Assembly (NCBI GenBank): GCA_036648855.1
Contig: JAVWCU010000003.1
Span: 1-46,152 of the forward strand
Direction of reading: 5' to 3'
Origin: Bacilli bacterium
GTDB taxonomy: Bacteria; Bacillota_I; Bacilli_A; RF39; UBA660
DNA: 46,152 nt
Of the stretch, positions 1 to 46,152 are shown in pieces (positions within the stretch are counted from its first letter, which is position 1; every line of letters begins with the position of its first letter). The notes beneath the pieces were generated by a model. It was given only the letters and a program-made list of their open reading frames with translations. It ran no database searches and was not told the DNA's origin. Made by a program: the position numbers and the translations under genes.

Positions 1-80
1 AAAATTTAAATAGAAGAATTGTTTTAATTTTATAACTCTTATGATACAATTACCTTAGAATAAAATAAGAGGGTGACTGT

Positions 81-1736
81 GTGATAGAGAACATTCGGGT
101 AAATGTCTTAGGACAAACTATCGAGGTAAGTAAAGGGACAACTTTATTAGAAATAAGTAAAGCCTATCAAGATAAGTTTAAATATCAAATTTTAGTAGCA
201 TCAGTAAATGGTATATATCAGGAATTAACTGAAACAGTAGAAAAAAATAGTGAAATTGAATTTTTCGATTTGACTAATTCTTTTGCTAACAAAATGTATT
301 TAAATGCTTTAATTTATCTGACAATGTTTGCCTCTCGTGAATTATTTGGACCGAGTATTAATTTTAGGGTCCTTCATTCTATTGATAAAGGTCTTTATAT
401 AGAATCAAAAACAGCTTTAACAGAAGAGAATATTTTAGCTTTGGAAACAAAAATGCAAAATATAGTAAAACGGGAGATGTCTTTTACAAAACTAAATGTA
501 ACAAGGATAGATGCTATTAACTATTTTAAAAGTATTGGTGATACTTCTAAAGTTGAAATAATGAAGTATAATACCAACACTTATGTTACATTATATAAAC
601 TAGGAAATATGTATAGTTATTTTTATAGTTTAATGCCAGCAAATACAGAGTGTCTATCGGAATTTGCTTTAACTTATTTGGATGAATATGGTTTTGTTTT
701 AAGATTTCCAACAATTTATATGAAAGATGGAATTAAAGAATACCAGCATCGACCTAAGATTTTCGAAGTTTTCAAGGAATATAGAGAATGGGAATCAGTA
801 ATGCATCTAGACTCAGTTGGTCAATTAAATGAGCGCGTTTCGAGAGGAACTATAAGTGACTTGATTAGAATAGATGAGACTTTACAAAATGGGCGATTAC
901 TTTCAGTAGCCAGAGATATAGAAAATGCTCGTGAAGATAAAAAAATAATCTTAATAGCAGGTCCTTCATCATCTGGTAAAACAACTACTTGTCGTAAACT
1001 AGCTATGTACTTAAGAAGCTTCGGTATGAATCCTGTGATGATTTCTATGGATGATTACTTTGTTAATAGAGATGAAACACCAGTTGATGAGGATGGCAAT
1101 CCTGATTATGAAAGCCTAGATACTGTCGACTTGGCTCTATTTGATAAACAAATGAGTTCCTTACTTAAAGGGGAAGAAGTAACAATCCCTACATATAATT
1201 TTATTTTTGGCGTAAAAGAATTTAAGAAAAAATTAAAGCTAGGAACCAAAGATATTCTAATGATTGAGGGAATTCATGGACTTAATCCTAATATTTTAAC
1301 TAATATAGAAGCTAAGAAAAAATATAAAATATATTTATCTGCCTTGACATCACTGAATTTAGACTTGTGGAATAGAATATCTACTACGGATAATCGTCTA
1401 TTAAGACGAATTATTAGAGACAATCGAACTAGAGGTTATAGTGTTGATAAGACTTTAGCAGCATGGAGTAAAGTCCGAAAAGGAGAAGAAAAATATATAT
1501 TTCCATACCAAGATGATGCTGATTTTACTTTTAATACCGCTTTAATTTATGAATTAGGAGTATTAAAAACCTACGTAGAACCATTATTATACTCAGTTCC
1601 AACTTCTTCACCTTATTATGAAGAAGCTAAAAGATTGATAAATATTCTTAAAATGTTTTTACCAATTCCATCAGAAGATATTCCAGCAGATTCTATTATA
1701 AGAGAATTTATTGGACATAGTTGTTTTCAAGATTAA
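81..1736 (+). CDS. Uridine kinase-family nucleoside kinase with long N-terminal TGS/ThrRS-like extension
   Basis: 551-aa ORF with a GTG start just after an AAGAGGGTGA RBS. The C-terminal half has the P-loop GPSSSGKTT and uridine-kinase-like DDYF and IEGIHGLNP segments. Confidence 0.8.
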   Translation: MIENIRVNVLGQTIEVSKGTTLLEISKAYQDKFKYQILVASVNGIYQELTETVEKNSEIEFFDLTNSFANKMYLNALIYLTMFASRELFGPSINFRVLHSIDKGLYIESKTALTEENILALETKMQNIVKREMSFTKLNVTRIDAINYFKSIGDTSKVEIMKYNTNTYVTLYKLGNMYSYFYSLMPANTECLSEFALTYLDEYGFVLRFPTIYMKDGIKEYQHRPKIFEVFKEYREWESVMHLDSVGQLNERVSRGTISDLIRIDETLQNGRLLSVARDIENAREDKKIILIAGPSSSGKTTTCRKLAMYLRSFGMNPVMISMDDYFVNRDETPVDEDGNPDYESLDTVDLALFDKQMSSLLKGEEVTIPTYNFIFGVKEFKKKLKLGTKDILMIEGIHGLNPNILTNIEAKKKYKIYLSALTSLNLDLWNRISTTDNRLLRRIIRDNRTRGYSVDKTLAAWSKVRKGEEKYIFPYQDDADFTFNTALIYELGVLKTYVEPLLYSVPTSSPYYEEAKRLINILKMFLPIPSEDIPADSIIREFIGHSCFQD

Positions 1737-1887
1737 AAAGAAAGTTTCTTAGCCCAAAAAATTTTAACTATAGCTTTCTATTAACAAAAGTTTTAACTAT
1801 TTTACTTATAAAATAGAATAAATATAAAATAGTTAAAGGTAAGTAAAAATAGGGCTTACAAATACTATTATATAAGGAGATAATAAA

Positions 1888-2898
1888 ATGATAAAAGTAG
1901 CAATAAATGGTTTTGGCCGAATTGGGAGATTAGTTTTCCGTATAATGGACAGTGATCCTGATTTTGAAGTGGTTGCAATTAATGATTTAACAGATGCTGA
2001 GCAACTGGCTTATTTGTTAAAATACGATACTAATCATCGTAATTATAAAACAGATGAAATAACTTATACTGGTGATGAAATAATAGTTTCAAATAGGAAA
2101 ATAAAAGTATATGCTGAAAAAGATCCTAATGTACTACCTTGGAAAGAACTTGAAGTAGATGTTGTTATGGAATGTACCGGGATGTTTACTGATAAAGATA
2201 AAGCTTTTGCCCATATTAATGCCGGCGCTAAAAAGGTAGTTATTTCAGCTCCTGCTAAAGGAGATTTAAAGACTATTGTTTACAATGTTAACCATAATAT
2301 TCTAGATGGTACAGAACAAGTTATTTCTGCTGCATCATGTACTACCAACTGTTTAGCTCCTGTCTTAAGAGTTATTGATTATTACTTTAAAATTAAGAGT
2401 GGTTATATGACTACTATTCATGCTTATACTAACGATCAAGCAACACTTGATGTTCCACATAAAAAAGGTATAAAAGCTAGACGGGGTAGAGCAGCAGCCG
2501 CTAATATAATCCCCGCATCAACTGGAGCCGCTAGTGCAATAGGATTAGTGCTACCTAATTTAAAAGGTAAATTAGAGGGAACTGCTATGAGAGTTCCCGT
2601 TGCAACCGGTTCGGTTATTGATTTAACCTTAGAATTAGAAAAAAAAGCCTCAGTAACAGAAATAAATAAAGCTTTTGAAGTTAACACTAATGATACTTTA
2701 AAGTTTACTATGGATCCAGTGGTTTCTAGTGATATTATAGGCTCATCATGTGGTGCACTAGTAGATGGCTTATCTACTAATATTTTAGAAACTGAAACAT
2801 CTGCACTAGTAAAAATAGTAGCTTGGTACGATAATGAATATGGATATTCTGTTCAAATGGTTAGAACAGCTAAATACTTAATGGAGATTATGAAGTAA
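1888..2898 (+). CDS. gapA: Glyceraldehyde-3-phosphate dehydrogenase
   Basis: 336 aa. NAD-binding NGFGRIGR, catalytic SCTTNCLAP, C-terminal WYDNEYGYS. AAGGAG RBS. Confidence 0.97.
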   Translation: MIKVAINGFGRIGRLVFRIMDSDPDFEVVAINDLTDAEQLAYLLKYDTNHRNYKTDEITYTGDEIIVSNRKIKVYAEKDPNVLPWKELEVDVVMECTGMFTDKDKAFAHINAGAKKVVISAPAKGDLKTIVYNVNHNILDGTEQVISAASCTTNCLAPVLRVIDYYFKIKSGYMTTIHAYTNDQATLDVPHKKGIKARRGRAAAANIIPASTGAASAIGLVLPNLKGKLEGTAMRVPVATGSVIDLTLELEKKASVTEINKAFEVNTNDTLKFTMDPVVSSDIIGSSCGALVDGLSTNILETETSALVKIVAWYDNEYGYSVQMVRTAKYLMEIMK

Positions 2899-2963
2899 TT
2901 AATCATATTTATATACAAGACATAGACTCTTTGATATAATTAAATTATAGTTGAGGTGATTAT

Positions 2964-3383
2964 ATGGAACCGTTAAAAACTTCCTACTGTGGGTCAACAT
3001 TTATTATTGATCTAAATAAACAAAAAATTCTTTTGATTTATCATAAGAAATTTCAAAATTGGATTCAACCAGGTGGGCATTTAAAAGAGGGAGAATCTCC
3101 AGAAGAAGGAGCTATTCGTCAAGCCTATGAAGAAACTGGTGTAAGAGTAAAATTAGTATATCAGAAACCTTTTATGGTAGAAGAATACAATAATTTTGCC
3201 GGTAATATTATTGATTATCAATATGTAGCAGTCCCAGTTACAGATAATCAAACCCTCGTAAATAGCGAGGAAAGTTTTACTTTAGACTGGTTTAGTTTAG
3301 AAGAACTGGAACATATTCCAGTATTTCCCGATGTTAAAACTAAAGCTAAGATATTTTTAACACCAGGGTTTCATACTGAATAA
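2964..3383 (+). CDS. NUDIX hydrolase
   Basis: 139 aa with a NUDIX box GGHLKEGESPEEGAIRQAYEETGV (GX5EX7REUXEEXGU). Confidence 0.85.
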   Translation: MEPLKTSYCGSTFIIDLNKQKILLIYHKKFQNWIQPGGHLKEGESPEEGAIRQAYEETGVRVKLVYQKPFMVEEYNNFAGNIIDYQYVAVPVTDNQTLVNSEESFTLDWFSLEELEHIPVFPDVKTKAKIFLTPGFHTE

Positions 3384-3400
3384 AATGACAAAACTGTAAC

Positions 3401-3426
3401 AAGAGATTATACTTAATCTCTTTTAT
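3401..3426 (+). terminator. Rho-independent terminator after the NUDIX gene
   Basis: Stem AAGAGATTA / TAATCTCTT with a 4-nt loop TACT, followed by a T-run. Confidence 0.6.
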
Positions 3427-3483
3427 ATTGAGATTTTTATGCTATAATGTAAATAATTATATAAAAGTAAGGAGAATAATTCT

Positions 3484-4671
3484 ATGAAAAAAACAATTAG
3501 AGATTATAATCTTGAAAATAAGAAAGTGCTAATTAGATGTGATTTTAATGTGCCTCTGTCAAATGGCCAAATAACTGATGACAATAGAATAAAAGAGAGT
3601 CTTCCAACAATTAAATTTGCTATTGATCATCAAGCTAAAACTATTTTGTTATCTCATTTAGGTAGGGTTAAAGAAGAATCAGATTTAGCTAAAAACAATT
3701 TAGCTCCTATTGCAGACAGGTTAAGTAAATTATTATTACACCCCGTTATATTTTGCAATAAAACTAGAGGTATAGAACTAGAAAATGCTATTAATCTTAT
3801 GAATCCAGGGGATGTCCTTCTAATTCAAAATACTAGGTATGAAGATTTACATGATCAAAAAGAAAGTACTAATAATAAAGATTTAGCTAAGTATTGGGCT
3901 AGTCTTGGTGATATATTTATAAATGATGCTTTTGGTACTATTCATAGAAGTCATGCCTCTAATGTTGGAATAGGGGAGCTGTTACCAAATGGTATTGGAT
4001 TTTTAATTGAGAAAGAACTGAAGGCCCTAGAAGTTCTTAATCATCCTACTAGTCCTTTTATAGTTTTACTAGGTGGGGCTAAAGTAGCAGATAAAATAGG
4101 AGTTATAGAAAATTTCATCAAGAAAGCAGACAGTATAATTATTGGAGGAGGAATGGCCTTTACCTTTTTAAAAGCTAAGGGTTATGAAATAGGAAAGTCA
4201 TTAGTAGACCCTCAGAATATTGCCTTCGCTAAAGAAATGCTAGATCGTTATCCTAATAAAATAGTTCTACCTGTTGATGTTAATGTAACAACCGAGTTTA
4301 GTAATACTACCCCTAACCGCATTGCCTCTGTTAAGGAAATTAGCCCGACTGAAATGGGTATGGACTTAGGGCCAAATTCTATTCGTCATATTAAAACAAT
4401 TTTAACTGGTGCCAAATTAGTCTTATGGAATGGACCTTTAGGTGTATATGAAATGGATAAATATCAGTATGCTACTAAGGAAATACTAGAGTATTTAGCG
4501 AGTACCTCTACTTACACTGTTTTAGGTGGTGGAGACATAGTTGCCTCAGCAGGAGAATTAGGATATAAAGATAAGGTAAGTCATGCCTCAACCGGGGGAG
4601 GAGCAACACTAGAATACTTAGAAGGTAAAATTCTACCAGGGTTATCCATTATTAATGAAAGAGTAGAATAA
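3484..4671 (+). CDS. pgk: Phosphoglycerate kinase
   Basis: 395 aa. Has RCDFNVP, the NDAFGTIHRSHAS motif and C-terminal STGGGATLEYLEGK. AAGGAG RBS. TGnTATAAT extended -10 at 3440-3448. Confidence 0.97.
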   Translation: MKKTIRDYNLENKKVLIRCDFNVPLSNGQITDDNRIKESLPTIKFAIDHQAKTILLSHLGRVKEESDLAKNNLAPIADRLSKLLLHPVIFCNKTRGIELENAINLMNPGDVLLIQNTRYEDLHDQKESTNNKDLAKYWASLGDIFINDAFGTIHRSHASNVGIGELLPNGIGFLIEKELKALEVLNHPTSPFIVLLGGAKVADKIGVIENFIKKADSIIIGGGMAFTFLKAKGYEIGKSLVDPQNIAFAKEMLDRYPNKIVLPVDVNVTTEFSNTTPNRIASVKEISPTEMGMDLGPNSIRHIKTILTGAKLVLWNGPLGVYEMDKYQYATKEILEYLASTSTYTVLGGGDIVASAGELGYKDKVSHASTGGGATLEYLEGKILPGLSIINERVE

Positions 4672-4672
4672 T

Positions 4673-5149
4673 ATGCTTAGACTAGTATTAGCAACAAAAA
4701 AAGCTGATTTAGTAACTAATAATATTACGGATTTTACCTGTTCATTCTACGATAAACAAAATATTTTAGAGGCCTTAAGTAAATGTGAAAAAGCTATTGA
4801 AAGTGGGATTTACATAAGAAAGTGTTTATTTTTAGTTGAAAATAGTACTATTAAAATTGGTTGCTATTTAGATGCTGCTACAGATATTAAGTTTTGTACC
4901 TTAAATATTATTCAAGAAGAGGCAGAATATACTGAAGTTAATCAAATGCTAAAATTGGCTACCACTTATAGTCTAGATAATTTAATGATGGAAACAGTTT
5001 GTTTTCAAGCTCCAAAGGATAATAAAATATATTTAAATGCAGCCTTAGAAAATAATTTTTTGTTAGATGATTTAGAAGATAATCATACAGAAACAGTTTG
5101 CTATTTAAAAGACAGAACTTTAACTAATGCCAAAAACTCAATTAGATAG
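4673..5149 (+). CDS. Hypothetical protein (158 aa), translationally coupled to pgk
   Basis: The ATG lies 1 nt after the pgk stop. I recognise no motif. Coding status is inferred from length and tight packing. Confidence 0.55.
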   Translation: MLRLVLATKKADLVTNNITDFTCSFYDKQNILEALSKCEKAIESGIYIRKCLFLVENSTIKIGCYLDAATDIKFCTLNIIQEEAEYTEVNQMLKLATTYSLDNLMMETVCFQAPKDNKIYLNAALENNFLLDDLEDNHTETVCYLKDRTLTNAKNSIR

Positions 5150-5160
5150 GTGGATAAGAT

Positions 5161-6165
5161 ATGAAAAACATGAAAAAAAACGGAATTATATTAGGACTAA
5201 TAACCTTGGTAGTACTTTATTTTGTTTTAAAAGATAATTTTGCAGCAATTACTAGAGAGCTATTTAATAGTAATCCTTTGTGGATTATTGTATCTTTTTT
5301 AATAATTATATTATATTGCTTTTTTCAATCGCTAGCTATTCATGAAATTATTAAAAATTATGAACCAAAGTATAAATATAAAAAAAGTTTACAGTTATCT
5401 CTAATTACCAATTTCTTTAATGGAATCACTCCTTTTTCAACAGGAGGACAACCAATGCAGATTTATCTGCTTAAAAAGGATGGAATAAGAGTTACAAATG
5501 GTACTAATATAATTATTCAAAATTTCATTCTTTATCAACTAGCACTTGTTATATATGGCATAATATCCTTGTTTTTAAACTATCAATTTCACATTTTTGA
5601 AAATTTACCTGTTTTAGGTGGTATAATATTAATAGGATTCGCTATCAACACCTTAATCATGGTGGGACTTTTCATTATCAGTTTTGGTAAAAGATTAAAT
5701 AAATTTTTAGTTAAAATTGGTTTGAAAGTCCTAACAAAATTTAAACTGGTTAATAATACTGATAAACTTCATGATGAATGGAATGAAAGATGTGAGACAT
5801 TTCACAGTGGAGCAGTCTCACTAATAAAAAACTATAAAGTTTGTATTAAAGGTTTTATTTATCAGTTTTTAGGATTAACCTGCCTCTATATTTTACCTCT
5901 ATTTGTGTTTTATGCTTTAGGCAGTAAAAATATAAGTGCAATTGAGGCTATAACTTCATCAGCTTATGTCATGATTATTGGGTCTTTTGTTCCAATTCCA
6001 GGGGCAAGTGGAGGCATAGAATATGGATTCTTAAGATTTTTCGGGACTTTTATTAAAGATAGTGTATTATCCGCAGGATTACTTTTATGGAGATTTATTT
6101 CTTACTATTTATTAATGATAGTGGGAGGTATTGTTCTAAGCTTTAGAAAGGACATGGATAAATAA
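5161..6165 (+). CDS. Polytopic membrane protein, lysyl-phosphatidylglycerol-synthase-TM / flippase-like family
   Basis: 334 aa with about 8 hydrophobic segments and an FFNGITPFSTGGQPMQ-type motif typical of the LPG_synthase_TM (TIGR00374) family as I recall it. AGGTGGA RBS. Confidence 0.6.
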   Translation: MKNMKKNGIILGLITLVVLYFVLKDNFAAITRELFNSNPLWIIVSFLIIILYCFFQSLAIHEIIKNYEPKYKYKKSLQLSLITNFFNGITPFSTGGQPMQIYLLKKDGIRVTNGTNIIIQNFILYQLALVIYGIISLFLNYQFHIFENLPVLGGIILIGFAINTLIMVGLFIISFGKRLNKFLVKIGLKVLTKFKLVNNTDKLHDEWNERCETFHSGAVSLIKNYKVCIKGFIYQFLGLTCLYILPLFVFYALGSKNISAIEAITSSAYVMIIGSFVPIPGASGGIEYGFLRFFGTFIKDSVLSAGLLLWRFISYYLLMIVGGIVLSFRKDMDK

Positions 6166-7394
6166 TGAGAATAGGAATATTTACAGATACATATACCCCA
6201 TATATTAGTGGCCTAGTTACTAGTGAACTAATGTTAAAGCAAGCACTAGAAAAAAAAGGACATGTGGTATATGTAGTAACAGCTAATTTAGAAAATTTTA
6301 AATATGATTTTGATGAAGATGATAAAGTAATTAGAGTTCCAGGTATTCCTACTGGTATATATGATGCCAGATTAACAGGTATTTATCCGATTCAAGCTGT
6401 TAACAAAATTAAAAGTTGGCACCTAGATGTAATACATTCTCAATCAGAATTTGGCGTAGGAACATTTGCTAGAATTATTGCTAAACAGTTTAATATTCCT
6501 ATAGTACACACCTATCACACTATGTATGAAGATTATATTCACTATATAACCCACGGTCATTTTGATAAATCTAGTAAAAAACTAGTCGAATATTTAACCT
6601 TGTTTTATTGTGATAAAACTATTACAGAGTTAATTGTTCCTACTAAAAAAGCTTATGATTTATTTAAAGAAAAATATAATGTCCAAAGAAATATCCACAT
6701 CGTACCTACTGGTATTGAAACAGAAAGATTTTATGCAGAAAACATTCCGAGGAAAGATATAGTAGCAATCAAAAAGAAGTATAATATAACATCTAAAGAC
6801 TTTGTTTTTGTTTTTGTTGGTAGACTAGCTGAAGAAAAGAATATAGAATTTTTACTTGATATAACTAAAGATTTAGTTAAGGACTATCCTAATATGAAAT
6901 TATTAATTATTGGGGATGGACCAGATAAAGAAAAATATGAGGGAATTGTCTCTGCTAATCATAATGAAAACAATGTTATCTTTACTGGTAAAGTTCCGTG
7001 GGATACGGTACCTATCTATTACCAAGTAGCAGATATATTTATTACTGCATCCACTACCGAGACTCAAGGCTTAACTGTAATTGAGGCAATGGCGGGGAGT
7101 TTACCAGTTGTATGTATAGATGATGAAAGTTTTAGGAATGTAGTTATAGATGGTTTAAATGGAGAACTATTTAATAATAAAGAAGAAGCTAAAGCAAAGA
7201 TAATCAATTTATATCTTCATCCAGATGATAAAAAACAAATGGGTAAACAAGCTAGAATAAATGCAGATCGTTATAGTTCTAAATATTTTGCAGAAGCCGT
7301 TTTAGATGTTTACGAGATGGCTATTGATTCTAAGAAAAAAAGCAGGAACATTGTCATTAAGTTATGGGACAAAGTAAGGGGGAAAGACAAATGA
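6165..7394 (+). CDS. GT4-family glycosyltransferase (diacylglycerol glycolipid synthase-like)
   Basis: 409 aa. N-terminus MRIGIFTDTYTPYISG. GT-B EX7E-like region TETQGLTVIEAMAGSLPVV. The start overlaps the upstream stop (ATAATG). Confidence 0.8.
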   Translation: MRIGIFTDTYTPYISGLVTSELMLKQALEKKGHVVYVVTANLENFKYDFDEDDKVIRVPGIPTGIYDARLTGIYPIQAVNKIKSWHLDVIHSQSEFGVGTFARIIAKQFNIPIVHTYHTMYEDYIHYITHGHFDKSSKKLVEYLTLFYCDKTITELIVPTKKAYDLFKEKYNVQRNIHIVPTGIETERFYAENIPRKDIVAIKKKYNITSKDFVFVFVGRLAEEKNIEFLLDITKDLVKDYPNMKLLIIGDGPDKEKYEGIVSANHNENNVIFTGKVPWDTVPIYYQVADIFITASTTETQGLTVIEAMAGSLPVVCIDDESFRNVVIDGLNGELFNNKEEAKAKIINLYLHPDDKKQMGKQARINADRYSSKYFAEAVLDVYEMAIDSKKKSRNIVIKLWDKVRGKDK

Positions 7395-8098
7395 AAATAG
7401 TAGTAGCTAATCATAAAATGAATTTAACAGCATCTGAGATTTTAACATATGAAAAATATATTGAGGAACTAGATAAACCTAATCTTAAAATAGTAATTTG
7501 TCCAAGCATGTTATATTTATCTTCTTTTAAAATAGGATCTTGCAAATTAGGTAGTCAAAATGTGGCAGTTCAAGAGAAAACTAATTTAACAGGAGAAGTA
7601 TCGGCTAGACAACTTAAATCAGTAGGAGTAGCCTATTCAATCGTAGGACATTCTGAACGGAGAACTGCTCTATTAGAAACCAATGAAATGATAAGATCAA
7701 AAATTATTGAATTACATGCTCATAATATTATGCCAATTCTTTGTATAGGAGAAACGTTAATCGAAAAAAACAAAGAGTTAACCATTAAGGCTTTAGAAAA
7801 ACAAATTAGTGAATGCTTGAGAGATATAACTAAGCCTATTATTGTTGCCTATGAACCAGTGTGGGCTATAGGAACTGGCGTAACACCATCAAAAGAAGAA
7901 ATAGAGCAAACGGTATCGATTATTAGAATATTATTAGAAACTAATCGGCAACCAAATGCTAAAGTTTTATATGGCGGTAGCATTAATTATAAAACAATTA
8001 GTATGTTAGAAGAAATCAAAAAACTAGATGGATATTTAATAGGAGGAGCAAGTATCAACCCTAAGGAATTGGTCGAACTATTAAATATGATAAAATAA
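7391..8098 (+). CDS. tpiA: Triosephosphate isomerase
   Basis: NHKMN, VGHSERR and AYEPVWAIGTG motifs. I chose the ATG at 7391 (MKIVVANHK), which overlaps the GT4 stop as ATGA, rather than the ORF-track start at 7364. Confidence 0.95.
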   Translation: MKIVVANHKMNLTASEILTYEKYIEELDKPNLKIVICPSMLYLSSFKIGSCKLGSQNVAVQEKTNLTGEVSARQLKSVGVAYSIVGHSERRTALLETNEMIRSKIIELHAHNIMPILCIGETLIEKNKELTIKALEKQISECLRDITKPIIVAYEPVWAIGTGVTPSKEEIEQTVSIIRILLETNRQPNAKVLYGGSINYKTISMLEEIKKLDGYLIGGASINPKELVELLNMIK

Positions 8099-8174
8099 GG
8101 AAGGTAACTTCTTTTTTTATGAAAAACTTTTAATAATTATATAAATGAGTGATCTATAATGAGCAAATATACTA

Positions 8175-8201
8175 TTCGACATTAATCTCCATAATTCGAC
8201 A
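8175..8201 (-). promoter_or_regulatory. Two perfect Spo0A boxes (TGTCGAA on the minus strand) upstream of spo0A
   Basis: TTCGACA occurs at 8175-8181 and 8195-8201, 20 bp apart centre to centre. They lie about 95-120 bp upstream of the spo0A start. TATAAT elements follow at 8223-8228 and 8255-8260. Confidence 0.55.
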
Positions 8202-8294
8202 AATAGAGACAAAACTAGTGCATATAATTTGTTTATTTTTGTTAGTTTATCATGTATAATGATAATTGCGTGGTAGTAAGAAAGGACAAAAAGT

Positions 8295-9068
8295 ATGCAA
8301 AAAGTTAAAGTTCTAATGATCGACGATAATGTTGATTTAGTAACTATGATCGAGGAGTACTTCAATAATCACGCTACTATTGAGCTAGCATTATCAGCCC
8401 ATAATGGCGAAGAAGGTATGCAGTTAATTGAGTCAAGGCAAAAAGACTATGATGTAATTATTTTAGATCTTATTATGCCTAAAAAAGATGGACTAGATGT
8501 TTTAGAGGAAATGAGAAGTAAAAACTTATCTAAAAAAATAATTGTTTTAACTTCATATAATGCTCCAGAGATGATTCGTAAAGTATCAGAGTTTGGAGTC
8601 AATTTCTTTATTTTAAAACCATTTGAATTATCAGAATTAGAAAAAAGAATAAATGATTGTGTCACAGATACAAAGTTTAGTAATAAAAATATAGATGTTT
8701 ATCACAATAACTTACAAATATCAGTTACTAAAATACTCCATGAACTAGGAGTACCCTCTCACATTAAAGGTTATCAGTATATTAGAGAAGGAATAGGAAT
8801 TCTCTATGAAAGACCTGATGTAGTGGGAGGCATAACTAAAGAACTATATCCCGAGTTAGCCAAGAAATTTGATACGACAGTATCCAGAGTAGAAAGAGCA
8901 ATTAGACATGCCATCGAGGTTAGCTGGAATCGTGGTAACTGGCAACTAATGGAAGATATTTTTGGACACAGTGTTGATATAGATAAGGCTAAGCCAACCA
9001 ATTCAGAATTTATTGTAACAGTTGCAGATAAATTACGACTAGAATTTCATAAGGTTGGTAGCAAATAG
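8295..9068 (+). CDS. spo0A: Sporulation master response regulator Spo0A
   Basis: 257 aa. Receiver domain ([16 protein letters not shown]). The C-terminal effector domain is near-identical to the Spo0A signature: [48 protein letters not shown]. Confidence 0.97.
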
Positions 9069-9071
9069 GCT

Positions 9072-9103
9072 AATAGATAAGTCTATTTTTTCTGACTTAT
9101 TTT
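9072..9103 (+). terminator. Probable terminator after spo0A
   Basis: AATAGA/TCTATT hairpin followed by a T-run. An alternative ATAAGTC/GACTTAT stem is also possible. Confidence 0.45.
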
Positions 9104-9142
9104 CCGTATAAATACTTATTATTTTAATAATTATACATTTGA

Positions 9143-9171
9143 TTGACTATTAATTTCACCTGTATTATACT
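9143..9171 (+). promoter_or_regulatory. Sigma-A-type promoter for the AAA ATPase gene
   Basis: TTGACT, 17 bp spacer, TATACT. Confidence 0.5.
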
Positions 9172-9206
9172 TTATTTATGATATTAATGTATGGAGGTCA
9201 CTATTT

Positions 9207-10478
9207 ATGGAACGAAAAATAATAAACGACTTAAATCGGTGGAAAAGGGATTCTAATCGTAAACCATTGCTCATATATGGAAATAAGCAAGTTGGCAAAA
9301 CATATACAGTCTTAGAGTTTGGAGAAACTGCATATAAAACTACAGCTTACTTTGATTGCTCTAATAATTTAGAACTGTTTGATATGTTTAAAAGAGAAAA
9401 ATCTTTAGACAAAATAATTTTAAAATTGTCTTTAATGGTAGGAGAACAAATCCTTAAACAGGATACTCTAATAATATTTGATAATGTCAAAGAACTAGAA
9501 CTGGTTAAAGTTATTAAAAGAATTTCTAAAGAAGCAATTGATTATCATATTATTATGATTACTTCTGATAAAGAAAAACTTACTTCTTTTAAGGGCGATG
9601 AGTTTCAATTTAAATATATGTTTTCCATGGATTTTGAAGAATATTTAAAAGCTATTAAACAAGATCAATTGATAGATTTCATCAAAGATTCTTATAAAAA
9701 TAATAAAGCCATGCCTTTTCATAACATAGCTATTGACTATTATGAGAATTATCTAATGACAGGCGGGCTACCAGAGGCTATTCTTACTTCTCTAGATAAG
9801 AGTGATACCTATTTAAATATGATTCATCATAAAGTGATAGATACATATCAAAAAGAGTTTTTAAATATGCCTGTTCTTATTGATGTAACTAGAGCTATAG
9901 AAGTTTTTAACATTGTTCCATATCAACTATTAAAACCTAATAAGAAATTTCAATACGGCTTAATAACACCAGGAAGTAGAGCCAAAGAATATGAAAATGC
10001 CATTTCTTTTTTAAACATAAATGGTTACTTAAATAAAGCCTACCGGGTTACCGATGTTAAATCTCCACTTAGTAAACATAAAGATAACGAGAGTTTTAAA
10101 TTATATATGAATGATACAGGTCTATTATTTAATACCCTTCATTTAAATAAAATAAGATTTTTAAGTGATGATAGGTTAAAATATATTATGTATGAAAATG
10201 CTATAGCTAGTAATATTGTAGCCAGTGGGTATAACCTCTATTATTATCAATCTGAGGGCAAAGCAGAAATATCTTTTGTAGTTCAGACTCGTAACGGAAA
10301 AATAATTCCGATTGAACTGGTTAATAAAAACATTGCTAAATCAAAGTCGTTAGCCTTATTTATGAATAAATACCAGGTAGAAGAGGCTATTAGAGTTACA
10401 GAAGATAACTTTAGTTTTAAAAAAGGTGTTAAATATATTCCTATTTATGCTACTTTCTGTTTTAAAGAGAACCTGTAA
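9207..10478 (+). CDS. AAA-family ATPase (AAA_14 + DUF4143 type)
   Basis: 423 aa. Walker A GNKQVGKT and Walker B-like LIIFDNV. The N-terminus [25 protein letters not shown] is typical of this orphan ATPase family. Confidence 0.75.
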
Positions 10479-10488
10479 AGGAGAAAAG

Positions 10489-11217
10489 ATGATAAAATTA
10501 GTTTTAGTTAGACACGGACAAAGTACTTGGAATAAAGAAAATAGGTTTACGGGATGGACGGATGTAGAATTAACTGAGCAAGGAATTAAAGAAGCCAAAG
10601 AAGCTGGCATTGTGCTAAGAGAAAAAGGGTTTACTTTTGATTTGGCTTTTACATCAGTCTTAGTAAGAGCAACGGATACTCTTAAATATATTTTACAGGA
10701 GTTAAATGAAGAAAACATTCCTGTTAAGTATAATTGGCAGTTAAATGAGAGACACTATGGAGCATTACAGGGCTTAAATAAAGATGAAACAAAACTCAAA
10801 TATGGAACAGAACAAGTTCAGTTGTGGAGAAGAAGTACCAAAGAAACTCCCCCAGCTTTAACAGTGGATGACAGTAGATATCCTGGAAATGATCCGAAAT
10901 ATAAAGATTTAAAGGAATCTGAGTTACCTTTAACTGAAAATTTATCAGATACTATTAAGAGAGTACTAGTTTGTTGGCATAATCAAATAAAACCAGAGCT
11001 AGAATTAAATAAAAAAATTATTATAGTGGCTCATGGAAATAGTCTTAGAGCTTTAATAAAATATTTGGATAATATGTCTGACGATGAAATTACAGAACTA
11101 GAACTTGAGACAGGTAACCCAATATGTTATGAATTAGATGACAATTTAAAATCAATTAGACATTACTACTTAAAAGAAAATAGAGGTACATATGAAAATC
11201 ATTCTATCATCTACTAA
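10489..11217 (+). CDS. gpmA: 2,3-bisphosphoglycerate-dependent phosphoglycerate mutase
   Basis: [12 protein letters not shown] catalytic His motif, [19 protein letters not shown] chose the ATG at 10489 after an AAAGGAG RBS rather than the ORF-track start at 10426. Confidence 0.93.
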
Positions 11218-11767
11218 TCCCTCTAAAATAAAATCGGTTGAAAAAGCTTTAAAAGATTTAGCTATTAGTAATTTTAATATAACTTCTGTTAAAGTTAATT
11301 CTAGTGTTAGCAGTAAACCACTTAATGAAGAAATGCTGATTGGCGCTAAAAATAGAAATATTGAGTTAAAGAAGTACTGCTATAATCAACATCTTGACTA
11401 TGACTATCTAATAAGCATTGAGGGTGGATTTGAACAAGAATATGACAAATATTATGTAATTAGTTATGTTGTAATTGAGGGGAAAAATCAAGTAGAACAT
11501 GTTGGTAAAACAATCGGGTTAGAAATATCTAAAGAAATGTATAATTATACTAAGGAAGGTCATTCTCTAAATGCCTTAATTGAAGAATTAACTTCAGTAG
11601 AAAGGAATAAGACTTTATCTGGCGTAGCGGGATTTTTAAGTAGTGATTTACTGCTAAGACAAGATATAGATTATATGGCAGTCTTAAGTACTATGAATTT
11701 GTTTATAAACGAGGGAAAATATCAGTTATTAAATGACAAGATAAAGTCTATAACAAAGGACATCTAA
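11192..11767 (+). CDS. Inosine/xanthosine triphosphatase-like NTPase (YjjX/DUF84-like)
   Basis: 191 aa. The N-terminus [16 protein letters not shown] and the IEGG segment resemble the YjjX family. It overlaps the gpmA 3' end by 26 nt. Confidence 0.55.
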
Positions 11768-11776
11768 ACTAGTTTT

Positions 11777-11803
11777 ATCCACTTTAAAAGTGGATATTTT
11801 TTA
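11777..11803 (+). terminator. Rho-independent terminator
   Basis: ATCCAC / GTGGAT stem with loop TTTAAAA, followed by ATTTTTTATT. Confidence 0.7.
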
Positions 11804-11832
11804 TTGACTAGCATGAACATATGTTTTATACT
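11804..11832 (+). promoter_or_regulatory. Sigma-A promoter of the Y-family polymerase gene
   Basis: TTGACT (11804-11809), 17 bp spacer, TATACT (11827-11832). Confidence 0.65.
11815..11826. promoter_or_regulatory. LexA (Cheo/SOS) box inside the promoter spacer
   Basis: GAACATATGTTT compared with the Firmicutes consensus GAAC-N4-GTTC shows one mismatch. It sits between the -35 and -10 elements. Confidence 0.6.
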
Positions 11833-11870
11833 GTAACTAGTGAAATAAACTGCTAAAAGGGGGCTGCATA

Positions 11871-13076
11871 GTGAATCAAGAACGAGTAATTTTTCATATT
11901 GATGTTAACAATGCTTTTCTCTCTTGGACTGCTGTTGAAATGCTTAACCAAGGGTATAAAACAGACATTAGGACTATCCCTTCTGTTATTGGAGGGGATG
12001 AAGCTAAGAGATGTGGAATTGTCGTTGCTAAATCGCCTGTTGCAAAGAAGTATGGGGTAGTAACTGCAGAAACCTTATATTCAGCCAGAAAAAAATGTCC
12101 TAAATTAGAAGTTTTTCCAGCTGATCATTCCTTATATAATAGAGAATCAGATAAACTATATGAATATTTTTTAACTCTTACTCCTCAAGTAGAAAGATAT
12201 TCAGTCGATGAATGTTTTTTAGACATGAGTGGGATGCGTTACTTACACGAGGATATTTTGCTGTTTGCAAATGAAATTAAGAATGAAATATACGCTAAGT
12301 TTGGTGTAACTGTTAATATAGGTATAGCTAACTGCAAACTATGCGCTAAAATGGCCTCTGATTTTGAAAAACCAAACAAGATTCATACTTTATTTCCTAG
12401 TGAAGTAAAAACAAAGATGTGGCCTTTACCTGTTTCAGAACTATTTATGGTTGGCAAATCTTCTAGTGATAAACTTATAAATTTAGGTATAAAAACAATT
12501 GGTGATCTAGCTAATGCTGACTATGGAATGTTAAAACGTTACTTTAAATCAATGGCAATCACTATGCATAATTATGCAAATGGAATTGATGATAGTTTAG
12601 TAATATCAGAAAGAGCTAAAAACAAGAGTATCTCTACGACAGAAACTTTGGTCACGGATATTACTGATAAAGCAGTCCTTAAAAAGGTTTTAAAGAGGCA
12701 ATCTGAAGAAGTAGGACGGGATTTAAGAAAACAGGGTTTCTATGCTAGATGTATTGCTATTATTTTAAGAACAGGTAAGTTTGTTAATTATACCCATCAA
12801 ATGAAATTAGTTAATGCTACTAATATCAGTGATGATATATATAAATTTGCAGTAGAACTTTTAAACAAGGCCTATCAGGGAGAACCAATTAGATTAATAG
12901 GGATTCGCTTAACGGATTTTCATCTAGAGAATACTAAACAACTTTCTCTGTTTGATAATTACAAAACTGAAACTACAGATAAAGTTCAAAAAGTAGTAGA
13001 CTCAATTAATGATAAATTTGGAACTAATAGTATTATTCCTGCCAGTATATTAGAAGAAAAAGATTGTAAAGATTAA
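11871..13076 (+). CDS. Y-family DNA polymerase (DinB/PolY type)
   Basis: 401 aa with a GTG start after AAAGGGGG. Has HIDVNNAF, the catalytic SVDECFLD and NIGIANCKLCAKMASD. I cannot tell the subfamily (DinB or UmuC-like) by eye. Confidence 0.88.
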   Translation: MNQERVIFHIDVNNAFLSWTAVEMLNQGYKTDIRTIPSVIGGDEAKRCGIVVAKSPVAKKYGVVTAETLYSARKKCPKLEVFPADHSLYNRESDKLYEYFLTLTPQVERYSVDECFLDMSGMRYLHEDILLFANEIKNEIYAKFGVTVNIGIANCKLCAKMASDFEKPNKIHTLFPSEVKTKMWPLPVSELFMVGKSSSDKLINLGIKTIGDLANADYGMLKRYFKSMAITMHNYANGIDDSLVISERAKNKSISTTETLVTDITDKAVLKKVLKRQSEEVGRDLRKQGFYARCIAIILRTGKFVNYTHQMKLVNATNISDDIYKFAVELLNKAYQGEPIRLIGIRLTDFHLENTKQLSLFDNYKTETTDKVQKVVDSINDKFGTNSIIPASILEEKDCKD

Positions 13077-13117
13077 TCATTAGTGTTACGATATGCACAG
13101 ATTTAAGGAGTGGAGAA

Positions 13118-13654
13118 ATGAAAATAAGTGAATTAGAACTACCTATGATAAAATTAATGCAAGATACAAATACCCAAGAACAGATTAAAAATAGGCTAAT
13201 TGCCGCTACTACCAATGTAGCGTATGCTACCCATAATAAGGAAGAAGAAAATTATTTGGAACCAACTAGACTCCGTGTTCAGAAAGTGAATAGCCCAGCA
13301 AGAGCCAATAATTTATTATCTAAAAAAGAAAGAGAAATAGAATATAAAACGCAGCAAGAAGTAGAGTGGTATTATAGTCATCAGACTAATGTTTCATCAG
13401 AAGTACTTAAAAAGTATAAGAAAAGTATACGTAAACATATTATAGAAATTATTGATAATGGAGAAATTTCATCAACAACAGAAATATTTTCTCTAGCCAC
13501 CATGTTAGCAAAATATGATTTGGCTTTAGAGCTAAATTATTCACTTAGTGAAAAGAAAACATTTGCTTATATGAAAAGGTGTGGATTATTATTACCGACT
13601 GTTAAGAATAATCTTGTTAGTGCCAAAGGTAAAGCCTATTTCAAATGTAAATAG
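13118..13654 (+). CDS. Hypothetical protein (178 aa), co-transcribed with the polymerase
   Basis: AAGGAG RBS, 41 bp after the polymerase stop, with no intervening terminator. I recognise no motif. Confidence 0.6.
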   Translation: MKISELELPMIKLMQDTNTQEQIKNRLIAATTNVAYATHNKEEENYLEPTRLRVQKVNSPARANNLLSKKEREIEYKTQQEVEWYYSHQTNVSSEVLKKYKKSIRKHIIEIIDNGEISSTTEIFSLATMLAKYDLALELNYSLSEKKTFAYMKRCGLLLPTVKNNLVSAKGKAYFKCK

Positions 13655-13712
13655 TAAAGACTAATAACAGGACTTTACTAGGTTATATAATAATTATGTT
13701 TGATTGGAATAT

Positions 13713-13750
13713 AAAGTAAACTAGCTAAAAAAGGTTTACTTTTTCTTTTA
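13713..13750 (+). terminator. Rho-independent terminator
   Basis: AAAGTAAAC / GTTTACTTT 9-bp stem followed by a T-rich tail. Confidence 0.6.
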
Positions 13751-13794
13751 TAGTAAAATCTGAAAAAGTTATTGAATAAAGTTATATAAAACAC

Positions 13795-13824
13795 TTGCAA
13801 ATCATATATTACCTATGCTATAAT
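13795..13824 (+). promoter_or_regulatory. S10-operon promoter
   Basis: TTGCAA, 18 bp spacer, then TGcTATAAT (extended -10). Confidence 0.65.
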
Positions 13825-13830
13825 CTAAGA

Positions 13831-13946
13831 CGTGTGGCTGCTTAGATGTGTGAGGTTGCCGACACTCCAGGTTAAGTTGCTAGAGAGAGTCGGGTTATTC
13901 ATACGGAGCAAGTCTATACCAGATATAGGCGAAGGGAGGACATAAA
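13831..13946 (+). promoter_or_regulatory. Structured, comparatively GC-rich 5' leader of the S10 operon
   Basis: About 115 nt between the promoter and rpsJ. It contains complementary segments (GTGTGGC...GCCGACAC) and is visibly more GC-rich than the flanking intergenic DNA. Confidence 0.4.
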
Positions 13947-14255
13947 ATGTCAAAAGAAAAAGTTCGTATCAGATTAAAAGCGTACGATCACAGAGTTCTA
14001 GATAATGCCGCAACGAAAATAGTTGAAACTGTTAAAAGAGCAGGTGGAGAAATCAGTGGACCAGTTCCACTACCAACTGAAATTGAAAAGTACACTATCT
14101 TACGTGCAGTGCATAAATACAAGGATTCTCGTGAGCAATTCGAAATGCGTACACACAAGAGACTTATTGATATCAAAAATCCTAGCAAGGAAACTATTGA
14201 GGCACTAACTCATTTAGATTTACCAAGCGGTGTTGATATTGAAATCAAACTATAA
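13947..14255 (+). CDS. rpsJ: 30S ribosomal protein S10
   Basis: 102 aa with a canonical S10 sequence (IRLKAYDH...). First gene of the cluster. GGGAGG RBS. Confidence 0.97.
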
Positions 14256-14276
14256 TAATAATTAGGAGGAAAAACT

Positions 14277-15056
14277 ATGAAAGGAATCTTAGGGAAAAAA
14301 ATTGGAATGACTCAAGTATTTGCCAAAAACGGTAAATTAATTCCAGTTACTGTAATTGAAATTGAACCAAACGTTGTTACACAGATTAAGACAATTGAAA
14401 AAGACGGATACAGTGCAATTCAATTAGGTGCCATTACAGTGAAAGCGAAAGCAAGTAACAAGGCTAAAATGGGTCATACAGCAAAAGCAAATACTGAACC
14501 TAAGCGCTTCTTAAAAGAAATTAGGGGAGTAAACGTTGCCGATTACACATTAGGTCAAGTAATTGGAGCGGATTTATTTACAAATGGAGAAGTCGTTGAT
14601 GTTACAGGAGTAAGCAAGGGTAAAGGTTTCCAAGGTGTTATTAAACGTTGGAATCAATCTTGTGGACCTATGGGTCACGGATCTCAATATCATAGAGGTG
14701 TTGGTTCAATGGGAACATTGTTACCTATGCACGTTCTAAAGGGTAAAAAATTACCAGGTCATATGGGAAATGAAACAACAACCGTTCAAAATTTGGAAGT
14801 TGTGGATATTGATTTAGAAAATAATGTAATCCTTATAAAAGGAAATGTTCCAGGTCCAAAAAAATCTTTAGTTATCATTAGAACAGCAGTTAAAACGGGA
14901 GAAAAAATTAATGAACCACTTGAATTAGTTGTTTATGAAGAAGAAATCCCTACTACAGAAACAGAAGTTACTGCAGAAGTAGAAGAAACTAATGACAAAG
15001 CTACTGAAGAAGTTAAAAGCGAAGAATCATCACTTGATGCGTCTGTTACTGAGTAA
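14277..15056 (+). CDS. rplC: 50S ribosomal protein L3 with acidic C-terminal extension
   Basis: Canonical L3 core ([15 protein letters not shown]). It has 259 aa, with about 50 extra E/T-rich residues at the C-terminus. Confidence 0.95.
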
Positions 15057-15112
15057 GTAATTAAGATGATGTTAAAAAAACAATATTATGTGATGAAAGG
15101 AGGAAATTAAAG

Positions 15113-15739
15113 ATGGAAAAAGTAAAACTTTTAAATTTAAAAGGTGAAAAACTTAAGGACATTAAATTAAATGAAACAGTATTTGGAATAACTCCAAATG
15201 ATAAAGTAGTTTATGATGCAATTATTTTAACAAGAGCATCATTAAGACAAGGAACCCATAAGACAAAGAATCGTAGTGAAGTAAGCGGTGGTGGTAAAAA
15301 GCCATGGGCACAAAAAGGAACAGGTCATGCTCGTCAAGGTTCTATTAGAGCTGTACAATGGGTAGGCGGAGGACGTTATGGTACTCCAGTTCCTCGTGAT
15401 TACAGTATAAAGATGAATCGTAAGGAACGTCGTTTAGCTATTAAATCAGCTCTTGCATCAGCAATGAACGAGGGAAAGTTTATAGTTTTAGATGAATTTA
15501 AACTTACAACACCTAAGACAAAAGAAATGATTAATGCTTTAGAAGCTTTAAATATAGCTTCAAAAAAAGACTTAATTGTTCTTAATGAATTAGATGAAAA
15601 TACTATTTTAGCAGCTCGCAATATTCAAAATATAATGGTTATTGAAGCTGATGAAATTAATGTACTAGATGTAGTAAATGCTGATTATATAGTTATAACA
15701 GAAGCAGCTCTACATGAGATCGAGGAGGTGCTTGCATAA
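15113..15739 (+). CDS. rplD: 50S ribosomal protein L4
   Basis: 208 aa with [19 protein letters not shown]. Conserved operon position. Confidence 0.96.
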
Positions 15740-16023
15740 TGGATACAAAATATTTAAGTATTATTAAAGCTCCAGTTATTACTGAAAAAAGTGGTAAGGC
15801 TTCATCAGAAGATAACAAGTATACATTTAAAGTTGATCCTAAAGCTAAAAAAACAGAAATAAAAATAGCAATAGAAAAACTATTCAATGTTAAAGTTGCT
15901 AGTATTCGTACTATCAACGTAAAACCTAGAACAAAACGAGTTGGACGTTACTCTGGTTTGACTAATCGGATGAAAAAAGCGATTGTTAAATTAGCCGATG
16001 GACAAACGATTGATCTTAATTAA
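15739..16023 (+). CDS. rplW: 50S ribosomal protein L23
   Basis: 94 aa, L23-like (ITEKS..., FKVDPKA). Its ATG overlaps the rplD stop. Confidence 0.96.
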
Positions 16024-16037
16024 AAGGAGGGTTACAC

Positions 16038-16868
16038 ATGTCAGTTAAAATAAAAAAACCGACGACACCAGGACAAAGAGGAATGACAGTTTTAGATTAT
16101 TCTGAAATTACAACAAGCACTCCTGAAAAAAGCCTAGTCGTTAGTTTAAAGAAAAACGGTGGACGTAACAATCAAGGGAAAACTACTGTAAGACATCAAG
16201 GCGGAGGAGCTAAGAGAAAATACAGAATTATAGACTTTAAACGTAATAAATTAAATATTAACGGAAAAGTTGCTACGATTGAATACGATCCAAACAGAAC
16301 TGCAAATATTGCATTAATTAATTATGCTGATGGAGAAAAAAGATATATTCTTGCTCCAAAAGGATTAACAGTGGGAATGACAATAATGAGCGGAGAAACA
16401 GCCGATATTAAAGTTGGTAATGCTCTTCCTATTATGGCAATTCCAGTTGGAACTGTAATACATAATATTGAACTTCGCCCAGGAAAAGGTGGGGAACTAG
16501 CTAGAAGTGCTGGTGCCAGTGCACAAATCCTTGGTCGTGAGGGAAATTATGTAATGATTCGTTTAGCAAGTGGGGAACAAAGAAAAATCTTAGGAACTTG
16601 CTTAGCTACAATTGGTGAAGTTGGTAATGCTGATTATGAACTTGTAAATATCGGAAAAGCTGGACGTACACGTCATATGGGAATCCGACCTACAGTTCGT
16701 GGATCAGTAATGAATCCAAATGATCACCCACATGGTGGTGGAGAAGGTCGTGCGCCTATTGGACGCAAAGGACCAGTTACTCCTTGGGGTAAACCAGCAC
16801 TTGGATATAAAACACGTAAGAATAAGATGTCTGATAAATTTATCGTACGTCGCCGCAATGCTAAATAG
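16038..16868 (+). CDS. rplB: 50S ribosomal protein L2
   Basis: 276 aa with [16 protein letters not shown] and [13 protein letters not shown]. Confidence 0.97.
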
Positions 16869-16887
16869 GAAAGGAAGATGAGAAGTC

Positions 16888-17157
16888 ATGGCTAGAAGTC
16901 TAAAAAAGGGACCTTATGTATTCGAAAGATTATTAAAAAAGGTACAAGAATCTAACAAGTCTGGAAAAAAAGAAGTAATTAAAACTTGGTCACGTCGTTC
17001 AACAATCTATCCTGATTTTATTGGACATACATTCGCTGTACATAACGGAAAGGAATTTATTCCTGTTTATGTTACTGAGGATATGGTTGGACACAAATTA
17101 GGTGAATTTGCGTTAACTCGTAAGTTTAATGGACACGGCGATAGTAAAGCGAAATAA
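16888..17157 (+). CDS. rpsS: 30S ribosomal protein S19
   Basis: 89 aa with [10 protein letters not shown] and [10 protein letters not shown]. Confidence 0.97.
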
Positions 17158-17174
17158 TACTAGGAGGAATGAAT

Positions 17175-17510
17175 ATGGAAGCAAGAGCAATTGCAAAAAC
17201 ACTTAGAGTTTCACCTATTAAAGCTCGCTTAGTCGTAGATTTAATACGTGGTAAAAATGTAAGTGAAGCATTAGTTATATTAACTAATATGAATAAGAAA
17301 TCTGCTCGTTTAACCAAGAAAGTAGTTGATTCTGCTATTGCCAATGCCGTAAACAACGGTGGTGCAGATGTTAATACTTTATATGTTAAAGAAGCAAGAG
17401 TCGATGCTGGACCAGTTATGCATAGGGGAATGTTTGATTCTCGTGGACATATGGGACACAACGACAAAAGAACTAGTCACATCGTAATCACGGTTGCTAG
17501 TAAAAACTAA
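17175..17510 (+). CDS. rplV: 50S ribosomal protein L22
   Basis: L22 sequence ([17 protein letters not shown]). I chose the ATG at 17175, 7 nt after AGGAGG, rather than 17169. Confidence 0.95.
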
Positions 17511-17523
17511 GAAGGAGGTTAGT

Positions 17524-18177
17524 ATGGGTCAAAAAGTAAATCCAAGTGGAATGAGACTTGGTATTATCAAAGACTGGGATTCAAGATGGTATGCCTCTAA
17601 TACTGATTTTAAAAAATATTTAAATAATGATATTAAGATTCGTGAATTTTTTGAAACTAGTATGAAAGATGGCGGACTTGCTAAGATTGAAATCGAAAGA
17701 AGTAATAAGAAAACAGAAGTTATTATTCATACATCAAAGCCTGGTATTATAATCGGCCGTGGTGGAGAAGAAATAGAAAAATTGAAAAAAGCCATTTCTA
17801 AGTTAGTAAACGAAGAAGTACAAATTTCAATTGTTGATATTAAAAAACCTGATATGAATGCTCAAATAGTAGCAACATCAATTGCTAATCAGATTCAAAA
17901 TAGAGCATCATTCAGAATGGCTCAAAAAAGAGCTATTAGAAATGCTATGAGAGCAGGAGCTAAGGGAATTAAAACTTTAGTATCAGGCCGCCTAAATGGT
18001 GCTGATATTGCTCGTAGCGAAGGTTATTCAGAAGGAACTACTCCTTTACATACATTAAGAGCTGATATTGATTATGCAACAGCAGAAGCTGATACTACAT
18101 TCGGTAAAATCGGAGTTAAAGTATGGATATATAAGGGAGAAATTCTTCCAACGAAAAAGGCTAAAGGAGGTAATTAA
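17524..18177 (+). CDS. rpsC: 30S ribosomal protein S3
   Basis: [13 protein letters not shown] start and a KH-domain GIIIGRGG. I chose the ATG at 17524 after GAAGGAGG. Confidence 0.96.
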
Positions 18178-18178
18178 T

Positions 18179-18616
18179 ATGTTACTACCATCAAGAACAA
18201 AGTATCGTCGTGTTCATAGATTACCTTATGAAGGTCATTCAAAAGGAAACACGAAATTAGATAAAGGTGAATTTGGTTTAGTTGCTAAAGAAGGCGCATG
18301 GATTACTGCTAATCAAATAGAAGCAGCTCGTGTAGCTATGACACGTTTCATGAAGCGTGGAGGAAAAGTATGGATTAATATTTTCCCACATATGCCACTA
18401 ACTAAAAAAGCTATAGGATCTCGTATGGGAAAAGGTAAAGGTGCTGTTGAAGCATGGGTTGCCGTTGTTAAAGAAGGAAAGATTATGTTTGAAATTGCTG
18501 GAGTTGATGAAGCAACTGCTCGTGAAGCATTACGTTTAGCTGCTCATAAATTACCAATTTTAACAAAATTTATTACTAAAGAATCTGAAAATGGTGGTGA
18601 AAAAAATGAAGGTTAA
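18179..18616 (+). CDS. rplP: 50S ribosomal protein L16
   Basis: [11 protein letters not shown] start and MGKGKG motif. I chose the ATG at 18179, 1 nt after the rpsC stop. Confidence 0.96.
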
Positions 18617-18803
18617 AGAAATAAGAGAACTAACCACTGAAGATATTATGACTAAGATTAAAGAGTCAAAATTAGAATTATTCAATTTGCGTTTCCAACA
18701 AGCAACGGGTAATTTAGAAAAGCCTTCAAGAATTAGAGATTTAAGACACACAGTAGCGAGAATGAAAACTGTTCTTCGTGAACGTGAATTAAGTGGTAAA
18801 TAG
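18606..18803 (+). CDS. rpmC: 50S ribosomal protein L29
   Basis: [10 protein letters not shown]... and LFNLRFQ. Overlaps the rplP 3' end. Confidence 0.93.
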
Positions 18804-18812
18804 GAGGGTAAT

Positions 18813-19073
18813 ATGGAAAAGAAATTAACAAAAGAACTTGTTGGAAAAGTAGTGAGCGATAAAGCAAACAAAACAGTTAGTGTTTTAGTTGAAAACTATA
18901 AGAAAGATTCTAAATACGGTAAACGTGTTAGAACTTCTAAAAAGTATGCAGCTCATGATGAAAGTAATAAAGCTAAAATTGGCGATACAGTTAGAATTGT
19001 TGAGACAAAACCAATTTCTAAAACTAAAACATTTTATGTAGCAGAAATTATTAAAGAAGCAATTATTATATAA
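18813..19073 (+). CDS. rpsQ: 30S ribosomal protein S17
   Basis: 86 aa, S17-like ([26 protein letters not shown]). Confidence 0.95.
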
Positions 19074-19098
19074 CTATTAGGTGAAGGAGGGATAAATT

Positions 19099-19467
19099 AT
19101 GTTACAAGTAGAAAGCCGTTTAAAAGTTGCTGATAACTCTGGAGCACGTGAATTATTAATTATTCGTGTTCTAGGTGGCAGTAAAGTAAAAGCTGGTAAT
19201 ATCGGTGACATTGTTGTTGGTACAGTGAAAAAAGCTACACCTAATGGAACTGTTAAAAAGGGAAAAGTGGTGAAAGCTGTTATCGTTCGAAGCGTATTTG
19301 GCGTTAGAAGAGATGATGGAAGCTACATCAAGTTTGACGACAATGCCTGTGTACTTATCAAAGATGATAAGAGCCCAGTTGGAACACGTATATTCGGGCC
19401 AGTTGCTCGGGAACTTCGTGATGCAGATTATATGAAAATAGTATCTTTAGCTAAAGAAGTGCTATAA
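19099..19467 (+). CDS. rplN: 50S ribosomal protein L14
   Basis: 122 aa with [16 protein letters not shown]. Confidence 0.97.
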
Positions 19468-19478
19468 GGAGGATATTT

Positions 19479-19787
19479 ATGAACTTTAAAGTAGGAGATA
19501 AGGTAAAAGTAATTACCGGATCTAGTAAAGGTAAAGAAGGTAAAATCATTAAAACCTTAAAAGCTGATAATAAAGTAATCGTTGAAGGTGCTAACATCGT
19601 TAAGAAAAACAAAAAAGGTAATGGACAAGAGACTGGCGGAATCATAGAATTCGCAGCTCCAATTCATGCTTCAAATGTAATGATGATTGATCCGAAAACG
19701 AAGAAAACTACTAGAATCGGACATATTACAGATAAAAACAATAATAAAAATAGAATTGCAAAAAAATCAGGCGAAAAGCTTGACTAA
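19479..19787 (+). CDS. rplX: 50S ribosomal protein L24
   Basis: 102 aa with a KOW motif (GDKVKVITGSSKGKEG). Confidence 0.95.
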   Translation: MNFKVGDKVKVITGSSKGKEGKIIKTLKADNKVIVEGANIVKKNKKGNGQETGGIIEFAAPIHASNVMMIDPKTKKTTRIGHITDKNNNKNRIAKKSGEKLD

Positions 19788-19805
19788 ATGGAAGGAGGGT
19801 AATTT

Positions 19806-20345
19806 ATGAACCGCCTAAAAGAAAAATACTTAAAAGAAATAGTTCCAAGTTTAACTAAAAAACATGGATACAAAACATCAATGGAAGTTCCAAAATTAGA
19901 GAAAATCGTTATCAATATGGGTGTTGGAGATGCAACAGCTAATTCAAAATTAATTGATGCTGCTGTTAAAGATCTAGAAGTAATAACTGGTCAAAAGCCA
20001 ATTATAACTAGAGCAAAGAAATCCATTGCCGGATTCAAAGTCAGAGAAGGTCAAGCAATTGGTTGTAAAGTAACATTACGTGCTGAAAACATGTATAACT
20101 TTATGGATAAACTATTCTCAATCGGATTACCTCGAGTAAGAGATTTCCGCGGAGTTAGTGCCAGAGCATTTGATGGAAGAGGTAATTATACTTTAGGAAT
20201 TAAAGAACAATTAATCTTCTCAGAAATAGAATTTGATAGTGTAGTTAAAGTACGTGGAATGGATATAGTATTTGTTACCACGGCTAACTCTAATGAAGAG
20301 GCTTATGATTTATTAGATGAACTAGGAATGCCTTTTAGAAAGTAA
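19806..20345 (+). CDS. rplE: 50S ribosomal protein L5
   Basis: 179 aa with VINMGVGDA and LPRVRDFRG. Confidence 0.97.
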
Positions 20346-20357
20346 TTGGAGGAAATT

Positions 20358-20543
20358 ATGGCAAAGAAAAGTATGATCGTAAAAGCTAATCGACCAAAGA
20401 AATTCAAAGTACGTGAATATACTCGTTGTAGTAGATGTGGAAGACCACACGCAGTAATGAGTAAGTTTGGTGTATGTCGTATTTGCTTTAGAGAATTAGC
20501 ATATAAAGGACAAATACCAGGTGTTAAGAAATCAAGCTGGTAA
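20358..20543 (+). CDS. rpsZ: 30S ribosomal protein S14, zinc-binding type Z
   Basis: 61 aa from the ATG at 20358 (MAKKSM...). Has CxxC...CxxC (CSRCGRP...CRIC). Confidence 0.93.
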
Positions 20544-20564
20544 TTTGGGAAGGAGGATTTTAAA

Positions 20565-20966
20565 ATGGCTGTAGCAACTGATACAATCGCTGATATGCTT
20601 ACGCGTATTCGTAATGCAAATCAAATGCGATATAATGAAGTTAATGTTCCTGCTTCTAATCTAAAATTAGAACTTGCTAAAATTTTAAAAGAAGAAGGAT
20701 TTATCAAGGATTTTAAGGTGTCAAAGGAAAATGTTCAAGGCGTTATCGTATTGACATTAAAATATGGACACAATAAAGAAAGAGTAATTACAGGCTTAAA
20801 ACGTATCTCTAAACCAGGTTTAAGAGTTTATGCCAAAGCTGAAGAAGTTCCTAAAGTATTAAATGGTTTAGGAATTGCTATAATTTCTACTTCAGGTGGA
20901 ATTATGACAGATAAAGAAGCAAGAAAACAAAACCTTGGTGGAGAAGTATTAGCATATATTTGGTAA
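20565..20966 (+). CDS. rpsH: 30S ribosomal protein S8
   Basis: 133 aa with [13 protein letters not shown]. Confidence 0.97.
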
Positions 20967-20993
20967 TAAATATTAAAATAAGGAGGTGTCAAT

Positions 20994-21533
20994 ATGAGTC
21001 GTATCGGTAATAGAAAGATTGTAATACCAGAAGGTGTTACAGTGGAAGAAAAAGATGGAATTGTTACTGTTAAAGGACCAAAAGGAGAATTAACTACTTT
21101 TTTAGGTAACCGTGGTATTACAGTAGAAATTTCTGATAATGAAATTACTGTAAAAAGAAGTAACGAAGAAATCAAAACTAAAGCAATGCATGGTACAGTT
21201 AATTCTAATATATCAAACTTGATTGAAGGAGTAACTAAAGGATATGAGAAAGCCTTAGAAATTATTGGTGTAGGTTACCGTTTTACATTAAAGGGTAACA
21301 TCCTAGTAGTTAGTGCTGGATATTCTCATTTAATTAATATGGAAATTCCAACTGATTTAAGTGTTGAAGCAATTAGTAATACAGAAATTATTATTAAAGG
21401 AATTGACAAAATTAAAGTTGGTGAATTTGCTGCTAATGTAAGAAAAATTAGACAACCAGAACCTTACAAAGGAAAAGGAATTCGTTATAAAGATGAACAA
21501 GTTCGTCGTAAAGAAGGAAAGAAAGCTGCTTAG
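20994..21533 (+). CDS. rplF: 50S ribosomal protein L6
   Basis: 179 aa with MSRIGNRKIVIPEGV and PEPYKGKGIRY. Confidence 0.96.
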   Translation: MSRIGNRKIVIPEGVTVEEKDGIVTVKGPKGELTTFLGNRGITVEISDNEITVKRSNEEIKTKAMHGTVNSNISNLIEGVTKGYEKALEIIGVGYRFTLKGNILVVSAGYSHLINMEIPTDLSVEAISNTEIIIKGIDKIKVGEFAANVRKIRQPEPYKGKGIRYKDEQVRRKEGKKAA

Positions 21534-21566
21534 TACAGTGAATAAGTAGAAGGGAGAAGTTTACTT

Positions 21567-21923
21567 ATGATTAAAAAAGTATCTCGTAATGAAATGCGAA
21601 CCGTTAGACATGCTCGTGTTAGAGCAACCATTTCTGGAACTGCTGAGTTACCAAGATTGGATGTCTTTAGGTCAAATAAAAACATCAGTGTGCAGTTAAT
21701 AGACGATGAAACAGGAACTACATTAGCTAGTGCATCTTCAACAGTATTGAAACTAGAAAACGGTGGAAATATTGAAGCTGCTACTAAAGTAGGAGAAGCT
21801 ATCGCTTTAGAAGCACAAAAAATAGGTATTAAAAAAGTTGTCTTTGATAGAGGTGGATATCTTTATCACGGACGTGTAGCAGCATTAGCTGAGGCTGCAC
21901 GAAACAAAGGATTAGAATTCTAA
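21567..21923 (+). CDS. rplR: 50S ribosomal protein L18
   Basis: 118 aa with [18 protein letters not shown] and [12 protein letters not shown]. Confidence 0.96.
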
Positions 21924-21936
21924 TAGGAGGGTATTT

Positions 21937-22452
21937 ATGCAAAATAGTAACAGGGACCCAAGAAGACAAGAAAAAACATTAGAAGAATTAGTCGTTGAAA
22001 TCAAAAGCGTTGTTAAAGTTAACAAAGGCGGACGTCAACGGAGATTTTCTGCTACTGTAGTTGTAGGGGACAGAAAAGGTCAAGTTGGATTAGGTATTGG
22101 TAAAGCTAACGAAGTACCTGATGCCATCAAAAAAGCTATTCAAGCTGCAAATAAGAATCTAGTAAGAATACCTCTAGTAGAAGGAAGAACTATCGCTCAT
22201 GAAGCAATGGGAATTAGTGGAGCTGCTAAAGTTATGCTAAAACCTGCTGTTGAAGGATCTGGAGTAATTGCCGGAGGAGCTGTTCGTTCTGTACTAGAAC
22301 TTGCTGGAGTCCGTGACATTCTTTCTAAATCACTTGGTTCTAGAACTAAACTAAATATGGCTACCGCTACAATCAATGCATTAATGTCTACCAAGACAGT
22401 AGAGCAAGTTGCTAAATTAAGAGGCAAAACAGTAGAGGAGATTTTAGGATAA
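21937..22452 (+). CDS. rpsE: 30S ribosomal protein S5
   Basis: 171 aa with [15 protein letters not shown] and [13 protein letters not shown]. Confidence 0.96.
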
Positions 22453-22895
22453 TGAAATTACATGAATTAAAGAAGAATGAAGGAGCAACGTTTGCTAAGA
22501 AAAGAGTTGGACGTGGTTCTGGATCAGGTTTAGGAAAAACAAGTGGAAAAGGTCACAAAGGTCAAAATGCTCGTAGTGGGGGCGGAGTTAATCCTATTTT
22601 TGAAGGTGGACAATTACCATTATATAGACGTTTACCAAAAAGAGGATTTTCAAACCATGAATTTAAAATTACATATGCAGTAATCAATTTAGATGATTTA
22701 AATCAATTTGATGAAGGTACTGTAATTACTCCAACTCTATTAAAAGAGACTGGCTTAGTTAAAAACCAATTATGTGGAATTAAAGTGCTTGGGGATGGAG
22801 AACTTACTAAAAAAGTAACTATTCAAGCATCAAGATTCTCAAGTAGTGCACTAGAAAAAATAGAAAAGATAGGTAGCAAAGCTGAGGTGATCTAA
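22452..22895 (+). CDS. rplO: 50S ribosomal protein L15
   Basis: 147 aa with MKLHELK and [19 protein letters not shown]. The start overlaps the rpsE stop, so there is no room for rpmD. Confidence 0.96.
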
Positions 22896-22896
22896 G

Positions 22897-24180
22897 ATGT
22901 TTCAAACAATGAAACAAATATTTGCCCCAACTAATAAGGATTTAAGAAATAGAATATTCTTTACGTTGGGAGCCCTTATGGTCTTTATTATTGGAACAAC
23001 AATTCGTGTTCCAGGAACAGCCGATATCACAGGGAATCTTGGATTCCTAGAATTAATCAATGCTATGGGAGGCGGAGCTTTAAAGCAATTTTCAATATTT
23101 GCTCTAGGAGTAATGCCATATATTACAGCAACTATTATTATGCAGTTACTACAGATGGATATAATTCCATACTTTAGTGAACTAGCAAAACAAGGACCAG
23201 TTGGTAGACAAAAAATAAATCAATATAGTAGATATATGGGTATAGCATTTGCCTTTGTAGAGGGATTTGCCTTTGCTTTTGCCTTTATGGGTAAATCAGC
23301 AGGAGCCTTTGATTATTTATATGTTGCAACCATTTTAACAGCAGGTACAGCCTTTACACTTTGGTTAGGTGATCAAATCACTCAAAAAGGTATTGGTAAT
23401 GGTATCTCTCTAATTATTATGGCAGGAATTATTTCTACATTACCAACTATGTTTATTACAGCATTTAATGGTTTAGTTCTAAATACTAGTATTAATAGTA
23501 TTTTAGGAATAGTTTTATTTGTAGTATTTGCTATTGTTTATTTCTTAATCATTATAGGAGTTATTTGGGTACAAGAGGCAGATCGTAAGATCCCTGTTCA
23601 GTATGCTAATAAATCTACTAGTGCTTATGGAGGACAACAATCTTTCATGCCAATCAAAATAAATTCAGCAGGAGTAGTACCAGTAATATTTGCCTCAACT
23701 TTCTTATCAATTCCAGCTGCGATAGCACAGTTTATCAATAATCCTGGATTTAAGACGTTTGTTGAGAATTATTTATCATATACAACTCCAGTTGGTTTCA
23801 CTATTTATGTAGTGTTAATATTCTTCTTTGGATATTTTTACACATTCATACAAATGAAACCTGATGAATTATCTAAAAACTTATCTGATAATGGTGGTTA
23901 TATTCCCGGTATTAGACCAGGGAAGGATACTGAAACATATGTTAGCAAGGTATTATCTAGATTAACTGTAGTTGGTTCAATCTTCTTAATTATCATTGCA
24001 GGTCTGCCTATTATTTTTAGTACTCTTGTTAACCTTATTCCAGGTGTTAGCTTGTCAGCAAGTGTTACAATTGGAGGAACAGGACTATTAATTGTTGTAG
24101 GAGTTGCCTTAGAAACATATAAACAATTAGAAGGAAGTTTAGTTACTAGAAGTTATAAAAAAGGTTATAGTAGAAGATAA
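22897..24180 (+). CDS. secY: Preprotein translocase subunit SecY
   Basis: 427 aa with 10 hydrophobic segments, GIMPYI-type motif (GVMPYITATIIMQLL) and GNGISLIIMAGI. Confidence 0.96.
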   Translation: MFQTMKQIFAPTNKDLRNRIFFTLGALMVFIIGTTIRVPGTADITGNLGFLELINAMGGGALKQFSIFALGVMPYITATIIMQLLQMDIIPYFSELAKQGPVGRQKINQYSRYMGIAFAFVEGFAFAFAFMGKSAGAFDYLYVATILTAGTAFTLWLGDQITQKGIGNGISLIIMAGIISTLPTMFITAFNGLVLNTSINSILGIVLFVVFAIVYFLIIIGVIWVQEADRKIPVQYANKSTSAYGGQQSFMPIKINSAGVVPVIFASTFLSIPAAIAQFINNPGFKTFVENYLSYTTPVGFTIYVVLIFFFGYFYTFIQMKPDELSKNLSDNGGYIPGIRPGKDTETYVSKVLSRLTVVGSIFLIIIAGLPIIFSTLVNLIPGVSLSASVTIGGTGLLIVVGVALETYKQLEGSLVTRSYKKGYSRR

Positions 24181-24836
24181 TGAATATTATTTTATTAGCG
24201 CCCCCTGCTGCAGGGAAAGGAACTCAAGCTAAACTTTTATCAGATCATTATCAATTACCTCATATTTCTACAGGTGACATGTTAAGAGATGCCACAAGAA
24301 GAAATGATGAGTTAGGAAGTAAAATTAAAGAACTTATGGCAAAAGGAGAATTTGTAAGCGATGAACTAATAGGTAAAATAGTAGAGAATCGTTTATCTTC
24401 TCTAGACTGTCAAAAGGGATATATACTAGATGGCTTTCCTAGAAATATGAAACAAGTTATCTTGTATAAAAAAATATTAGAAAAATTAAATTTAGATTTA
24501 GGCTATGTACTTTATCTTGATGTAGATGAGCATACGCTTGAAGAAAGAATTACAGGAAGAATGGTATGTAAAAACTGTGAAGCTATTTATAATATCAATA
24601 ATCCTATCTTAACTCCTATCGAAGAAGGTATCTGTGACAAATGTCATGGAGAACTTTTTAGGAGAAGTGATGATACCCGTGAGGCTTTTCAAATGCGTTA
24701 TCAAATATATTTAGAACTTACTAAACCTATAATTGATTATTATAATGAACTTGGAGTTCTTTATAAAATTGATTTTGGTAGTAAAGAAGCTACATTTAAC
24801 CAAATTAAATTAATTTTAGATCGTGAGATGAATTAA
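24180..24836 (+). CDS. adk: Adenylate kinase (Cys4 zinc lid)
   Basis: P-loop APPAAGKGTQ. The lid has CKNC...CDKC. Confidence 0.96.
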   Translation: MNIILLAPPAAGKGTQAKLLSDHYQLPHISTGDMLRDATRRNDELGSKIKELMAKGEFVSDELIGKIVENRLSSLDCQKGYILDGFPRNMKQVILYKKILEKLNLDLGYVLYLDVDEHTLEERITGRMVCKNCEAIYNINNPILTPIEEGICDKCHGELFRRSDDTREAFQMRYQIYLELTKPIIDYYNELGVLYKIDFGSKEATFNQIKLILDREMN

Positions 24837-25583
24837 TTGATTACTATTAAAAGTCAAAGAGAAATTGATCTTATGAAAGTGGCTGGTAACATTGTTTATC
24901 AGACACACCAATACCTAAAACCATTTTTAACTCCAGGCATTACGACTAAAGAACTTGATACCTTAGCGGAAGAGTTCATATTAGCCCATGATGCTACTCC
25001 ATCTTTTAAGAATTACAATGGTTTTCCTGCTACTATTTGTACTAGTATAAATAATCAGGTTGTCCATGGTATTCCAGGAAAGATAAAAATAAAAAATGGT
25101 GATATTATTTCAATTGATATTGGGGCCTGTTATAAAGGTTATCATGGGGATTCTGCTTGGACATATGCTGTAGGTGAAATTAGTACTGATAAAAAGTATT
25201 TGATGGAACATACTGAAAAATCCTTATTTAAGGGTTTGGAACAAGTTAAACCAGGTAATAGAATAGGCGATATAGCTCACGCAGTTGAAACATACGCTCA
25301 CAGCAAGCACTTAAGTGTGGTTGAAGAATTAGTTGGTCATGGAATTGGAACTAATGTCCATGAAGCTCCAGATGTTCCTAATTATGGAATTCCTGGAACA
25401 GGACCTATTTTAAAAGAGGGTATGGTTATTGCAGTTGAACCAATGTTAAATCTTGGGACAAAAGATATATATATGCTTGATGATGATTGGACTATAGAAA
25501 CAGATGATGGGAAACCGTCAGCTCATTTCGAACATACAGTAGCGGTTACCAAAGATGGATACCAAATTTTGACGGGAGAGTGA
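24837..25583 (+). CDS. map: Methionine aminopeptidase type I
   Basis: 248 aa with a TTG start directly after the adk stop. Metal ligands lie in [16 protein letters not shown] and EPM. Confidence 0.95.
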
Positions 25584-25587
25584 AAAG

Positions 25588-25806
25588 ATGGCAAAAGATG
25601 ATACAATCGAAATAGAAGGTAAAGTTCTTGAAATATTACCAGGTGGTAAATTTAATGTAGAACTTGAGAATAAACACGTGATAGAAGCTCACGTTTCTGG
25701 TAAAATCCGAATGAATTACATTCGCATTCTACCAGGTGATACAGTAACAATAGAGTTATCCCCTTATGATTTAACAAAGGGTAGAATAACTTATAGGAAA
25801 AGCTAG
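25588..25806 (+). CDS. infA: Translation initiation factor IF-1
   Basis: 72 aa with a canonical S1-fold IF-1 sequence ([14 protein letters not shown]). Confidence 0.97.
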
Positions 25807-25817
25807 GAGGAAGAGTT

Positions 25818-25931
25818 ATGAAAATTAAACCATCAGTAAAACCAATTTGTGCAAAATGTAAAGTAATTAAGCGTAAGGGAAGAGTAATGGTTATTTGCTC
25901 TAATCCAAAACACAAACAAAGACAAGGATAA
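25818..25931 (+). CDS. rpmJ: 50S ribosomal protein L36 (zinc form)
   Basis: Not in the ORF track. My own translation is [37 protein letters not shown] (37 aa). GGAGG RBS. Has the CxxC...C...H pattern. Confidence 0.93.
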
Positions 25932-25947
25932 TAGGAGGTGTACTTAA

Positions 25948-26313
25948 ATGGCACGTATTAAAGGTATAGATATTCCAAATGATAAACAAGTTGAAATAGC
26001 TTTAACTTATATTTACGGAATAGGCAGACAATTATCAAAACAGATTTTAACAAAAGCAAATGTTGATCCAGCAAAAAAAGTAAGTGATTTAGATAATGAT
26101 GAGTTAACTAGAATTCGTGATGAAGTTACTTCTCATACTGTAGAAGGTGAGTTACGTCGTGATATTTCTATGAATATTAAAACTAAAATGGAAATTAATT
26201 CATATGAAGGAACTCGTCATAAAAAAGGCTTACCAGTAAGAGGTCAAAGAACAAGCAGGAATGCTCGTACTCGTAAGGGTAAAGGTAGAACTGTCGCTAA
26301 TAAGAAAAAATAA
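25948..26313 (+). CDS. rpsM: 30S ribosomal protein S13
   Basis: 121 aa with [10 protein letters not shown] and YIYGIG. Confidence 0.97.
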
Positions 26314-26346
26314 GTAAAGTAATAGTTGAAAAAAGGAGGTCAAATC

Positions 26347-26730
26347 ATGGCTTACAAGTCTAGAAAAAGAAAAGTTAAAAAGAATGTTCCAGAAGGAATG
26401 GCACATATCCATTCTACATTTAATAATACGATTACAACCATTTCTGATAAAGAAGGTAATGCAATAAGTTGGGCATCAAGTGGAGCATTAGGATTTAAAG
26501 GAAGTAAAAAATCTACGCCATTTGCAGCAGGTATTGCAGCAGAAGCAGCAGGTAAAGCAGCATATGATTTAGGCATGAGAAAAGTAGATGTATTAGTAAG
26601 AGGATTAGGTCCAGGACGTGAAACAGCAATTCGTTCATTACAAACAGCAGGACTAGAAGTAACAGCAATTACAGATGTTACTCCAATTCCTCATAACGGA
26701 TGTCGTCCACCAAAACGGCCACGTGGCTAA
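26347..26730 (+). CDS. rpsK: 30S ribosomal protein S11
   Basis: I chose the ATG at 26347 after AAGGAGG. Has [10 protein letters not shown] and the C-terminus [12 protein letters not shown]. Confidence 0.96.
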
Positions 26731-26751
26731 TTATTAAAGGAGGAAAGTTTC

Positions 26752-27702
26752 ATGTTACAATTTGAAAAACCAATCTATAAAACAACAGAATATGTTGAAA
26801 ATAACTTTTATGGTAAATTTGAACTAGAACCATTAGAAAGAGGTTTTGGAACTACAATAGGTAATGCTTTAAGAAGAGTAATGTTATCATCTCTTCCAGG
26901 TAGTGCTATTAGTAGTATCAAAATAGAAGGTATTTCTCATGAGTTTCAGGCAATTGATGGTATTGTTGAAGATGCCTCATTAATTATTTTGAATTTAAAA
27001 GGTGTAGTTATAAAAAACCATTCAACTGAACCTAAGACAATTCATCTTAGTGTAAAAAAAGAAGGAATAGTAACTGCTGCTGACATAGAACATGATACAG
27101 ATATTGAAATTATGAATCCTGATAAAGTCATTGCAACTATTTCAAAAGGTGGAAGCCTAATTGTTGAAATGAATGTTTCAAATGGCCGAGGATATGTAAG
27201 AAGTGAAGAAAATAAAAAACTACTTGATAATAAGAAAGTAGGGACTATAGCAATAGATTCTCTATACTCTCCAATTGAGAGAGTATCTTATGAAGTAGAA
27301 CCTACTCGTGTTGGACAAGATGAAAATTTTGATCGCTTAATTTTAAATGTTTGGACAAATGGTTCTATGAAACCAGAAGAGGCTATTGCACTAGCATCAC
27401 GTATTTTGATAGAGCATTTTGATCTACTTACAGATTTAAGTAATATTGCTAATATGAGTGGATTAATGATTGAAAAGACGGAAGATCCAAAAGTAAAAGC
27501 ATTAGAGACGACAATTGAGGATTTAGATTTCTCAGTACGTGCTTATAACTGCTTAAAAAGAGCTAGTATTCATACACTACAAGATTTAGTAAATAAATCA
27601 GAAACCGATATGATGAAAATCCGTAATTTAGGAAAAAAATCTTTAAAAGAAGTATTAGATAAAGTTAGAGATTTAGGACTAGTATTACGAGATGATGACT
27701 AA
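26752..27702 (+). CDS. rpoA: DNA-directed RNA polymerase subunit alpha
   Basis: 316 aa with GNALRRVMLSSLPG and, in the C-terminal domain, LDFSVRAYNCLKRA. Confidence 0.96.
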   Translation: MLQFEKPIYKTTEYVENNFYGKFELEPLERGFGTTIGNALRRVMLSSLPGSAISSIKIEGISHEFQAIDGIVEDASLIILNLKGVVIKNHSTEPKTIHLSVKKEGIVTAADIEHDTDIEIMNPDKVIATISKGGSLIVEMNVSNGRGYVRSEENKKLLDNKKVGTIAIDSLYSPIERVSYEVEPTRVGQDENFDRLILNVWTNGSMKPEEAIALASRILIEHFDLLTDLSNIANMSGLMIEKTEDPKVKALETTIEDLDFSVRAYNCLKRASIHTLQDLVNKSETDMMKIRNLGKKSLKEVLDKVRDLGLVLRDDD

Positions 27703-27720
27703 TAGTAAGGAGGAATAAAC

Positions 27721-28062
27721 ATGGCATACAGAAAATTAGGCCGCGTAAGTAAACATAGAAAATCAATGTTAGCTAATTTGACAATGGATTTAATTATGCA
27801 TGAAAGCATAGTAACTACAGAAACTCGTGCTAAAGAAGTTCGCAAATTTGCAGATAAGATGATTACTTATGGTAAAAAGGGAGACTTAATCTCTCGTAGA
27901 AAGGCAATTGCTTTTTTACATAATAATGATACTATTGCAAAAAAAGTTTTTGAAGATTTAGCTGTTAGATATCAAGATCGTAATGGTGGATATACAAGAA
28001 TTTTAAAAATGGATGAGCGTCGAGGCGATGATGCCTTAATGGTTACCATAAAATTAGTATAA
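27721..28062 (+). CDS. rplQ: 50S ribosomal protein L17
   Basis: 113 aa with MAYRKLGR and NGGYTRILK. Confidence 0.96.
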
Positions 28063-28101
28063 TAATTTATATATTGAATAATATATTATAAATAAGAGAA
28101 T

Positions 28102-28176
28102 GACTTGCCCCACTACCCATTTTGTGGGTGTTACTGATGAAATGTTTTATCATGTAGAGTGGGACAGTCTTTTTTG
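28102..28176 (+). terminator. Branched (nested-hairpin) terminator-like structure after rplQ
   Basis: Outer helix GACT..CCCACT (28102-28114) pairs with AGTGGG..AGTC (28158-28169). It encloses the hairpin ACCCA/TGGGT and a second AT-rich hairpin, followed by TTTTTT. Confidence 0.6.
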
Positions 28177-28219
28177 TGTATTATACTATAATTTTTTATA
28201 AATAAAGGAGTATTGTATC

Positions 28220-29098
28220 ATGTCATTAGATGGAATCATACTACAAAGAGAGTTAGATGCATTGACTGGGAGTTTATTAGAAGAGGTAACAGCTGAATTT
28301 TTAACATTTAAAATGTTTGAAGAAGCATACCTAATTTCAGAAGACATATCATTTTGTTCTAAAATAGCCTTATCTAAGGCTACAGAAGACCCTGTTGGCT
28401 TATTAATTAGTAATTATGAGACCTGGGTAGATGAAGAATTAAAAGCCTGGTATAAAAATCCTTCTAATAGATATATAAAAGAATATCCAGAGTTACTCTT
28501 AAAATATAAATTAGTAGAACTATTAACTTTTTTAGATCAAGGAAGACAACTAGGTATAAAAACCGAGGCATATGGGCATACTAACTTGAGAAGAGTATTT
28601 GATAGAGCATATATCACTAAGTTAATGCTAGGTAGAGATCCAGTTTTATTGTTTGAAAGTCCTTTTTATCCAGACTCTGAGAATAGAAAGAATTATAAAG
28701 AGAGATTAGATAGTACTGAGTTTGAAATATTAGCTAGTTATATAGTTGATAAGTTTAACGATGATTGTTTAACAACCAGAACAGACGGAATGAAGTCTAT
28801 TTATGTAGCGGCAGATAAAGCTGTAGAGGCTAAAGAATTAATACATAAAGTAAGAACACTTTGTCTAGCTACTACTATAGAAAAAAATGATTGTCAATAT
28901 ATGAGCTTTAGAAATATAAAGATTAATGAAGATTTGCCTACAGCTTTCTTTAGACAATCTAGGGATTTATTTAAAAGAGGTATTTCTCATAATATTCATC
29001 AAAACAAAAGGGGAATTATATTAGTAATACCTAAAAATAGAAATAAGAATTCAGATAAAAGCAAATCTCCTAGAGAATTAGTTAAAAACTACAAGTAA
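28220..29098 (+). CDS. Hypothetical protein (292 aa, basic C-terminal tail)
   Basis: AAAGGAG RBS and a long ORF. I recognise no motif. Confidence 0.6.
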   Translation: MSLDGIILQRELDALTGSLLEEVTAEFLTFKMFEEAYLISEDISFCSKIALSKATEDPVGLLISNYETWVDEELKAWYKNPSNRYIKEYPELLLKYKLVELLTFLDQGRQLGIKTEAYGHTNLRRVFDRAYITKLMLGRDPVLLFESPFYPDSENRKNYKERLDSTEFEILASYIVDKFNDDCLTTRTDGMKSIYVAADKAVEAKELIHKVRTLCLATTIEKNDCQYMSFRNIKINEDLPTAFFRQSRDLFKRGISHNIHQNKRGIILVIPKNRNKNSDKSKSPRELVKNYK

Positions 29099-29172
29099 TT
29101 GGTATTAAGTTGTGATAAAAAACTAGATATAGTTTTTTTTCTTTGTTATAATAACATTAGGACGGTGATAGC

Positions 29173-29943
29173 ATGAAAGTATTAATTACTGGGGCATCCT
29201 CTGGTATAGGGCTTGATATGGCTAAATATTTAAGTAGTATGGGACATGAACTGATTTTAGTTGCTAGGGATAAAGATAGGCTTGAAGAAATTCAAAAAAG
29301 TTTAAAGACTAAAACTAAAATCATTATAATGGACTTAGCTATTGAAAGTAATGTTAAATCGCTATATGTCTTATGTAAGAATGACAATATTGATATGTTA
29401 ATAAATAATGCTGGTTTTGGTATCTGTGGCGAGTTTACAGAAACAGAAATTAATAGAGAATTAGAAATGATGGACTTAAACATGAAAGCTGTTTATATAT
29501 TAACTAAAATGTTTCTAACTCAAATGGAATCTCGAGGTGGAGGATACATTTTAAATGTAGCTTCATCAGCAGCTTTTACTCCTGGACCACTGATGGCTAT
29601 ATATTATGCTACTAAAGCCTATGTACTTCGCTTAACAGAAGCAATTTATTATGAATTAAAGAAAACTAAATCGAAAGTAGTAATATCTTGTTTGTGCCCT
29701 GGACCTGTTGCAACTAACTTTAATAAAGTAGCAAATGTTAGCTTTTCTATTAAACCATTAACTAGTGAATATGTGGCTAAATATGCTATAGATCAAATGC
29801 TATATAAACATAAGTTAGTTATTATACCGGGACTAAAGATGAAACTATTACATTTTTTAGAACACTTTGTATCAGATAAAACGCAGATGCATTTTGCATA
29901 TAAAATCCAACATAAAAAATTAAATAGCAGGATAGATAAGTAG
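29173..29943 (+). CDS. Short-chain dehydrogenase/reductase (SDR)
   Basis: TGASSGIG cofactor motif, NNAG, catalytic S...YYATK. Confidence 0.9.
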   Translation: MKVLITGASSGIGLDMAKYLSSMGHELILVARDKDRLEEIQKSLKTKTKIIIMDLAIESNVKSLYVLCKNDNIDMLINNAGFGICGEFTETEINRELEMMDLNMKAVYILTKMFLTQMESRGGGYILNVASSAAFTPGPLMAIYYATKAYVLRLTEAIYYELKKTKSKVVISCLCPGPVATNFNKVANVSFSIKPLTSEYVAKYAIDQMLYKHKLVIIPGLKMKLLHFLEHFVSDKTQMHFAYKIQHKKLNSRIDK

Positions 29944-30001
29944 TCCTACTAATATATTGTTGGCATATAATATTATACTATAATTAAAAATGGAGGCTTT
30001 G

Positions 30002-30448
30002 ATGATAGGTGATTTCAAATACATAATTATTCCAGTAGTAAGTGTTATTTTAACTCAAATAATAAAGTTTACTATTGAATCCGTTATTTCAAAAAAATTA
30101 AGATGGGCAAGATTATTTAATGGTAATGGGGGAATGCCCAGCTCCCATACAGCTTTTACTTTTTCTTTAGCTTTTGCCATAGGAATAGGAGAAGGGTTTA
30201 ATTCACCATTATTTGCAATGAATTTAATATTTGCTTGTATTGTAGGATACGATGCCATGGGGCTTAGAATGGAGAGTGGCCTACAAGCACAGGCCATTAA
30301 CCTCTTAACTGAGGAAATGATAGAGGATAACCCAAAACTCGGTGTAAAGCGCTTACAAGAGCAATTAGGGCATAAGCCTTTAGAAGTTATAATGGGTATA
30401 CTATTAGGGGGAGTAGTTGCTACTATAATGATGTTATTAATAGGATAA
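30002..30448 (+). CDS. Divergent PAP2 / DUF212 membrane protein
   Basis: GMPSSHTA motif and 4 hydrophobic segments. I prefer the ATG at 30002, 5 nt after GGAGG, over 29990. Confidence 0.75.
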   Translation: MIGDFKYIIIPVVSVILTQIIKFTIESVISKKLRWARLFNGNGGMPSSHTAFTFSLAFAIGIGEGFNSPLFAMNLIFACIVGYDAMGLRMESGLQAQAINLLTEEMIEDNPKLGVKRLQEQLGHKPLEVIMGILLGGVVATIMMLLIG

Positions 30449-30479
30449 GTATGTATTTCATACTTTTTTCTTTTTTTGT
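30447..30479 (+). terminator. Rho-independent terminator
   Basis: AAGTATG / CATACTT stem with loop TATTT, followed by TTTTTCTTTTTTT. Confidence 0.65.
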
Positions 30480-30508
30480 TTGAATTATAACCTCTCCTCT
30501 TGTATAAT
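30480..30508 (+). promoter_or_regulatory. Sigma-A promoter of the ecf-truA operon
   Basis: TTGAAT, 17 bp spacer, TATAAT. The 3' end of the spacer is TTG, giving a TGnTATAAT-type extended -10. Confidence 0.6.
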
Positions 30509-30536
30509 AGTAAGGAAATAAGGACAGGTGTATATA

Positions 30537-31340
30537 ATGAGAGATATAATTAGAATTAACCATTTAACCTTTAACTATAATAAAAGACCTGTTTTTATTG
30601 ATTTTAACTTATCTATAAAAGAAGGTAGCTATATTTCTATTTCAGGTGCCAATAAATGTGGCAAGACTACACTAATAAAGCTAATAGCAGGTATTTTACC
30701 TAATAATGGAAGTATAATTTTAAACTATAGCTATTTAGACACTAAAGATAATATTACTCCAGACTTAGGAATCGTTTTATCTAACATGAAAAACTCCTTC
30801 ATTACAAACAGTGTTTATAAAGAACTTTGTTTCACACTAGAAAATTTAAAATATCCGCCTGATTTAATAGAAAAACGAGTTGTAGAAGTTAGTAAGAAAC
30901 TAAAAATTGCTCATTTATTAGAATCTAAGATAGATGATCTAACAACTAGGGAAAAGCAAATATTATTAATTGCATGTGCTTTAATTCATAAACCTAAAAT
31001 TCTTCTTTTAGATAATCCTTTTTATCTATTAAATAAGGAAGATATTCTTTTATTTAAGAAACTTTTTTTGCAATTAAAGAACCGTGACCATGTCACTATT
31101 GTCTTTATGTCTAATAACCTAGAGGACACATTGGATTCAGATTATCTTTATATTTTAAATCAAGGTAAAATAGCTATTGAAGGAGAACCAATCTCAGTAA
31201 TGCAACAAGAAAAGCTATTAACTAAATTAGGATTAGAGTTACCATTTTTGGTAGACTTATCCCATAAACTGAAGTTTTATGGTTTAATAGACGATATTAT
31301 TATCGATATGGAAAGTATGGTGAATAAGTTATGGAAATAG
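30537..31340 (+). CDS. ecfA: ECF-transporter ATPase EcfA1-like, catalytic motifs degenerate
   Basis: Syntenic position (rplQ...ecfA-ecfA-ecfT-truA). Walker A GANKCGKTT is intact. The signature is LTTRE instead of LSGGQ, Walker B is LLLDNP (E to N) and the H-loop is MSNN (H to N). Confidence 0.75.
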   Translation: MRDIIRINHLTFNYNKRPVFIDFNLSIKEGSYISISGANKCGKTTLIKLIAGILPNNGSIILNYSYLDTKDNITPDLGIVLSNMKNSFITNSVYKELCFTLENLKYPPDLIEKRVVEVSKKLKIAHLLESKIDDLTTREKQILLIACALIHKPKILLLDNPFYLLNKEDILLFKKLFLQLKNRDHVTIVFMSNNLEDTLDSDYLYILNQGKIAIEGEPISVMQQEKLLTKLGLELPFLVDLSHKLKFYGLIDDIIIDMESMVNKLWK

Positions 31341-32143
31341 TTTTAAAAGATATTACTTATCGTCATAATCAACATACGATTTTTCATAAACTAAATATCC
31401 ATTTAAAAGGCTCTAACATAGTCGGTATAATGGGATTAAATAACACTATTCTTTTAGAAATTATTGATTCTATAACTATTCCAAATGCAGGTACTATACA
31501 GCTAGGCTGTGACACCATTAATAAAAATAACTTACTTAACTGTCGGAGAACAGTTAGTTTAATTATGCAAGATATAAATAATCAATTGGTTATGGATAAA
31601 GTTAAAGATGAAATAAATTTTATTATTAAGGCTTTAAACTATAAACATCAGAATATTGAAAAAAGAATTGCGGATTCTTTAACTATAGTAGGCTTAGATA
31701 CTTCATACTTAAATAGGTCTATAAATAGTCTGTCTTCAGGTGAAAAGAAATTAATTCAAGTGGCTTTAGGACTAATTAGCAATCCTAGTATCATTATGTT
31801 TGATGAACCATTTAGGGAATTGGATTATATTTATAAAAGAAAGTTAATTAGATTAATTAAACTCCTAAAAAATAAGTATCAGAAAACAATTATAATAGCA
31901 AGCAATGATAGTAATATGTTATATGCTTTAACTGATGAAGTAGTCATACTTAATAACAAAAAGGAAGGATATACTCAAGGTAAAACTTTAGAGGTATTTA
32001 AAAATATCGAGTTATTAAAAGAATCAGAAATTGCTGTTCCAGACTTAATAGAATTCACACACTTAGCTCTTAATAAAAAAGTAAAACTATCATTTCACAG
32101 AGACATACTTGATTTAATTAAGGATATATATAAACATGTTTAA
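31331..32143 (+). CDS. ecfA: ECF-transporter ATPase EcfA2-like, Walker A lost
   Basis: ABC fold with the Q-loop LIMQD, signature LSSGEKK and Walker B IIMFDEP. The Walker A position reads GIMGLNNTIL (no GK[ST]) and the H-loop reads ASND. Confidence 0.7.
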   Translation: MEIVLKDITYRHNQHTIFHKLNIHLKGSNIVGIMGLNNTILLEIIDSITIPNAGTIQLGCDTINKNNLLNCRRTVSLIMQDINNQLVMDKVKDEINFIIKALNYKHQNIEKRIADSLTIVGLDTSYLNRSINSLSSGEKKLIQVALGLISNPSIIMFDEPFRELDYIYKRKLIRLIKLLKNKYQKTIIIASNDSNMLYALTDEVVILNNKKEGYTQGKTLEVFKNIELLKESEIAVPDLIEFTHLALNKKVKLSFHRDILDLIKDIYKHV

Positions 32144-32783
32144 TAAAGATTCGTTATTATATAGTGTGAATTCAGTTGTAAAATTATTAGGAACAGTTAT
32201 TTTCATTTGTAGTATCATTTGGTTAAAACAAAGCTGGCTATTGTTAGTAATAAGTATTTTACTAACTTTAATTGTGGATAAAAATAAGTATATTAAGAAA
32301 ATTGCTTATATTTCTATTTTTATAGGAATAATGCAATTCTTTTATCAACCATTTATGTGGATAAATAAATTCCTAATAATTGTTCTCTATTTTATTGTTA
32401 TACTAGCTATCTATAGTACTGAACAAATTAAATATTTATGTGAACTTATTTTTTATCCTTTTCAAAATAAATATATTACAAATTTTTATGTATCAGGTCT
32501 TTATGCTTTTAAAAGCTTCAAAAACAATTGTAATCGCCTTAGAAAAATCATCGATAGCTATGGCTTGCCTAAAAATATTTCTTTGCTTAAAAATATTAGC
32601 TCAGCCTTTTTTCATCATACTAAAGAAGATATAGAAGATATGAATTTTCTTCATCATATTAGATTTTATAATTGGAATAGGTCTAGAACTTATATAGAAC
32701 AAGAAAAAATAGAATCTTGGGATATTTGTTATATTTTAATTCATCTAATATTTTTAATTATTACAGTTACATTAGGGAGGTAA
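32136..32783 (+). CDS. ecfT: EcfT-like transmembrane component (short, divergent)
   Basis: 215 aa with several hydrophobic segments, in the position between ecfA2 and truA. I cannot find the two canonical Ala-Arg-Gly coupling motifs. Confidence 0.5.
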   Translation: MFNKDSLLYSVNSVVKLLGTVIFICSIIWLKQSWLLLVISILLTLIVDKNKYIKKIAYISIFIGIMQFFYQPFMWINKFLIIVLYFIVILAIYSTEQIKYLCELIFYPFQNKYITNFYVSGLYAFKSFKNNCNRLRKIIDSYGLPKNISLLKNISSAFFHHTKEDIEDMNFLHHIRFYNWNRSRTYIEQEKIESWDICYILIHLIFLIITVTLGR

Positions 32784-32787
32784 GTAA

Positions 32788-33576
32788 ATGAGATATTTAA
32801 TGACATTTTCTTATGACGGAACCAACTTTGCTGGGTATCAAACCCAACCTGGACTTAGAACTGTTCAAGGAGAAATAGAAGCCTCTTTAGCATATATAAA
32901 TAAGGGTACTAAATGTAATTTAGTAGCATCAGGTAGAACAGATGCCAAAGTTCATGCTCTTAAGCAACATGCCCATTTTGATATGAATATTGATGTGTCA
33001 AATCAAAAGTTAAAAAGTGCTATAAACAGTAGAACTCCTTCAGATATTTATGTTAGTAAGATAGAGGTAGTAGCACCTGATTTCCATGCCCGCTACATGG
33101 TTAAAGAAAAAGAATATAAGTATATTATAAACATAGGAGAATATAATCCATTAGAAAGAGACTATGTGTACCAATATAATTATAAGCTAGATCTTTCTGC
33201 TATGAAAAAAGCCATTAAGTATTTTAAGGGAACTCATGATTTTAGAGCTTTTGTTTCAGAAAATAGTAAGAAAGATAATTGTATTAGAACTATTAGGAAA
33301 GCTGTAATAAAATCAAATAAATTAGATGCTAACAAATTAGAATTTCATTTTATTGGCACCGGTTTTTTAAAATATCAAGTTCGTAATATGGTAGGATATT
33401 TAATAAAAGTAGGGGAAGGTAAAGCTCCAAGTAGGGAAGTTAAAACGGTTATTTTAAGCAAAGACAGATTAAAGGCTGGTAGGACAGCACCACCATGTGG
33501 GCTATATTTGATGGATGTTAGCTATAAAAAGGTAAAAAAGAGAGAAAACAAGGCAATAATCAATATTTCTGATTGA
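32788..33576 (+). CDS. truA: tRNA pseudouridine(38-40) synthase
   Basis: 262 aa with YDGTNFAGYQ and the catalytic GRTDAKVHA. Confidence 0.93.
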   Translation: MRYLMTFSYDGTNFAGYQTQPGLRTVQGEIEASLAYINKGTKCNLVASGRTDAKVHALKQHAHFDMNIDVSNQKLKSAINSRTPSDIYVSKIEVVAPDFHARYMVKEKEYKYIINIGEYNPLERDYVYQYNYKLDLSAMKKAIKYFKGTHDFRAFVSENSKKDNCIRTIRKAVIKSNKLDANKLEFHFIGTGFLKYQVRNMVGYLIKVGEGKAPSREVKTVILSKDRLKAGRTAPPCGLYLMDVSYKKVKKRENKAIINISD

Positions 33577-33601
33577 CATTAACCATCATATTTAGTATAA
33601 T
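33573..33601 (+). promoter_or_regulatory. Consensus sigma-A promoter for rplM-rpsI
   Basis: TTGACA, 17 bp spacer, TATAAT (perfect consensus). It overlaps the truA stop. Confidence 0.75.
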
Positions 33602-33607
33602 TTTAAT

Positions 33608-33673
33608 CGGTACATTCAAATCCCCACATAAGTTTTGCCGTGGGAAGCAGGGCTTAAGTAAAAGGAGAAAAAT
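33608..33673 (+). promoter_or_regulatory. rplM 5' leader with hairpin (candidate L13 leader)
   Basis: CCCAC...GTGGG hairpin in an otherwise AT-rich leader. A structured L13 leader is known in Bacilli. Confidence 0.4.
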
Positions 33674-34105
33674 ATGACAAGTTTTATGCAAAAAAAAGAG
33701 ACTGTTGAACGTAAATGGTATGTGATTGATGCAACTGGTGAATCACTAGGACGTATAGCTAGTAAAGCTGCTCACATATTACGCGGAAAAAACAAGCCAA
33801 CATTCACACCACATATTGATTGTGGTGACTACATTATCATTATTAATGCAGAAAAAGTTAATTTAACTGGTAACAAATTAGAGAATAAGATTTATTATAA
33901 TCACTCTATGTATCCAGGTGGATTAAGAGAAAGAACTGCTAAAGTAATGAGAGATCAATATCCAGAAGAAATGATTGAGAGAGCTGTTAAAGGAATGCTT
34001 CCAAATGGAAGACTAGGACGTGCTATGTACAAGAAGTTATTTGTATACAGAGGACCAGATCACAAACATGAGGCTCAAATGCCAACTGTGATCGGGATTA
34101 AATAG
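33674..34105 (+). CDS. rplM: 50S ribosomal protein L13
   Basis: 143 aa with ERKWYVIDA and GMLPNGRLG. Confidence 0.96.
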
Positions 34106-34116
34106 GGGGTAATGGA

Positions 34117-34542
34117 ATGGCAAAAGAAAATAAAAATATTTATACCGGAACTGGTAGAAGAAAAACTAGTGTTGCTAGAGTACGTTTAGTATCAGGCACT
34201 GGTAAGATTACCGTAAATGGTCAAGATGTTCATGAATACTTTCCATATGAAACCCTAGTTATGGATTTATCTCAACCACTTGTTGCTACTAATACAAAGG
34301 AAATATTTGATGTAGAAGTAAGCGTACAAGGTGGAGGATTTTCTGGTCAAGCTGGAGCAATTCGTTTAGGAATTACTAGAGCTTTATTAGATTACGATTC
34401 AGCGACACCAAGTGATTCTGAAAATAATTTTAGAATAGTATTAAAACCAGCTGGTTTTATTACACGTGATGCCCGCAAAAAAGAACGTAAGAAACCAGGA
34501 CTTAAAAAAGCCCGTAAAGCACCTCAATTCTCAAAACGTTAA
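34117..34542 (+). CDS. rpsI: 30S ribosomal protein S9
   Basis: 141 aa with [12 protein letters not shown] and the C-terminus PQFSKR. Confidence 0.96.
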
Positions 34543-34555
34543 TCAATTGGATATC

Positions 34556-34589
34556 AAACTTTGGAATTTATTCCAGAGTTTTTCTTTTG
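34556..34589 (+). terminator. rpsI terminator (copy 1)
   Basis: AAACTTTGGA / TCCAGAGTTT 10-bp stem (one G-U pair) with a 6-nt loop, followed by a T-rich tail. Confidence 0.7.
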
Positions 34590-34595
34590 TCTTTA

Positions 34596-34604
34596 TGATA
34601 TAAT
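34596..34604 (+). promoter_or_regulatory. Extended -10 promoter element (copy 1), now driving the cassette gene
   Basis: TGaTATAAT. Confidence 0.5.
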
Positions 34605-34638
34605 ATAAATAAGATTTAAGAGTAAGAGGAACTGTTAT

Positions 34639-34668
34639 ATGAAAGAAAAAATTCATTTAAAACGGTAA
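34639..34668 (+). pseudogene. Duplicated 5' fragment of the 35943 gene, leaving a 9-codon ORF (MKEKIHLKR)
   Basis: The RBS and ATGAAAGAAAAAATT are identical to 35943-35957. The sequence then diverges and stops. Confidence 0.6.
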
Positions 34669-34689
34669 AATAATATAAGAGGTGATACA

Positions 34690-35625
34690 GTGGAATTAAC
34701 AGAAGAAGTAAAAGAATATATCAATGCTTTATTATCTAAATCAGAAGAAGCATATTTAATGGCATTAGAAATAATAAACAAACCCACAATTAATTACAGG
34801 TCAGAAGGATTTTGTTTTTTTATATGTAACTCTTGGGAGTTGTTGCTTAAAGCATTTTTAATACGAAAAAACAATGATATAAACTTCATTAACTTTAAGG
34901 ATGATACAAATAGAACTATAGGATTAGATGAATGTGTAGAAAAGGTTTTTACAAGTACAACTGATAAAACTAAAATTAATATATCTTATATTCGTAGCAT
35001 AAGGAATAAGGCAACTCATTTAATAATTCCAGATTATGATTTTCTGTTGGCATCAGCATATCAAAGATGCATTACTAATTTTAATAAATTTTTTGAAAAC
35101 CAATTTCCTGAATACAATTTAAACAAGAAAGTTACTCCTTTTGTTGCTTTGACAAATCCTGGTAATTTGGAAAAATCTTCGTTAGTGCTGAATCCAGCTA
35201 ATATCTTCGTTTATGAAAAATTAATGAGTGAATTAAATATGGATGAAAGTATAACTCAAACATTAAGATTAATTTCAACAAAAAAAACTTCAGAAGCAGA
35301 TATAACATACGCCATCGATAAAAATGCAACAGTCGGAGCAACATTTATAGATGTACCAAAAGATATTGATAAAACGCATCCATTTACTACAAAAGAGGTT
35401 GTTAGTAAAATTTGTGAAACATTGTCACTAACCATTGGAGTAAATCACGGTTTCACTAACAATAAATTTCACGATATATGTAAAAGAAAAAATGTAAAAT
35501 TGAATCAAGAATATTGTTATCAGTTTCCATATTCAAAGAGTATAATATATAAATATAGCGAGTTAGCAATTGAATATATATGTTCAGTTTACATCAATGA
35601 AAAAGAAAAAAGTAATAAAAATTAA
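34690..35625 (+). CDS. HEPN-motif protein, DUF3644-like (candidate RNase toxin or defence protein)
   Basis: 311 aa with a GTG start after an AAGAGGTGA RBS. The N-terminal LALEIINKPTINYRSEGFCFFICNSWELLLKAFL resembles DUF3644 as I recall it. Rx4H motif RNKATH at nt 35002-35019. Confidence 0.6.
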   Translation: MELTEEVKEYINALLSKSEEAYLMALEIINKPTINYRSEGFCFFICNSWELLLKAFLIRKNNDINFINFKDDTNRTIGLDECVEKVFTSTTDKTKINISYIRSIRNKATHLIIPDYDFLLASAYQRCITNFNKFFENQFPEYNLNKKVTPFVALTNPGNLEKSSLVLNPANIFVYEKLMSELNMDESITQTLRLISTKKTSEADITYAIDKNATVGATFIDVPKDIDKTHPFTTKEVVSKICETLSLTIGVNHGFTNNKFHDICKRKNVKLNQEYCYQFPYSKSIIYKYSELAIEYICSVYINEKEKSNKN

Positions 35626-35646
35626 TTTTTGTGATATAATATATTT

Positions 35647-35746
35647 GTAGACAGGTGCTCGTGATGGAATAACGATGTGTTGGCTAAGCCAGTAAGCATA
35701 CGAAAGTATGTGAGAATTCATCTCGCCAGGGGCACCTGTTTTTTTA
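35647..35746 (+). ncRNA. Candidate ~95-nt structured RNA (three-way junction plus U-tract)
   Basis: TGaTATAAT at 35632-35640. Closing helix ACAGGTGC (35651-58) / GCACCTGT (35732-39), extended by CG-GATG / CATC-CG. Inner hairpins are TGGC-TAA-GCCA and GCATAC-GAAA-GTATGT (GNRA loop). Followed by T7. It could instead be only an elaborate terminator. Confidence 0.35.
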
Positions 35747-35827
35747 TTAAAGGAATGTGTTAGAGTGTGTTTGCGTGCCGACAGGTAGCTAACAAAAAGG
35801 TTCTAATCCCAATGTTTATAATAGATA

Positions 35828-35957
35828 TCAATTCTTAAAGAGTTAATCTATTGGATATCAAACTTTGGAATTTATTCCAGAGTTTTTCTTTTGTCTTTAT
35901 GATATAATATAAATAAGATTTAAGAGTAAGAGGAACTGTTATATGAAAGAAAAAATT
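35828..35957 (+). repeat. Direct repeat, copy 2
   Basis: See copy 1. Contains the second copies of the terminator (35860-35893) and the TGaTATAAT element (35900-35908). Confidence 0.9.
35860..35893 (+). terminator. Duplicated rpsI-type terminator (copy 2)
   Basis: Identical to 34556-34589. Confidence 0.65.
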
Positions 35958-37667
35958 AAAAATATTTTTAAAGGAGATAGTCTTTGCTACATAATACTAT
36001 TTTTAGTTAGTTGTTTTTTACTATACTCATATGCACTTAATTTAGGGACTTTATCAAATGGTCAAGATACTCTGTTTCATGCTTCTAATATTAGTGTTAT
36101 TGAATCTACTTTAGATTTTTCTCGATTTAAGTTTTTACCCAGCCCTATTTTACCCAATATAGCTAATAATTTAGGATATGGTATTGGTTTATTTTATCCC
36201 AGATTGCCTCATATTATAGGGGCCTATATTACACATCTAGTAATGCCTTTTGGTGGAAGTGTTACTACTGGTATAAAATTAACACATTTACTATTAGTCT
36301 TTTTCTCTGCCCTATTTATGTATAAATTTAGTAAAAAAGTTTTTAAAAACTCAAAATCAGCTTTTTTCTCGGCCTTATTTTATATAACTTCTAGCTATTT
36401 TATATCGGATATATTGTATAGAGATGCTTTTGCAGAATCTTTTCAGTTTTTATTTTTACCTATTATTATGATAGGACTATATGAATTGTTCTATGGCAAA
36501 AGAAGTAATTTCTATTTTTATTTTATTATAGGCTATGTAGGAATGATTAATTCTCACGTAGTTCTTAGTATTTTCTTGACCTTAGCTTTTATTATCTATC
36601 TACTATTTCATTTATCGGAAATATTCAAAAAAAATAAATTAAAGCCTCTAGTATACGCGGCTATTACTATTTTAATTTTGACTCTTCCTGAGCTTATCCC
36701 TCTTCTTGAACATAAACTATTTGCCTCACTTGCTGTTTTTAGTAATAACCTAATATCATCTTCAGGACTAGTTTCAGCTTGTGCAATTAGCCCGTTTGCT
36801 TATTTATTTCCTTTTTATGAAGGAACTATGATACAGTTTTTTATTAATATTGCTGTTATAATTTTATTAATAATTGTTATTAATAAAAGAAAGCAAATAT
36901 TTAAAACTAAAGCACAAGTTAAATTGCTAACAACCTTTTTAACAATAGGAATAATTTTCTTGCTTTTAACAACCAGATTAACTCCTTGGCAATATGCTCC
37001 GGATTTTCTACTTATGATTCAGTTCCCTTGGCGTTTAGAAATAGTTGTTATTTTCGTTACTTCTTTTTTAGCAGCCACTTATTTTTTATTACCAAATATT
37101 AAGCATTCTAAAACAAAGGAAATAATGCTTATTGTGATAGCCTTATTCTTTGCTTATATAGCCTCTGTTCCCCAAACTACTAGGGATTTTGTTATTGAAC
37201 CAAATTTAGAAAATGTGTTTATTTCAGAATATGGGATGGGCTGGTCAAAAGAGTATTTACCTGAGACAACATTAAAAAATGCGGGATATTATTTATATCA
37301 AGAAAATAAAGTGATAAGTAAAAATAGTGAAGAGATAGAAGTACTGGACTATGTTAATAATATTCCAAATATGTCTTTTAGCCTAAATATTATGTCCAAA
37401 ACTACTATTGAAGTACCACGACTTTATTATCTAGGCTATAACATCAAGTTCAAAGACTCTACTAATACATCTATAAATATTCCCTATAGAGAAAGCAAAC
37501 AGGGTATGATTGAGCTGGATATACCATCATCTGGGACCATTAGTATTACTTACCCAGGTACTAAGTCTAAACAAATATCAAATATTATTAGAACAATATT
37601 TTTACTTGTTTTAATAAGCTGGTTATTATTTTTATCTAAAAAAAGGTGCTTAGAAATCGACAAATAA
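35943..37667 (+). CDS. Large polytopic membrane protein, GT-C/YfhO-like glycosyltransferase candidate
   Basis: 574 aa with more than 10 hydrophobic segments, an N-terminal GQDTLFHASNI motif and a C-terminal soluble domain plus a final TM segment. Confidence 0.5.
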   Translation: MKEKIKNIFKGDSLCYIILFLVSCFLLYSYALNLGTLSNGQDTLFHASNISVIESTLDFSRFKFLPSPILPNIANNLGYGIGLFYPRLPHIIGAYITHLVMPFGGSVTTGIKLTHLLLVFFSALFMYKFSKKVFKNSKSAFFSALFYITSSYFISDILYRDAFAESFQFLFLPIIMIGLYELFYGKRSNFYFYFIIGYVGMINSHVVLSIFLTLAFIIYLLFHLSEIFKKNKLKPLVYAAITILILTLPELIPLLEHKLFASLAVFSNNLISSSGLVSACAISPFAYLFPFYEGTMIQFFINIAVIILLIIVINKRKQIFKTKAQVKLLTTFLTIGIIFLLLTTRLTPWQYAPDFLLMIQFPWRLEIVVIFVTSFLAATYFLLPNIKHSKTKEIMLIVIALFFAYIASVPQTTRDFVIEPNLENVFISEYGMGWSKEYLPETTLKNAGYYLYQENKVISKNSEEIEVLDYVNNIPNMSFSLNIMSKTTIEVPRLYYLGYNIKFKDSTNTSINIPYRESKQGMIELDIPSSGTISITYPGTKSKQISNIIRTIFLLVLISWLLFLSKKRCLEIDK

Positions 37668-37708
37668 ATACTCCAATAATTAATATACTAATTATCAGGA
37701 GGTGTCTT

Positions 37709-37807
37709 ATGTTAAAAGAAGGATCTAAAATCCGACAAGGGATAAAACTAGGGGTATTATCTTTCTTAGTTATTTTATTAATTGTTTGTTTATGTTTACC
37801 TACATAA
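37709..37807 (+). CDS. Small hydrophobic protein (32 aa)
   Basis: Not in the ORF track. AGGAGG sits 6 nt upstream of the ATG. Translation is MLKEGSKIRQGIKLGVLSFLVILLIVCLCLPT, a basic N-terminus followed by one TM helix. Confidence 0.45.
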   Translation: MLKEGSKIRQGIKLGVLSFLVILLIVCLCLPT

Positions 37808-37857
37808 AATTCGCTAAAAGTTATAAATAACACATATACTAAATAAAGGTGAAGTAT

Positions 37858-38523
37858 ATGTGTCAAACTAAGTACCAAACTCTTTTTATTATTATATTAG
37901 TTATAGCAATTCTAGGTTTTAACCAAGTAAATGCTAAAGTCTCTGCAGAATGGCCATTATTAGGTAAAATTATTTATATAGATCCAGGTCATGGTGGTAG
38001 AGACCCTGGTGCTATAGCAGGTTCTACTATCGAGAAGGATTTAAATTTGCAAGTATCTTTATTATTAGAAAATGAGCTTCTTAAACAAGGCGCTATTGTT
38101 TATATGACTAGAACATTAGATGTAGATTTATCAAGTAAATGGGATAGATTAAAAAAAAGAGGAGATTTATATAGACGGATTTTACTTTATAAAAAGAATA
38201 ATGCCGATCTCTATTTATCAATTCATATGAACTCACATAGTAATTCTAATATGAATGGGGTAGAAGTTCTTTATAATAAAATAAATAAGAATAATATAAA
38301 ATTAGCAACTATTATGATGGAAAACTTTAAAAGTACTTTGAAAGTAAAAAAACGCTTAAAATCAACAGACTTATATATGTACAAAAACACTACTACCCCA
38401 GGTGTTTTAATTGAATGTGGATTCATATCTAGCTCTAAAGATCGCCACTTACTTAATAATAAATCTTATCAAAAAAAATTAGCTAATATTATTACAACCA
38501 GTGTAATAGAATATTTTAGCTAA
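37858..38523 (+). CDS. cwlD: N-acetylmuramoyl-L-alanine amidase (Amidase_3), CwlD-like
   Basis: IDPGHGGRDPGA, LSIHMNS and GVEVLY motifs with an N-terminal signal/anchor. The start could be the ATG at 37858 or the GTG at 37849. Confidence 0.7.
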   Translation: MCQTKYQTLFIIILVIAILGFNQVNAKVSAEWPLLGKIIYIDPGHGGRDPGAIAGSTIEKDLNLQVSLLLENELLKQGAIVYMTRTLDVDLSSKWDRLKKRGDLYRRILLYKKNNADLYLSIHMNSHSNSNMNGVEVLYNKINKNNIKLATIMMENFKSTLKVKKRLKSTDLYMYKNTTTPGVLIECGFISSSKDRHLLNNKSYQKKLANIITTSVIEYFS

Positions 38524-39640
38524 TTTTTTTTATTTCAGTATTTGGAAAATAATATTGTAAAATTTCCTGATAACTAGCGCCCTCTTCTGCCATTTTATTA
38601 GCTCCATAAATACTCATACCTAATCCCATTCCAGAAGCTAAAATTGTAATTAGAATTTTGTTCTCTAATTTATGCGCAGTAAAATCAGTAGACCTTAACC
38701 TTAATAAGTGAGCTAAATAGTCTCCACGATAACGGTATTTGCCAAGCCTTATTAGTTTGACTCTTCCACCTCTTGTTCTACTTTCAACAACAATGGGCGT
38801 GTTAATATTAATATTCTGATTTAATATAGTACTAATTTCTTGATAAGTAAAACTTTTTGTCTCAGTAAACGGATAATCTTTTAAGTCTCCCTCACTATTA
38901 ACACTGACTAAATAAGGAATATTAGTATATAATGAATCTCTTGCATCTTCAGTCTTACCATGATTAACCATATGAGTATAGACATCAATATAATTATCAT
39001 TATAAGTTAATACAAGGCCTTTAGTTTTTTTGATAGTGTTCTTTGTCTCACTAGTATAAATATCATAATTTTCTTTCCATAAAGTTTGCAAATCTTTCTT
39101 ATCCCTAAATATTTGGGTAGTATTAAGATCTTTAATACTATGACCTTTTTCCAACTCTTTTAAAGCATAAGTCCTAGCTAAAATAGCCTGAGCACATTTG
39201 AGCTCAGAACCAAATGAGATAGGTATTTCAGCTGCTACTACCCCAAAGATATAATCTTCTAGATATACCTTTTCTAATATGCCATCACTGTGATTTAAAT
39301 CTATAAACTTACTTGTTTTAATATCAATAAAATTTTCTTCATCTAAAAGCTCTATATCTTCCAAGTAATCTCTTAATATTTCTACATATTTATAATTGCC
39401 AGGCAAAGTAATAGGCTGATTGATTATTATAGAACTAACTATAATTCCATTAACAACTAAATATATATTTTTCCCATTAAATTTTATTCCCTTATTATTT
39501 ATATAATTAGTAACACTATGATAAATTGATTCTTGTTTATTGTCACTATGAAAATCTTTAGCAAATTCATATGTGGGTTCTAAATACAAGTATAAAATAT
39601 CTTTATCATTTACTTTTAAAATAGTATGGTTATAAAACAT
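38516..39640 (-). CDS. spoIID: SpoIID/LytB-domain protein (stage II sporulation protein D-like)
   Basis: 374 aa with AQAILARTYALK and the C-terminal GMGLGMSIYGANKMAEEGASYQEILQYYFPN. Confidence 0.7.
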   Translation of the reverse strand: MFYNHTILKVNDKDILYLYLEPTYEFAKDFHSDNKQESIYHSVTNYINNKGIKFNGKNIYLVVNGIIVSSIIINQPITLPGNYKYVEILRDYLEDIELLDEENFIDIKTSKFIDLNHSDGILEKVYLEDYIFGVVAAEIPISFGSELKCAQAILARTYALKELEKGHSIKDLNTTQIFRDKKDLQTLWKENYDIYTSETKNTIKKTKGLVLTYNDNYIDVYTHMVNHGKTEDARDSLYTNIPYLVSVNSEGDLKDYPFTETKSFTYQEISTILNQNININTPIVVESRTRGGRVKLIRLGKYRYRGDYLAHLLRLRSTDFTAHKLENKILITILASGMGLGMSIYGANKMAEEGASYQEILQYYFPNTEIKKIS

Positions 39641-39695
39641 AATATCACCCTAATAATATTATGGAAGATATTATAGGTTTTAATACAAAAAAGAA

Positions 39696-40679
39696 TTAAA
39701 ATGAAAAATACTTTAATTCTTTATTTTTGCTACAATCTACACCAGTGATATACGAATAATTTTTAAGCAGAGTTTTTAAATTAATTTTTTTATCTTCATA
39801 AATATATTTATCAATTTCTCCTATAATATTAACTGCCCTAAACATACTAGCTAGGTATATATCTATAAATGACTCTTTAGAGGATAAGCGTTTATTAGTA
39901 GGATTATACCATTTTTCATGTTTTAAGTTTAATAAGTTAGAAACATTTCTTACTGGCTGATGATAAGATAAAACTGTTTTTCTTAAATATTTTTTAGGAG
40001 TTACTATGTCAACTATTTTATAGCCGATTTTTTTTATTCCTAAACTATCTTCTCTAAAAACTTTAAAAAAGAAACGCATTTGAGCAGTAGCTTTGCAATA
40101 AAAATTACTCATATTTTTAATGCCAAACGTTTCCTGAAAAGCAAAATTAATAACTTCAGATAATTCTTCAGATAAATTGCCTGCCTGTTGAAAACAATAA
40201 TCTATACAATTGAATTTCCAAGGTTTAACTTGTTCCCTTTCTTGAATAAAATAATTATCTAATAAAGTTTCAACTTCTCCATGTAAATGATTATATTTAT
40301 AGGTTAAAGGATTATTCTTATCAAAGCTACCTGTCTTATAAATAATATATGGATGGGCTGAACTATCTAATACATAATGACAAATCATTCCATATAGATA
40401 AGCTATAATTTCCGGATTATGACCATAATCATTATATTTTATATAATTTATTAGTGTTTCTAAAAATAGAAAACACTTATTATTGTGAAAAAACTCACCA
40501 AACTCTCTAACCTTTTTTCCTTTTTTAAAATTAGTAATATTATAAAAGAAAAGAGGATCAAGGCTTTGTGCTGATAGTTTTAACCGCTCTTTATCATTCA
40601 TTAAAAACTCTCGTCTTTTAATTGGAAGACGATCATAAACATCCATTGCAAAATAACTATGTGTAATAGTACTGGGCAT
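39696..40679 (-). CDS. Zinc-dependent phospholipase C-family protein
   Basis: 327 aa. The N-terminus MPSTITHSYFAMDVY and later His-rich segments (CHYVLDSSAHPY) are typical of this family as I recall it. Confidence 0.5.
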   Translation of the reverse strand: MPSTITHSYFAMDVYDRLPIKRREFLMNDKERLKLSAQSLDPLFFYNITNFKKGKKVREFGEFFHNNKCFLFLETLINYIKYNDYGHNPEIIAYLYGMICHYVLDSSAHPYIIYKTGSFDKNNPLTYKYNHLHGEVETLLDNYFIQEREQVKPWKFNCIDYCFQQAGNLSEELSEVINFAFQETFGIKNMSNFYCKATAQMRFFFKVFREDSLGIKKIGYKIVDIVTPKKYLRKTVLSYHQPVRNVSNLLNLKHEKWYNPTNKRLSSKESFIDIYLASMFRAVNIIGEIDKYIYEDKKINLKTLLKNYSYITGVDCSKNKELKYFSF

Positions 40680-40779
40680 TTAATCATCTCCTTCTATGAC
40701 CGATTATAACATATTTTTTCATAAGTTTTTCATATATTTTCCATAATTTCTATGCTATAATTTATACTAGGTGAGAAAT

Positions 40780-41742
40780 ATGGGATATAAAAATGATAAG
40801 AAGTTTAAAACATTAGATGAACAAATAGAGATATTAAAATATAAAGGCATGACTATTAACAATGAGGAATATGCTAGAGAAATACTTCTGAGAGAAAATT
40901 ATTTCTTTTTAAATGGTTATAGACACCTTTTTATAAAGTCAGAAACAGATAAAAAATTTTTGCCCGGTGTAACATTTGAAGAACTATATAGTTTATTTTT
41001 ATTTGATAGACAATTTAGAAATATTATTTTTAAGAATCTACTGATTATTGAGAACAATATTAAGTCTATCATTTCCTATCAACTATCTAAAAAATATGGA
41101 TATAAAGAAAATGATTATTTAAAACCTAAAAATTTTACTGAAGATCCTACTAAATCTAGGCAAGTTAATGATTTGATTAAAAAAATGAAAAGGCAAGTCC
41201 GAATCAATGGCGGGCAACATTCAGCAACAATGCATTATATTAATAATTATGGCTATATTCCTATGTGGATAATGGTTAAAGTATTATCCTTTGGAATAGT
41301 AGGAGAAATGTTTTCTATTCTGAAGAAAGAAGATCAGGAATCGATAACATCTATATATCAGTCAGATGTAAATAGTTTTGTTGACTATTTACCTATTCTA
41401 GCTAATTACCGTAATTTATGTGCTCATGAAGATATTTTATATGAAAATAAAACCCAAAAATCTATAGATGATACAGTAATTCATATGATGTTAGGGATTG
41501 ATAAAATAGATGGAGAGTATATTTATGGAAAAAATGATCTCTTTGCTTTATTAATTATAATGAATCAATTTTTAACTACGGATGAATTTAAAAACTTAAT
41601 AGAGGAAATAGACCATACTCTAATAAATTTAGAATACAATTTAAAAACCATTCCACTAGCTAAAGTCCTAGATAGAATGGGATTCCCAGAAAACTGGAAA
41701 GATATAAAAACAATAAGAAAGAAGGTAGACTATGAGAAGTAA
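40780..41742 (+). CDS. Abortive-infection protein, AbiD/AbiF (Abi_2) family, HEPN type
   Basis: N-terminal EQIEILKYKGMTI...ILLRENYFFLNGYRHLF. Rx4H motif RNLCAH at nt 41410-41427. ATG at 40780 after AGGTGA (the ORF-track GTG is at 40771). TGcTATAAT at 40753-40761. Confidence 0.8.
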   Translation: MGYKNDKKFKTLDEQIEILKYKGMTINNEEYAREILLRENYFFLNGYRHLFIKSETDKKFLPGVTFEELYSLFLFDRQFRNIIFKNLLIIENNIKSIISYQLSKKYGYKENDYLKPKNFTEDPTKSRQVNDLIKKMKRQVRINGGQHSATMHYINNYGYIPMWIMVKVLSFGIVGEMFSILKKEDQESITSIYQSDVNSFVDYLPILANYRNLCAHEDILYENKTQKSIDDTVIHMMLGIDKIDGEYIYGKNDLFALLIIMNQFLTTDEFKNLIEEIDHTLINLEYNLKTIPLAKVLDRMGFPENWKDIKTIRKKVDYEK

Positions 41743-42844
41743 GTTGATTACAGCTTTTTCTATGATTATCACATTTATAATAGGAGGAACATTTACTTAT
41801 TTTGTTGTTATCAATCAAAATCCTTTAAATAATGTAGATAATGTTTTAAGTGGTACTAGTAATAATGGAGTAGTTGAATGTAGCAATAAAGTTACTATTG
41901 ATGAAACTGGGATTAGTGCCGCTGTTGGTAAAATATATGATGCAGTTGTTATGCTACAAAATTTTAAAGATAATAAACAACTTAGCACAGGAAGTGGTTT
42001 TGTTTATAAAACAGATGAAAAATATGGCTATATCATGACAAATCATCACGTAATAGCAGAGGGCAATAGAATCGTTTCTGTTATGGCTAATGATGAGGAA
42101 GTACCAGGGGAAGTATTAGGAAGCGATGCTTATTTAGATTTAGCTATTGTCAGAATTCCAAAGAAAAATGTTATCAAGGTAGCAACAATTGGCAATAGTG
42201 ATAAAGTTAAATTAGGTGATACGGTTTTCACAGTAGGAGCACCTCTTGGTTATGATTATCGTGGTAGTGTTACTAAAGGTACTTTATCTGGAAAAAATAG
42301 AATGGTTTCTGTTAGTGTTAATAGTAATGAAGATTGGATCATGAAAGTTATCCAAGTAGATGCCGCTATCAACCCAGGTAATAGTGGAGGCCCTTTACTT
42401 AACGTTAATGGAGAGGTAATTGGAATTAATTCACTTAAATTAGTAAAAGATGAAATTGAAGGTATGGGTTTTGCTATTCCAATTGAAGATGCAATGCAAT
42501 ATGTAGCAGATTTAGAAAATAAGAAGGCTATTGAAAGACCATTAATAGGGATAAGCATGGCTAATTTAGGAGACACTTATGTGTTATATCAAAATGGAAT
42601 CCTAGTTGATAAAGATATCAAAGAGGGTGTAGTAGTTATTAGTACCGTAGAAGGAAGCGGAGCCGCTAAGGCAGGTTTAAAGAAAAATGATGTTATAACA
42701 AAAATAGATAATCGTCCAGTAAAAAATGCAGCATATTTAAAATATGAGCTATATAAACATAGTCCTAATGATACAGTAGATATTACCTTTATTCGTAATG
42801 GAAAAACTGAAATTGCTAAGGTGGCTTTAACAAAAAGTCAATAA
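41732..42844 (+). CDS. htrA: Membrane-anchored HtrA/DegP-family serine protease (trypsin-like + PDZ)
   Basis: 370 aa with an N-terminal TM segment, catalytic TNHHV, D and GNSGGPLLN, and a C-terminal PDZ domain (GVVVISTVEGSGAAKAGLKKNDVI). The start overlaps the abi gene by 11 nt. Confidence 0.9.
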   Translation: MRSKLITAFSMIITFIIGGTFTYFVVINQNPLNNVDNVLSGTSNNGVVECSNKVTIDETGISAAVGKIYDAVVMLQNFKDNKQLSTGSGFVYKTDEKYGYIMTNHHVIAEGNRIVSVMANDEEVPGEVLGSDAYLDLAIVRIPKKNVIKVATIGNSDKVKLGDTVFTVGAPLGYDYRGSVTKGTLSGKNRMVSVSVNSNEDWIMKVIQVDAAINPGNSGGPLLNVNGEVIGINSLKLVKDEIEGMGFAIPIEDAMQYVADLENKKAIERPLIGISMANLGDTYVLYQNGILVDKDIKEGVVVISTVEGSGAAKAGLKKNDVITKIDNRPVKNAAYLKYELYKHSPNDTVDITFIRNGKTEIAKVALTKSQ

Positions 42845-42923
42845 TAGGTTAATTGAGAAGTTTTTATTTACTTATATGCCAATAACAGATACAATATAGG
42901 TATAAAGTCAGGAAGGTGATTAT

Positions 42924-44033
42924 ATGCTATTTAATATAAATTCAGAAAAAGTTGAACAACTAAAAAAGAGCACAGCAAATAAAGAAATATTAGATAGAAT
43001 AGACCAACAAGAACTGTTGTGTGAATTAACTAACCTTGAGAAAAGTAGTGACTTGTTACGAAAAAAAATGCTACAACAAGCAATCGTTAATAAGAAAGCA
43101 GAAGAATGTGATAATCCCTTTAATGTTATATTTTCTTTACCAATAAAGAAACAATCTGATGCAGGAGAAATAAGCCTCGATAAGATAGAACAAGATTTAA
43201 AAATATTCAGTAGAAAAATAAAAACTGCTGAAGGTGAATTAGAAAAAGAAGTAATAGAAACATATAGACCTACTTTACAGTATACTGCAGGTTTTTTAAG
43301 TAAAGTATTAGTGATGATTCCTAAGGATAATCTAGAACAACAGACATCAGCTAAAGATTTGCACAAGGCTATGAAATTTCTATATAGAATTATTTTGACT
43401 AAAACCAAAGTTGATCCATCTACAACTGAACAAGAAGATCGATTAAATCTTGAACAAGTGACAGAGACTCTTAACAATATTGCTATTACTGAAACGGTCA
43501 ATTCCAATGGAGCAAGAGGATATTTATTCCAACTAAAAAAAGAAAAAACTTTTGATGAAAAAAACCAAGCATATTTAGAAAAAAATACGGCAGAATCAGA
43601 ACTAATTATTACCTTAAGACAAATTAAAGGTATTGAACTAGAAAGAAGTTTAATTCAGTCACCAGATAGTTTAACTTCAGAGGCATATGTTGAACAAGTT
43701 AAACAAAGCATTCGTAATTTACAAGTATCTAATTTAGAAGCTAATCTAAACCATGCAAAAATTAAAAAAGATAATATAGAAATATCTGATGCACGGTATG
43801 ATTTAGCATCATTTAATAAGAACTCTAGTAATATTAATAAAATGTCTGTACCAGAACTAAGAGTTACACATTTAAAAATCCTTCTTCCTCGATATATGAA
43901 AAAAATCATTAATTATGATGAAAATGCTATTTATTCTAATTTAGCAGCAGATGGATCACTTGCTAGAAAAAGAGATGTTAATTCGGCTTTAGATGAAAAA
44001 TTAAAAGATATGAGTAGTGGAAGGCATAAGTAA
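42924..44033 (+). CDS. Hypothetical K/E/Q-rich, probably coiled-coil protein (369 aa)
   Basis: GGAAGGTGA RBS and a long ORF. There is no TM segment and I recognise no motif. Confidence 0.6.
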   Translation: MLFNINSEKVEQLKKSTANKEILDRIDQQELLCELTNLEKSSDLLRKKMLQQAIVNKKAEECDNPFNVIFSLPIKKQSDAGEISLDKIEQDLKIFSRKIKTAEGELEKEVIETYRPTLQYTAGFLSKVLVMIPKDNLEQQTSAKDLHKAMKFLYRIILTKTKVDPSTTEQEDRLNLEQVTETLNNIAITETVNSNGARGYLFQLKKEKTFDEKNQAYLEKNTAESELIITLRQIKGIELERSLIQSPDSLTSEAYVEQVKQSIRNLQVSNLEANLNHAKIKKDNIEISDARYDLASFNKNSSNINKMSVPELRVTHLKILLPRYMKKIINYDENAIYSNLAADGSLARKRDVNSALDEKLKDMSSGRHK

Positions 44034-44120
44034 TATGCCTTTAATAATATAATAATTTATAAATAGTTAAAACAATTAAACAATTGAAAATCCTATAGAT
44101 AGGTATAAAGGGGAAAGCAA

Positions 44121-46152
44121 ATGATGATTGAGTTAAAAAATATTTATAAGGCTTATAAATCTAAGAAAGGTAATAACACGGTTGCTCTAAAAGATGTCTC
44201 TTTAAAGTTTGAAGAAACAGGAATGACTTTTATTTTAGGTAAAAGTGGCAGTGGTAAATCAACTTTACTTAATATTATTGGAGGATTAGATAAATATGAT
44301 TCTGGTGATATGATTATCTTAGGTAAAAGCAGTAAAGATTTTAAGCAAGCTGACTTTGATTCTTATAGAAATACATATATTGGTTTTATTTTTCAAGAAT
44401 TTAATATCCTGGAAGATTATGATGTTTATCAAAATATAGTATTAGCTCTGCAATTACAGCAAAAAAGCACTCACAATAAAATAGATGAATTACTTAATAA
44501 ATTGGAACTTAATTCCTTAAAACATCGTAAAGTTAATGAACTATCAGGTGGTCAAAAACAAAGAGTAGCAATTGCTAGAGCTTTAATTAAAAATCCTAAA
44601 ATTATTTTAGCTGATGAACCAACTGGTAACTTGGATAGTAGTACTAGTAAACAAGTTATGGATTTATTAAAAGAAATAAGTAAAGAAAAACTAGTAATTA
44701 TTGTTTCTCATGATAAAGAGTCAGCATCTATTTATGGAGATAGAGTTATTGAAATAGTGGATGGCAAAGTAGAAAGTGATATAGTTAAGCACTCTAAGCA
44801 GAAAGAAACAACGGATTCTTATAAAATTATCAAGTCAAAACTTCCATGGAAAGAAAGTTTCAAATTAGGATTAGGCAGTTTAAAAACTAAAAAAATAAAA
44901 TTATTTTTCACGATTTTCTTAACTATATTTACCTTACTTTTTTTAAGCTTATCAGATACCTTAGCTGGTTTTGATAATGAAACATCACATGCAAAGTTAC
45001 TAACTTCTAGGCAAGAACAGTTTGTACAAATAGAAAAGTACAAATTATATAATAATGCTGAATATGTAGATAAAGACAAGTTAGCGCTTAAAGAGATAGA
45101 TAGTAAAAATATTTTATCTAAATTAAATAGAGATACTTATCCTATTTATCAAATTCAAGAAGATTATAACCATATGATGGTAGTAGATTTATTTAACATA
45201 TCAACAGATAAAGATAATACTTTATATACACCTTTATCAGGATCTGCTACTGCAGATATTGTAGTAACAGATGACATTAATAAGATAATAAAAGAACCAG
45301 TTATTGGAAAAAAGCCAACTGCAAATAATGAAATAGTAATATCTAACTATATTGCCGATTTAATCATTGATAAGGGTATCACAGTATATGAAAATATTGT
45401 TAATAATGAGTTTGGCGTTTCTAATTTATTTAAACCTAAAAACTATGAAGAATTAATAAATTCCAATCATACATTCTATTTTGGAAGTGTGGGTAAAGCT
45501 AAAATAGTGGGATTAGTTAATTATGATTTATCAAAGTACCAATGCCTAAAAGGCAAAAAATATGATGCTGATAATATCTCAGAGGAAGAAGTAAAGTTAT
45601 CAAGAGAATTAACTAGAGAGATTCAAAATATTTATAATAAAATATATGTAAATAATGATTTCATTTCCAATTTAAAAGTTAAAGATATTTCTTTCTTATA
45701 TCCTAATAATACATATAACCTTATTTCTGATGAAATAAATCTGCAGCAAAATGGGTATCATATTTCCCCTACCATTCTATCAAAGGAAATTGAGTATTAT
45801 AATGGAACTAACTGGGTTAAAACAAATCACCTAGCTAAAAACGAGGCTATTTTAGATGTTAGTCAGTTAGTAGACTTTGATAGCAGGAACTATATCGAAG
45901 AATTAGAAAAATATCTTAATAAACATGAGGGTGAAAATAGAGAACTTCTAGAAAAAAAGTTTTTTACTAATTATGTTAAAGATTACAAAGTATTTTCAAA
46001 AAATATTGCTTTAAAAATATATGAAGGACGTTCATATAATCAAAAAAACCCTGATAGAGTATTTGATAATATTAAAATTATAGGTTTAGTAGACTCAAAT
46101 AGTAATGATAAAGGTAATAAAAGTAATTATTTCTCTACTGAACTAGTTAATG
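44121..46152 (+). CDS. Fused ABC ATPase / FtsX-MacB-type permease (3' end outside the window)
   Basis: Not in the ORF track because it runs off the window. My own translation is MMIELKNIYKAY... Walker A GKSGSGKST, signature LSGGQKQR, Walker B ILADEPTGNLD. These are followed by a TM helix (LFFTIFLTIFTLLFLSL) and a large extracytoplasmic domain. Confidence 0.85.
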   Translation, partial: MMIELKNIYKAYKSKKGNNTVALKDVSLKFEETGMTFILGKSGSGKSTLLNIIGGLDKYDSGDMIILGKSSKDFKQADFDSYRNTYIGFIFQEFNILEDYDVYQNIVLALQLQQKSTHNKIDELLNKLELNSLKHRKVNELSGGQKQRVAIARALIKNPKIILADEPTGNLDSSTSKQVMDLLKEISKEKLVIIVSHDKESASIYGDRVIEIVDGKVESDIVKHSKQKETTDSYKIIKSKLPWKESFKLGLGSLKTKKIKLFFTIFLTIFTLLFLSLSDTLAGFDNETSHAKLLTSRQEQFVQIEKYKLYNNAEYVDKDKLALKEIDSKNILSKLNRDTYPIYQIQEDYNHMMVVDLFNISTDKDNTLYTPLSGSATADIVVTDDINKIIKEPVIGKKPTANNEIVISNYIADLIIDKGITVYENIVNNEFGVSNLFKPKNYEELINSNHTFYFGSVGKAKIVGLVNYDLSKYQCLKGKKYDADNISEEEVKLSRELTREIQNIYNKIYVNNDFISNLKVKDISFLYPNNTYNLISDEINLQQNGYHISPTILSKEIEYYNGTNWVKTNHLAKNEAILDVSQLVDFDSRNYIEELEKYLNKHEGENRELLEKKFFTNYVKDYKVFSKNIALKIYEGRSYNQKNPDRVFDNIKIIGLVDSNSNDKGNKSNYFSTELVN

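Follow-up and report, generated by a model that had tools for sequence, protein, structure and literature searches.

The 46,152-nucleotide stretch analysed here (the window; contig JAVWCU010000003.1 of assembly GCA_036648855.1, from an RF39-lineage Bacilli bacterium) carries, downstream of the ribosomal protein gene rpsI, a 1304-bp unit that holds a protein gene and a structured RNA gene and is bracketed by a direct repeat. The features of the locus are as follows.

34117..34542, + strand: rpsI (ribosomal protein S9), the target gene; Pfam Ribosomal_S9, E 7.5e-47
34524..34653, + strand: left repeat copy, host sequence throughout by comparison with empty sites
34639..34668, + strand: relic ORF of 9 codons (MKEKIHLKR*), running out of the left repeat
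34690..35625, + strand: gene for a HEPN/REase-fold protein of 311 aa; GTG start, preceded by AGAGGTG
35628..35643, + strand: promoter-like element of the RNA, TTTGTGATATAATATA, with an extended -10, TGATATAAT, at 35632-35640
35644..35750, + strand: structured ncRNA gene of ~100 nt, with a three-way junction and a U-run end
35751..35827, + strand: right arm of the element, separating the RNA terminator from the right repeat copy
35828..35957, + strand: right repeat copy, opening with the relic CAATTCTTAAAGAGTTAA (QFLKS*, 35829-35846)
35943..37667, + strand: host membrane-protein gene of 574 aa, the original downstream neighbour of rpsI; orthologues follow rpsI in L049-L052

We found that the two repeat copies align over 130 nt without gaps at an offset of 1304 nt and are identical at 126 of 130 positions (BLAST E 8e-62 for the copies aligned with each other). 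A first-pass annotation of this DNA had described such a duplication, and its account was borne out in detail. All four mismatches (34532, 34536, 34537, and 34545) lie on the rpsI side, within the initial 22 nt, a placement with a probability of ~6-8e-4, and the inner 108 nt (34546-34653 and 35850-35957) are identical. The left copy starts with the genuine end of rpsI, its last 6 codons (QFSKR*, 34525-34542). These final 18 nt, CAATTCTCAAAACGTTAA, form an att-core-like sequence, and the rpsI 3' end DNA of the window is also present in two relatives with empty sites (L049 and L052). There follow, by consensus match, a terminator-like hairpin (34556-34581) with a T run and a promoter-like TGATATAAT at 34596-34604, and then an RBS and ATG AAA GAA AAA ATT, the first 5 codons of the membrane-protein gene. 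The left copy continues into the 9-codon relic ORF that had been noted earlier. The 3' part of this ORF, AAATTCATTTAAAACGGTAA (34649-34668), is a third rpsI-end-like sequence, located exactly at the left junction (34653/34654); its alignment with the rpsI core scores 22, a post hoc comparison in which ~5 other sites score as high in 92 kb (both strands). At the start of the right copy, the previously reported relic QFLKS* was confirmed in place of QFSKR*. The remainder of this copy is predicted to supply the working terminator, promoter, RBS, and start region of the membrane-protein gene.

The assemblies are probably metagenome-derived, a setting in which repeats are error-prone, and the duplication might be a collapsed or mis-joined repeat; an assembly artefact was an outcome that the first-pass annotation had named as fatal to its reading. 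We compared the window with a second strain, GCA_036660115.1 (locus L001), which is 99.56% identical with 55 differing alignment columns over 12.4 kb and carries the same cassette plus both repeat copies. One of these differences (34545) falls in the left repeat only. An independent Logan contig (L002) runs from rpsI through the left repeat into the cassette start, bridging the left junction. With two assemblies that differ at 55 columns and a third contig in agreement, the probability of an artefact is negligible. An exact look-up of the cassette protein returned no further contig, and no same-species genome without the cassette was found.

Empty sites were identified in two related species with the same synteny (L049/L050/L051 and L052). 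In these, the cassette is absent and rpsI is followed, after a single-copy intergenic region of 152 or 99 nt, directly by membrane-protein orthologues (57% and 44% identical). Because two related species have rpsI directly followed by the membrane-protein gene with one intergenic copy, the 1304-bp unit is an insertion, as had been proposed. The earlier annotation had set its mobile cassette against a fixed, lineage-wide duplication with unvarying cargo; the mobile reading stands because empty sites exist and the cargo varies. Its statement that no integrase or transposase is present also holds: the sole ORF with family support between the repeats is the HEPN/REase gene, and family searches found neither a tyrosine integrase nor a relaxase in 34654-35827. 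No rpsI-specific recombinase was found in the 46-kb window or at any rpsI-sited locus, an observation that counts against the explanation we favour below.

Two familiar kinds of insertion were considered and rejected. The repeat is not a transposase target-site duplication, as the first-pass annotation had already argued from its length: transposase and terminal inverted repeats are absent, and repeat lengths differ between sites (16-171 nt across module sites, depending on the site). The unit is also not an integron gene cassette, its neighbours being rpsI and a membrane-protein gene, with no integron integrase.

The cassette protein matched the Pfam families DUF3644 (E 3.7e-39) and EC042_2821 (E 6.3e-10), both above curated cut-offs, and the PADLOC HMM of the candidate system PDC-S19 (E 1e-64, residues 9-306). 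It has an N-terminal HEPN domain in which the Rx4H motif is R105-N-K-A-T-H110. R105, N106, K107, T109, and H110 are invariant among 25 homologues, as are many acidic and Lys residues of the protein. The top PDB matches of the full-length model in Foldseek were HEPN toxins; the same search gave no REase structure match for the C-terminal domain, residues 148-219 of the model being of low confidence. From the family matches, we assign the protein to the DUF3644/EC042_2821 type of predicted HEPN proteins with a C-terminal restriction-endonuclease-like domain (PDC-S19). It is likely a toxin-type RNase.

The first-pass annotation had pictured a single-gene cassette, which is incomplete: a second gene, encoding a conserved structured RNA, had been overlooked. 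The fold of this RNA (z-score -4.65) comprises a closing stem together with two hairpins and two inner stems, and the molecule has a U run at its 3' end. A covariance model (R1) scored 113 bits on the cassette RNA and detected one copy in the window. Compensatory changes were observed at 21 of 27 base pairs, and 98% of cells were paired, versus 34-46% when partners were slid. The RNA and its own promoter are kept in 31 distinct sequences; a TGnTATAAT-type element lies at the equivalent position in the homologous loci compared, a few having TATACT. Searches with Rfam 15 gave no gathering-level match in the window and no relevant match at E values up to 10 in 34400-36100. The initial suspicion of an SRP RNA or a hammerhead-like three-way junction was dropped, as Rfam was empty even at E up to 10. 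ARAGORN found neither a tRNA nor a tmRNA over the window.

In the window, the RNA begins 19 nt past the stop codon of the protein gene, shares its strand, and has a terminal U run, the arrangement expected if the conserved element did no more than serve a solitary defence gene in cis, as its terminator or 3' UTR. Other loci make this a very unlikely account. The RNA also adjoins the genes of more distant homologues (28-54% identity), where it lies on the opposite strand in 9 of 10 checked, with sequence and structure kept, and it is therefore a separate gene and not a 3' UTR. The element has its own TGnTATAAT promoter, and the conservation of its unpaired nucleotides is far greater than a terminator would call for. 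At locus L066, an IS110-type insertion splits the gene from the RNA, and both have been retained.

We then analyzed how far the pairing of protein and RNA extends. The RNA adjoins the protein gene in every searched locus with a homologue of at least 28% identity and retained downstream DNA. There was one RNA copy per locus in 39 of 39 loci, and the RNA was found beside the protein gene in all six phages and satellites tested. Model R1 had no match beside actinobacterial and Legionella plasmid homologues (22-33% identical or truncated), so the linkage extends down to ~28% protein identity. IMG/VR, scanned with a pattern of the RNA core, gave no match. The RNA-protein pair appears to be new.

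The module is carried by mobile elements in other bacteria. Homologues are encoded in 46 phage or satellite records, and the carriers include temperate phages and satellites of Streptococcus, Staphylococcus, Listeria, Flavonifractor, and Corynebacterium, those of Streptococcus being found in species including Streptococcus pyogenes, S. pneumoniae, and S. agalactiae. In all six phages or satellites inspected, the homologue maps to the lysogeny region at a distance of 0.2-1.7 kb from the integrase gene, which in phages occupies the position equivalent to the right arm (35751..35827). In gut RF39-like Bacilli, the carriers are small mobilisable elements that encode a MobV relaxase and a serine recombinase; these two genes are confined to such other carriers and are not part of the rpsI cassette. 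Further copies of the module adjoin tRNA or tmRNA genes at the 3' end and are accompanied by relics of these gene ends. Module-only insertions of ~1.2-1.4 kb between repeats were observed in several lineages (the window, L004, L015, L030, and the module unit of L060); in L030 and L004, the module is flanked by short repeats of promoter-like or terminator-like sequence. The neighbours of the module are unrelated between L060 (253 aa) and L003 (254 aa). A scan of JGI metagenome contigs gave only 10 loci, none of which had the module at rpsI. Judged by sequence context, integrated mobile elements carry the protein-RNA pair as a standard accessory module.

These module-only insertions, which lack a recombinase and have target-derived repeats of 16-130 nt, raise the question of whether the pair could move itself. 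In such a scheme, the protein and RNA would be a self-sufficient, integrase-independent mobile element, an RNA-assisted REase-fold nuclease inserting its own ~1.2-kb gene pair, and this would explain the recurrence of module-only cassettes at several sites. The nuclease fold of the protein and the invariable presence of the RNA are compatible with it, yet we consider it very unlikely. The pair is cargo beside a normal integrase in phages, satellites, and mobilisable elements, and its HEPN domain suggests RNA cleavage. The RNA core is near-invariant across differing target sites and is thus unlike a guide. Homology between modules stops at the promoter and the RNA terminator, and no module-borne terminal sequence common to all sites was found (only the rpsI-sited copies share an arm). 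It is equally doubtful that such an element would target highly expressed genes (rpsI, tRNA, tmRNA, and greA), cutting and inserting at their 3' ends and leaving the repeats as a by-product.

The module is located directly after rpsI in five lineages: the window, L041, L047, L056, and L060. L060 is a tandem array whose units are parted by rpsI-end relics; an Abi_alpha cassette and the module lie on either side of an internal relic, the module unit is ~1.33 kb, and the repeat starts at the Gln codon at which it also starts in the window. At L056, the module follows rpsI with no detectable repeat, which counts against the favoured explanation. The last ~25 nt of the right arm (..TGTTTATAATAGATAT) are conserved ahead of rpsI-end relics in an alignment with another species, and the arms contain repeated GTAkGACAC / GTAGCAC motifs. 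The recombination-site-like sequence of the cassette mimics the rpsI end. By these comparisons, the rpsI 3' end is a recurrent insertion site. The earlier suggestion of a mini-island, trans-mobilised or decayed, that occupies the 3' end of an essential gene fits the conserved arm and the presence of the module after rpsI in four lineages besides the window.

The divergence between the window and the second strain is ~0.4%, equal in the cassette and its flanks. In the second strain, all three repeat mismatches lie in the last rpsI codons. Three mismatches within 19 nt have a probability of ~9e-4 at a divergence of <=1%, and the 111 nt beyond that 19-nt rpsI end contain 0-1 mismatches. The relic codons AAG AGT resemble the AAG AGR (Lys-Arg codons) of L047 and of the internal relic of L060 and are unlike the host AAA CGT. 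Equal divergence, clustered mismatches, and relic codons together suggest that the cassette event was recent and that the relic is foreign.

Both repeat copies consist of host DNA and no integrase is present, so that no site-specific system need have been involved: a single illegitimate or template-switch insertion could have duplicated the intergenic region, or the cassette could have entered a prior tandem duplication. The short promoter-like or terminator-like repeats around the modules of L030 and L004 are in line with such events. We consider this route unlikely, since the module lies at rpsI in five lineages, the repeat edge is at the same codon in the window and L060, the arms beside the relic are conserved, and a core-like sequence is present at the left junction. 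Under the same account, the mismatches would be later decay of an unselected rpsI relic, which is no more credible: uniform decay after a recent duplication would not be expected to leave 3 mismatches in 19 nt and only 0-1 in the other 111 nt.

We consider it somewhat probable instead that the 1304-bp unit is a horizontally acquired mini-island resembling a cis-mobilisable element (CIME), without an integrase, with the HEPN-RNA module as its sole cargo and with a repeat formed by capture and re-integration. The element, carrying its own decayed copy of the rpsI end, would have integrated through site-specific recombination at the rpsI-end core (CAATTYTCAAAR...TAA), catalysed by a recombinase encoded elsewhere or since lost. 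Aberrant excision may then have taken along 111 nt of host flank, after which the circle would have re-entered by a Campbell-type crossover within the captured flank. Such capture and re-integration would leave the genuine rpsI end on the left, the foreign relic on the right, and 111 identical nucleotides after both. Lambda dgal and dbio arise by aberrant excision of the specialised-transducing-phage type, which homologous Campbell integration may follow. A route of this type, which we infer here, would explain the host flank on the element, the lost arm, and the long perfect repeats. Several observations count against this explanation. Ordinary site-specific integration does not give a 111-nt host duplication, and an extra step is needed. 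Independent module-only insertions in several lineages are somewhat unexpected under random decay. Neither an excised circle nor a donor form was seen, and the lack of a same-species strain without the cassette also weighs against it.

Elements at this site are known from streptococci, where IMESag-rpsI elements of 9.1-9.5 kb encode a tyrosine integrase, a relaxase, and replication genes (PMC5090054, PMC5704250). Both they and the window element lie at the rpsI 3' end and leave S9 intact, and both kinds carry a toxin-antitoxin-type module; a MobV relaxase also occurs in the small elements of related module loci. In contrast, the window element is 1.2 kb, without integrase, relaxase, or replication genes, and its 130-nt repeat, which would include 111 nt of captured host flank, exceeds the length that we would expect of an att core. 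CIMEs are decayed ICEs or IMEs that keep attL and attR (PMC5704250). The window element resembles them in its att-like flanking repeats at an integrative-element site, its lack of integration and transfer genes, and its tandem accretion with another cassette (L060). It differs in that its left arm is replaced by host sequence, and we infer its descent from a larger element and its mobilisation in trans. Since integration at the rpsI 3' end and integrase-less CIMEs have already been described (PMC5090054, PMC5704250), the integration style is of a known kind, and the new kind of cassette capture entertained by the first-pass annotation is unneeded.

The cargo resembles HEPN toxins that are neutralised by an adjoining RNA, namely AbiF/RCd22 of C. 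difficile (PMC12373285) and AbiV1/abiV2 of Lactococcus (bioRxiv 10.1101/2024.05.05.592566). In these systems, as in the cassette, mobile or prophage DNA encodes a HEPN Rx4-6H protein and, beside it, a structured RNA that is conserved, and abortive infection or addiction would be expected. However, the cassette protein belongs to another HEPN family (DUF3644/EC042_2821) and has a C-terminal REase-fold domain, and its RNA is unrelated, without an Rfam match including the abiF motif, and lies downstream in either orientation. In ToxIN, a toxin of the ToxN fold processes an antitoxin that is encoded upstream as a tandem-repeat array. The cassette shares with ToxIN a protein endoribonuclease (predicted here) encoded alongside an RNA partner, but has a putative HEPN toxin and a single, non-repetitive three-way-junction RNA downstream; a repeat search of the cassette found no tandem array. 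That canonical type III antitoxins are upstream tandem repeats, unlike the cassette RNA, counts against the functional part of our explanation. By analogy, the HEPN-RNA pair is a probable RNA-antitoxin-controlled toxin or defence module. In the manner of the type III-like AbiF/RCd22 and AbiV systems, the RNA would bind the HEPN toxin and restrain it, and the pair may act as an abortive-infection defence and addiction module. Such a role would explain the survival of the module alone here.

The locus adds gut RF39-like Bacilli to the range of integrase-less islands at the rpsI site, along with an extreme form of 1.2 kb, and the cassette would exemplify the capture of host flank into a repeat. 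The more useful result concerns the cargo. The candidate single-gene defence system PDC-S19 turns out to be two-component, with an RNA outside Rfam, and tests of the protein without the RNA may mislead. The pair is a new candidate RNA-antitoxin/HEPN system for study and offers an explanation for how such modules may persist as the last remnant of decayed mobile elements.

Pairwise alignment bore out the direct duplication of about 130 bp that the first-pass annotation had described around the cassette. The two copies align without gaps over 130 nt at an offset of 1304 nt, with 126/130 identities (BLAST E 8e-62). The mismatches fall at 34532, 34536, 34537 and 34545, leaving the inner 108 nt identical, as claimed. 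The cassette region comprises the following features:

34524-34653, left copy of the repeat
34690-35625, cassette protein gene, 311 aa
35628-35643, promoter-like element of the RNA, TTTGTGATATAATATA
35644-35750, partner RNA, with a predicted transcript of ~100 nt and a U run at its end
35828-35957, right copy of the repeat

The repeat itself contains:

the last six codons of rpsI and the stop, ending QFSKR*
a terminator-like hairpin 3' of the rpsI end
the sequence TGATATAAT
an RBS and codons 1-5 of the membrane-protein gene (574 aa)

The left copy runs on into a relic ORF of 9 codons, and the rpsI end in the right copy reads QFLKS*, both as first described. The repeat is not an assembly artefact, a possibility the annotation had raised, because a second assembly (99.56% identity to the window, 55 differing alignment columns in 12.4 kb) has the same cassette and repeat structure and a third contig spans the left cassette junction. 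The mismatch at 34545 (A vs T, 3 nt 3' of the rpsI stop) varies between strains: both copies carry T in the second assembly, where no mismatch remains from 34538, immediately 5' of the stop codon, to the end of the repeat.

We then looked for an empty site in relatives and found it. The nearest relatives of the membrane protein (57% and 44% identity) lie in loci that share the window's gene order: ABC/ECF genes, truA, rplM, rpsI, membrane protein, amidase, SpoIID and phospholipase C. In both, 152 or 99 nt separate rpsI from the membrane-protein gene, and alignment of the loci revealed a single copy of the intergenic region and no cassette. The last 18 nt of rpsI are the same DNA in the left copy of the window and in both empty sites. 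This comparison shows that the cassette is an insertion. A second HEPN-type abortive-infection gene lies 5 kb downstream in the window (40771-41742, + strand; Pfam Abi_2, E 3e-40). An Abi_2 match also occurs at the equivalent position in the empty-site loci L049 and L052, so it appears to be a fixed part of the chromosome and not recent cargo.

The module also occurs at this site in other genomes. The proteins most similar to that of the cassette (72-79% identity) are encoded directly 3' of rpsI in loci L056, L060 and L041, as is the module of L047 (68% identity, partial match), and the S9 C-terminus QFSKR* is intact in all four. Cargo varies in L060 (3827-7173), from another species, which is a tandem array in this order:

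rpsI
an Abi_alpha gene and a 253-aa gene
an internal rpsI-end relic, CAATTCACAAAGAGATAG, and a terminator homologous to that after rpsI
the HEPN/RNA module
a perfect 24-nt copy of the rpsI end

L060 and the window share the Gln codon at which the repeat begins. They also share a conserved stretch of ~25 nt of element DNA, 5' of the window relic and of both relics in L060. The arms carry repeated GTAkGACAC / GTAGCAC motifs, which resemble arm-type recombinase sites, as an observation only. The left cassette junction in the window (34649-34668) is itself rpsI-end-like, with a score matched by only ~5 other sites in 92 kb, although this was a post hoc finding. The recurrent placement, shared repeat start, conserved arm and core-like left junction point to site-specific recombination at the 3' end of rpsI, a mode described for the streptococcal element IMESag-rpsI (PMC5090054). 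Cis-mobilisable elements (CIMEs), whose definition includes an integrase-less state and tandem accretion (PMC5704250), resemble the window element in lacking an integrase. The differing cargo cassettes of L060, with a common arm-plus-core site, loosely resemble an integron array.

Divergence between the window and the second strain is ~0.4% both within the cassette and in the flanks, so the cassette is older than the strain split and has since evolved vertically. The second strain has only three repeat mismatches, all in the last codons of rpsI. These changes are unlikely to have arisen in place: for a duplication as recent as the 0-1 mismatch in 111 nt would imply, three in 19 nt has p about 9e-4. 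The relic codons AAG AGT look derived from the AAG AGR (Lys-Arg) of L047 and the internal L060 relic, not from the host AAA CGT. From the mismatch clustering and these codons, we infer a foreign origin for the relic, carried in by the element, and a host origin for the left 111 nt. The simplest route to the 111 identical nucleotides would be canonical integration at the rpsI end, aberrant excision capturing host flank and losing the element's left arm, and then Campbell-type homologous re-integration. Template-switch insertion is a possible alternative source of both cassette and repeat. The "trans-mobilised or decayed mini-island" form of the original interpretation is supported, with a recurrent rpsI site and an integrase-less, CIME-like element.

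The cassette protein combines an N-terminal DUF3644 domain of the HEPN class (PMC3710099) with a C-terminal EC042_2821 restriction-endonuclease-like domain. It matches the PADLOC candidate defence family PDC-S19 (E 1e-64). The HEPN motif R105-N-K-x-T-H110 is invariant among homologues, and the best PDB matches of the AlphaFold model (pLDDT 72) are HEPN toxins. Gut genomes labelled "uncultured Bacilli" and "Acholeplasma sp. CAG:878", which we take to be RF39-like, encode homologues in abundance. Strain differences within the gene (five SNPs and a 3-nt indel) all lie at 35490-35602, the last ~45 codons; the rest does not differ between the two strains.

The RNA-model match starts 19 nt 3' of the protein-gene stop codon in the window. 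The RNA has a fold z-score of -4.65 and no Rfam match at any threshold tried. It lies 3' of the protein gene in every locus searched with downstream DNA; its promoter is conserved and its core almost invariant. The covariance model R1 found exactly one copy per locus in 39/39 loci, and one in the window. The RNA is also directly downstream of distant homologues (28-54% protein identity; 10 loci checked), on the strand opposite to the protein gene in nine of the ten. These came from Defluviitaleaceae and other MAG or metagenome contigs, Streptococcus satellites Javan495 and Javan9, Staphylococcus phage S-CoN_Ph25, Listeria phage LP-HM00113468, Flavonifractor phage Chenonceau and Corynebacterium phage Poushou. 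Across a diverse set of 24 sequences, 21/27 pairs had compensatory changes and 98% of alignment cells were paired, vs 34-46% with partners slid; this alignment was fitted to the model, which somewhat favours the structure. Gene and RNA are not adjacent only in L066, where an IS110-type insertion parts the HEPN gene (670-1602) from the RNA (3193-3299) and both are retained; the split ORFs of its IS110-family-like transposase (1729-2916, - strand) were recognised by eye. No R1 match was found beside plasmid homologues (22-33% identical or truncated). This comparative evidence argues that the cassette protein and the RNA are genuine partners. The right arm (35777-35790) contains GACAGGTAGCT, a near-repeat of the RNA 5' closing-stem sequence GACAGGTGCT (35650-35662), and the right arm of L056 carries AGGTAGCTA in a comparable position; the resemblance could be fortuitous or mark a protein-binding motif.

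Homology between modules extends from the protein gene's own promoter to the RNA terminator. The module lies 3' of a large serine recombinase and a MobV relaxase in five loci (L016, L065, L033, L012 and L018); three form minimal mobilisable elements of these parts (L016, 54-4332; L033, 1798-6065; L065, 4787-9064). A non-coding stretch of ~130 nt with the inverted repeat ACACACTTGCAAATTGACA...TTAGTGTGT, 5' of the module in L016, L065 and several other loci, may be an oriT. Homologues occur in 46 phage or satellite records, and all six inspected have the homologue in the lysogeny region, with the integrase 0.2-1.7 kb away. Many copies sit just 3' of tRNA or tmRNA genes, with tRNA 3'-end relics beyond the RNA, as in the 1.44-kb unit of L015 (31-nt imperfect repeat). 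Flanking repeats of 16-171 nt recur, copied from insertion-site sequence: the 3' ends of tRNAs or genes, and stretches resembling terminators and promoters.

The longest, in L023 (4754-4924 and 8383-8553; 171 nt, 85% identity), brackets the module and a gltX-like gene. It copies the 3' end of a probable MobV-type relaxase gene, judged by a motif seen by eye; a Pfam search of that gene gave no Mob_Pre match. The arrangement may be an accretion of two elements. A T-box-leader-like AAGGTGGTACCACG and a gltX-like tRNA-synthetase gene lie 3' of the module in L005 (~6100-6400), L012, L020, L023, L027 and L033, and L024 has a class I LysRS-like gene (by eye) within a repeat-bounded segment. These neighbours could be a mere insertion site or a tie to tRNA-directed HEPN activity. 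A small protein of 89-141 aa also recurs (L005, 4209-4490; L016, 5697-5978; L026, 2853-3122; L024, 4424-4849), similar by eye in the motif ...L.K.L..IC.F....P....G.IRKI...NL.YIEP; the L024 copy, the only one scanned, had no Pfam match.

In AbiF/RCd22 (PMC12373285) a HEPN toxin is kept inactive by its partner RNA, and AbiV1/abiV2 likewise pairs a HEPN toxin with an inhibiting RNA (bioRxiv 10.1101/2024.05.05.592566). Two DUF3644 proteins with different C-terminal domains, HEC-08 (bioRxiv 10.1101/2024.01.29.577857) and Ishtar (bioRxiv 10.64898/2026.07.06.735840), are reported as defence. By analogy with the two toxin-RNA pairs, we commit to a model in which the HEPN domain would be an RNase toxin held inactive by the partner RNA, and the pair a predicted prophage- or element-borne abortive-infection and addiction module. 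Such a role would account for the module being the last surviving part of the island. The style of integration is of a known kind. Judged against Rfam 15 and the searched literature, two features are new: the long repeat with its captured flank and, most notably, the conserved RNA that partners a candidate "single-gene" defence family.
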